Source: Sphagnum compactum (lineage: Eukaryota). Taken from it: DNA of 64,000 nt. The stretch spans positions 32,540,213 through 32,604,212 of the forward strand of contig OZ234493.1 in the NCBI GenBank assembly GCA_965153455.1, written 5' to 3'. Positions 1-64,000 of the stretch are shown one piece after another. The notes below the pieces were generated by a model. It saw nothing but the letters and a program-made list of their open reading frames with translations. It was not told the DNA's origin and made no database searches. Both the position numbers and the translations under genes were made by a program. The stretch's first letter is position 1. Each line of letters opens with the position of its first letter.

Positions 1-825
1 AAATAGTGATACAAATTTGATTTATAACCTCTTAATCATTAATATGAGTATTTATTTTGTTATTATCATTTCATATTAAAAATCCACAAGTTTAATATGC
101 ATTCAAATAGATTTTTGAAACTCAAATCAATTTTGCTGGAACGTTAATGTCTTTGAAAGTAGGTTGCAAGTTGATGAAATGAGTGTCTTGGATTTTTATT
201 CTTTTCAAATTGATGGTGCCCCAACTTATATTATGTACTTTCAGATTCATAATAGATAGTCATATCTTATCAAAATATATAGTTTATAAATATCTGAATA
301 GTTAATATACAACCATTAACTAAATGAATCTCTCTCCTCTATCTCTCCATCCCTAACCAGACATTTAACACAACTCTAGTGTTATCTTAGGAGGTTTTGA
401 AGATTGCAAAAATTCTTGACTTGGATTTAATTTCTACTTAAAAGTGACCCTAGGGTTTTTTGTAGCAATGTGGATACTGGGTGTATTACAAAACCCACCA
501 AATTCACACAAGCAACTTGTGAACCAATGCAAAAACAGAGGGTAGAAAATCTATCTGCTTTCGAGATTCATGCACATCTCACCACATCTGTGCGCATTTT
601 TAAGATTGGGCCATGTGTCTATTGGTTAGGACATGCAAATCAAGTTGCAATATAACGGGTTGGGTTATAACTTGTGTGGCAAGATATGGTTTCTTTGGTT
701 TGCCCATATATTCTGCACATTCCAAAGTACCATGCATTGGCTGTCCACTTTCCCCTACCCAACCTTATTGCAGTTCATCTTTTGATGGAACTAGGAAAGT
801 AGACACATGATCTCGTGTTAGAAGA

Positions 826-1258
826 CTAGTGTGGCTTTTGCCCTTGGCCCAAATGTTACCAAGTCCTCAACTGATTTTTCCTTCCAAAACTTGGTTTTTT
901 GGAATTTAATGAATTTTCAGCAGCAGAAATCACTTAAAAATCAATATCTACCCACATTCTGATTCCAAATCTGACCAAATAAATTCCATTAAATCCTGCT
1001 CATCAGGACCTTTCCAACAACACCAAAGGCACATTCCAATTCCTCTGAAATTTTCAGCTACAATTTAATTTAATTTTCAGTGAAGAAATCATTCAATATT
1101 CAAGAACTTTTGCACCGTGAGTCCAAACATTATGGAACCAAGCCCATGCACCCCTCCTTGTCGAGAGCTTTCCAAAGATGCCAAGAACACGGTCTGAAGC
1201 ATCCCGGTTCGGTGGATCTCATAACTACAAAACAAAACAAACTACCTTCATAGATAGA
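826..1258 (-). mobile_element. Short non-autonomous Helitron-like repeat (copy 1 of a dispersed family)
   Basis: Reverse-complement homolog of 25459-25990 along its whole length. On the minus strand it starts A|TCTATCTATG and ends GCCACACTAG|T. 5' TC, 3' CTAG, an A|T insertion site and no TIR/TSD match Helitron rules. Confidence 0.7.
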
Positions 1259-1514
1259 TGTGCTCTGCTTCCTTTCAAAGGTCTGTAAGTATAGAGCACA
1301 CCTTCAAAACTTCACAGTACCCTCAATACCTTTATTGCCATAAGAGTAAAGTTTCTCACCTTGGGTCTGTGGAGCTCAATGTTCAAATGTTCTTTACATC
1401 ACACCTCAATATGCAAATTGGCACATGCAATTCACCATTTGCCAATGCACTTAATTCAATAATTTTGTGTACACAACAAATACCTCTGGAGTAAATATAA
1501 AAAGAGCGTGGCAT

Positions 1515-4500
1515 TCATGGGGGTTGCTTACTAGATGTCATCCGAGAGGTAGGCTGGCATGCAGACAATGCATAAACAGTTTTCCCATTCCAGCCTGCCA
1601 GAAACCAGCCATTATCTTCACCAATGTCAAAACCCCTGGGAAAATGCCTCAGCAGGGCCCTGATTTTGGCTTTAGTACTTTCCGATATGGGCATCTGTGT
1701 GAACCCTGCTCGTAGACTCCGTGCCTGCCATGAAGTGTAGGGCTCAGCACGCTCAACTCTCTCCAGACCTTCACAAGCCACTATATTGAGGATGGCACGA
1801 CCATGAATCTCTTGCTCTATGATAACCCTGTGAGGATGCTCTGCTGGCAGTGAAGCAGCAAATGCTTCAAACGTTGTTGAATAGTGATCCATAGCCCCCT
1901 GAAACCGGGACATAAAGAAGGGTGCATTGTAGTTTCCATTCACCACTCCATGCACAAATATCTGTAGAAAGAAATGAAAAAATCGAAACGAAAAGAAATA
2001 AGAAAACCAGAGGCCAAGCAGGATATGCACATATTTACTGTCTCATTTGCATCACCAATGATCCAATTTCAGCACCCTTCTCATGAAATAAAGACCTCAC
2101 ACCATTCAAATCAACAAAAGAAATACAGACACTTAAATAGAAATGACAATGCACCGCACTAGACTGCATTGAAATGCTTCAGAGGGAAACATCCAATGAG
2201 ACATATTACTGACATGGGTGTGGCAATAAACAACTCTCCCATTAGTCATGCATTCTCATGACATAACAAGACAATGCATGCAAAGAATGAAACAGTACCT
2301 TTGGATTCATGCTTTGAATCCTCCTCAGAAACAGATTTCGAGGGCTTGCTGCCGTTACATATTCATCAAACAAATGGTGAAGTCTGTAAATACAGTTGAC
2401 TGCAAGTACTTCATCTCTGCGCAAGAAAAGGTGTGCTGGGGTGATTGCCTCCCATTTCTCAGCAATGGCATGGAAGTCAAAGGCCACTCCAAGTTGCCGA
2501 GCCACACGAGCGAGCATGCAACCGGTTTCCTGAATTCTTTCAGTGGGTCTGAATCCAGGTTTTGGCCAATAAACGCCTGAAACCAAAAAAAGAGGACAGA
2601 GGTCACAAATTCCACAGCTATGGCCTCACCAAAAGCTTGAAGGAAGCAAAGTTTTAAAGGCACATCATTTTCTCCACATCAATTTATCCTTGTTAGACCC
2701 ATTATGAACTTAGTTCCTGAAAGCCACAGATTGCCTGAGGGTTTCTATGAATGAAGAAACACAGCTTTGGTATGTCTGCTGCAACTGAGCTTTCATTCAA
2801 CCCAGGATGGAGAGGACAATGCCATTGAAAAATACCTGTTATCCGAAGGTGAGGTGGCCCTCCAGGAAGCTGAGAAAGATGGTAAATAAGAGATGGCCAT
2901 TGCATTCCATAGAGGATACCATAGTCAACTATGTGGACTCGTTTTGCATCACCAAAGGCTTGCAGAATAGCCATATTGGAGAACAAGTAAGACATTTTGA
3001 GGAGGGGGCAATGATCAAAAAAGTTGAGAAAGGCCTTCGATACTTCAGGTGCTGAGGGATGGTTGTGGTTCACAGCTGTGTACAGCTGTCCACCTGTTCC
3101 TGTCATTCTTGCGACCTGGCATCCATTTATCACAGAACTCAGTAACTTTCACCACCTGAGCAATCTGGCCTTCAGCTTTCATGTCTCTTATAAAAAGATG
3201 TCTAGCAATACCTTTAAGCAGTGATCCCAAGAAAATAGTTGAGAATCAAAACTGTAATCTTCAAACAAAAGACTGAATCAGGGACTCATATGACACATAA
3301 TTTTTGCAAGCATCACTATGACAAATATTTCAACTATCTTCAACCCATACATTCACTTTACATGAATGTATCTTATTTCCAGGTTCATTGTAGAAGCTGC
3401 ATACTGTTCTCAACAGCAGCTAATTGAGTAGCAAAATAATGAGGGCCAGTGAGTAAACTGACCAGAGCTTCCAGAAAATAGTGGGTCATGCGTTGTTCTG
3501 CATTTCCAATTGCTGATGAGTGCTGGCGAAGCTCTGCAATCAGCTTGTTAGCTTGTGAGATGTCATTTGCTTCAATCACCTGTGCACACCTGAAGTAAAA
3601 TGCAACAAGCCTCACTTGATTAGGAAAACTCATGAACTGTGAAGGTTACAAATTAGAAGCAGACAACTATGTGTGCCAGGTCTGCCAAAGGAATTAAGCT
3701 ACATGTACTAAAAAACAGTGCATACAGTTGTTCTAGAATCAGAGTCAGCTGCATCCTGGTATATCATTGTTCTTGGACATTACAATTATCATGGAGATTG
3801 CTAAAGGGACAGCTCAAGTAGGATGAACTATTACCTGACAGGGTCATTGCCATGTACTGAAGAACAAGCAGATTCTCTGAGAGCAACAACACACCAGCCT
3901 TGACTAATTGTGCTTTGTTCTTCACATGGGTGTAAATTTTCTACTGCTGCTACTGGATAACTTCCACTACCTTGTGGACCAACCCACAGGAATATAAGCT
4001 GAGATGTCTCTGGATCTGTTGTATGAAGTCGTCCTTCACACGAAACACAAGTGTAGCTCTATGCTTAGGAGAACCCTAAAGCTGATATGTACCTTAATGG
4101 ATGTGAAATGTGTACACGTTGTTTCTTAGCCAAAGATTCTCTTCCGAGACACTGGCCCAGTGAACTGTCCTTCCCCATAGAAGAAGAGATCCCTCCTTGC
4201 TCAAGAAGGTTGCTAAGAAGGTCAGCAATGAAGAAATACTAAAAATAGGCAAGATCATTCCAGAAGAGGTGTGTCCGTTTCTCCACAAGTTACCTGCAAT
4301 TGCATGAGTGAAGGGAATCACAAACTTCCATTTTCATCTATAAGGGGAGTATAGGGGTGTGGGGAAAACAGGGGAGGAACAGAATAATTTACCTGAACAG
4401 AAGATGATGCAGATCATCTTGAAGTATGGGATGCCCATTTGTAATCCACAGGGAGCTGGTTGGCTTTGAGACATGGTGGCTGTTGCCACCTCCATCTGGA

Positions 4501-5627
4501 ATGTGTGAATGGTGAAGGGCATCTTCTGAGCATGCAGTAAGAGACTCAGAATGGAAGCTGCACCGAGACATGCTGCTCTGAGCCCCTAGTGCTGCAGCTG
4601 CCTCAGGGGCGTGCATCTCTGTTCGACTAGGTGCTCCCAAACCTCTGTTTCCAGGATCCAAGTCTAGAAATGGGTCACCAGCTTCATCATTTGAGAAGCT
4701 GCTTCTTGAGCCATTTTTGAGTCCATCTAAGATGTCAGCTACTACGGGACCACCAAGAACGTCATTCAGCCAATCGTCTGAGTATAGATCCTTCTCAAGG
4801 GTTTCACTGTCAATCTGAGAAGCGTCGTCACCAGCTATCAGATCCCCCAGCTCTTGCGCCATAGCTTGGTATGCACTACTCTCCAGAAACATACACTTAT
4901 TGGACTCCGGTTCCTCCTCCACGAAGCTGTTCACATACTCGTGGAAAGTGTTGGCTTCTCCTTCCGTCATGAGAAACTCCACACCGTCGAAATCTGCCAA
5001 GTTAGACGGACTTGAACCCGCCTCTCCTTGACTAGGCGCAGTTCCTTTCTCATCGGGACTAGGGTATGCATCCCGCAAAGAAGCGAGACTAGTACTATTT
5101 TTCGAAAAGAAGTGAGAGGCGAGGTCAGCAGGTGCTGCCGGCGCCAGATGCGCCAATGAATTGGAGTTGTGCACAACACGAGTGGTGGCAGAGAGTGGTG
5201 GTCGATGAAGAAGGGGACTAGGAGGAGTTGTTACACACTGTGTTCTACTAACAACGCTCTGCAGCCTGTCATGAGGGAAGAGGAACGGACATGATGACCT
5301 CAGAGCATCGTCGTTGAAGCCGACCTCGACCTCCTTCGGCTTCGGATCTTCACCCTCTTGGAAGACAGAAAAGAGCATAGGCTTCTTCTTCTGAGGGAGG
5401 CGCTCGGCAAGCTCCGGAAAGATGGAAGAGAGCGATTCTAAAGCAGACTGCTGCTGCTCCTGCTGCTGGAGGCGGGGGATGCAGCTATTTGTCAAATGGC
5501 TGCTGCTAACAGAGCGCTTCTTCGCCTTGGGCATCTGTGTGTGAAGCCATGCCTGCTGAAGCTGCGCGGCAAGGGAAGACACCTCACCTCTACTTCCTCC
5601 TGATCTCGCATGCTTCATTCCTGCCAT
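1515..5627 (-). CDS. GRAS family transcription factor, LISCL/SCL9-SCL14-like clade, 5 coding exons, ~788 aa
   Basis: Exons 5627-4393, 3589-3463, 3115-2836, 2576-2299, 1961-1515; all introns GT-AG and in phase (2367 nt). Motifs: LHHLLFRCAQVI (LHR I), RVHIVDYGILYGMQWPSLI (VHIID), GGPPHLRITG, PGFRPTERIQETG, NGNYNAPFFMSRF (PFYRE), NIVACEGLERVER, GWNG...LSAC (SAW region). The N-terminal EYVNSFVEEE...KCMF...AYQAMAQEL resembles the LISCL acidic motif. Confidence 0.93.
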
Positions 5628-6770
5628 GTACTTTGTCTATTATCTCGTCTCTACTCCAATGCTGCTCAGACCGTCTTCTGTCTTGTCAGACAACTCCATC
5701 TGCATCCCCCTCCCCTCCTTCTCTGCTCTTTCATTGCTGCATTCATACGATCTGCTTCTGGTCCTCTCGTGTTCAGCACCTCCTCTATACCGTCTTCTGT
5801 CTTGTCACACAACTCCTTCTGCAGCCCCTCCTCCTCTCCTTCTCTGCTTCGGGATTGCTGCATTCATAAGTCCGTCTGCTTCTGGTCCCCTCCTCGTGTT
5901 CCTGACTCTCTCCGTCTCTGAAATCTACTTGAAAGCTACCTGGAAACACTCGTTAAACACAATTCGCAAATTTCGATTCATCGTTTTGTCCAGAATTCTC
6001 TCACCGCCTGCATCATCCACATGCTCCTGTTGAAGCGTTCTCGCAAAAACGGAACCCCTAGGCAACGCCCCTAGGCAGAAGCGACAGTAGGACGCAGACG
6101 CGTGAAGCGCAACATCGACATCAATTCGCCTTGCAGGCACCTCGGGTTTCTTCTTCTTCTTCTTCTTCTTCTTCCTCGCGCTCCTGCTGCTGCTGCTGCT
6201 CCTCGCTCGACGTACAGGGTTCGTAAGCTCCAGTTATGTGACGTAGGTGAGTGTAGGAATCAACACAAACAATAGTCCATAGGTTGCATGGAAATTCTAT
6301 TTCTAAAATTGGCGGCCACAAATATATACGGCACAAATGGAAAGAATTCATTGTGAAGAAAAATAATACAGCAAACCCCTCTTTACACCACCATGTGCTC
6401 AAAGTCTCAATTGATGAAGTTCCTTTGGGGCCCATGGTAACACCACCTAACAAAATTGTCTAACTCTGACACAAATAGCTTGGTGCCTACCAACCCCAAC
6501 TCCTATCAAACTTCTTGAGAAGTTTCTTTCTTCTTCTCTTGAGAAGTTTCCTTTCCACCCAAGGAGTTTGTTGGGCCCTGATCCCACATGGGATAAGGTC
6601 CTCCCATTGGTTTTTGGGTTGTTGGAATTGTACACAAGAAATTGCAGTTTCAGACTGGTGGAAGGAGTGGAACTCGATTCCTGATGATCGGAGGGTTCAC
6701 ATGAGGGAAGATTTTTTTAAATATGTTTTGTGTACATGTATGTGTTCACAAAGGGTTGCATTAAAAGTGA

Positions 6771-6873
6771 TTTAGTTTAGGGTTTGAGAAGAAAGCGGTG
6801 AAATTAGGGTTTAGGGAGAAAACAGTGACATTAGGGTTTGGCAAGAAAGCGGGAAAATTAGGGTTTAAGGTTT
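6771..6873. repeat. Cluster of telomere-like/telo-box (T)TTAGGGTTT motifs in a degenerate ~30-bp tandem unit
   Basis: Four TTAGGGTTT cores separated by GAAAGCGGTGAAA-like linkers. Confidence 0.6.
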
Positions 6874-9800
6874 GCCGCAGAGGTGGTTTGATTTGTTTGT
6901 GGTTTTTTTACACGGAGGTGGTTTTGCTACATGGTTTCAATGTGAAAGTGATGTAGTGGCGCCTGGATTTTTTAATATTTGGAGCGTGGGAGGCAATCAT
7001 TGTTGCATTTGTCAAGTTAGTGCATAGCTCGACTTGTATGTGTGTGTTTGGTGGGGAGGCAGTTTGATTTGTTTGTGGTTTGCATGGAGGCGATTTTGTT
7101 GTATAGTTTTAGTGTGAAAGTGACATGGTGACGTGCTATTTTTTTGTTTGTTTGCAATGTGGCCGGAGGCAACTATTATTGCCGCGTTCGTTGAGTTGGT
7201 GCATAGCTCGACTTGTTCTTTTTTTTCAGCATTTTGTGTTATTTGGTTTGTTTGACCGAGTAATTGAGGTGGTGGCGTGTGATTTTCTTTTGTTTGGAGT
7301 GTGGTAAGCAGCTACTGCAAGCTACATTTTTGGAGTTAGGGCATAGCTCAATTTCTTACTACTATTTTTGAACATTTTTTGTTGCTATCTATTGCTAGTT
7401 TGGTATGGTTTGTTTGAGCATGGAAAAGAGGTGGTGGTGCACATAATTTTTTTTGTTTGGAGTGTGACAAATGCATTTGTTGACTTGGTGCTACTTTTTT
7501 GTGGTTTGTTTGTTTGTTTCTTACTACATAGATGTTAATAGTTTGATGTTGTTGTTTCTGTATGTAGGTGCTACTACCTCGTGGCTAGTGGGGGTTGTGG
7601 TTTGGTGATTTGATGGTGGTTATTGGCGACTAGAGCTACAAATCACAAATTCCTAATTGTTAGGTTGAACATTCGTGAAAGTGTGCTCTCTAAAACACAT
7701 TTCAAAACTCAGTTTGCATATGGTCTTTAGTGACAATGATCTTGCAAAAAGGTTGTTGAGTGTCAAGTGGGAACATTGTCTTGATGTAATTATTGTTGCT
7801 ATGTATTTTGTCATGTTGAAAAAACAATGTACAAGTTGTTTGTTATGTAATAAAGATTTTTATTGCATGAAATGAAGTGTACAGTGGGATGGAACATTGT
7901 TTATGCTCGAGTAGGAGAGGATGAATTTTTCACATGGGAAAATTATCTTGATGTACTTACTATTGTTATGTCTTTTTGTCATGTTGAAATAACAAGGTAC
8001 AAGTTGATTATTGTGTAATAAGGATTCTTCCTTCATGAAATTAGGTCGAAAGTAAGCTACAATAATGTTTTATTCTTGAGCAAGACATGAAAAAAATTTG
8101 GTGGGCTTAGAAATAGGAATTTTTTAATAATTGTCATTCTATGAAGGTTTTTGATTGTCAGAGTGAATATTTAAAAAACTATGACCCTTCCAAATATATT
8201 ATTACATGTTGTTATCAAAGTTTGGCAACTTATCTACCTTTAATTAGTTGGGTACGTAGCAAAAAGAAGTTTGTATATGGTGTTGAATGACAACCATCTT
8301 GCAAATTGTTGTTTCTATTTGGAGGTGGGAGTAGTGTGAACATGTGATTGCTACTAGTAGTTGTTGATCTCATGATGCATTTTAAAGTTGTCACCACTTT
8401 GAAATTGAATGCAGGTTCCAAAGTGAAAGAAGGGCTTGTACAACATTTGTGAATACTTGGAACTTAGTGTGAAAAGTTGAATGAATTTTAAAAATATCAT
8501 CAGTGCCATTGTTGAGAAGAATTCTTGACCAAGGACAATAACAAGTCAATTTGTTATGTTATGTTTTAGGAATTTATTCATTTGCATAAGGATTTCAATT
8601 ATTTTGTAGTTTGTTATTAAATTATTGATAGATGTTGGTTTGTATTGTGCAAGTGTGGAATGCAAAACATGGCAATTTCCATTTTAACTAGACATTAAAA
8701 TTTTATACAAGGAATCAAACTTCCAAACTAATGTTAGGGTTTGGAATATAATTATTCTCAGTTGAATGTTGTGGTTGTTTTTATGAACCTAGGTTGATAA
8801 AATTTAGACAAAATTTGCAACAAATAATGTGGTAAGCAAATGTTTTCTTTTGAGATATCTGGATTTGGTTGCAGAAAATGAAATAAAATGCATATTTCGA
8901 ATGTCATATTTGTAGGACTATTTGAAATAAATTATTAATTAGTCAAACACCAGTGTGGATTTTTCTAAAATGTTCTAAAATGTTACAAAATCTAAAATTA
9001 TAGGGTTTTGTAAAAAGTTTGCTTGTGGTATATCCTTGTGAGAATGGCACATGTTAATATTTTTGCAATTGAATTATTTTTGTCCTTGGAAATTGTTAGT
9101 TTTGTTATAATAATATGAAATGTGTATTGCCAAGTGTCTTCATGAGATTTTTTTGTACTAGAAACCGTAAAATGGACCTTAACCCAAAAGTTGAAATGTA
9201 TTTTTTGGGTGAAAGCATGGTAAAGTGGACCAACAATGCACCTTGCACCAACAAAAAAAAATGAATCAAAAAGTAATTTTGGGTCAAGGGTTGGGGAGCA
9301 AGGACAAGGTTTATTTTAAATTTCAAATTTAGGGTATAGTTAGGTCTATAGGGAAGGCGGGCTCTTTCCCTGTTCTACATCTAGGTTGTTTGTTGAAAAG
9401 CCATTATCATGAAACATCTTCCCTCCTTCCTGCATTCATCAACACCACCACTGAACGAAAATTGTGAAGATGGAGTTCCGACAGACATCTCATTACCTAT
9501 GTGCTGGTGAATTCCAAACTTTATTTTGTTTTGTTTCCTTGAAGCGTTGAAATGGTTTTTAAGGTTATTAACATATGTTTGGTTTATTACATTGTGGGAG
9601 GGAAACTTGAATAAAAGTTTTGGGTGTCGCAAAGCTAAACCTTTAATTATACCCTTTTCATTATATTTAGCTAATGACCATTCATTAATCATAATATTTA
9701 TAATAACCTTTCAATAATGATTATTAGCTATATTAGTTATGAAATTAACTTACTAGTTATATTTTGAGATTATATTTAGCTTCACTTTGAAAGGGAAGTT

Positions 9801-12399
9801 ATGAATTTATAATCATTTAAAAAAACTATGGAATGTAATTTAATAGTTAAGTTAATCTTTAAATTTTAATTTTATGATCATTTAGATTCACTTTGAAAAG
9901 GAAGTTTTAAAAGGGTATGTGAGAGAAAGAGATAAAGATAATGGTAAAGGAGGAGAAAGTTTTGAACATGTATTTGAAAAATAGTTGTAACATAGGCAAA
10001 GTAAAATGATAAAGGTAATGTGTCTTTTCATATCCATGTAAGTAGTTAGGGGAAACAAGTGAGATAATTAGGATGCACAACACTCATGAATGCCTTGACA
10101 CCATAGATTCCAGGTAAATCCAAAGAACTTACATGTGTTGAGCCTTTGGTGGAAGCCAATATATCATGAAGTCCTTTTGAAGGGACAATGAAAAACTCTA
10201 GACAAACCACTATCATAACCTAAAAGGCTCCCACTTGCAGGACACTCAACAAAAAAAACCATGATGAAATATTCTAATGTGGACCTCTTCTAAAGATGAA
10301 ATCAAAATTTTGTCAAGTGAACAAAGATTGATGTAGAATTACACAACTAAGAAAAAAAACTTATATTAAAGGAGGTCATCAAGAATATCCAAAATGAATG
10401 GCAAAACCCAATATGGTGCAAAATGTGAGGGTTTTTTCGAGTATGAACATGTGGAGGGTAACAAGCAAAACAGATCAATGTGCAACATGAAAGCCATTCC
10501 AATTTCTTGCCATCATGAGAAGCTTTCAATTTATAAAGCAAATCACAAAAGCAAAACATAATGAATGACTTGAGCTACATAAAGGGGCAAAAGGGTAGTG
10601 GTTGTGTCCAATCTAGGCTTGATAATTAAATTGACAATCCCAACAAACCCAACCATGACCTCCTCACCCAAAACCTCAATCTTCTTGTATTTCTTTTTCA
10701 TGGTATCAAAATTTGCACACATCTCCTAGATTCTTCTATCATTGACTATAAGCTTATCCATCTCTTTCTTGAGGTCATCAAGCTTCATTGTGTTTTCATT
10801 GATTTTTTTTAACAAGGTCATCTACTTGATTCATGATAATATTATCCTATGATTGTCATAGTGTGTTGAGGGCATTGTCTTTTACAACCATCGTTTCTTG
10901 GTTAAATGCAACTATAACAACACCTATAGCCACTACAACATCCAATATATACTTGAGTTCCAAATAAATTTTTTAGAATCAGAAGCAAAAGTAATACATT
11001 ATAATTCAACTTTGAACACATATTCTTTATAACAAAACAACATAACATCTAGATTATCTAGACTACCCTAGATCAAGCTAAAACAAGAAATTACCATCCA
11101 AAGAATTCAAGAAATTTCAAAACTTGTTCAATGGTCATGTATTGGACTTTTTCCATGAAAGTTGCAGTACCTAAGAAGGAATTAGTAGAACACATTTGTT
11201 TAAAGAAAGAAATAAAAGTCATCTTTTAAAAAACACCCAAAGTCATTGTCAAGAATTGGATATATGGAAGAGTTGTAAGTTCAAACATGTGAACATTTGA
11301 CTTGTATTGACCCACATAACAAAAGCATGATTTGGTGCAAAAAACAATGAAAATGAAATAAATAGAATGTTGAAAAACACAAGAGAAAAGATAGGTGAAA
11401 AGCTGGCCCCATGTCTAGCTTGTCCATGTGTGTGGAATACAAACTAAAATCTTATGGTTAGGGGAAAAAACTTTGGATCAATCCAAGGTTATTTTCATTT
11501 TAATTTTGAAAATTTTATGATCATTTATATTTTATATTAATATATTTTAATCTTTAAATTTTAATTTGATGATTATTTGATTTCACTTTGAAGAGGAATT
11601 TATAAATTCATAATCATAAGAAGTAACTCGTCTCCCGCCCCCACTTAAAATTTTCCATATGATCATCCATAAGTGAAAAATCAATCTTCCACAATCTATT
11701 TTGTTCATTGTGGATTCATTGTCATTTGAATCATTTTGACAAAGATTGATGGCCCTTGATTTCTTTTCAAAACAATTTTGTCTTCAATTAATCACTTTAT
11801 TACAAAGACTATTACATATTTACTCCACAAAATATCACTTTTTTTATTTCAAAATAATGCTAGTTGGTTTGATGGAAATGATTAGTGTACTTTTGTCACA
11901 TAATTAATGGAATTAATACACACATTCATACATGAAAGGGAATGATGCCCACCCATTTCAAGACTACGTGCAAGCCACATATAACATAGCTAAATACACA
12001 TCACACATTAACACTTGATTTTTCGACAACAATTGAAATTGTGGTCTAACAAGTAGCAGCACAAAATTCTTGTGAAAGATGGATTCTATGGTTAATTTCA
12101 ACTAGCTACCAAATATTGAAATGAAACAACTCAAAAAAAAATTGCTAACGATGATGGGTTTAGATGAAAAAAACAAGACTACCAATGCAACTTGCAAAAA
12201 TGAGCAATGGGCCCAAGGTGACAAGAGCTTACATCATGTTTTTTTCCAACGTGAATTGGACCAAGATCACATGATGAATTTTCCACAATTTGACTCACAA
12301 AAACCTTGCCATAATTTGCAAGGACCCAATGACCCTACTACACATCAAGAAACCACCAAAATGCACAGGTGACAACACCATTGAAAGAATGGGAACTCA

Positions 12400-13560
12400 T
12401 CTAATGTTGATTTATATCATGTCATGGCAAATGTTAAATTTGGATTAAAATTTGCATCTATAGCATTTTTATGGGGGGTCTCGATCACATCATTGAAAAC
12501 CCACCTACATAAGGTGACACATAATAGGTGCAAAGGCAAACCAAGAATGCTTGGGAAAAAAAAGGAATCTACACTTGTAGATTATGTTAAAAAGATGCAA
12601 AGGATAAGGCATCCCATCATCTTAACATAATTAAGGTGGTAAAGGTTACACAAGAGAAAACGATTCCATTCAAGAATGGGATTTCTGGCTAGGGATGACT
12701 ATAATGGTTTAAATAACATAACCCAAATCTATCATTATGCATAGCTCAAGGACTTGAAATTTGACATGTAGAGGGATTGTGACCCAACATCAACATTGCT
12801 AGTTTTATGAGGACGTGCAACATGCATAGAATTTACACAACTATCACACCCAAAGGATTTGGAAATGTGAAAAATTTGGTGCACAAGCTAGTTGCAACAA
12901 AGGCACATTTGTGCTTACCAAGATTGGATTTAAAAAATGCATTCCATACATGAAAAGGAGTGGTTATTGGTATTGTCTCGCATCAACACAAACGGTGAAT
13001 TAATTTCAACTTTTACAACTTTATAAGTAAACAATTCATGTGCAATTACATTGTGCGTTGTGCGAGTGGATCCACAATGGCTATGTAGCTTAAGGCATGG
13101 ATGACTACATGTTTGTTTTCCAATTGGATTTCTCATTTCATTGCAACAATGCAAGCATGTGGAGGCAACATGTCAATTGACAACAAACATTTACTAATTT
13201 TTTATGGTCACAACTCCCACATCACAATGGATGTAGTCTAAACAACTTGACAAGTGGGGTTGGACCTAATTACTCTACCATCCCACACATCCCATGCACT
13301 ATAGTCATGAAGATGTTTCATGTTTCAAACCATTCAAGGCCACATTTTGAACCAAAAATGTTTGGATTTTAACAAATAAAGGGAAAAATAATTAAAAAAC
13401 AAGATTTGGTGCAATGGGTTTCATTGGCCTTCAAGAAGGCTTAACACCCCACAACATTCATAAAGGCTTCGAAAAACCAACATATGGCCACTAAATCCTA
13501 GTGCAATGGCAAGTAAGATGCACATTTCTAAAAGTTTCATAAAAGTGCAAGAACCAAAAG
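12400..13560 (+). mobile_element. Decayed pogo-like (Tc1/mariner superfamily, CENP-B HTH + DDE_1) transposase remnant
   Basis: Frameshifted, stop-riddled translation gives ESTLVDYVKKMQRIRHPI, PFKNGISG.G*L*WFK*HNPNLS, KHLLIFYGHNSHITMDVV and LDLITLPSHTSHAL*S../DVSCFKPFK. These match DDE_1 motifs LLILDGHxSH and LPxHTSHxLQPLDV. Element ends not found. Confidence 0.8.
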
Positions 13561-15303
13561 AGGTTGAGGTTGTCGTTGAAATTTTTTGGGGTAAATTACA
13601 CCAAAGTTGCAAAACAAAGCTTGCCACTATGTTATTGATCTTGAAAGTACTGAACTAATGCCCAACAACATTAAAGACAACAAATCCGAGGGTAACCATG
13701 ATCAAATTTCACCAAGGTCCATGGGTAATCAAAATCAAACTTCACTAAGGTCCATGAGCAACCAAGGTCAACCTCATTATAAGCTTTCATGGTTTCAAAA
13801 TGTGCCCACTAGTTAGTTGCTCCATTGCCATCAATTTCCCAATTTTTTGCTCTCCTTAAGGTTGAAGTTGTTGAACTTTTAAAGTAGCCACATGATGAAC
13901 CTTTAATTGAATACACAAAATCCATAATGATGACCTCAACACACTACTTAACAACTTTAGAACAAAAGACGAGCAAGGAAACAACTACCAAAGAGCATGA
14001 ATGCAGGAAACAAGAACAACTCACAAACAAAGAAAAAAAGGTTTAAGGAGAAAGCAAACAAAGAGGTAACCAAACAACAAAAAATCTTAAACATAGAGGC
14101 AAAAAATAAGTTAGATGAAATTTGGTTAACAAAAGCCAATTATTGAGGAAGGTGACGTGCTCCATGTGGTCATTCAAACCAATTTCCCTCTCAATGCCTA
14201 CATGGCTCCATTTTGTTGCATTATGCCTCCTATATGTCATTGTAATAAGATGGTACCAATGGAAAACAGAAAACCAAGAAGAATGGTAAAAATAACAATA
14301 ACCTACACCTGATAGACCCCCCATGGGTGTACAAACCCATGCCATATTTCATCTCAATGTTATAATCGATATAAAACTACAACTTTATCAAAATGTTTTG
14401 GCACAAGAAAGAGATTTGGTTAGAAAGAATAGAAAGGCCATCACCATTATGTTTAGGGAGGTGAAAGGGATCATAGTGGTGGGATCAATGCCATTAAAAT
14501 CATAGATAGAAATATGAAAATGATAAGAATGATTGGAAGGATTTGAGTGATGGGAACAATCACAATGTGGTGCGAGGATGAAGATGATTAGAGAGACCAC
14601 CACCATCACCAATAGGGAGTCTCATGGGAAAATGCACAAACTCATGGGAAATAAATCGCCATTTTTGGTCCATAATAGCTTTTTTACACATTATAACATT
14701 CATGCATTATCAACTTTAGGTTTCAAGTGTATCAAAATTCATACCATCTCTCGGAATTTCAGGATTACATATGTATTCATTCAAGGCAAATGTTGAATTA
14801 TATATATTTTCAATTACAAATGTGTTAATTGATTTATTGGATCCATTTTTTACTTTTAAAGTATCACCATTTTGTTGTGTGAACATCACCAATGGAATAC
14901 ACTAAGTGTGCATTCTAACATGCATAAGGTCTCCTTTCCTAACTTAATGCACTGTTTCCATTCAATAAAAAAACATGTTCTAAATATCCTTGTTAAATAT
15001 TAGAAATTACGCCCCCTATGACAATGGTCTATGTTAAAAAAGTCATAAGTAAATCATCGCAAAAGGACCCAAAAAATCCCACTTCATCGAACAATTCTTG
15101 TTGTATGAATATCATCGAGATCATACAACACTTTACACATTAAAGTTTGAAGGGAATTCAAGTATAGTAACAAAAAATGTTGCTAGATAATACCAATATT
15201 AATTCCAACAATTGCTAGTCCAAGGTCACTTTGTATGGTGTGAAAGAGGTGTCCACATGATAAGGCTAAAATTCCAAAATTATTGCATATGAGATGTCAC
15301 TTT

Positions 15304-15330
15304 GGGGGGGGGGGGGGGGGGGGGGGGGGG
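15304..15330 (+). repeat. Poly-G tract (27 G)
   Basis: Uninterrupted G run in AT-rich DNA. Confidence 0.9.
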
Positions 15331-17115
15331 TGGTCTAGATACAAATTTTACATATAAATTGTCGAGTTCTTTAATTTTTTTTAAAAAAAAAAATTGTTCA
15401 ACTAATTTACACACTCCCTCTACAATCAACTGAATACTTACACAATTGTAATAGACGCCATGACTAGGGAATGCTGAAAATTCTCTAGCAAACCTAACTT
15501 TGTCGATTTCTCCCAAATACAAAATATATTAACTATCATGGTAGCATAATTCAAATCGATAGTGGTGACAAACTCCTCTGGAAATCTCCATCTTATTACG
15601 CTCTCAAACTTATAGTATGCCATCCCAAGTGTGATGACATGAATTTCCCCTAAACGTACTTTTAAGAGATGAATCCACAAAAGGTTGTTTTGAAATAATT
15701 TCTTCAATGACACCATACAATTTTTCACCATGCCCAATTCTCCAAATAAATGAGTGCACTTGTCTTATCATCTAGCATGAATTGAATTGCTAGTATGGAT
15801 GACAAAACATCATGTTCTAAAAGAGGATTTCAAGGAGCAAGGTATGGGATCACTTCCCTAATGTGATTTGATACTTTTTATAGCCTTATCAATTCTAAGA
15901 ATAAAACCAAGAAACTTCCATATCTCATATTTGAACACAACTCCCACCAAATGTTTCCCCACAACTTATGAATTGAACATAAAATTAAAATTTGAGCATT
16001 GAACAATCAAAAAACACCTTAGCCTTGTGTAAAAGTAATTAACTCAATGCAAGAATAAAAGAATCAAAATCAAATAGATGTGTAAAAAAAATGCAACCAT
16101 AAACATTGCAAAATTTGATCCCTTAATGTTGAAGGAAATAGTATGTATATTATGTTTTAAAAAAAATTGTACCATACACAAACGACATAGAAACAAAAAG
16201 TGAAACTGCCGTTGTTGTTGATCTCCCTAATGTTAAAGATGTCACAAAGAAATAACATTAATTAAAATGATCTCCAACCCTTTGTTTTCTCCAAATGTTG
16301 GGTATTCATAAAGTGGGAAAATTTTCAAAATTGTGAGGATCAAATGTTGAAACAACAATATTAATTACACATGATTTGAAAAATAATAATTTGAATCATA
16401 GTAGCAACGAATGTAGTTAATGAATGTTGCAGTGAAGGTGGCCTCAACAAATTGAAAACCCAAGATGAAATTGTAGGTTGGTTACCTGAATGCTTTGCTA
16501 GTTGTGTCAAAAGAGTATGCATTCACATGACATTGGGTTGTTACATGACTGGGTTGTTGCATGATTGCCAAGCATAAGCTACACTCACCAATAGGCACAG
16601 TGAAAGGTGTGAAGTGCATCTCATGCTGAAACATATATAGAAGCACAAAAGTACCAACAATCTACGTGTATAATCAATATCCAGCTGACAGAAAACATTT
16701 AATTCTGATGCACTACAGGGTTTTGAATGACCACTCATCAAATCCAAAATACAGAGTACATTTGTAAGAAAATTCAAGTTTTTTAACTAACTCAGCCCCA
16801 AAAGACGCTATACACATTTTGCTTGCACAGCAAATGAGTATTGATCATATATATAGGCAGATATATAGGGAGAGAAGTTTGCTCATTGAAATCACAGTTT
16901 TGTGCAAAACTTATTACTATCATCAACTGTGTGAAAATTGAAAATCACAAAGTATAATGACTTTTATGTGCAACCAAAGACCACCATCTCTTACTCATCT
17001 TAACAGAACTGTCTTTTCAGGTGGTCCTATTGGCAAGAATTGGTGAGAAATTGAGTGAAGGAATAAAACCAACTTGGTTGCCACCATGTCAAAGGCAGTC
17101 ATCATCTGTAAGTGA

Positions 17116-20100
17116 TCAGTGCAGCTTTAGCGCATCCTCAGTGAGTTCAAGACAACGGATAAGCACACTTTGTAAATTGTCAATGGCAAGGCCCACTCCA
17201 GCTGCATACTCATCACCTTCTACAACCAAGTTTGATTGGATGCCTCCAAGAAGCTCATGTAAGGGAAGCAGCCACTGTGTCTGTGCCTTCATAAGAGATG
17301 CCTTGGAAAGTACACCTGTCAGATTTGTCTTCCCTGTCCATTCCCATAAACAACCAAGGTTAAAGTCATAAGTCTGGTCTACAAGACAGAACTACTAGCC
17401 TTACTACAATTAAGAACCATATCAGTTTCCATGCTGCAGAATCTTCCCCAATTTTGGTGAAATCCTTTCATGGCTTGAATATTGTAAATGAGAAGCATTT
17501 TACAATAAATGAACTCAAGAATCTGAACCAGGATAATTTTCAAATTCTTAGAGCATAAGGGTTATACTGCTAGTATGTGGAATTGTATCTGCCATTCTTT
17601 CAGAGAATCTGTCCATCATTCAGGGCCAGAATTTGAACCTGATGTCTCTCGAATGATGATGAAACGATAGAGATTGAGGGCACCTTGTACCTGAGCCAAA
17701 AATAAATCATGTTTAAAAGTGACATGCTTAAGGAGTATTGATGGTTGAATCAGAAACATATTACATGTCCACCAAATCAAGGTGGATTAAGACAAACTGT
17801 TCTCACATGACTTCCTTGCCACACCCTCAAAGAGCTACAATGAGCAAGAAGAGTTAGGACTGTCAGTGGAAATGGCACAACAGCCTAGTGGAAATTATTA
17901 CTGTGATATGACTAGCTTCAGTACTTTGATTCCATCCAGAAAGCCCTTCACACACACATTAATCTTCTTTGTGTAGTTTCACCATAAGGACACCCAGAAA
18001 GGCCAATAGGCTCAGTGCTAAGTTCTTCCACAGCAGCCATACATACTTAAAGGACTAAGTTCATAATGCTTGGACCTTCCTCTGCATGTTATATAACCAT
18101 TGTCCTTGTCCTCATAGCAGGCTTCCCACTCTGCATCTATTATGTTCACAGGTAGAGATAGAATAGTTCATAGACCTCACTCAGTTTGAACACAGCAAGT
18201 GAAGGAGCAAGGGAGGGAAATATTACCGAGTCTATTTGAGAAGGCAGATCAGGAGGGTTTCCTCCCAATGGATGAAGAACACTTTCGATCACTTGTAGGA
18301 CCTCTGAACTAACAAATGGTGAGACAATAGGACAGGATTTGAAAGAATCTCCTACTGCTGTCACTTCCACATTGCATTCTGCTCCACATCCTTGTTTGAA
18401 CACTGGCCAAGCTCTTGCAACCTCATCTTTGAGACATGTTAGCAACAGTGAAACCTGCCACCAAAACCAATTGACAAGGTTTCAAAGTCTTCAGTGTTAA
18501 CCACTGACACATTGGATCAACAAAGTCTAAAGACGCTGGATGCATGAAGGACAAAGACCATAAAAGTTGTAGCCCTACCAGTGATGGATGGGGACAACTG
18601 CTGATGAGAGCCTGCAGACTGTGGAACCTGGTGGAGACTGGGAGAACATCTTTGATGACCTGCATTCAACTTATCGCTTCAGAAATGTAGCAACACCCAA
18701 GGTGATTGTCCAAGAAAGATCTGTAGATCATAGAACAGTTACAACAGATCAACAAAGACATTACTGTCCTCTTGACCAGCTGGAGGAGCTAGAAACTAGT
18801 ATCAAATGAGGTTTAAATCAACAGGATCAAAAGGTTGATTTGCCTTTGTCAGAGCAATGTATGCACGTCGCCGCAATGCAGGGTCTGGTGCATAGACAAT
18901 CACATCCTGAACTGCCTGAGTACATGGGTTGCATTCTCCACAGATCATGTCAGTCATGGATGTAACTGTCAGTCTTCAGAAGTGAATATCAATGAAACAT
19001 CAAACCACATAAAGCAAATAACCTCAAGTAACAGAGCTACAACCAAAATCACCCAGATAATGAAAATATGAACCCTAGTAACCTATAACAGTGGAGGTCT
19101 GGTTTATGCTTGAGTTGAAATCTGTACCTGCAGTATAGGAACAATTTGCAATGTCAAGGTGGGCCAGTCATCTTCTGTATTGTCATGAGTAGTTGTCTCA
19201 TATGGACCTGAGATGTCAAGGATGGAGAAGAGAAGTGTGACTCCTTTCTCCGGGAGTAACCAGGAGGGCCTTGACAAGGGCACAGAGAGGAGTGAAGTCA
19301 CCAGAGATAATGCAGCAATCACCCCTTTAATCCCAGACAACAGAAACTTCTCCTTGAGAGAGTGAAGTGACTCCCTGGCTGTGGAATCCGCTTTGCTGTC
19401 GGACATTCCCCAGTACACTGTTCTGGCCCCAGCAATGAGGCTTTTGGATTGAGAGCAATAAAGCTGAGCCACCCACAAGACGACTGACTCACAACAACAC
19501 ACAACTCAACTGACCTAGTTGTATATGAACTCAATCCATATTGTAAGGACTTAGGTAGAACAGTGGGAAGTGTTATGAGACTGACCTGCTAGAGCACCTC
19601 CTCTTCTGGCTTCTGACTTAACAAGGGATTTCTCAGCATCATCATCTGGAATACAACAGAAGAAATGTTCATATGCAGAAAATAAATGCAGACATGTATA
19701 GCAGTAACTGTGAGTGAACAAAACTCTTTGGTTGGCACAGATCACATACCATCAGTTGTTGAATCAACAAATTTCTCAATTTGATTGCTTGTAAGCAATT
19801 CAAAGAAAGAGATTCCACAAAGTGGCAGTAATTCCACAAGCTGCAGAACAATATCTGGAGCTCCTGGTGGTGAACTTTGAAGTCCTCCACCAATTATTGC
19901 CTGTAATCATATGGTCCATGAACTCAATGTTTTGCCCATATCATGTTTGGAAACAGAGACTGGGGACATACAACACCTAAATTCCCTAAAAAGGGAAACA
20001 AGGTTCACATCTAGATATCATTGACACAAAATGCTCAGAAGCTGTATAATGTATTCAACAGACATGATGTGCATAGTCCCATCTCCATGTGTTTCAAGGA

Positions 20101-21360
20101 ACCACCAAAGTAGACAGATGACAGAATAGGAGGAATGGTGTTGGTTTGTATGTGGTCAGGAATGAGAACCAAGAGCTGCAATGTAAACACTCCAAGACTT
20201 CGTTGGAGTGATTCCCTCTCTTGCTCCTCCTGTCCTCTTTCCATCCATACAGACTTCATCAGTATAGTTCAATCTTTTAATCTGCCACTTTGTGAAAGGA
20301 TTTTTGCTCTAGACCAGGTGATGTGTCTACAGTGACAAAGCTGTCACAAGCAAAGAGCTGCAAATATTGTCTCTCTTGCCAGTCAAGAGCACAAGAATAG
20401 CAACCAGCATCCTGACAAGCATTGCTCTGACAATAGCAAACAGGGATAATCAGAGAGTACAGAGGGCCACTTACTTCTACCAGATCACAAGTGTATCTGA
20501 CTGCATTTGCAACCAATATCAATTCATGGATGATCTCTGTACGGAGATCTTCAATTGGCATATTTCTGTTTGTTAAAATGCTATCAGAAAGGGAACCGTC
20601 TCCATTGCCATTCTCAACCCCATCCTCCTCTTCTCTCATAGTCAGGCGTGCAACAGCAAGCAGTCCTGGGTTTCCTGACTTGAAAAAGTCAGCCTGCCGC
20701 CTCTTAAGGCGGGGAAACACTGCTCACACCAACATTGAACCTAATTCATCATATAATTCATCACACTGCATACATTTCAACTTAGAGTCCAGCACTATGG
20801 CACAAGATCTTGTGTACAGAGACATCAGTCATGGTTAATGAAAGTAGATACTTACTTACCAAGAGAGAGGCCTCGTGCAAGAGGGACACAAAATGCCAAA
20901 GTCTGAAAAGATGTCAAGATGTTCAAGGCCTGAAATAAATCCCAAAAATGGATTAGCTCAACCATTAGCATTCATGACATGAACAAGCATGCATGAAAGT
21001 GGTGAAACTTTTATCTTCACAATGTAAGACAACTCCATTTTCCAATTGAAGCAGCTGAATGTTCTCCACCTTAAACCCTAAAGGGATCTTTCTCCAATTC
21101 TTGCAAACAGACACTTGCACATGAGGAAGGGAGAAGCATGAGATACAAAAACGAACCTCCATAAAGCCAGCAAAAAGTTCACGAGGGTTGCACGACTGTG
21201 CCAAAGCTTCTATAATTGAATAGCAGAAGTTCAGACATGGCTGGGAAAGGTTGACATATTTCACAACCACCAAAGGCAATTCCCACCCCACATGATCCAG
21301 CAGCACCTGCAAAACACACAGAAGCAACAGGATTACCCTCCCTTTTTTCCTGCAAAGAGG

Positions 21361-21415
<55 letters not shown>

Positions 21416-22145
21416 TAGAAAGTTCCAAAGGTTTCAAGTGAGATACTTCACTGCAATCTGTAATGGTGAGTAGGCCATGATGCCAATATAAAAATCATTC
21501 TTCCAAGGTACCTCCAACCCCAACAAAACGGGAACAGGGTAATATAGATCCTCAATTGCACACCTGACCAGAAGGACTGGATGGATCCAGCAAAGTCATG
21601 GCTTGCTGGAGCATCTCCTCACAAGATGCCAACCAATCCTCCTCCTCCCTCGTTTCTGCCAGCTCCATATTTTCAAATGGAGCCCTTAAAACCTCCACAA
21701 ATTCATGAGCAGCGTCCGCTGCCTGCTCCTCATCTTCTTCGCTCTGTGCCACATCCCAACAAGATCAAATACATCGCTCAAGACAGACACAAATTGCCTC
21801 AGAAGGCTCCTTTTCCATAAACCCGGACAAGCCTGATACTTCCATGAAAACAGCAAAACTTTCACTTTGAAAAACCATGACAATGTAGGTACCACCAAAC
21901 AGGAAGGAAACGAGACAACACTGTTGCAAAAAATGCACCATCTCCTCCAAAAAGAGATGAATCAAACCGGGTTCTGGAATTGTACAAGGGCAGAGAAAAA
22001 CGCATCTTCTGAAGCGGAAAAAAGGGAAAAAAGAAAAAAATAAATTTGTACATTTATTAAGGGGGGAGCTGATCAGAGAAGCAGCTAGTACCTGACTACA
22101 GCGAAGCGCAGCCTCTTGCAACCGGTCACGAAGCGAGACGGCCAT
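17116..22145 (-). CDS. ALF4: ABERRANT LATERAL ROOT FORMATION 4 / glomulin-like protein, 14 coding exons, ~655 aa
   Basis: Exons 22145-22092, 21743-21564, 21306-21157, 20929-20860, 20719-20475, 20229-20170, 19900-19750, 19645-19586, 19483-19128, 18906-18844, 18659-18579, 18454-18227, 17690-17639, 17333-17116 join in frame (1968 nt). One intron needs a GC donor. ALF4-like motifs: LLDHVGWELPLVVVKY, CNPRELF, VIVYAPDPALRRRAYIAL, LLLTCLKDEV, GGNPPDLPSQIDSVQGALNLYRFIIIRETSGKTNLTGVLS, WLLPL, VLIRCLELTEDALK. Confidence 0.88.
21362..21412. repeat. (CT)n microsatellite in ALF4 intron 2
   Basis: About 25 perfect CT units. Confidence 0.9.
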
Positions 22146-22359
22146 GCCTCGAAACTGCAATCACGCCATACTACCTCCACTACTCTCAGCTTCGTGCAAA
22201 CCCTGAACCCTAATCCTAATAGCTCCGGCAAGGAGGAAGCACTCCGCGAAGACAAATTACAAGGCGGAATCGTGAGACGCGACTACCGTGGCAAAACGTT
22301 CCGTCGTAGAATTTGAAGCGTCCTGAGTCCTCAGTGTCCTCACTCTCGATTGGCAGCTC

Positions 22360-22670
22360 TTTTTTTTCCCTGACGAAATTTCGCCAAAAAAAAACGAAAT
22401 TTAAACAAAAACAAAATCTCAATTGAAGTGATTCTGAAGGGGTTATAATCGCCAAAAGTTAGAAAATAAGCAGTAAAAATTGGCAGACTTTTGAATTTGG
22501 ATTTCAGTGTGTAGCCATAAATAGAAAAGGTTGACAAAAGATTTTGTACTTCATATTTAGTTTATAGCCAGATTTGGCTAAATCCTCTTCGGAATGGTAA
22601 GTTGTCATTTGGGGAGGGGGGGGGGTGTACATCTTCATATGATGATCACCATTCAAGCTACATCAAAAAA
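22360..22670 (+). repeat. Dispersed repeat; related sequence at ~43378-43530 (same strand) and ~48815-48900, ~57055-57320 (opposite strand)
   Basis: Shared blocks such as GAAATTT(C/T)GCCAAAA, GTGATT..GAGG..TCA/AATCGCCAAAAGT, TTT(C/T)AGTGTGTAGCCA and TTTGGCTAAA. Confidence 0.55.
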
Positions 22671-23664
22671 ATTCCTTTAAAAAACACTTCTCCTGACTCC
22701 TAAGAGGCCATTTTTTGGGGTGTGACATTTTGCCAAAATGAGAAAAACAAATTAGGGCTGCAACCCCTAAAAGGGCTTTTTTCTTTTGGAATTTTTTGGA
22801 AAAAAACCCCCCAAAAAGCCAGGGGTTTCGAACTGGGTGCTTGTGAAACCTTTTGTAATAAATTGATTTTCTAAAATCAAATTTCCATTTGTTCACAAAG
22901 TTGCTTTAGGTGTTTTGGATTTTGGGAACCTAATCAAAAGGTTCCCCAAAACCTCCTCAACCTTACTAGTCAATTGGGAACATGTCAAATTAAAAAAAAC
23001 AAGGGGTGTGTCACATTGTGGCCTTGCCATTTTACATTTAAAAATGTACCTTAAGGCAAAAGAAAAATTATGGAAGCTCAAATATTTCACCATGCAAAAA
23101 TATCCCAAGATCTTAAATATCCCTCTAAAAGAAACCAAAATCCTTCAATATATTATAACTCTATAATAACTAATCTCAAGTTTCAACATAAGCCAATATA
23201 TCATCTTTCAAAAATCCTCATATAAAAATAGACCTATTATTATTTATTACCGAGGGGCCAAAATCCCTTAAGCTACTATACTCTATAATAAATCTAAACA
23301 CAATATCCTTGCCTTGGTAGGCAAGGCCAATAAAAAAATTGAGATGGATATCAAACCACCCGTAAATTTGAAACCCAAAATCCAATCAAATCCCATTTCT
23401 TTTCTTTTCTTTTCTTTTAAAACTAGCTTGAAATTGGAACCTTGCCCATAAACTTTTTAAAAAAACTAGAACCAAATGTTCTTCCTAGAACCTAAGAATT
23501 GCAGAACACTAATATTTACCTATTTATATATCCAATATGATATATCAAAATGAAGGACTATGTCAAAGGAGAATTTTTTTTTTTAAATTTTGAAACTTAG
23601 AACCTTCGATAGCCATTGGACTGTCGAAATAGTAAGTTTTAGATTAAATTTTGAATCCATAATA

Positions 23665-23880
23665 CAGATATCCGTAAAGTCAGGAAAAGACAGCACCAGT
23701 ACCTTGAGTTTGGTCATACACAGGGTGAGATTACAAGAAAAACCTGCAAAAAAGTACATTAGCATTCAAGAGGCGGGGTGAAACTCAGAAAACCATCAAT
23801 TTTGATGGTTTCGGCATTTCATACTGAGATTTAATAAAATTTTCTTACTTTACGGATACCACTAAAAGACAGGTTAGGGG
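23665..23880 (-). mobile_element. MITE-like dispersed repeat; other copies at 43538-43852 (+) and 53966-54140 (+, partial)
   Basis: Reverse complement of 43538-43852 with an internal deletion. Imperfect terminal inverted repeats CAGTGGTATCCG(C/T)AAAGTAA / TTACTTTACGGATAACTG. Confidence 0.65.
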
Positions 23881-24584
23881 GTGAAAGGAGGCCCAAAGAC
23901 AGGGTGAATTTGCAGATATCTCTAATATATAAGTTTTAAGATGGTAAAGTTGTAACTTCTTCAAAAGGTCATCGAAGGATTGATAGGGGGTATCGATCAT
24001 GTTGTTTGGTTGGCATTACTTCTACCAAACTCTTTCGATAGCCTTCCAAGATCACACTTCTTTGAGTATTTAAACTTTATTTTTCTCAATTTTGGGGACG
24101 CTCCTTTACTTTTAGATCTTAGGCATTCTTAATGGAATAGCTATAGTATATATTTTTTGTGTTATCATCATCTTTCAAATGAAACCCTCTTGTTGGAAAA
24201 AAAAGATTCTCATATTTTTTCTTGATGTTTTGAAGCTTGTATGTACATTTTTCTCTCAGCACTATAAGACTTTGGTTTGGAAGCTTTGCAATAGTAATTT
24301 GAATAAAAAAGAAAATTAAATTAGAAAAAAATGTGAGTATTTCTTGCTGCCTACCATATTATTTGGGTAGAAGCCAAATGAGCTTATAGCAACATAACTC
24401 ATGTTTAGAAGTTTTGGATTTTGAATCTTTTATTTATCCAGTTTTTGTTTTGCAATAATTTGTTGTTAGAGTTTCAGTTTCAAAATCATTTGGTAATACA
24501 TTTTTGCATTTAAATTCATAAATTTTCATATCCCACTTAGATATCTTAAAGTGGCAATATCATACTTGTCAAAAATCAGTTTAA

Positions 24585-25258
24585 GGGCCACTTTAAACAA
24601 GGGTTCAAGAGCAAGGTCCAATGAAATTGAACATTCCTATCGGTCAAGAGCTTTAAATTAGTCCCAAGGTTTTTAAACAAATGTCCAAGACCAAAACAAA
24701 TCAAATTGTGATTTAACTTAGATGGTATCATTTTGGAAAGAAAATCAATTGGTCCAGACCCAAAAAAAGAGCTTACAGGAGAGCTCATGATTTGGAGTCC
24801 AAGTTTGCTTATTTCTTTGTTTTCTTTTTCATTATTTTTTTTTACCCTTTTGCCCAAATTTTGTGAGAATGAAAGACATGCTATGGATTCAGGACATTGT
24901 GAAGAACACACTAGTTCTCCCATTTTTTACCAATTCTAAAATTGATATGGTTAATTTTTTGAACCGTGCCAAGGTGATTGTAGAAAGAATGCATTTTCAG
25001 TCCTTCTAAATGCACAAAATGGAAGTGAAAACAGTAAACTAAAAAAATTATGAAAAAAAATAAAAATCAAGTATTAACCTAGTCCCCCTCACGAGTCAAT
25101 CACACATTTTTTATATTAGACATTTGAATTGGACCCCAAGCCTTTAAACACACTCATTGCACCTTAAGAAAAAATGTTTTTTTGTAATGTGAAGAATGGT
25201 CCAAGTCAAGGTTCAATTTGCTGGCAATTGGTCCCTGGACACTTGTTTAAAATGGCCC
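24585..25258. mobile_element. Tourist/PIF-Harbinger-like MITE
   Basis: TIRs GGGCCACTTTAAACAAG / CTTGTTTAAAATGGCCC, flanked by TAA and TTA (TWA-type site). Confidence 0.65.
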
Positions 25259-25458
25259 TTAGTTTGTGATAGCCTTCACTTCATGATGGATAAATTCCAC
25301 GAGTGGGGAACATTCCCAAAATGCTGGGAAGGGTTCAATTATCACCTCATCATCCTGGCAATGCAATTTAGTTTTTGATGCAAAAAGTACACATGACCAC
25401 AAGGATGCCCAACAAGAAACTAATTTTCAAAGAAAATTAAATTCAGGTCCTTTAATTA

Positions 25459-25990
25459 TCTATCTATGAAGGAAGGTAATTTGTTTTGTCTTGTTTTGTA
25501 GTTATGAGATCCACCGAACTGGTATGCTTCAGATTGTGTTTTTGGGTGTCGTTGGAAAGCTCTTGACGAGGGGGGGTGCATGGGCTTGGTTCCATGACAT
25601 TTGGACTTGCGGTGCAAAAGTTCTTGAATATTGAATTATTTCTTCACTGAAAATTAAATCATAGCTGAAAATTTCGAAGGAATTGGAATGTGCCTTTGGG
25701 TGTTGTTGGAAAGATCTTGATGCGCAGGATTTAATAGAATTTATTTGGCAAGATTTGGATTCAGAATGTGGGTAGATATTGAATTTAAAGAGATTTCTGC
25801 CACCAAAAAAAATTCAAATAAATTCCAAAAAACCCAAGTTTTGAAAGGAAAAATCAGTTGAGGACATGGTAACATGTGAATGTTCTCGCAATGGGATATA
25901 CAAGTATACCTTGCAAAATAATGTCGTACGTTGTGTGCACCCTACATTATAACGAGTTCACACTTGGGACAACAACACAGGCCACACTAG
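25459..25990 (+). mobile_element. Short non-autonomous Helitron-like repeat (copy 2), with an ~88-bp internal insertion
   Basis: Starts A|TCTATCTATGAAGG and ends GGCCACACTAG|T. Homologous to 826-1258 apart from the extra segment 25875-25962. Confidence 0.7.
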
Positions 25991-26489
25991 TGATGACTAC
26001 GTTAAATATGGATGGGGTATTATTTATGGAAATTTTAGGTGTTAAGTTTTATGCATGGAATATTAAAGTTGTCGGTAAATTCAGGAAAAGTGGGCACCAG
26101 AACCACCCCCTGTTTGGTCACATAGGGGATCACATTTTAGAAAACAGGACCAAAAAGGTACACTGGGCTTCAAGGGGGCATGAAACTCAGTTTAGCAGGG
26201 CCAGAATGAACCAGCCCCCAAGACTGCACCAGATGGCCGTTCTGTTCGTTCATAGGATGGCCGTCCTTTTCTCATCCTGCTCCTTGACTCTCAATTAACC
26301 AACATAGTACCACAGTTAACTTTTATTTAGCTGCTGACCTTTGGTGTTTTTTTTTTTCTTTGGCCCTTTTTCTCAGCCCTGACCTCCATACTACCTTCCC
26401 ACCTAACTGCCCTACAAACCTTGCTATCCTATTCACTAACATCTTTTCCCTACCTACCAACTACAACCAACCACCTTACCTACTTACTC

Positions 26490-27545
26490 TTTATCCATTC
26501 AAAGCTAAATCTCTACCTTTCGGCAAAACGTCTATCTCTTCTTGGCTAAACGTCTATCTTTTGACAAATTTTTTTTCTTCCTTGGCTAAACCTCTATTTA
26601 TTGGCAAAAAAATTCTATTTCATGGCTAAACCTTAACTTATCAGTAAAACCTTTCTATTATTTGATAAATCCTTTCTATTCCTTAACTAAACATTTACTT
26701 ATCAACAAAACCTTTTTACATTCGAATTAAACCTATATTTCTCAATAAAACCTTTCTATACCCTGGTTAAACTTCTGCTTATTAGCAAAACATTTATATT
26801 CCTTGGTTAAACTTCTACTTATTGGCAAAACCTTTTTACTCCTTGGCTAAATTTTTATTTATTGGCAAAACTTTTCTAGTTTTTGGCTAAACCCTTTATT
26901 TCTCGCCAAATTTTTTTTAATCCATGGCTAAACCTTTACCTCTCGGTGAAACTTTTCTAATCCATGGTTAAACCTTTACCTCACAAAAAAACTTTTCTAC
27001 TCCCTATATAAACCTTTAATTTTTGGCAAAACTTTATATCTTTTTGACTAAACCTTTATTTTCTTAATTAAACTTCTACTAGTTAATAAAACCTTTATAT
27101 ATTTTTGGCTAAACCTTTACCCTTCAACAAAATCTATATTTCTTTTTGGATAAACCTTTTAATGATTGGCAAAACTTATGTTTCTTCCTAACTAAACCTT
27201 TGTCTCTTAACAAAACCTTTTTGTTTTTTGGCTAAACTTTTATTTCTTGGCAGAACCTTTATTTTTTTTAAAATTAAACTTCTACCTCTTAGCAAAACCT
27301 TTGTCTCTTATTAATTAAACCTCAACCTTCTAGCAAAACATTTATATTTTTTTAACTAAACATCTTTCATTTGGCAAAACCTCTATCTTTTCTTGATTAA
27401 ACTTCTATTGATTGGCAAAACCTCCATATCTTTTTGGTTAAACATCTATTATTGGCCGAAAAAAATCTATTATTGGTTAAGCCTTTACCTTTCAAAGAAA
27501 CCTTTTTGTTTTTTTGGTTAAACCTTTATTTTTTGGCAAAACCTA
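26490..27545. repeat. Degenerate ~40-bp minisatellite (TTGGCTAAACCTTTA...TTGGCAAAACCTTT)
   Basis: More than 20 diverged tandem units alternating GGCTAAACC and GGCAAAACC cores. Confidence 0.85.
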
Positions 27546-28599
27546 CCTACCCACACATCATCATACCTACCTATGCATTTGCAAATTGTAGATTTCGATT
27601 GCAAAAATTATATCGTAAAATGTGGATATTGCAAAGGAGTTGTAACATTTATTTGTAGTTTGATTCAAACTCATGATGACGAAAACCATTGACCCCAAAT
27701 GTGGGTATTGCAATTGTAGGAATTTTTTGGGCAACAATCCTCTACCTCCACTTTGGACCATTTAATGCAACATGTACTTAATTTAATTAAGCAATAGATT
27801 TAATAAATTTTAAGTTGAAAAGACATCAAACATTTATGAATATTTGCAAAAATATTAATACTAATCAAAATCAATCCTAAGTTGGATTTTGGGGGGAAAT
27901 TTTCACATACAAATATTTGCAACAAGACTCATTTTATCTCTCTTGAAGGTGAATGAAGAAGGTTTCAAATTGGGCCCTCAAGTTGAAGTGAACACATTAA
28001 AGGTAAAAAAATAAACTCTTATTTCAATCATTTAATTTTTTTCTTTTCATTGTGTTTCAATTTTGATTCATCACACTCCTAGAAGATTATTTTGTATGAC
28101 ATCTGTATATGTCTATATAGTTATTAATTTTTATGACATTTACCATTAAAAATGTTTAGGTTTATATATAAATATTTTGGGGTAATTAATATTAAACTCT
28201 AAGGCTAATGTTTCCATTCATTAAAAATTTAGTGGATTAACTTTAAAATTCAAAACATAATTGTTATAAAAAATTTATGTATTCCATTTGTATCGATTTG
28301 TATAATTATTAAGGTGAAAGCATCTACCATTATGATTAATTAGGGTTTTAAGTTTAAGGGTTTAATGAAATGTGTGTTGATTTATTTAGGTTGTGTTTTC
28401 AAATCAAACTACAACTCCTTTGAACATGACATCATCCTTTAACATCAATGGTATGATATTTTTCTCAATCATTTTATTTATTTTTTATTGTTTTGTTTTT
28501 AATTTAGGGAAATCAATATCCTTAGATGGTTTTAACATGGTCATCAAATTCTACTAAGAATGTTTCATGTTTGATATATGGATTTAGCATTTTGGCCTC

Positions 28600-29140
28600 C
28601 CATAAATAGTGTGGATTTAAGGGATTCATAATGTTAATATATTGCATTTTGCCACCCATGTATGTAGTGTACATGTTTAAATTTTCATGCAAGTATTACG
28701 TTTATCTCTCTCATATATAGTGTGGATTAAGGTCATGATGTGGGTATTGCATTTTGCCCCCACATATAATGTGCATCTTTAAATTATCGTGCAAGTATTG
28801 CATTTCCTTCTCCCACATATTATGTGAATTAGGGCCATAATGTGAGTATTAAATTTTGCCCCCATATATAGTGTGCATCTTTAAATTTTCATGTAAGTAT
28901 TGCATTTCTTTTTCCCATTATAATGTGAATTAGGGCCACAATTTGAGTCTTGCATTTTGTCGCCACATACAATGTGCATCTTTAAATTGTCATGCATATA
29001 TTGCATTTCCTTCTCCCATATATAATGTGGGTATTGCATTTTGCCCTCACATATAGTGTGCATTTTTAAATTGTCATGTAGGTATTGCATTCTTCTCTTT
29101 CATAAATAATGTAGTTTGTTAACCGTCATGTGAGTATTAA
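28600..29140. repeat. Degenerate ~100-bp tandem repeat (GTATTGCATTTTGCCCCCACATAT...GTGCATCTTTAAATT)
   Basis: About five diverged copies visible. Confidence 0.8.
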
Positions 29141-29459
29141 ATTTAGATTGTTTATAAATAACATGGATTAAAAATAAACTTGCAAGTATTACAATTTCAA
29201 ATTTACAAATATGGCCACATACCATATCATGTATTTTCCATATTTAACCTTATGATATTTATGTCTATGATTGTATAAGGTTTAGATGAAGGATAGAAAT
29301 CAAGTACTTGGAACATGTACATTTGCATTAATATTGAATTTGACAATTAACATTTTATTGAAGGTATTGCAAGTATAAAATTTTGGACCTTAACATCAAT
29401 TTATCGTCTTTTTTTTGTATAATCAGTTCAAGGCATAATTTCAAACATGGGTTGTGCTT

Positions 29460-32400
29460 CAAAATCTCAATCTATTGATATCCAAAACCCAAGGAGGTCA
29501 CCCTTTAACAACATGGACTTGGTGTGGACAAAAGATATTTGACATGGAAAGGCACATATAATCAAGGTAAAATGTTCATAGATCTCACATGCACGATTGT
29601 TAAAATTTCTAAATGGTGAACAAATCCATGAAGATTCCCCAATGGAGTGAAGCACTTATAAACAAGTAACCCCACAAGAAAATGTAAAAATGCCGAAAAT
29701 CCAAAACCACATTGGCCATATTTGGTATGATGTTATATTATTCACTTTTGTTATATGGTTGTTTTTTTAATTTCATATTGTACCCAACCATAGGTCCTAA
29801 ATTGTTTGCACATTTTGTAAATGTGCGTGTGGGTATGGACCGGAAGACAGTCATGGACATTCAAACCATCATCAATCCATTAATCAAGGTTGTTTAGTTC
29901 AATTTTTGATCAAATGATTGTACACATTACCACCAACCACATACACGGGCCAATGGTGAGCTTGTGCATGGCAAACATAACTTTGATTCCATTGCACAAC
30001 CATCTTTGTTTGCCCCACAAATGTCACAAGCACTAAAGGATCACATTTGGACTAAATTGGGTTTAAGTTACACCATCAAACAACTATATGACAAACATAA
30101 AGCAATATGGTGGGTTAGAATCAATGTAAGAGAAACGATGACAAGGGACGATTTCATTAGGCAACAAGACATTGTTTACTTGGATCGCAAACACAAAAGA
30201 GGGAACTAATTTACACAAAATCCAACCATTTCCTTTCACACATGGGCATTTAATCATCCAAATAAAGTGTTTTATTTTCAAAATGCAAGTCAAATTAATG
30301 AGATTCATGTCCCATTCACAATAAGGATACAAAGCCCATCTTAATTGTAATCCATGGTTTCATTAGGTGACAATGGGGCAATCTCAATGGATGCCACCTT
30401 TGGCACCAATGATGTGAAATTTCACTTGTTCACATTGATGGTGTTTGATGCACATAACACTAGAGTGCCGATTGCATGGATCATCACAAGCCGCCAAACA
30501 TGCCATGATTCGGTGGAGTGATTAATTCCTTTGAAAACAAAGCTTCTAAAGAAGTAACCTAAGTGGAAACCTTCATGTTTTCATTGGTGATGAGGTTCCA
30601 CAAGAATTATGAACATTATGGTGAATTTTAGTTTCATTCTACCTTTTTTTAGTTTGTACGTACATGCAACCATTTCAAAACTTTATCCCACATTTTCCAT
30701 TGTAGATAATGTTATTAGTTGAAATATGAATAAATTGGTATTTTTATGCATGGTTAGGATGGCGTGAGGCAATGATTAAGTGCCCATTTACCTTTGCGCA
30801 TTGCATGTTTTAAAGGCTTCGTGCTTATGTTCGATGGAAAAAATTAAGGACAATGGGGTGTGACATGCAATATTGGATGATCTTCACACTATCATGTACA
30901 TGCCCATTGAACCAAGTGAAAACATTGAAGGCTTCATGACTTGTGGGAGAAACAAGGTCATTGAAAGCTTCACCCAACATTTACCTAGTGAGTCATGGAT
31001 TTGGAACTTTTGAATTTATTATTTCCAAATTGGTACGTGAATTAACTCTCAATGCACTATTGGTTTTCCACCATGCTATGCATATCCCATAATATTTATC
31101 CTTAAATTAAAGTAGAAAGACCAATGATCCGAACAATCCCATGTGGGTATTGTGTATCTCGTTGTAGATTTACAAATGATGACATTATAAGAAAAACATG
31201 TAATTTTGACTTGTCTTTGCAACTAAATTTTAATTGCAAATGACATTTGTGACTAAAATCTCCTAATCGCCTAAGACAAGTCGCATACGATATTAATCGC
31301 AAACGACAAAAGGTATTGGAAGAAAGAAAAAGTCAACAAATACAAATTCATCTTTTGACTCCATTATATACGTATTGTCACATAGGACTAATGTGTAATT
31401 ATTTTGGTCACAATTGAAGGCAAATGATGTGTTGCCACATGTCCCAATATTTATTTTAAAAAATAATAATTATTGTTATTATTTTGAAATAATCTAAGAT
31501 GTTTAATACAAATGTTTGGATGATCTTTACTGTAACATGTGGCCCAATGTAAATATGCCACATTAAGTATTATATAATTACATTTATTGTTGTAAAAACT
31601 CTTATAGGTCAGGTTTTTTTTCTATTGGTAATTATTACCTATAAATAAAATAATTTACTAAACATAACACTAGTTTTACAACAAAATTAATATAAAAATA
31701 TTTATCATAGATGATTGATTACATAATTCTAAAAAATAAAATAAAATATGGTATATAATTCCTGAAATTAAAATGATTAAAATAAATATTTTAACTACAT
31801 TATAATGTTTCAAGAATTTAATTCAGATTTAAAGTTATGAATTACAATTTTTAAATAACTATGTTCAATTAGAAAATAATTATGCAGATAATAATTAATT
31901 TTTATCTGAAGTAGTTACAATGATTTTCAAGTAATGTAACATTAATTAAAATAATTAGTTTCTTTTACTGTAAGAATATAAATTATATAATATAAAGATC
32001 TACGTTATAACAATAATAATTTAGCGTAACTTATAGTTAATAAAAATTATTATTTATAAATTTTCTTTAAGTGATTTATTATGGATAACACTAATAGATA
32101 AAACCCTTCAAACTCAATCAATAATTTTTTGAATTAAAATATAAATTTTTGATTCCAAAAAAACATTCAGAATTCAAATATCGATTTTTAGATCATATAA
32201 TTTTTTCGAAGTTGAATAAAAAAGTTCAGAATTGAAATGTCAATTTTCAGATTCAAATAAATATATTCAAAATTGAAATGTCCAATTTTACACTCAAGTA
32301 ATAATTTTCTGAATTGAAATATTAATTTTGAGAATTCAAAATAATATTTGGAATTGAAATTAAACTTTCAAGTCAAATAATTTCTTAAAATTGAAATTTA

Positions 32401-34130
32401 AAAACTCAAAATTGAAATATCAATTTTCAAATTCAAATTCAAATATTCAAAATCAAAATGTCAATTTTAGACTCAATTATGACTTTTTGAATTGAACAAC
32501 TAATTTTAAGATGCAAAAATAATAATTTAGAATTCAAATATCAATTTTTAGATCAAATAAGTTTTTAAAATTTAAATCAAAGAATCCAGAATATCAATTT
32601 TCAGATTCAAATAATAGTATTAAAAATTGAAATGTCCATTTTTAGACTTAATTATTAATTTTCAGAATTGATGTATTGATTTTGAAAATCCAAAATAATA
32701 ATTCAAAATTAAAATTTCAAGGTTCAGATCAAATGATATATTTAAAATTTGAATTCAAAATTTTCTGGGTTGAAGTATAAATTTTAATATTCAAAATTGA
32801 AATACTAACCTTTTTATTGGAAAATAATAATTTAAAATACAAATATCAAGCTTCAAATCAAATAAGTTTTTTCAATTTAAATAGAATTGTTTTTATTCAA
32901 ATAAAATTTTCAAATTCCATAATTAAAAAAAGGTTTCGAATAACAAATTTCAAAATTGAAACATCGATTATAATGTTGAAATAAAATTTTCATAATCGGA
33001 ATTATAATTTTAGATTTAAATATATATTTTTGAATACAACTAACAATTTTATGACTTCATATCAAGATCTGAACCTTGATATTTCAAATTCAAATAATTT
33101 TTTAAAAATTTAAATATCATTTTGATAATTAAAATAACAAATTTCAGATGCAAAATATATAACTCAAAATTCAAGTAAGAAATTTCAGAATTTAAATATC
33201 AATTCTCATATTTGAATAATAAATTTTCAAAGTTTAAATATTAATTTTCATTTTCATTATATGAACAATATACATAGATATGCATATTTAATGTACACAC
33301 ACACACATATATAATTTTAGTACATACATAAAAATACACCCCTATGTCATCGTATAATACCTTTAGGATGCAACTAATTTGGTGACTATTGTGATTAATG
33401 GGACATATCAACTTATTAATGGATGAAAATAAACCTAAAATCCATCCAACCAATAGGATGATGTTTTCCAATATTTGTCTCATAGTTGTGAAAATGACCA
33501 AAATAGTTGAAATTTGGTATTGTAGTTGCAATACTGCCAAATTTAGTTGTAAACGACAACAAGTTGCATGTAGTTGCAAACATAGTGATTACATTTTGGC
33601 TAATTTTTAATGTGGGGTTTCGACAAATGCAACATTCAAACCAGAACACACAAACATCAATTGAGTTTTACCATGGAACATTGAAACGTTGTTTCTCTTT
33701 GGAAACAAAAAGGTTTTGAGGTCAACAAATTGATTCGTTAATATGAAGATTCACAACAATAGTTGCAAGACACTACATGCACACGGCCGAAATGAAGAAA
33801 CACATGTTTATTAAATATAAGTTTGTGGAACACATTGTTAATGTAAGAAGGCCGCATTAATCCTTCACACCCATGTCACCCATGGGATGGATGATTTGAA
33901 CGAGCCAACATGGATGGTATGGAGGCAACAACATTTGAATATGACATACAAGGTCTCACTTCCTTTCACCATGTATGCACATGTGAATGGGCATTGCATG
34001 AAAACTTGTGTAAACATCAAATTATTGTTTTTCTTACATGTACCAATCTCATTAAAATATATATCATTCAATATTGTAGGACGTGGTATGGATTTGATCA
34101 TGGAGGTTTTGCTACCATGTTTGCAAACCC
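29460..34130 (+). mobile_element. Decayed MULE-type transposase with SWIM zinc finger, intron-containing, split by a nested insertion
   Basis: Fragments: TRDDFIRQQDI; SMVSLGDNGAISMDATFGTNDVKFHLFTLMVFDAHNTRVPIAWIITSRQT (MULE first catalytic Asp region, ~30350-30500); GFRQMQHSNQNTQTSIEFYHGTLKR (~33614-33690); CTCEWALHENLCKHQI (SWIM CxC...CKH, ~33975-34020). Many stops and frameshifts. Confidence 0.8.
31183..33612. mobile_element. Non-autonomous CACTA-like element nested in the MULE remnant, with an internal AT-rich minisatellite (~32100-33250)
   Basis: Ends CATTATAAGAAAAA ... TTTTTAATG, consistent with CACTACAAGAAAA...TAGTG after C>T decay. 3-bp flanks TGA/TGG. Subterminal inverted TTGCAACTAAATTT / AAATTTAGTTGTAA. 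Removing it restores the MULE frame (..ATG ATG GGG TTT CGA..). Confidence 0.6.
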
Positions 34131-34625
34131 TACCTATTTACACATGGTGCTTACAATGTTTGGGGAACGACCCATTCCTTGGGCATTTACGCACACAAAT
34201 AACATCCCCTATTATTTGGGTCTCTCAGAAGACTAACTATTGGGCCTAGGGGCCAACGTTGTCAAATGCCAAAAAATAATTAATTAATTAGTTAAATAAA
34301 TAAAATATCATGCATTTTGGTAATGGAAAATTTACTAAATGGGAAAATTCAAAAGAAGTAAAGAAGCGAGGCCTTCCACTAAACATACCATATGTATGAA
34401 GTTTCAAATTTTTTAAGATAAAATGTGTCCCAAAAAATCTGAATATAGCCTAATATATAGTAATTGATGTAGCCTAAATTATATATATATACCCTAATCT
34501 GAACCCAAGCAAAAAAAAGAAAAAAAGACAAATGAGGCAAAACAAAGGAGATCGAATGGCCCTGATCATGCCATCTGACAACCTATCTCAAGCCACGAAT
34601 ACAAGGGACAAACAGTAGTAGAAGG

Positions 34626-35125
34626 GCCAGGTGAATTGAACCTTCCGTTACCGGTGGTCACCGGTCAAGTACACGCCACAAAAGGTGGGGTCCCTGGAGG
34701 GGGCTTTTGAAGGGTTGTTTTTGGAGTACTTGATTTATCCGGTCATTTCGTAGAGGAGCCAGGTGAATTGAACCTTCCGTTACCGGTGGTCGCCGGTCAA
34801 TTACACCGCCACAAGTAAATGGCCGGGGAGTGGGGGGGCCTCTTAAACGTTTTTACCGAGCCAAGCGATCTGGTGTAGTTCATATCCGGTAATTTCGTGG
34901 AAAGCCAAGTGAATTGAACCTGCTGTCACCGGCGGTCACCGGTCAATTACACCGCCACAAGTAACCAGAGAAGTTGGGGGCCGGAGGGGGTCTCTAAATA
35001 CCTTTTTTTTTACCAAGCCAAGAGATTTCCGGTGTACGTATTTAATTCTCCGGTGATTTCGTACAAGAGCGAGGTGAATCGAACCTTCTGTTACCGGCGT
35101 TCACCGGTCAATTACACGGCCGCAT
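34626..35125. repeat. GC-rich 4-unit tandem array upstream of GILT
   Basis: Core GCCAGGTGAATTGAACCTTCCGTTACCGGTGGTCACCGGTCAATTACACCGCCACA at 34626, 34758, 34904, 35069 (periods 132, 146, 165 bp). Confidence 0.85.
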
Positions 35126-35456
35126 TTAAACCCGGCGGGTAGGGGGAGGGTGGGCAGGTTCAATACTTCTTATTCTTACCAGCCAATATAGATCCGGCAG
35201 TGATTTGTTTCATACCCGGAAAGTAATAAATTTCGCTACTTACGATTTCTTTATAACTAACTTGAGGTTAAGCTTGTTATACCAACCCAAAAAAAAAACT
35301 GGCACACGTGTGTAGATCCTAGCTGTTGGATTGTGACGTGGACTGTATGATTACCGTCGGATTGGGAGTAGGCCAAGGAAGAAGCTGAGGATCTGATAAA
35401 ACCGGACACAAGAGAAGAGTCCCTTCTCTTTCTGTGGACTGACGAACACAGAAGAC

Positions 35457-35490
<34 letters not shown>

Positions 35491-35552
35491 CAGGCACAGA
35501 TTTGCAAAAGTGTGTAGGATTCTTCTTCTTGCTTCCCACTACTACTACTACC

Positions 35553-38500
35553 ATGGCTCGTTTTCTACAGATTTGGAGCACTTCCATGCTCCTCCTTGTC
35601 CTCATGATCCTGCCTGCTGTTCAAGGTATTCACGAAACTGGCTTTCAGCTCTTACAGGATCTGTTTTCATCTCCTTTTTTGGTGAAGTTTCGAGGAGGTT
35701 CTAAGGCTGTCGTATGCTTTGGCCAAAGGTTTTTTTTTTGGTTTTTTTGGGGGTTGAATTTTTCCTTCCTCATGCATTTTGTTGATAGTAATATCTTCTA
35801 GATCAAAAGACGTTGGAATATCTCTCTCTCTTTCTGTCTGTCTGTATCTTTTGTTGGTTATAAACTTCTAGATTGAAGGTTTTCTAGAGAAGATTTTTGG
35901 CCTGTGTTGTTTTCAATAGTTTAGTCTTATCGTTTGGTTTGGACTTTGGACCATTCCTGGTTTGTGTATGTAACCAGATTCCAACGAAATCTTGTAAATC
36001 TGAATGTGTTTAGGGTTTTCTTCCTTCTCTGAATGACTTGATTTCAGCTTCGTGACATCTCTTGAAATGAATTGGATTTTTTAATTTATTTTTCGCCATT
36101 TATACTTTTGGTTTTTTCTTTTGGGGGGGCCAAGTGTTGTTGGTATGCAGACAGATCACTACAGTGCCTGGAAAAAACAAAAACATGGTTTTAGTAGGGG
36201 TTAAGGTTTTTTCTTAGATTTTGGAGCCTGGTCTGTGGCTAGGCCTGCAGTTATTTTTCCTCTTACTGCTTGATCTATTCAACTTGATTTAAGGAAAAAA
36301 GAAGTTATAGATCGTGAGGACTTTGAATCCATGGATTGAGAATGCATACCTGATCCATGTGTGTCTGATCTTTGTTGGTGGCCACTTTGCACTTTTCAAG
36401 TGTTTGTTGCTACTAACCTGCATCTGGTGCAAGTGATTTGATACAGAGATTTGGCAGTACATTTTTTGTAGTTTTAGATTGGTTGGAGCATTCCTATTAG
36501 CTTTAAGATTGATCCCTAGTGTAGCAGAAATGGCTTTTATGCAGTCTTTACTGATAGCTCATTTATATATAGCTAGCTAACAATAGTTGTTGCCTGGATT
36601 GACAATCAGGTGTTGAGAAAGTGAAGGTGGAGTTGTACTCAGAATCCTTGTGCCCATATTGTGCAAATTTCATCATCAATTATCTCAACCCATTCTTCAA
36701 CAATGGGCTCATTGACATTGTGGAGTTGCGGATCATCCCATATGGAAATGCTCATATCCATGCGGATGGCTCTCTCACTTGTCAGGTACTTTTCCTCTCG
36801 TCTTGGAAATTGGATATAGTAACATTCAGCTTTCCATGAATTTGCCTTTTCCAAGGAAGCCAGGTCTTTGTTTCATATTTATTGAAAGATGTTGCTTGAG
36901 GTTGGTGGATTCCTGTAGCACATTACTTTGCCATTTTAGTGACAGAAAACTCAGTCCTCTGAAGTCCTGCAGAAATTGTTCTTGAGGCAGTGAGTGATAG
37001 TCTAGTGTATAGGAAGAAGATTTCACCTTAAATTGTATATTGTAGTGTTGCATCTCTCTAAGAGATATTCTGTCCTGACACAATCTGCGGTTTATGAATC
37101 TGGATGATTAAGCCAAATCTTCATCTTTCTGAAAAGAAGAACGGAATTAGAGAGCATTCCAGCTGCAGAACACAGTGACCAAAAGCTAAGGTAAAAGAAG
37201 ATTTAGCGCAGAGATTATATTGCACACAAGGGGATGAAGCTGACGACCCCAAATGTTGATTGGTCCCTGGTTGCATCCACTCAATGTTTTCTAAGACTAA
37301 ACAGGATTAGCCAAGCTGAAAACTGGAATGTTCATTAGTAATTCACATAAAGCTGTGGTAATGATCTGATTAGTGATAAATTTATCCATTCTGGGTTTTG
37401 GGACAGCATGGACAAGATGAGTGCTACTTGAATATTATTCAAACATGTGCTATCCGCCTTTGGCCAAAAGTGGTACTGATTCTTTTACCCTTCTTTTCTT
37501 CCCAAAAGCTGTCATCTTCTGAGCCTTTTTGCTGCTGCAGTTTTGTTCTTTCTTAATGAAGAAGCAATCAGAACATTTGCTATATAATTTCTGTATGGTG
37601 GATTCTTTAGTAATGTGTGTAGTACAATTGGTAGGTGTCATTTTCTTGTTCTGAGGATTACCAAGTTGAATCTTGGATTGTCTACAATTCCCAGATTAAC
37701 CAGTATTGAATAATTATGTAAGTATCACCTAAGTTTGTTTTAGTTCTGGGTAGCTGCTTTCAAGAATTTTGGTCAGGTATATTGTATGCTTTAGGTGGCT
37801 TTAAGCAAGAATGTAAGGACATTCTGAGTTTGTTTTATGTCTGGTGGCAGACGGACTGGTTCCCTTTCATTTATTGTCTGGAAAAGCTCCCCAGGGCAAC
37901 AGCAGCTCAGGATTGGAAGTCATGTGTGGAACCTTCGCACCTTGACCTTGCCCCTCTTCTTGAATGCTCAGCAAGTCCTTTGGGGGAAAAGGTACACAGT
38001 TGGATCTTGAATCTTTTTCAACAGGTTCTCTGGGTATAGGGTTTAGTGTTTATTGTTTTTGTTTGCCAAGAGATCATTGGTGTTTTATTGGCTCCTTACT
38101 CTTCATGTTGCAGGAAGATGGCCCACATAATCAATGAGCTAGTAAAGTAAAATCTACAGTATCCTCTCCCAAGATGGAGTGACCAGAAAATATGGTTGTG
38201 AGTAATGATCTGAGTTGTTCAAGCCATTCTATTCAATCTGGATGGGTTCACTATCCAGCTGTCCTGGACCTTTGTACTCAAAGCTTTGAACGTGCAATTG
38301 GTTTTGAGCTGATTTAAAGGCATTTTACATTGACAACTACATTTTCACAATTATGAATAAAAGAAAGGTGACAATGATGGGTGACTATTGATTGGCAGCT
38401 GGAGCTGGAATTTGCAGCTGAAACAGACAGGTTGCAACCACCGCACAAATATGTTCCATGGGTGCTTGTCAATGGCGAGCCTTTGTATGAGGTCTGTCTC

Positions 38501-39277
38501 TTTTTCTTTACTATGAATACCCACTAACAAGCCTATGCACAACCACAGACTGTACACATCACTTCCATGGTTAAATGCTGTAGTGAACTACAGCTGACCC
38601 ATGACCATGCCTATGTGCCATTCACAGCTTCGCTACTGATACATGCTGTGACCTTGAACAGTCTGAGCACCATTTTTATCTCGGTGCCCCAACTATTGGG
38701 GGATATGGATTATGTCATCTTTATTTGAGTACATAGGATTCAAAAGTGTGATTCTTTATTTAGTTTGAGAGGATTCCAGAGCTTATGCACTGCATTGTTG
38801 AGCTCCAAGGTTTGTATGACCTGAGAGAAGCTTCTTCTGGCTCCAGAACTGACAGTGGTGTAGGTATGACCTGGCTGTCAGTCTGTCCTTATTAGGATCA
38901 AATCTAAATTCACAGGCTACTTACAGGTTTAGCATGATTGACTGTGTTTGGTTTGCGAAAACAGTTCTATGGATCCAGCTTTCAATTCTGATGTTATGTG
39001 AAACCACATGCCAACTTTGAACCCCTCGGTCAAGTACATTGTAGTGTCATCTTGGGAATTGGGTTCCTGTGAGTTTTCTTGGCTAAGTTAAGCACACGCA
39101 CTCATGCTTGAGTTGTTTTTGTGGCAGAATTATGAAGATGTTGCAATTTATGTTTGCAAAGACTATCAAGGAACCAAACCTGCAGTATGTTCAAGACTGT
39201 TACCCAGTGAGAGTTTGAAAATGAAGCAATCGGCTGATGCTTGCTACAAAACTGAGTCATTTCAAAACTTGGTGTGA
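35553..39277 (+). CDS. GILT: Gamma-interferon-inducible lysosomal thiol reductase (GILT) family protein, 6 exons, ~232 aa
   Basis: Exons 35553-35625, 36610-36785, 37407-37472, 37851-37991, 38399-38491, 39128-39277; all GT-AG and in frame (699 nt). Signal-peptide-like N-terminus, [13 protein letters not shown] (CxxC), [21 protein letters not shown] (GILT signature), YVPWVLVNG. (GA)n in the 5' leader. Confidence 0.95.
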
Positions 39278-41769
39278 GCCACATGCACGGCCCATGAAAC
39301 AGAACAAGAATTTGCTGACATGCAGGTCTTTGAAAACTCCTGCGAACTTCAGTTATTAACTTGAGAGTGGGATTTTTAGTGTTTGCACTGTACTTTACTG
39401 TCAGAGAGTTCCCATTTGCAGTTTTTTTGTGCTATTATAGTTCCTGAGTGCAAGTGTATAATGCAGCAAATGTAAGTTAACCCTGTGCTCTAGTCCCTGC
39501 AAATTGTAGAGGTATATAGGCTTTGTGATTTTGTCATTATTTAAGGCTGTCTCCTTGCCCTTTTCCTGTTACAGATGCATCTGTTTGTTTGCTACCTCTT
39601 CTATTTTCAAGCATTGCAACTTAGATTTTTTTAAAAAAAATTTATTTATGTTCTACATTTTTAATGTCAATTAAAGTTTTGCCTCTAATATACTACCCTA
39701 AGTGTAGTCTTTCTGGCTTACCAAAAGTTTGTAATGCACCAAATGTACTGTTTTCTGGCCAATTTTACTGAATTTGAATATCTTTGTAATTGCACATTTT
39801 CAAGCCTCAAGATACGGGTATGTCAAAAGCTTGCTTGCTTTGAACAATTTGTTAAGTTATTCATCTAAACAGGCAATAATGTCTGTAATGTATTATAACA
39901 TCATCACACTAGAACTCAAAATTTCTCCAACATGAAAGAAAGAACTTCCTCAATTTGAAGTGATTCTGAAAGGAACATCACAATCCTCATCATCATCTTC
40001 TTCTTCCTCTAGAATTCCTCCTCATTTTCTACCTCCCTCAGTAGAAGATTCAATTTCATATATTTGATTAATGATATCCTTGCACATCCCAAAGCTCCAA
40101 ATATGAACTACAATTGGAGAGTCTATTCCCTCCTTTGGTTCATATTTAACACAAGATAAGGCATCATACCTTTGTGATCCAATTAGGATTTTGCTATGAT
40201 ATGATTTCTTCTATTATGTTTGAAGTCGTGTCATTTTTAACTTTCTTTTGGGTCTTTATTCTTGTTTGCACCTACGCTTGAGATTGGACCTATTTAGGCT
40301 TGATATGCTAAATCGGTGAGGATTACCCTTGTACTTTTATCTAGAGGAGTTGTAATTTGGGCTCATCATGTTATATTAGTTAGATTCAAAAAGCAAGTTG
40401 TTCACACTATAATAGTTACTAGGTGACTAAATTTATCAAGGAAACTCTCTTGTTACTTCTTGTAATTATACCATTGATGATGCTAACAATGAAACAAATA
40501 CAACTTACCATTTGAATGAACTAGAACAATATTATGTTGCAAAGTGAAAAGTTATGACTAACTTTAGAGAACTTTCTAATGGAATTTTTTAAACATAGTC
40601 AAATAGGCAATTCATGAGTACAAGGTGCGAATAAGATACAAATTTGAGTGTATTCAGTCATTTTATCGATTAATTAATAATATCATAGTGCTACCTCTTC
40701 CAGAATAGAATGGTTACTTGGATGTGGCAAAGCAAAAGGAGATCTCAACCCCAATGTAAAACAAACATTGGAAACATGGTTGCATTTCTAGATTCCTTCC
40801 TCACCAAGCCTCAAACCCTAAAAAACATTAATGTAATAGTTGTACATTTATAACTAAACATGAAAGGTACAAATAAAAAAGCAAAAAAAATGAACTTGCA
40901 ATTGTTTGTGTATTTAATGTTCATTCTATTTGACATTTTCTTGAATGAAATTAAATTCTCATCCTCATGACATCCCTGTAATGGTCATTGAATAAGACAT
41001 GTATGCAAAATCCCAACATGAATCACCTTATTTTCCACATGCTATGGACTTTTGAAAATAATAATTAAATATTACTCTAAACAAAAGTCCATAATTCAAT
41101 ATTTCATGTGATATAATGCTATATATATATAATCATTACATTGTCTAAAATAAAACCAAGCCCCTAACAACTTTAAGATCCAATCATTGACTTTAATCAA
41201 AGTCCAATGATTTTTTTTCTCAATGTTTCATCTTAGAATTTCAACTTCAAAGGTCCATAACTTTTGCAATTTTATTCATTAAGCATCACAATCAATTGCC
41301 TTACATACATATTCAATTTTATATTCTAAAAAGTTCTTTAATGGCAAAACTAACATACATAGTAAAATGTAGCAATTGTAATCACACTCATTATAGAAAA
41401 ACTATCACAATGACACCAAAAATGGTCCACCTTACCATGCATTTGTCTTTGTGATAGCTGAAAAGGTTTGCAAGGTTTCTTAAGACTTTTATGTGCACAA
41501 TGAAATCGAAGTTTGATTGTGGGAAATCAAAGAAGGATTCATTACAATTCAACATCAATGTCATATCTAGTCAACCACCTCATTTGAACATACACAATTT
41601 TCCTTTGTTATCTCCAATTGAAGTACCCCCATCCACGAGTTTTTGTTCTCCTCCTCATGTTATTCAAAATCATAGTATAAGAAATCCTAGTTCAAGTTCT
41701 AAAAGCTTTAGCAATGGGTTGAGGTGAAAAATCAAGGTGATGAGCTTGATGTTGTTATACAAGAACAAG

Positions 41770-42480
41770 CAAGTCAATCACATAAGTTCATATGGGCATT
41801 CAAAGCAAAATGGAAGATCGGGAATCCATGGTTGATGCAACTATGACCTCAAGGTGATTGGGAAAAAGGATGTGTTACTGGCATTCATGCACATGCCTAA
41901 ATATATGGGCTACAGTAGGGTGCAAATCTATGCACTATTCTTTTGTCAAAGATCCTAAGTTAAGTAATGAACATAGAACATGCATTTTCTAGCATGGGAA
42001 GCTTAACATGGAGTTCAATGGGCAACTTTAATGGCATGTCATGTTGATAACATGATCAACAAGGAACAAACTAAAATTATCGCATGCATGAATTTTTTAA
42101 TATTTTACCATTCAAAATGGCTAATCTATTTTGAGTTAGAAAACACATGTTTTAGTTAAGTAACTACCTCCACCAAATATGCCCATGAATAATGATTAGG
42201 TGGTGCATACACAATAGTGTATGCAACCCTTCAATTTCTTTGGGCCATCTTGGTATTTGAGGGAGAAGCTATTAGTTAGGATTGAAAATGTTTTTCATTG
42301 ATAATAGATGAGCCCACAAAGAAGACATTGGAATGACAATTTGTTATTTATGTATGTAATTTGAATGGAGATGGGATGTTCTTGTTGCATAGTTTGTGAA
42401 GTTATTTACAATTATGGTTGGCATATGTGAGGCCATGTATGTTGTCATTGATGAGGTATTGATAGATATTGATTTGATCG
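41770..42480 (+). mobile_element. Highly decayed hAT-like transposase remnant
   Basis: Around 42255-42360 the sequence translates with one frameshift to YLREKLLVRIEN/FSLIIDEPTKKTLE*QFVIYVC. This resembles the hAT first catalytic motif FSLxxDESTDxxxxQLxIYV. Boundaries approximate. Confidence 0.5.
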
Positions 42481-43537
42481 TTCTTTCTAAGAGTGGAAGA
42501 ATATGTGAATGAGACATATCCTAGCATTGGATTGACTTTTTTTTGCATGTGAGATGATAATTTAATATATTATTTTCTATTATTGACTTGAATTTTTTTT
42601 TAAAATTTATTTTCTCATTAGTAATGAATATTGGTTTATGTGTTTGATGTTTTAAATAATGTGAAAGATTCAATTTTTAAAAAAGGAATTAATGAAATTG
42701 AAAATTGCTAGACATGAAGTGCCCTTTGCAAGATGTGCTTTGTGCTTTGATTTTGTTTGAGAAAATAAATTCAAGTTTAATCTTGCTTTTGTTGGTTCAT
42801 AGTCATTGATTTTTATAAAACTTGTCATTTTTAGATTTTGCCCATCATAAAGACAAAGTTGAAATTGAACCAAACCATGAAAAGATCAATAGACAAAACA
42901 TTGCCCATCAAGAGACAAGTTGAGATTGAATCAACCCATGAAAAGACCAATAGACAAAATATTGCCCATCAAGAAACAAGTGGGACCCTTTGTCAAAAAC
43001 AACATAGGTGGTGACCATGCAAAGAGCCTTAAATACAAAGTTGCAAGGTGAGTATGAGAGCAATAGTTTGAGGTATTTGTCCAATGTGCTTGAGGTTGGG
43101 TGGTGGAACCATGCCTTTGTAATGTTGTGAATTTTCCATGGCTTGAGCAACAACACACATATATATACAATTGGTTTTGAGTTTCACTTTGTGCTTCCAG
43201 TGTGTGCATCTCTTTATCCAACTTTGCTTGACTTGTGTAGGAATCATTTTGTTGGAAAGCTCTTGTTCAGAAAGGGTGTGAGTGAAGAAGCCACATAAAA
43301 CTGGACCCCTATATAGGCCTTTTGTCCAAGGGGAACTGTACTGAACAAAGTTGGACTCCATTTCAACCTTTATTTATTGGTGAAATTTTGCCAAAAGTGG
43401 AACTAAAATTTAAAGCCAAAAAGAAGAAGAAGAAGTGATTTTGGAGGTTTTCAATCACCAAAAGTAAGGCGGGGAAAATTAGTAAAAATCGCTAGATTTC
43501 TATATTTGGTTTTTAGTGTGTAGCCAAAAGTATATAT

Positions 43538-43852
43538 CCTATCCCCTCTTTCAGTGGTATCCGCAAAGTAAAGACATTTTAATAATCCTCAGTATGAAAT
43601 GCTGATACTCAGCATTTATAGTAGTTGTACAGTTAGGAGCAGTGAAAAATATATGTAGCAGCAATGGAGGCGCTCAGGAAAAAGGAAAGGCAGGATGAAA
43701 CTCAGTTTACCACCAGAATTCGATGGTTTTTTTTAGTTTCATCCCGCGTTGAATGCTAATGTACTTTTTGGCAAGTTTGTTTTGAATCGCACGCTGTGTA
43801 TGACCAAACTCAGGGTTCTGGTGCTGTGTTTTTCTTACTTTACGGATAACTG
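43538..43852 (+). mobile_element. MITE-like dispersed repeat (same family as 23665-23880 and 53966-54140)
   Basis: Direct sequence homology to the two other copies; imperfect TIRs. Confidence 0.65.
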
Positions 43853-44101
43853 TATCATATGGTTGTCAGATGTTCAAAGATTGTGTTTTTCTTGCTTCCA
43901 ATCAGCAGTGTTAGTTTTGGCAGGTCTCTTGATTCCTTATGCTACCATCACCCTCTATACTTCTTCTTGTCCCAACCAACAATTATGAATTAAATATTGA
44001 ATCACATTGTTGCCCCATTATCTATAGTAAAGGAACAATGAAGCTTCCCCTGAAGCCGTGCGAATGAAGCTTCCCCTAAATCCGTCCGGCCCTAAATATA
44101 G

Positions 44102-44432
44102 CGAGAGCGTGGCTTTCTCATGTCCGTCATCCGTCCCGTCATCCAACCGGACGGACGGACATGTAGCCACCGACAGTAGCTAAGTATATCGAGGGCGTGG
44201 CTTTCCCATGTCCGTCATCCGTCCCGTCATCCAACCGGACGGACGGACATGTAGCCACCGACAGTAGCTAAGTATACCGAGGGCGTGGCTTTTCCATGTC
44301 CGTCATCCAACCGGACGGACGGACATGTAGCCACCGATAGTAGCTAAGTATACCGAGGGCGTGGCTTTCCCATGTCCGTCATCCGTCCCGTCATCTAACC
44401 GGACGGATGGACATGTAGCCACCGACAGTAGC
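44102..44432 (+). repeat. Subterminal tandem array (4 units, periods 88/88/76 bp), each unit a hairpin
   Basis: Units start at 44102, 44190, 44278, 44354. Internal inverted repeat GTGGCT..CATGTCCGTC / GACGGACATGTAGCCAC. A further partial unit lies at ~48996-49071. Confidence 0.9.
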
Positions 44433-44493
44433 TACGGACTGGACGGACATTTCCTCCGTCCGTCCGACCCGTCCATCCATCCGTCCCGTCATA

Positions 44494-45619
44494 CAGGGAA
44501 GATGTTGAGGAAGCAGAACAAAGGCAGAGAGGCGTTGTGGAAGCAACTGCTTATGAGCTTGAGGAGGTAACATCAAAGCTGTTGGCAACAAAGGAAACTG
44601 AAGAGAGGGCAACAGGGGCCATGACAACTGTAGAGCTTGAAACATTGAAGGCAGAGTTTTCTGCTGTCAAGGAAGCTCAAGAGAAAGCCGGTGAAGCTGT
44701 GGTTGCAGTGAAGAAAGAATTGGAAGAACTCGAAGCGGAGATAGCTGTCACAAAGGAATCTGAGATGAAATTGAAAGGTGCTGTTGGGTTCTACAGATTG
44801 AAATTGCGAGGATCGAGGATAGACCTTGAGGATGCAACAAAAACTGCAGAAAAGGTACTCAGTTCAATCAATTGAGTTCTGTAATATTTGTCATTGTCTT
44901 TTTGAGGCTGATGTTAATTGTTATGCTGCTGATTTTGTAACAAAACCCAAAGAGGACAAGAGATTAAAAACTGATTTTCAAGTGTTGGAAGGCAAGGTCA
45001 TATGCAATGTAGTTAGAGGAGTCAAATGCAAAAGTGAAGAAGGCAATAGAGCAGGAGCAAAGGATGTCTGTATCTCTGGCATCCCTGAAGGCAGAGCTGA
45101 AAAACACCATGACAGAGCTTGCAGCTGTGAAGGAGGAGTATGAGGTGACTGTTGCTGATGTTACTGCAGAGATGGAGTTGGAGTTCTCCAAAGCTAAGTC
45201 TCTTTTAGAAGCTGGCATACAGGCAGAGAGCAAAGCAAAGGAGTCCATATCTGGCTTAAATGATGCCTTGCATCAGGTCAGTTGAGAGGCTTTTTCCTTC
45301 TCTAAGGTCTGATGCCAGTGATGGGGTAAGAGGCTGTTCACTTTTACATATTCAAACAGGTACAGCAGTACCCAAGTCTTCAGGTATAAATAGCCGATCT
45401 GAGAATAGAAGATGGGGTGGGGGGGGTGTGTGATGACAGGTGACAATGGAAGCAGATGAGGAGAAGGCAGTGGCATTGAAGGGAAGAAAAGAAGCAGCTG
45501 CAGCGAAACATGAATTGGAGGAAGTCCAGGCACACACAGCTATGTTACAAAGTCAACTGAAAGCAGCTCTCATGGAAGTGGAGGCAGTTAAAGCATCTGA
45601 AGCTCAGGTAATCTCACAG
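44494..45619 (+). pseudogene. Captured fragment of a WEB family (WEB1/PMI2, DUF827) coiled-coil gene, three exons with introns
   Basis: Exon pieces ~44494-44854, 45013-45276, 45440-45619 with GT-AG introns. LEESNAKVKKA..SLKAEL and LNDALHQVTMEADEEKA...MLQSQLKAALMEVEAVKASEAQVISQ match the WEB C-terminal LQQAAxEADEAK...RLxAAxKEIEAAKASE pattern. No start or stop exon. Confidence 0.75.
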
Positions 45620-46412
45620 GTAAACTTCTGTTCTGCACACTACTGTTATCCTTTTTCTTCAGCAATAGGGAGTCAAAAGTTGACACTGATTATGAGCTTT
45701 GTTTGGGACACATTTTCAGGCCAAATTCCCAACAGAAATTTCACGATTTTGCCTTGCCCTGACTCCGGACAGACAGTAGCTACTATTAGCGAGGACGTCA
45801 AGTCGAAGGGTGGGACACGTGTCGCCGTGCACGCGGGTGCGGGATGGCCTCTCAACCGCCTTCGCGAGCTCCCGCACATCACATCTCATTAGCAGTTGAT
45901 CTTAGGCTTTCTAATCTCCAACGAAGTGATTATGCGATGCGATGTGATGTGATGCGATCGATCTGCCATGTCGCAGTGCGGATGAGAATCAAGGAACCCA
46001 ATGATCTGCCTGCCTGCCTGTTGTCTGCCGGCCAAGAATTTTTTTAAAAAAATTTCAGGCCACCTTCTCCCATCCCTCCTTGACGGACGGATTTCACGCT
46101 CTCGCATCCACACGGCCGCTCTCCGTCATTTTCTGTTTTTCGGAATTTGGTCTACGTTCGATCCGTCCGCGCTGCCTTCTGAAGTGAAGCAAAGCGCGGA
46201 GAAGGGGGTTGGGGTCTCGCCGCCCTGCTGCTGCTGATGTTATTATTCAATTAATATAATCATCAAGGACCTGGGGTGATATTTGATGGCTGTGTGCTAT
46301 GTCACAATTGTATTTGGACGCATGCACAAGTCAGAGATTGGCACATCTTCCTGACCCAAAGTTGTGTGCATGCTTGAAACTGATTAGCAGGTGTGTGGTT
46401 TTGATGATGCAA

Positions 46413-46514
46413 ACATGGCATAAGATGTTCACCATTAATGCAGGTCCAGGCTTTAGAATGTTGTGGAGCACCATCAAAGGTTTCTTGGATCCAGTTTCAA
46501 TTTAAAAGATTAGT
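46413..46514 (+). pseudogene. Captured single exon of a SEC14/SFH phosphatidylinositol transfer (CRAL-TRIO) gene
   Basis: [33 protein letters not shown] matches the SFH motif TLxRMFIINAGxGFRMLWxTVKSFLDPKTxxKIH. Ends at a GTATGT donor; the acceptor reads TGCAA (AG lost); in-frame TAA. Confidence 0.85.
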
Positions 46515-46759
46515 GTATGTATGAGTACAGCAGTTGCAAAATTTTCTGGCCAGGTAAAATCTTCTACTTTCCTTAATGCAAATTTTGTTTTTTTATTATT
46601 AGTACCTCTGCAATGTACTATGTGGATAGTTAGGCACTGTCTGGTGCAAAGCATCTCAAGGCTGGAATCCAACTGTTTTGAGCAAGTTTCATCTCATAAG
46701 TCTACATTGCTGCCTTTGAAGAACCATATGAAGAGGTCCTAGAGTCTGGCATTTTATTT

Positions 46760-47104
46760 AACCTCCATAAGATCTAAGAAGTGGACAATCATTTCAATGC
46801 TGATCTCTGAAAGAACACCCATAAGCAGCATGGTGAGGAGGCCGATCGGCACACCCAAAATGCGCATGGTGGCCGGAAGTGCCATAATCCCTGCCCCAAT
46901 GACAGTGGTTGCCAGATTGAACACTGAACTTCCAACACTGGCGCCTGTAGTATCCGGCAGTTGTTCAAGCCTCTCCTGTTTAACCAGTCTCTCTTCATCA
47001 TCTGTGCCTGTTAAATGAGGGCTTTGATGGAGCAGAGGAAGCTCATCAATTGGCACTTTGTGCATATTTTCAGAAATTTCAATCAAAAAGACACCTGCTG
47101 CCAT
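46760..47104 (-). pseudogene. Captured 5' fragment of an AVT6-like amino-acid transporter (Aa_trans) gene
   Basis: GASVGSSVFNLATTVIGAGIMALPATMRILGVPIG...GVLSEISIEMI is the AVT6/SNAT-like TM1-TM2 motif. Truncated after ~115 codons at the 39-bp repeat. Confidence 0.88.
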
Positions 47105-47293
47105 GAGATTTCTTTGTCAGATTACTGCATCTGTCAGAAAGTAGGCTATGCAATTATCCTCATCCAGAACCAGCAGATTCACTCACAAAGAAATGGAACC
47201 ATATGAAGAGGTCCTAGAGTCTGGCATTTTATTTGGGCATTGAGTCTAAAATAATGGTGCCTGGAACTGATTTGGGAGGGATGGCAGGTGTAG

Positions 47294-47503
47294 GAACTTG
47301 GTGGCATTGGAGCACCAACATTTCAAGTTCTTGATCCTGAAGGCAAATCTGTTGCCATTTTATGGGGCCAAGATCGGCTGAACATTGTTGCTGATCTTCT
47401 TTGTGGCTGGCGCCCTAGGCTCGGTTGCAGATCACTGGGTCCACATGCTTTCACAACTTCTAAACTCTTCTCTAAGTCAAAACTTGAAAAGGCATGGGTG
47501 TAG
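47294..47503 (+). pseudogene. Captured 3' fragment of a DsbA-like / 2-hydroxychromene-2-carboxylate isomerase / GST-kappa family gene
   Basis: Not in the ORF track (no start codon). ELGGIGAPTFQVLDPEGKSVAILWGQDRLNIVADLLCGW...* matches the family C-terminal GxFGxPTFxV...FWGQDRL motif. Confidence 0.7.
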
Positions 47504-48550
47504 CAAAAGAGTAGGCGCGCTCTTGAAGGGAATGGAGCAGCAGTTGTGGTTTGGTGGATCTCACAGCCAGCCAGGTGAAGAGAGATGGAAGGAGTGGTGG
47601 TGGCTGTGCTTCTTCTTCTTCTCTCGGATCCGAGTGCTTGGAGAAATCCAGGTTGATCCTGTTGTGTTTTTGCAGATACCCATCTCTTGCAATCCACGGA
47701 TCCCATCGCCACACCTGGATTTCGGATCAACCACACCTCAAGCAAGTGTATGACACTGCAATCAACCAGAAGAAGGAGCTTGCAGCATACAAGATCCAAC
47801 ATGCTGAGGAAGGTCAAAACGTGAAAACAACTGAACTTGCAGAACAGGATGAGACAAACAGAATCCCTGCATCTGAGTCAGTGGAGCAATTGGGGTAAGA
47901 GTGAAAATACATTCACATATTGATCAATCACATATCAGTCCATTTCTTTCTCAATGTATCTTGGACCTATAGAAGCAAACGAGCTGTTTTAGTGGTAGAG
48001 CAAAGCTGTAACTCTGTGCAAAAAGGAAGGGAACCACATTAAGTGTCTACTGGATCCCGATTTATCTGTATTTGTTCATCAAGTCTATAATGTTAAAGTA
48101 TGATTGTTGCATTGCATTGGGGTTGTGCATGCTTTGCATTGTTACTTTATGACTCTGAGGGCTGCCCAACTTTTGTGATTCAGAAGTGATTCAAATCAGA
48201 TGACATGACATACCTTACACATCTAAGGTGAAAGTGAAGATTGTAGTGTTTCCATTTCTGGGGGAAAAGAGAGAGAACAAACTGTAGAATTTTGAAGCAT
48301 GAATTTGAGAAGTTGCATCTCACAACATTGAAAGACTATATACTTGAGAGAATATTTTCTGCAATCACTGCACAGGATTAACCCTTGCAAAGCAAACTAC
48401 TGGAGAAACGCAAACCCATTTCTACATTCAAATCTTCAAATACAAATTCCAGGAGCTCATGAATCTGCACCACTAATCCAAGAAGCTCTTAGTCAGATCA
48501 TTGGTCCGAACATGCCCATCTGCCAAGTTGTAACATCTGAAATCCATAAC

Positions 48551-48661
48551 CTAAACAGGCAGCCATGAAAACAGTAAGAATGCCCTCAGAGTTCAGAAAG
48601 GCAAGATTTAGTGAACTCGCAAGTATGAATAAATTTTCTGCCAGATTGAAAGACACCAAGC
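48551..48661 (-). pseudogene. Possible captured exon of an unidentified (hydrophobic) protein
   Basis: 111-nt open segment between CTTCTTTTAG| and |GTTATG: (G)LVSFNLAENLFILASSLNLAFLNSEGILTVFMAACL(G). Family not recognised. Confidence 0.3.
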
Positions 48662-49436
48662 CTAAAAGAAGCCTCTCCTGCTACCCAACACAAGATAGTG
48701 GTGGCTTGAACTCTCTGAACACAATTATTTGGTTTTGTAAAATTTCATACCCTGTTACACATTCCAAAAGTGGCGGTTCTTGCCCCCTAATCGCCTGACT
48801 TTACCAATAACCTGTGGTTGATTTCAATTTTGTGAGGTAAGTGGACTTGCGAGTCATCCACAAGAGGACTTTAGCCACATTTGGTTACAGGTCAGAGAGA
48901 AAAGTATAAAACTTTTGGAACCCCTTCTAAGCACTCGGCTAACCATACACACACCTGTGCATTATGCACGGGGCTCAAACACGTCGGCCCTAAATCATCC
49001 GTCTCGTCATTTCCCGTCATCGAATCAGACGGACGGACATGTAGCCACGGACAATAGCTAAGTATACCGAGGACGTCAAGTCAAAGGGTGAGACACGTGT
49101 CCGCGTGCACGCGGGTGCGAGATGGCCTCTCAACCGCCATCCCATCAGCCGTCTATTTAAGCCGGACAAGGATGGATGTCTATTTAAGCCGGATGGGGTG
49201 GGTTAGGACCGGCAAAGACCTAGCAGTTTTAGGTGCATGTTTGATTTATTTTAAACACACACCTGTGCATTAGGCACGGGGCACAAACTTGCCCGGCCCC
49301 AAGGGGGGGCACCCCCAAGATTTACTATACAGAGGACGAGATGTTTTTCTTTTCATTTTCTTTTTCGTTCTCTGTTTTCGGTGTTTCTTTTTGTTTATAA
49401 TAATAATAATAATAATATAAAAAAATGAAAATTTAT

Positions 49437-49473
<37 letters not shown>

Positions 49474-49519
49474 CGTCAAATACACACACCTATGCATTAT
49501 GCACGGGGCTCAAACTAGT

Positions 49520-49698
49520 TCTATATAGTAAAGGACGTCGGGATGAAATGAAGCTTTCCGTTGGGATGAAATGAAGCTTTCCTTCGAGATGAAATGAAGC
49601 TTTCCATCCATCCATCCATCCGTCATCCATCCCATCATTCATCCAAACAGAGCAAATTCTATATAGTAAAGGGCGTCGTGGTCGTTTGTTAGGACTAG
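49520..49698 (+). mobile_element. Short Helitron 5'-terminus-derived pieces abutting the large element
   Basis: TCTATATAGTAAAGG at 49520 and 49658; 3x GATGAAATGAAGCTTTCC, similar to ATGAAGCTTCCCC at 44038-44076; ends CTAG|T at 49695-49699. Confidence 0.6.
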
Positions 49699-50254
49699 TA
49701 TACTCTAAGGTAAATAGTATTGAACTTTTTTGCCAAAACTTTTTTAAAAAGGGCACATATTCTTTGATAGAATTCAACTTAGGCATTGTGGTGAGCCACA
49801 AAGGAAATAAAAGTAGTCCAATGAAGTAGCTTTATAGGTAATAGGTTTGAAAATGCATTTGCATATATTTGTCACGTTTCAATTGGCTATGCTAGTGAGG
49901 AAACATGGTAGATGAAAATATTACACCTTCGCCATACATGTGTAATATCCGGTCATTGTGAGTTTTGTTTAGGTCCATTCCACACAACAATAGTTCAAGA
50001 GCTTTTTAAAAACTTTGAACTTGATGAATAGTCAACATGAGATCATGCACTTGTGACTAATAAGGTCACATTTTTTATTTTTAAAAAAAAATTAAACTCT
50101 AGATTATCTAGGTCAAGATTTTTAAAAACCTAGGTTAATTGGTAATCAGTGTGTTGGTGTGACAACAAAATTGATAACAGATGAGTCTAAAGATTTTTGG
50201 ATTTTTTTTTTTAAACTTTTTTTTTGGGTTAGTCATATCTTATGTGGTAATAAC

Positions 50255-51137
50255 TAGTGTTGGGCGAATGTCAAATTTTTGGGATATCCGTCAAATAAGG
50301 ATATCCATTTTTCTTTTATTTGCTGGATAAGGATATTGTATTTTTTATTTTAAAAAATTTTAGACCCGAATATCAGTGTTTCTGGATATCTATCATTTAC
50401 TTATTAGTCAGATATTAGTAGATTTGAATATCAATTTTTTTAAATAAAAAATCTACCAATTATGTTGGGTGCCAAATTATTTTTTGGGGCGAAAAATCTT
50501 CCAAAGACAACATCTTTTTTTAAAAAGGGAATCTTTTGTTATAAACGTTTTTTTTCTTAAAATTTTTTGCAAAAAAATCATTAATTAATTTAAAAAGAAA
50601 ATATAGCTTCAATAATAACTATTATTGACTACAACTTTGAAGAGACCTCTGAAGATGTGTTTCTAGAATAGTCTAAAATTGTTTTAAGGATTTTCACCAC
50701 CCTAGCTGCATCAAGAAAATGAAAAATAAAATAAAATAAATAGACAGATATTACTAACCTTAATATTTAGCCGTGGATGTGATATTTAGGTCAAATTTCA
50801 ACATTTCAAAATCTGGCATAGTCTTTTGAATATCAAAAATATTGGATATCATGATGGGTAATATTCAACACCCCATATATTTAGATACTCCTAACTTTGA
50901 TATGTAGCCTTGGATATGATATTTAGGTCAAATATCAACATCTTTATATCTTGCATAACTTTCAAATATCAAACATATCGAATATCATGTCATGATCGAT
51001 GATGATGATGATGATGATGATATTCGACACTCCAGATATCAGACTGAATCTCCATTCATATTCATCAAATGTCATTTTTGATATTCCAAGTCCTATGAAT
51101 ATCCAAAATTAAAAATCCAGATGTCTGCCCAACACTG
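50255..51137. mobile_element. hAT-like MITE / non-autonomous TIR element
   Basis: TIRs TAGTGTTGGGC / GCCCAACACTG; near-identical flanks TAATAAC / TAGTAAC; many internal GATATC motifs. Confidence 0.6.
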
Positions 51138-51871
51138 TAGTAACACCAGTGTGTACATACCACCTCCCCACCCCTCCCCTTTAGTCAGACAAGAAAACAA
51201 ATTCTAGTGTTGAAAAGACAAACTTTCACTTTGCAATGTTCTAGCAAATTTTACAAGGACACGAGTCAAAAGAACCATTACTTTTCCCCGAAAACTATTA
51301 CTAGGTTAAACCTAATCCATTGTTGCCAGAGTTTGAAGAAAGAGGGGTTGGTGAAACAACTTCTTGGCCTTACCCATTTGGACTTGGGACCCACAATGAA
51401 GAAGACTAAGTTACCCACAAAAAACTTGTACATAGCATCATCATCAACTTTGTGGTTCAGGTTTCCATGAGGGTGGGGATGTTTGGAGTTTTTGGACATT
51501 TCCTTAGGTTTTCCCATCTCGCTAATGTGCACATGTTTTGCATCTTGTTGTTGTTGTTGTTGTTGTCCGACATCAAAACTATAATGACTTTTCTTTTGGC
51601 TCAATCTTTTGAAAACCATATACGATTTAGTTCTTCTATCTTGAGGTATAGACTTGTTCTTTTGGGTGGAGCTTCTATATGTGGTCCCCCCCTTATTCAT
51701 TGCCCTAAACCCTAATCGGTGCTGGACAGAGCTCTCGTTAGGGGGTGTTTAGCGTCCCTCTTGTTCATTGGCTGACTGACCACAAGAGATATAATAGTCA
51801 GTGCACACAACTTTGACGTGTGTCTTATGTACTCGTGTGCAGACAACCAACACAATGAACCTATTTGTTAA

Positions 51872-52078
51872 GTTCCAAGGTGGCAGATTACGTCATTTTC
51901 TTGATCACATTATATGACATAATCTTCCCATGATGATCATACTCTCATAATAGTGAACAAAAATGTCGTATGGAACATGAAGTTTTTCACATATCATGGA
52001 AATAATGATAATAAAAAAAAATTGTGTGTGAAGAAAAAAAAATTTCATAAAAAATTGTGGAATCTGCCACCCCGGACC
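51872..52078. mobile_element. Tourist-like MITE
   Basis: TIRs GTTCCAAGGTGGCAGATT / AATCTGCCACCCCGGACC; TAA/TTA flanks. Confidence 0.55.
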
Positions 52079-54127
52079 TTAGTGTAATTAGGAATGGCCT
52101 CACCCTCGCCCATTAGTTATGTTGGGTGCATCCGCTAGCTAGCTCGCCCTAACGGGCTTGCCTGGTTCCTTCTTTCTTACCTAACAGAATGGGCAGGGGC
52201 TTGAACCATTCCATAGTACACAAACAATGTAATATCATAGTACCTTTACTATTTTGGCATAAATTAATTAAATTATTTTTTGTTTTGTCGAACTTTTGAA
52301 AAATTATTATTTTTTATTTCTGCCAAAATTTTAATAAAATCAAGAGTTCAAACTGTCAAAGTTTTGAACCAAAGACCTTCCGTAACAGTGAGTGACTAAA
52401 GACTAAAAGCAGTCCAAACACACTAAACTGTTCAATATAATTGACTAGAAATTTGGTTATTATTTTGTATAACCATTATCTGTGGAAAATTTCAGAATAA
52501 AAAAAAGCCAATTTCAAATTTAATTAATTATTTGAAAATTGTTCCTGAAGTCATAAAAGTACTATGATATTTTATCTTTGGCTTTGGTTCTGTGTGTGCT
52601 GCCCAGAGAGTCATGAGTCCCAGAGGCAATCTAATCATTAAGTTCAATCTGGCCATAACTGGAATCATGAATTTTGGCTCTGGCAAATTGTCAGTGGGCA
52701 ATCTTTTGGCTCATTTATACACTAGTACCAACACCTCATGATCTCCATTACATGAGCATTGAGGAGGAGGTGGCCCTCTGATTGACTCCTACAAAGTTTT
52801 TGATGACCTTTTGCTGGTGGCCCATTGGCCATTGTGATATGGGTAAGTGTGATGAGCTGGGCTTGCAAAGCTTCTTTCTAAGAGTATGGAGATCATCAAC
52901 TCTTGGCATGAATAATATTTGTCAATAATTAATTGTTTGACACCACCCCCCCCCCCCCCGCCCAAAACTTCAGTGCTTACCCCCTCTTCATACCCTTTAG
53001 AAATTTCTGAGTTTGATGATCCCTCACAGCTTTGATAGCAAAATTTGCAATTGTTCTTGTGATTCAATTTGAGCCAACTTCTCAGATTTCAAAGTTCATG
53101 ACAACCCTAGAGATATTCCAAGTAGGGTTTTTTTTTTTAAAAATATTTTTCCTTCAATTTTGCAGTCTCACATTTTTGTAATTTTTTTTCCAAATTTTTA
53201 TCAATTTCTTTTTTTTATTTACACTTTTTTAAAATTCCATTTGTTTTGGTCACTACAATGCAAAATTCCCCAGGAAAAAATCCAACAAATATTTTGGGGA
53301 ATCTACTTGTGCCCACATGATTCAAAACTCCACAAGCTTTTTTAAACCAAGCAATAAAACTGCCCAATGACATTAAACAACAGCAGATAAATTTCAAGTG
53401 GCACATTATCAAGGTGAAATTTTTTTCCACCTCTTCTTCTTCTTCTTTTTTTCCTTTTTTTCCTGTGATACCCAGATATACCCAGAAAAAAATGGAAAAC
53501 AAACAAAAATTCTGCCTGTTCTTTAAGTTGGGTAATGCCCAAAGCTCATGGGGCATTACCCTAGCCATAAAGTGTCTTCTCACCATTGTTGGAGCTTGTC
53601 TATTTTAGGAGGTTCTTTTTCATGGATTGTCATGATCTCTATATTGATGACCACATTCCTGCAGAAAAGTTTCATAATTTTTATAGAGATTGGCACTTTC
53701 TAATGCTCTTTCTTTGACTTGGTGTAATCAGATTTGCTCTTGAGATTTCCAAGAATCCTTTCAAACAAAACTGTTCATGTGCACACCGTTTTTGCATAAA
53801 TCTAAACAGTTCATTGCAAGTTAAAACTGCAGAGACACTCAAAAAATAACTTAAGCAAAGGTGTTGGTGAGTGAAGTCACACTATCCCAGAGGCAACAAA
53901 TTCCCAGCTTTGGCGATCTATATAAGACTTTAGACTTATCCATAAAGTCACCCTCTGTGTCACCCCCTATCCCCTCTCAGTGGTATCTGCAAAGTAAGGA
54001 AATTTTATTAAATCTCAATATGCATTTAATGCATACAGTTCGCTAGTAGTTATAATAGTTGTACAGGCAGGAGCAGTGAAAATATATGTAGCAGCAGCGC
54101 AGGCGCTCAGGAAAAAGGAAACACGGA

Positions 54128-54515
54128 ATGAAACTCAGTGGCAAAACTAGTTTGGGTCCCAGCTATTTCCGTTCGTAAAATTTTCATTCCCAATTACGCA
54201 TTTGATGCCCTATTATGCCAAAACTGGCCGTTCTCGCCCCCTCATCGCATGACTTTACGAATAACTTTCTTATTAGATGAAAACCTCCAATCATCAATAA
54301 AACATGGGAAAAAGGAAACATGGGATGAAACTCAGTTTACCACCAAATTTGGTGGAAAAACTAGTTTGGGTCCCAGCTATTTCCTTTCGTAAAATTTTCG
54401 TTCCTAGTTACACGTTTGATGCCCTATTACGCCAAAACTGACCATTCTCACCCCCTAATCGCATGACTTTATGTATAACTTTATTAGTAGATGAAAACCT
54501 CCTATCATCAATAAA
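54128..54515 (+). repeat. Tandem duplication (~215-bp period)
   Basis: AAAACTAGTTTGGGTCCCAGCTATTTCC...GATGAAAACCTCC.ATCATCAATAAA present twice (~54143-54302 and ~54357-54515). Confidence 0.85.
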
Positions 54516-55143
54516 CAAAGCACCCAACCAAGGGGAAGAAAAAGTTACAAGATGGAAGGACCCAAGTGTTGGCAAAGGAAAAAAATCTTCCAAAGAGGGC
54601 AGACCACTAAAGGAACGGAAACAAATCAAGTACCCAAAAAGCATAAAGCACATTAATTAGATAAGGAGAGGGGAGGAACACACCAAAGAACACCTAGCTT
54701 AGAAGAACCCTCACCTAAAGTAAAAAAAAGCATGCCTCAAAATAGAAACCACCTGTGCTTGTTACAACACCACCAACACCCTCTACTTGTCAAGTGAACA
54801 CAAAATCGAAGTAGAAGAAGATTAGGGGATTTGAGTGTTGTGTAAAGCCCTTGGCTGGATTTTTAACACTACAAAGAGTTTATAAAATGGAATTTCCCTA
54901 GAGAGGGGTCAGGGCATTTTGGTTTATCATCGGGCATTTCGACCAATCATTGAGTGTTTCAGTTTTTCATTGGCCACCCATCCATCCATAGTATGGGTAC
55001 AAATTGGGGTCCAACCTATCTTTTAAGGATGCACATTTTGACCTTTCATCTTTGAACATACCGATATGTGATTGACTCAATTTAAACCACTTTTTCTTTT
55101 TTGTTTTGTTTTCTTTTCAACTTACAATTTCTTCACACTCTTA

Positions 55144-55360
55144 AGGTGCATTCACATGAGTGTTAAGGAGTTTAATATTAAGTCCCCTAACACCAACCAA
55201 GCTAATCGTTTAGAACATAAACCTATTTACCTCGAAGATTTTATGTTAAGTTAACATTCACTTAATATTAAAACAATCACCCATTTAACATCGATTGCCA
55301 CCTAAGATGCCACCTAGATTTTCACTTAACATGGACTTAACATTAGGTGTGAATGTGCCT
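55144..55360. mobile_element. Tourist/PIF-Harbinger-like MITE
   Basis: TIRs AGGTGCATTCACA..GTGTTAAG / CTTAACAT..TGTGAATGTGCCT; perfect TTA duplication on both sides. Confidence 0.7.
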
Positions 55361-56451
55361 TTAGTACTTCAGTTGATATGAAGCTGTACTTAACATAGTT
55401 TCCAGAATCTTATGTTCACAATCTGGCACCAGACAGAGTTGTAGCTACTACCACTATAAAGGGTCAAGGGCATCCAAAGACCTGGCTATGGTGGGGAACC
55501 CTAAAATGAATGGTTGGCACTTTCAACTTTCAAGAACCACATGAGCTTCCTTCCTTCTCAAGGAAAGTAATTCTGCTTCCTACCCATGTGGAGCTTTCTA
55601 GGGTTCCTTCCAATGTTGGGTCTAGAATCCACTTTGCCAGCCTGCTCCTGGAATTGGATTCTTAGTGTTCTTTTTTCCCATACCAGGCTGGTACTGGCAT
55701 TGGGTACCTCTTAAACCCTAAACCCTAAACCCCTTACCAATACCAGTCTGGTCTTGGCATTGGGTACCTCTTAAACCCTAAACCCTTGTACCCAATACCA
55801 GTCTGGTCTTGGTATTGGGTACAAAGACTGATTTTTTGGGCTGGTATGAAGTAGGGGTATAGAATATACCAGGGTGGGACGGGTATTAAAACTGCGGCCA
55901 CTCCCACCGGGTGTCGGTCTGGTGGGTATCCGAGTTGATATCCACGTTTATCCAAAATGTCAAGCACCCACTTCTGGCAGATAACCATGGTTATTAAAAC
56001 TCAAATGACTGGTTTATTATACATAACCATGGTTCCCAATTTATTTTATTTTGAAAAAGTCAGATAATCACCTACAAACACGTCAGGTATTTGTCGGTTC
56101 TTTCATGAAACCCGATGGTTCTCTTTGATTTTTTAAAAAAAATAGCCCAAACCGACGGTTCTTTCGATCCCCAGTTTTCTCAAGATCCCCAGTTTTCTCA
56201 AATACCGGGACCCAGTGGCTCTTCGACTCTGGATGTTTGGGTATACGTACTCAGAACTGATGGTTCTTTGATTTTGGGTTTTTTTTTATACCCAGAACTT
56301 GACGGTTATTACAAAAAAAGAGCAAATATCCACCTCCACACTGCTCTACACCTGATATTTGAGACTGGTATAAAAATCGGTACAAGGCTGGTATTACCTC
56401 GGGTCTGTCTGTAGTCCACCTCCCTACCCGGCGGGTAGAGTAGGGGTATAA

Positions 56452-56723
56452 GAGCATCTCCACCAACGCTTAGTATGAGACCGTGAACTGGATGGAAATA
56501 TACACAGTCAAATCATATTTATCGACTGCTCCGTGTTTCTGATTGGGTAAATAGTTTGATTGGTCCAAGTGAGTTGCTATGAGAAACATGTCTCCCTTCC
56601 TACTACGTACTTGCAGTCCCAGTTTCAGTTTTATGGGTGAAGTTGGAAAAAAAAGTTAGTAACTAAAACTTGGATGTGAGACATGTTTGGAGGGTCACAT
56701 ACTAAGCGTTCCTGGAGATACTC
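56452..56723. mobile_element. Tourist/PIF-Harbinger-like MITE
   Basis: ~31-bp TIRs GAGCATCTCCACCAACGCTTAGTATGAGACC / GGTCACATACTAAGCGTTCCTGGAGATACTC; GAGCATCTCCA is a typical Tourist terminus; flanks TAA/TGA. Confidence 0.75.
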
Positions 56724-59294
56724 TGACTGTCTAAAGCAGCGAGTTTGCCTCAGCTCAAACCACACTGGTAGGGTCCTTGATACCACCAGGCCTACTATAT
56801 CTACCAGACCAACACTGACTGGCTGGCTGGCTCCTTCCACCCCAATTTCTGGCTGCATCTTTTGCTTGATTAGCAGCTTGCAACGGTCTCCAGATGTCAG
56901 GAACCATGAAGGAGTCAATCTACTTTGGATTCTTTTACTGTTTCATTGAACAATAACCAATGCATAGAAAGTAAGTATGTAGCAAGTTGTTATTGTTGCT
57001 CACATACAAACAACCCTAAACTCTTAACTGCTGTTTTTTTTGGGGTTTTTTTTCCCCCATTTTGTGATGTTGGTCAAGTGGGTGCTCATCCATAAGACAA
57101 TTTAGCCAAATATGGCGATAAGGAAAACATCTGGAATTTTTTTAAAAAAAATCTAGCATCCTTGTATATATTTTGCTATCTGCTGAAACTTAGGATAGAA
57201 TCTGGGAAAAAAAAAAAGTTAGAACAATTATATTTATTTAAAAATTTTGACAACTTAAAAAAATCTAAAAACACGAAAATTTTGCCAATTTGGGGGAAAA
57301 AAAAAACGTTAAAATTTCACCAAAGAAAACACTACTCTCAACACAAGCCTCAACATGGTTGTTGAAAGTTGAAACAAAAGTGATGGGATTGAGGCCACAT
57401 AGAAAATGCAAGTCAAATGGTGGGCTCCTACTTTAGGTACCCACCCAATCATATATTTATGATGGGATCCCCAGTTCGGGCACTTTTTATGTACGAGAAG
57501 TAGGACTGAATTTGGTCGGGCTGGCCCTCCAAATTCACAAACAATCAATCATACGTATGCCACCCAACAACATAGGGTCCCTCCCTTGTGTGCCCCCACA
57601 CTTGTCCATTGACTCAAATTTGGGTGTATCCCTCCAAAGCCACCAAGAATAAAGCATATGTTTGCCACAACAAAAGGCATAGGGTCCCTTGTGCCCACCC
57701 ACAATTGTCCATTGACTTCAACTTTGGGGGCATAGTTTGTTTTTCCATCCTTACAAAGGACATTGGATGCCTATTTTTTGGTACCCACCAGGACAATGCC
57801 AACCAAAACAAAATCCCCTTTGCACGACATTCGAATATACTTACTCCCCTCTCACACACTTCACATTTCACAAGTTGTAAACTTAACTCCAAACAAATTT
57901 CAATTACCTTTACTCCAAACTAGGTACATATCACTTACAACAAATTTTTCCAATCTTCATGACAACTCTATAAACTATTTATCAAAATCTATTTTGATAT
58001 TAATATCCATGAAAGTTTTCAAACATAGCATAGAAAACCCAAAAAAAAACTTTAATGCAAGACCAATTGTGGTTGCTCTATTTGTTTGAAGGAACAAACA
58101 AAATAATTTGATGAAATTTCTTTTCATAATCAAGCACGCAAGCTTTTCCTTTTGTAGAAACTAGTTAGTAATGCTTCTAGAAAAACTTACACATTACATG
58201 TATGGTTTGCAATTTGGCCACATCAAATGGGAAATAAATTATGGTAACAATGGTTCATTAGAGCTTAGTTTAAATAGCATAACTCTGGGTTTTATAAATC
58301 ACAATTGCTACTTAAGCAATTCCAAACTAAAATTTGTTTAACCCACTTTCAAGTAAAGGCATGAAAAGGTGTCTTTTGGATATGTGTCTTTTTTAGGGTT
58401 TTTTTTTCAACACCATTTTCACAAGCAAATTTTCAATACCTTTTCCACCAATTTGTATCCCGTTTTCTACAATTGAATTCTAATTTAATTATTGAATTGA
58501 ATTTAGTTGAAGTGAAATTGAATTTAATTTAATTTGATTCAATTGAATTAAAATTCAGTTCAATGTATTTGATTTCAATTTAATCCAATTCAATTTGCAT
58601 CCAATTTATTTCAATTCAATGCAATTCAAGTTGAATGTAACATCATTAAATATTTTCATTCAAATGGAATTTAATTTTCACAATTCATTTTTTTCATCTA
58701 TTGATCAATTTATCATATTAGGTTCTGATGTTTCGACTTTCAATCATTAGTCTAAATTTAGCTAACACAAATGATAGTAAAGGTAGGTGAAGGTCAAATG
58801 CTAGTTGTTATTATGGTGGATTGTGAATCTAGGTGATGATAAATTAGATGTTTTAGTTTAAGACAAGAAAACAACAACGAACAAATGAATTAAAAAACGT
58901 TAGGAAAAAATATGTTACCAAGGTTTAATGTTTATACACAATTTTGACATGCATGATGACATTGAATTGTTAAACTTTGATGTCATGAAAATGTTAGTTA
59001 TATTGAAATCATGTTTGATGAAAATGGGTGCATGGTGGGAAAAATTTGAAAATAATAAGAACCATCATAAAGAATTGCTGAAAATGGTAACATTGCAAGA
59101 CTATAAAAACTTGGACAAAATTCATATTTATAATGTTATGTAATTTGTATATTTTTATAAATTCAAACAATTAAGGTTAGGTTTTAATTTCACCAACAAA
59201 TTAATCGATATGGAAACATATATAGTTAATGCTTCCATTCATTTATTCATTGTGGTAAACTTGAAATGGTTATATGTCTACAATGAATTGTGAT

Positions 59295-60195
59295 TTCATG
59301 TTAACCTAGGTTTTACCTAGTTTAACTTTAGTTAACCTAAATTTAACTTAAATCTAACCTTCGATAGCTTAGGATTCATGTTGGTTATCCCAATTTTAGC
59401 CTAGGTTTAATGTTGGTTTTAACCTTGTTTAGTTTATGTTTAGCTTTGATTAGCCAAGGTTTTGCTTTGGTGAATTTAATATAGGATAGGTTTAATCTAA
59501 TTCACTTTTGATTACCCTTGGTTTAGCCTTAATTTAGTTTTTCTTGACCTAAGTTTAATATTGATTAACCTAGGTTTAACACAATTTTAACTTTGATTAA
59601 TTTAGGTTTAACTTAAATTTAAGTTTGATTAATTTAACTTATATAGCCATAACTTATATTGGGTTAACCTATGATACCCTATGAAGTTTAGGTCATGTTA
59701 GGGAGCCTTAGGACTAACCTAAGTTAATTTTGGTCAACCTAGGTATTTTAATGTGTCCTAGGTTAAGCTTATGTTACTAGCTTAAATGGACCCATATTAG
59801 TTTATGTTAAATTAGGTTAACATATATACTATGTTTATGTTAATTTAATTAGGCCTAAAATAATTTAGGTTAGCATAGGTTTACCTAAATAGGCTAAATT
59901 AAACCTAACTTAACTAAGGTACATACATTTTTTTAGTTAGGTTGTATTAAGTTATTGTTTGTATTTCTATTGTGGGTAGTTTTGTTAACTAAAAAAAGTT
60001 GTGATGCAATGGTTAAATACTTGTAACCTAAGTAAATGGCTTAGTTGACCTAAGATCCTTATGTAGGTAACTCACCTAGGCTTCACTTAAGTTTGTTTTT
60101 TTAACTTAAGTAACTTAGGTTGGCTTCTTAAATTAGGCCTCCTAGCTTAGACCACTTAAGTTAAGTCACTTAACCTTACTTGACTAGGTTAGTGT
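59295..60195. repeat. Low-complexity array of degenerate palindromic AACCTAGGTT units
   Basis: Dozens of AACCTAGGTT/AACTTAAGTT variants. Confidence 0.7.
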
Positions 60196-60948
60196 TGCCA
60201 TGTGGCATCACACAATTGAACCAAAAAATTCATTTGTCAACTCTAAGTTGCCACATGGTAGTTCAAAAACAAGTAATATGGTGAAATCATGAATCAATGA
60301 GCCAATATGTTTGTTTCAAAGGACTATAGTCCTTTTGTCAAAAAAATGTTTTTTGTAGAAAGGAATTTTTTTTTTAAATTTTAATTTTTTACTTAGTATA
60401 GTTTACCCAATATATCACATGTTCATGGTTAATCATATTTTAATGAATATGATTTTTAAAAATACAAGATTTTGCACTATATTTTCAAAATGAACATAAT
60501 TTCAAATCATGCCAAAACATATTAACTACTTTGAGGTTTAATCTTTATCTTATAAGCTACAACTTTGTTTTAAACACCATTTGCATTGCATCACATTCAC
60601 ATGTCAAAAAAAACCTTGTGAACATCGAGTAGACCCAAATTTCATATTTTTGGGTAAAAACATCAAGTTATAGATTCCTTATATTTTGAGTGTTTTTTTA
60701 TGTGTGTCTAATAGTCCCTTATTATTAAAAAAATCAACATCAATGAATTTGTATAATATGAAAATCAAAGGCCCTTTTGTGAACTGGTAATATTTACTAA
60801 AACATTTACTCAACTTTAAGGGTTTTTTCCTCAAATCAAAACTCCAAATCAAAAGATCCAATGATTCAATTTAGATTTCCTCAACATCCCTATTAGTTAT
60901 AAAACACAACTTGCCATGACTAACATGTTATTAAAATGGCACCACATA

Positions 60949-60994
<46 letters not shown>

Positions 60995-63549
60995 GTTTTG
61001 AACATGATTTGACATCATTTTTTGCTCATTGTTTCTTGTTTTACCCAATAAGTTCTTTAATATGGTCAAGGTTGCCATGTGAAAATTATCTAGCGAAATG
61101 TGTCACTATCCAAAACGACCAAACATGGTTTCATTAAAATTGTCTTAATCAATTAGTACTTTTGCATTAAAACCAACTAAGTCCAAAAATAGTGAAAATA
61201 CCCATTTTATCTACTATCTTATTAGATTTTGATAGTGGAAATGTCAAGATTTCTTATTGTGAATGATAATCATTGTTAGTTAGTGACAATATTTTGTATC
61301 AAGTTGAACAAACTTTATCATGTGCCACACAAAAACATATTACAAACTCTCCTAAAACATTCAACACAATAATATTATCAAAATAACACCAAATCAATTC
61401 TTTTTCCAAAATAATTCCAAATATTTTATGTCTACATTTGAAAATTTCACAACTATTATGTAAAATGCATGATATCTTGAAATTGAAATTGACAGTTTAT
61501 TAAATCAAGTTTTAAAAGTTGTATTTAAATCAATATACTTTGATATCCCAAAAATAAATAAAAATTACTTCAATGAATTTACATTGTTGCTACCATTATT
61601 TGAAAGCCCCAATTTTTGTAAAACATTCATTTTTTGTATTTATTTAATGAAATTTTCACCCATTTGTTAAACAATATTTTATGCATTAACATATGTATTA
61701 CTAAATGTTGGTCCTTCCACCATAATAAAGAATTTACAAAGTTATCTATATTGTAATTCCAAATGTCCTCAACTATCTACTCGTGTGTTTATATTTCCTT
61801 CTTTTAGGAAACTTCCATGGATTCAAAAAATGAGTTTATTTTCCTCCTATTTATTTTGATAAATCATGTGTAATTGCATGAACTTCATATTCATCTAATC
61901 ATGCCTCCACATATTGCTCCAAATACACATATACATTGTACACAACCTATTTAATTTCCCTTTTCATTTATTTATGTCTTTTAAAAAATTTCCCAAAATG
62001 ACCTTAAATAGGCACTTCTTCTGATTATTTTCATTAAAGTAACATTGAAATAATGATGAACTTTTTTAATAAGACCCCCCCCCCCCCCCGCCCCCCTCAA
62101 CCACCACACAAATATAAGTTCCATTGTTTTTAATTATTTCGCATCACACAATTACACACAATTACCACATTGTCAAGTCACAAACTATAATCATTTGCAA
62201 TAATAAATTTGCAATAATGTCAATTAAATTGTCACAACCTTTGTAACAATTTGATTTGTACTTCAAGGTGTGTTTTTTTTCAATTCCTCCGTAGCGATGT
62301 AGATGTTTAATATGAATCGGTTTCAATGGTTTTAAAGCCTTTCAATTTCAACCATAGATGTCAACCATAGAAAACTATTTCCAAATTTTGTCATGTTTTT
62401 TTAATTTCATATGTTTTAGTTTCAAATCAAGTATTGAAAATACATAAGAAGGTTAGATAATTATTTGATAAATGGGTACGAGGTAGGGGGTAAGTATGTA
62501 AACATAAGAGGTAGGTGGGTTGTAGGAGGTAAGTATGTAGGTTGTAGGCTAATAGGTGGGAGGTAGGATGGTAAATTGTTATGTACCTGAAGTATGTAGG
62601 CCTAGGTTGCTTATTAGTTAGCATACAACATTTCATTTTATTAGAAAACCATTGACCATCTTAACCAAGGATGTTATTATTTATGTCCAACTTGACTAGA
62701 TGTCCCATTTAACTATGATAACCCAATGGGCATTTTAATTTTAAGGTGATTGTGTTTTTGTTCAACTTTTGATTTGACATATAATCAAAGTCATTTTAGT
62801 CAAGTGATTGGTCAAAAAATACACATGCCATTCAAGCCTTAAAACTTAAGTCAAAATGTACATGTTCACCAATCAAGAAGGATGATTCAATTAACTTAGA
62901 TAACTTTAAAAATCATATTTTATAATAGTTTGGCAAATTATGTTAATATTATCACATTAGACATTATATTTTCATTCTTCATCAAAGCTAATTGTGTTAT
63001 ATTTAAAGTGACCAAATTCAAACAACAACCAATCCAATGTATTTATAATATCCAAGCTAGTGTTAATGATGAAAAGGGATATTACATTTAGTGTTGTACA
63101 TACAAGTAACAAGCATGGCCTATTAAATTTTGAGCTTGATAAAGAACCTTAAAGATCATAATTTGTGCCACATTTGATGCTTTCCCATATGACCAAAAGT
63201 GAGCTAGAAATTCTTAGTGTATAAAAATGGTATGAAGAGAAAATGCACATAAATATCTACCATATGGATAGAAGGGATTTCGATTTGTACCTTAAGTTTT
63301 TCTCCAAGTTCGTTATCAAATAGTTGCTCGTGGGCCTCTCATATAACTAAGCATGCTCAAACCATGTTACAATAGTCACATTTTATTTGGTGAAAATAAA
63401 TACAAGGCTTCAATCTTACGCTTGCATTCTCCATTATGAAGAGAACTATGGAGAATGCTTGATCTTGAGTTGGATGAACATGATTCCATATTTATATGTA
63501 ATCCTTGGTCATCAAATCATCCATCAACCCAATCAAGTTGGTTGGACCT

Positions 63550-63754
63550 TTGGTGTTAAAAAGACATGAGAAGAGGGTCTAGAATCTAGACTAATACAAT
63601 ATAAAATGGCCCATACTAGCTTGAAATAGAATCTAGATAGGCCAATAGGTCTACAATCTAGACCAATACAACATTAGTCTAAATTCTAGACCCTCTTCTT
63701 TTGTCTTCTTGACACCAATGGTCTAGATTCCATATCAAGCTAGTATGGGGCCAT
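63550..63754. repeat. Two interleaved inverted repeats (A-B-A'-B')
   Basis: A 63550-63595 pairs with A' 63673-63718; B 63606-63637 pairs with B' 63722-63754. Confidence 0.75.
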
Positions 63755-64000
63755 TCAAGAATTAGTAAATTTGTTATCAAATGAAAAATAATATGATGTT
63801 TGTTTTATATTTTTTCTTATTAGTTTGATAAGATTTAATTAAAAAAATTACAATCCTATTTGGTACTATTATTAGAGTCTTTTGAGATGTTTAACCAAAA
63901 TATGGATACTATTATGACAAATGAAATTCAATTGCACATAAGTAAAAAACGATAAAATGTACTTAATAAGTTATAGCAACGTATTTGAATAATGAAAAAC

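Follow-up and report, generated by a model that had tools for sequence, protein, structure and literature searches.

A probable non-autonomous Helitron composite carrying pieces of several host genes in Sphagnum compactum

A block of about 5.7 kb in Sphagnum compactum (positions 44,018–49,698 of the window, the 64,000-nucleotide stretch of contig OZ234493.1 that was analysed) is very probably a non-autonomous, HLE1-like Helitron composite carrying a mosaic of host genes, its body consisting of at least six pieces of host DNA from unlinked loci interleaved with Helitron backbone. A gene-capturing Helitron had been proposed in a preliminary description of the locus, and donor loci, shared termini, an empty site, RepHel partners and retained introns now support that reading. 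The extent of the block is given by contigs of two related species (organisms B and C; organism A is the window's own species, and the contigs come from one DNA run each), in which window position 44,017 is joined to 49,699. The joint lies at contig positions 954|955 in organism B, the organism C contig is collinear with it and has 29 diverged letters between, and both have single-copy depth. At this empty site a host A (44,017) meets a host T (49,699) with no target duplication, the joint being ambiguous by one letter, with T|A allowed as well as A|T. The orthologous empty site without duplication that had been anticipated is thus present in both relatives. The borders first proposed, 44,021–49,518, hold as to the A|T site and shift at both edges: the block starts with TTATCTATAG at 44,018, 3 nt further left, and not with TC at 44,021, and its right edge lies 180 bp beyond the CTAG at 49,518, after two further Helitron 5' ends.

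Reviews give the canonical Helitron start as T(C/T). The left terminus of the block, TTATCTATAGTAAAGG (44,018–44,033, forward strand), stands directly after the host A, and the empty-site contigs stop at 44,017/44,018. This 16-mer aligns without gaps to six other 5' ends; the 5' motif occurs three times in the window against 0.21 expected, a count reached in none of 100 shuffles, and the 3' motif three times against 0.01 expected. The HELIANO paper (PMC11417382) defines the HLE1 start as TC, which the block, beginning TTATC, carries at bases 4–5; the other two 5' ends in the window begin with TTC and metagenome copies with TTAC, TTAA or TAAC, the offset of TC in the 5' ends being 1–3 bases. 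An A precedes the 16-mer in five of seven copies, with the register assumed for the metagenome copies. The 3' hairpin, strong in the family and in two internal relic ends, has an 8 bp stem and a 3 nt loop and lies 11 nt upstream of the end, and the end at 49,518 is CTAG, in line with the HLE1 definition of PMC11417382. Insertion is at A|T without target duplication, a repeat search found no pair of inverted repeats within 43,500–50,500, including terminal ones, and the termini are common to elements encoding Rep and helicase, the shared part being the 3' 40–60 nt only. In class, the block is a recently amplified non-autonomous Helitron of the canonical, HLE1-like type. Helitron-like element 2 (Helentron/Helitron2) was considered and rejected, there being no inverted repeats and the site being A|T (or T|A with the joint moved by one letter), not T|T.

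Four or more unrelated host genes had been read as contributing pieces to the block, and the four that were named (WEB, SEC14, amino-acid transporter and DsbA-like) are confirmed. The WEB-family fragment (44,498–45,737, forward strand) comprises three exons (44,498–44,854, 45,013–45,276 and 45,440–45,619), 18 nt of a fourth (45,720–45,737) and three GT-AG introns, and in-silico splicing at the GT-AG sites gives 273 codons with no stop. Exons 2 and 3 match adjoining positions of the Pfam WEMBL profile (302–388 and 389–442), both under the gathering score; against a WEMBL protein of 434 aa from S. compactum, exon 2 shows 97% identity, and the fragment is 98% identical to an S. compactum WEB protein (P0014, residues 81–233) and 64% identical to P0015 (residues 535–810). 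Since the GT-AG introns are kept, the piece was captured at the DNA level, as had been claimed. A retrocopy (processed pseudogene) was rejected on the three retained introns, the spliced exons matching Sphagnum proteins. The SEC14/SFH fragment (46,277–46,542, forward strand) is a single exon, coding at about 46,405–46,505, with intron flanks and an in-frame TAA; it matches CRAL_TRIO at E 0.0015, below the Pfam cut-off, and SFH5 in the PDB (7y10) at E 1.2e-6, and its donor contig in organism C is single-copy and 8748 bp long.

The amino-acid transporter fragment (46,760–47,195, reverse strand, antisense to the element) holds the N-terminal (first) coding exon with upstream sequence. It matches Pfam Aa_trans above the cut-off (E 7.2e-10) and corresponds to residues ~44–144 of transporters of ~500 aa; the organism C donor contig continues 1817 nt further past 46,760. 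A 39 bp direct repeat of 100% identity, found by the repeat search, brackets this piece (46,721–46,759 and 47,196–47,234, forward strand). The DsbA-like fragment (47,285–47,485, forward strand) corresponds to the final coding exon of a double-DsbA (PF01323) protein and ends exactly at the donor's last residue. It has no match in Pfam, PDB or NCBIfam; a database search gave 97% identity to two Sphagnum PF01323 proteins, and tblastn aligned it to the last 67 residues of these two at 94% identity. RNA reads over it diverge from the window at 47,485 onward. Two captured pieces, to which no strand is assigned, belong to no named gene. The one at 45,936–46,236 reaches ~80-fold the unique depth in organism A (bins of 2200–2400 vs ~29) and is single-copy in organism C (27.9). 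The other is a 1.16 kb segment (47,563–48,719) lying on a single contig in each of organisms A and B and on a single-copy contig of 2119 bp in C, with no protein-family match in Pfam and further database searches. Two 'exon-like' pieces noted earlier (47,745–47,898 and 48,551–48,661) are indeed captured DNA, and both fall inside this one segment rather than being separate.

The gene pieces are interleaved with Helitron backbone, and the features described next are on the forward strand. Subterminal tandem repeats at 44,048–44,434 (four CCGTCC-rich copies with 88/76 bp spacing, families D1/D2) have a fifth D2 copy at 49,012–49,076, and a backbone segment at 45,769–45,863 (D3) is repeated at 49,047–49,141 (86%); the latter segment has high depth, and antisense RNA reads over it continue into other family members. 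A very high-copy repeat piece (48,722–48,944) is of the same repeat family as 43,538–43,855, and contig joints from 43,715/43,720 to 48,722–48,777 occur in the DNA runs of all three organisms. The 3' tail begins with an internal relic 3' end (48,945–48,983, repeat D4), its hairpin intact (z −2.44) and CACG standing in place of CTAG. It continues with Helitron internal sequence (49,012–49,141) holding the D2 and D3 repeats of the 5' part and with a second relic 3' end (49,253–49,291), which has a hairpin (z −2.71) and the last letters CTTG. The family 3' end proper (49,480–49,518) has CTAG and a weaker hairpin (z −0.63), a G>A change weakening the stem, and abuts the next 5' end in tail-to-head fashion. 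This second 5' end, TTCTATATAGTAAAGG (49,519–49,656), is of another subfamily and similar to metagenome loci L013 and L001; it carries three repeats of 23 bp (repeat search, D5 and D7) and lacks a 3' end. A third 5' end (49,657–49,698) is followed 25 nt later by a hairpin-less CTAG ending at 49,698, the right border of the block.

Copy numbers were estimated from contig depth relative to the unique flank, contig depth not being a copy number in itself; the estimates are ~14–28 copies of the cargo in organism A and 5–16 in organism B. Depths in organism A are 407–488 for the WEB piece, 476 for SEC14, 474 for the transporter, 478 for segment 47,563–48,719 and 825 for the DsbA piece, vs 28–30 for unique sequence, and cargo depth in organism B is 140–436 vs 28–31. 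The corresponding values in organism C are 28–50 vs 44–49, on six different contigs extending past the pieces, with the exception of the DsbA piece (234–264). These single-copy contigs are the donor loci, the DsbA piece excepted. Intact donors elsewhere had been predicted, and both the organism C contigs and Sphagnum proteins extend past the captured pieces. The window copy differs from the multi-copy contigs of organism A at 27 of 2901 compared letters, the unique flank at none of 828. RNA reads over the cargo have the sense orientation of the gene from which each fragment derives and stop at the fragment borders, and therefore come mostly from donor genes or other copies; they do not show the chimeric transcripts envisaged earlier.

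The 3' terminus recurs at 22 moss-metagenome loci, which represent 15 distinct sites when flanks are sorted by eye. The letter after the end is T in 22 of 22, and the ends read CTAG in 17, CTAA in two and CTAT in three, so the expectation of termini common to many copies with differing flanks is borne out. Helitron_like_N (E 6e-54, 2e-26) and PIF1 (E 6e-51 to 2e-33) are encoded in L016, L019 and L020, and Pif1_2B in L006 and L017, two loci that represent one site. All Rep/helicase ORFs lie upstream of the 3' terminus on the same strand; in L019 and L020 the distance to the window family's 3' terminus is 180–400 nt, and in L016 it is ~1.1 kb, to a diverged form of that terminus. Candidates for the autonomous RepHel partner previously suggested are at least three Rep + Pif1 helicase elements with the same 3' end in moss-metagenome contigs; they have only the last 40–60 nt in common with the window and stem from moss metagenomes, not from the window's genome. 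Their 5' ends were not found in their metagenome contigs, and the metagenome loci contain none of the window's cargo except 66 nt in L010.

The proposed history of the block would begin with DNA-level copying of host pieces whose loci are unlinked. The cargo may have been assembled stepwise, because no piece is as abundant as the DsbA one, which is multi-copy in each of the three organisms, and in organism B the WEB piece has the lowest abundance. The mosaic would then have been amplified as one unit to ~14–17 copies in organism A, equal depth being the sole basis for co-amplification. The 3' part may have grown because 3' ends repeatedly failed to act as stops, as suggested by the two altered relic ends, the CTAG joined tail-to-head and the final hairpin-less CTAG 180 bp on, and such end bypass probably carried the whole block along as a single unit. 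No relic 3' end lies between gene pieces in a 3' motif search of the window; end bypass therefore does not explain the acquisition of the gene pieces. Rolling-circle insertion between A and T, without target duplication, would have followed the split of the window's species from B and C, and RepHel-encoding elements with the same 3' terminus may have mobilised the block in trans.

Several independent Helitron insertions at one spot, with short 3' pieces arriving first and the cargo element later at the A|T of a resident 5' junction, form a possible if rather unlikely alternative. CTAG|TT stands at the junction 49,518|49,519 and a host A precedes the block, which fits the A|T target rule; the two 5' regions are of different subfamilies, metagenome loci L001 and L002 also have two 5' ends ahead of a single 3' end, and the tail 49,519–49,698 could be the result of one insertion after another into a single A|T site. 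The first insertion, however, would be a fragment of 42 bp or 180 bp with no hairpin or proper 3' end, unlikely to transpose alone, and no intermediate state is seen in organism B or C.

It is very unlikely that the mosaic is an assembly artefact in which repeats and gene pieces were misjoined. The region is rich in contig-breaking repeats, and neither the 5' host junction nor any cargo–cargo junction is spanned by the listed short-read contigs of organisms A–C; yet an organism A contig reads through the last of the internal junctions and on across the 3' junction with the host, showing 0 differences, and the borders coincide with Helitron termini and a clean empty site. Moreover, five of the six pieces have near-equal raised depth in organism A (407–488) and are raised in B, which is unexpected for single-copy genes, and a database protein (P0009, 30 member sequences) joins the DsbA piece to Helitron-internal sequence also found in L010. 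Movement of the cargo by another transposon class (Pack-MULE, CACTA) or by segmental duplication, with the Helitron ends as bystanders, is likewise very improbable. CACTA is the most abundant classified repeat in Sphagnum genomes according to PMC9946827, and the perfect direct repeat around the transporter piece is no Helitron hallmark, but inverted repeats and target duplication are both absent and the missing block ends exactly at Helitron termini.

The window copy differs from the contigs of organisms A, B and C alike by 27 C-to-T-type changes, of which 21 are C>T on the 5'-TT...CTAG-3' strand and six on the other (p 0.0008), the 21 falling in CG (3), CHG (10) and CHH (8) contexts. A far-reaching reading, in which the family is active now in Sphagnum, builds its cargo piecewise and left in this copy the chemical footprint of a single-stranded transposition intermediate, is improbable; if true, it would provide direct in-genome evidence of strand-specific deamination in rolling-circle transposition.

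Gene capture by Helitrons is textbook knowledge for maize, bats and some insects and is well established in plants; Morgante et al. (2005) reportedly described maize Helitrons carrying gene fragments. Non-autonomous maize Helitrons with fragments of several unlinked genes are reported in PMC2575219 and PMC4528327. The HLE1-like composite resembles the maize elements in being non-autonomous, in its exon–intron pieces of several unlinked genes in both orientations, in amplification after capture, and in A|T insertion without duplication with a 3' hairpin and CTAG. It differs in its peat moss host, its start with TT and not TC, and its modest copy number (tens); chimeric transcripts, which maize elements are documented to make, do not show in the RNA reads here. 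In work on Helraiser (PMC4778049) the hairpin acts as terminator, its bypass yields de novo 3' ends without a palindrome and carries flanking DNA along, and head-to-tail junctions are precise. The relic ends, weakened hairpin, CTAG|TT junction and hairpin-less last CTAG of the window recall Helraiser and HelibatN of vesper bats (PMC4778049), although the bat element was tested in human cells and the steps here are inferred from one locus, and the head-to-tail partner in the window is of another subfamily, not part of a simple concatemer. Mothra of rice (PMC4683698) is likewise a non-autonomous plant Helitron with tandem repeats and captured gene sequence, but as described there it holds one captured fragment (an ORF, with additional downstream copies), against at least six pieces in the window. 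HelenSM92, a Helitron-like element 2 of Sphagnum magellanicum (PMC11417382), shares the genus, the rolling-circle mode and a captured domain (GIY-YIG), yet has short terminal inverted repeats and a T|T site, in contrast to the window family with its hairpin, CTAG and A|T site and no such repeats.

No description of Helitron gene capture in Sphagnum or another moss was found in the literature searched by title and abstract opening, and the Sphagnum genome paper (PMC9946827) nowhere uses the word Helitron in its main text. The locus is a clean case of well-known gene shuffling in a plant group for which no description was found. It comes with both states of the site, filled and empty, with donor loci and candidate autonomous partners, and with copy numbers rising across three related species, so that the order of capture and its rate can be tested directly in a keystone peatland genus. 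Gene counts and family expansions in Sphagnum may be inflated by cargo copies in annotations; such copies can already be found among the 'hypothetical proteins' of public protein sets (P0009, P0003).

The block at 44018-49698 is a Helitron of the established kind, in a plant group for which the literature searched, at the level of titles and the opening lines of abstracts, offers no description of gene-fragment capture by Helitrons, whether in Sphagnum or in other mosses. The block has the 3' end and the target site of canonical Helitrons and a candidate RepHel partner, and no inverted repeats were found around it; it does not literally begin with the canonical TC. Its features do not fit HLE2, Pack-MULE, CACTA elements or a retrocopy. 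A Helitron-like element 2 is present in Sphagnum magellanicum (PMC11417382), and the HELIANO supplementary tables may list canonical Helitrons for Sphagnum. In the main text of the Sphagnum genome paper, CACTA and unclassified repeats are the most abundant and the word Helitron is absent (PMC9946827).

Borders, depths and RNA coverage were obtained by mapping four public runs on window 43000-50500, complemented by one metagenome scan and by protein searches. A 1149 bp contig of organism B, a relative of the window's species (organism A), has single-copy depth and matches 43826-44017 and, from the very next letter (record positions 954 and 955), 49699-50500, and a 1244 bp contig of a second relative, organism C, matches 43765-44018 and 49728-50081, the 29 letters between them equalling the length of 49699-49727. 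As both contigs join across the site, the block missing in both relatives is 44018-49698; it sits between A and T (one T being ambiguous), and the empty site carries no duplication. The search for an orthologous empty site proposed in the preliminary description has thus returned an A/T junction without TSD in two relatives, and of the borders suggested there (44021-49518) the A/T site stands while the coordinates do not. On the left, TTA precedes the TC that had been taken as the start; the right border is spanned by a contig of organism A covering 49635-50193 with 0 differences. With up to two mismatches allowed, the window contains three copies of the 5' motif TCTATATAGTAAAGG (at 44019, 49520 and 49658) against 0.21 expected, a count reached in 0/100 shuffles, and the 3' motif also occurs three times with up to three mismatches (48965, 49273 and 49500; 0.01 expected). 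Seven 5' ends, three in the window and four on metagenome contigs, form an ungapped 16-mer alignment that starts with TT (or TA), preceded by A in 5/7 ends.

A scan of moss-metagenome contigs with the 3' end pattern yielded 22 loci, by eye representing 15 separate insertion sites, so that the termini are shared with other copies, as had been predicted. The base following the 3' end is T in 22/22 loci, and the ends themselves read CTAG in 17, CTAA in two and CTAT in three. Upstream of the shared terminus and on the same strand, loci L016, L019 and L020 encode Helitron_like_N and PIF1, and L006 and L017, which are one site, encode a Pif1 2B domain. The presence of Rep/helicase genes beside the shared terminus indicates that candidates for the autonomous RepHel partner sought earlier do exist; these loci come from moss metagenome contigs and have only their last 40-60 nt in common with the window. 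None of the WEB, DsbA or transporter cargo is common to the metagenome loci and the window, and seven other ORFs of these loci gave no Pfam match. No second copy of the element was found elsewhere in the 64,000-nt window, nor, by eye, a Rep/helicase ORF among its 17 ORFs of at least 130 aa; Pfam searches with six of these, all outside the element, returned GRAS domains alone. An Rfam search of 43000-50500 produced nothing credible, its two matches lying far under gathering scores.

The four gene pieces named in the preliminary description, from WEB, SEC14, transporter and DsbA-like genes, proved real by profile and protein matches. WEB exons 2 and 3 match adjoining stretches of Pfam WEMBL (profile 302-388 and 389-442) at E 1e-3 and 4e-4, both under the gathering score, and exon 2, aligned in full, shares 97% identity with P0014, a 434 aa WEMBL protein of S. 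compactum; exon 1 had no match to longer proteins at E 0.001 among 1847 candidates. Spliced in silico at GT-AG (44498-44854, 45013-45276, 45440-45619 and 45720-45737), the piece gives an open frame of 273 codons with 0 stops; its product shares 98% identity with P0014 over residues 81-233 and 64% with a 1018 aa paralogue over residues 535-810. Since P0014 extends 200 residues beyond what the window holds, the WEB piece comes from the interior of a larger gene, and since its introns are kept, capture took place at the DNA level, as originally claimed. The SEC14 exon matches Pfam CRAL_TRIO at E 0.0015, under the cut-off, and the solved SFH5 structure at E 1.2e-6; the antisense transporter piece matches Pfam Aa_trans at E 7.2e-10, over the cut-off, and aligns with residues about 44-144 of transporters some 500 aa long. 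The DsbA-like piece, identified by a large protein search after no match in Pfam, PDB or NCBIfam, corresponds to the C-terminal 67 residues of two PF01323 proteins from Sphagnum (97% identity in the database search, 94% by tblastn) and stops exactly with their final residue, window 47485. For the DsbA-like and WEB pieces, the matches at 97% identity are to proteins named Sphagnum troendelagicum and Sphagnum compactum. The two exon-like pieces previously left unassigned fall inside one 1157 bp segment, Y (47563-48719), which forms a single contig in each of the three species, and a further captured piece, X, lies at 45936-46236; ORFs of the pieces without a family, Y included, have no Pfam or NCBIfam match, and one also has none in the protein atlas.

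Copy numbers were estimated from contig depth relative to the unique flank, depth being a rough guide only. In organism C (flank depth 44-49) the pieces lie at depth 28-50, equivalent to one copy, on six separate contigs that extend past the pieces' ends, with DsbA at 234-264 and thus in more than one copy. These contigs are the donor loci, so that the expectation of intact donors holds, all single-copy except DsbA. In organism B (flank depth 28-31) the depths are graded, with WEB at 140, X at 173, the transporter at 240, Y at 253, SEC14 at 323 and DsbA at 436, or 5 to 16 copies. In organism A (flank depth 28-30) WEB, SEC14, transporter and Y contigs stand at 407-488 (about 14-17 copies) and DsbA at 825 (about 28 copies); X falls outside the 407-488 group, with bins of 2200-2400, about 80-fold unique depth. 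In A, the equal depth of WEB, SEC14, transporter and Y is consistent with the mosaic having been amplified as one unit. The graded depths in B and the multi-copy state of DsbA in C are consistent with capture in steps, DsbA first and WEB last. In A and B, terminus bins lie hundreds-fold over unique depth; in C those at the 5' end are much lower. Between the window copy and the multi-copy contigs of A, 27/2901 letters differ (flank 0/828), so the burst is recent. As a separate observation, metagenome locus L010 contains 66 nt (990-1055) that are 97% identical to the stretch where the SEC14 exon passes into its intron (window 46522-46587); they include 9 nt kept in the B and C donor contigs and missing from the window. 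A Helitron in another moss sample thus has a small stretch of the SEC14 piece in common with the block.

Insertion at A/T without duplication and a hairpin-CTAG end common to RepHel elements are established for the block, and its cargo was taken up at the DNA level, from unlinked loci and in both orientations; mobilisation would have occurred in trans, via rolling-circle transposition. In experiments with Helraiser, the hairpin is the stop signal, its bypass yields de novo ends without a palindrome, and ends are joined precisely head to tail (PMC4778049). The tail of the block resembles this in several respects. Two relic 3' ends (48945-48983 and 49253-49291) retain the family hairpin (8 bp stem, 3 nt loop, 11 nt upstream of the end) and have CACG and CTTG as last letters; at 49518 the hairpin is weakened by a G>A change, and its CTAG directly abuts a second 5' end, of a different Helitron subfamily (CTAG followed by TTCTATATAG). 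A third 5' end starts at 49657, and the block terminates at a hairpin-less CTAG at 49698, 180 bp beyond that at 49518. The 3' part may be pictured as a series of missed stops, running from the two relic ends to the weak-hairpin CTAG and on to the hairpin-less one. The chance that the whole block was mobilised together, through end bypass of the Helraiser type, is about even; alternatively, successive insertions may have used the A/T provided by a resident 5' end. Bypass leaves the entry of the gene pieces unexplained, as the 3' motif search found no relic end between them. A perfect 39 bp direct repeat (46721-46759 and 47196-47234) that exactly flanks the inverted transporter piece appears to point to a copy-and-repair or template-switch event, and this piece seems to have gone into a segment captured beforehand, the receiving sequence being duplicated. 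Members of this Helitron family seem often to be composite or arranged in tandem; metagenome loci L001 (1961-5100) and L002 (468-2917) each have two 5' ends upstream of one 3' end.

In polyA RNA of organism A (run X22) the pieces are covered, each sense to its own gene; 70% of the reads continue into sequence unlike the window, with loose ends at piece borders such as 47485. Reads with these properties give no support for read-through of the window copy into the chimeric transcripts suggested earlier, and are best read as transcripts of donors or sister copies. At 45761-46011 and 49024-49290, regions that take in backbone repeat D3, RNA reads lie on the strand opposite the WEB piece and continue, in full agreement, into sequence resembling L010 at about 930-960, so that some other family member is transcribed in organism A. 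Copies of the DsbA fragment underlie short "hypothetical proteins" in public protein sets: P0009, of 128 aa and with 30 member sequences, extends into sequence inside the L010 Helitron (2011-2094; 86% over 28 aa), and P0003 (170 aa) crosses an intron-exon border. Copies of Helitron cargo thus get annotated as genes.

Among the 40 of 391 places listed, 31 within 44500-48720 have a letter in the window copy that none of the three DNA runs shows in its contigs. Window T stands against contig C at 21 of them (3 in CG, 10 in CHG and 8 in CHH context) and window A against contig G at six, a strand asymmetry with p 0.0008 given C and G content. Strand-biased decay that is real could explain it, as could deamination of a single-stranded intermediate or, at methylated C, consensus errors in the assembly.

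A very high-copy repeat at 43502-43855, in which no terminal inverted repeats were found, has a summed contig depth of at least 90,000 in all three species against unique depths of about 30-45. It stops about 160 bp short of the insertion site, and contig joints assign 48722-48944, inside the Helitron, to the same repeat family. Far from the block, a GRAS-domain gene occupies 1515-5636 on the minus strand, where a long N-terminal ORF without a family match precedes two ORFs that match Pfam GRAS at E 1e-26 and 4e-35 and lie about 650 bp apart.
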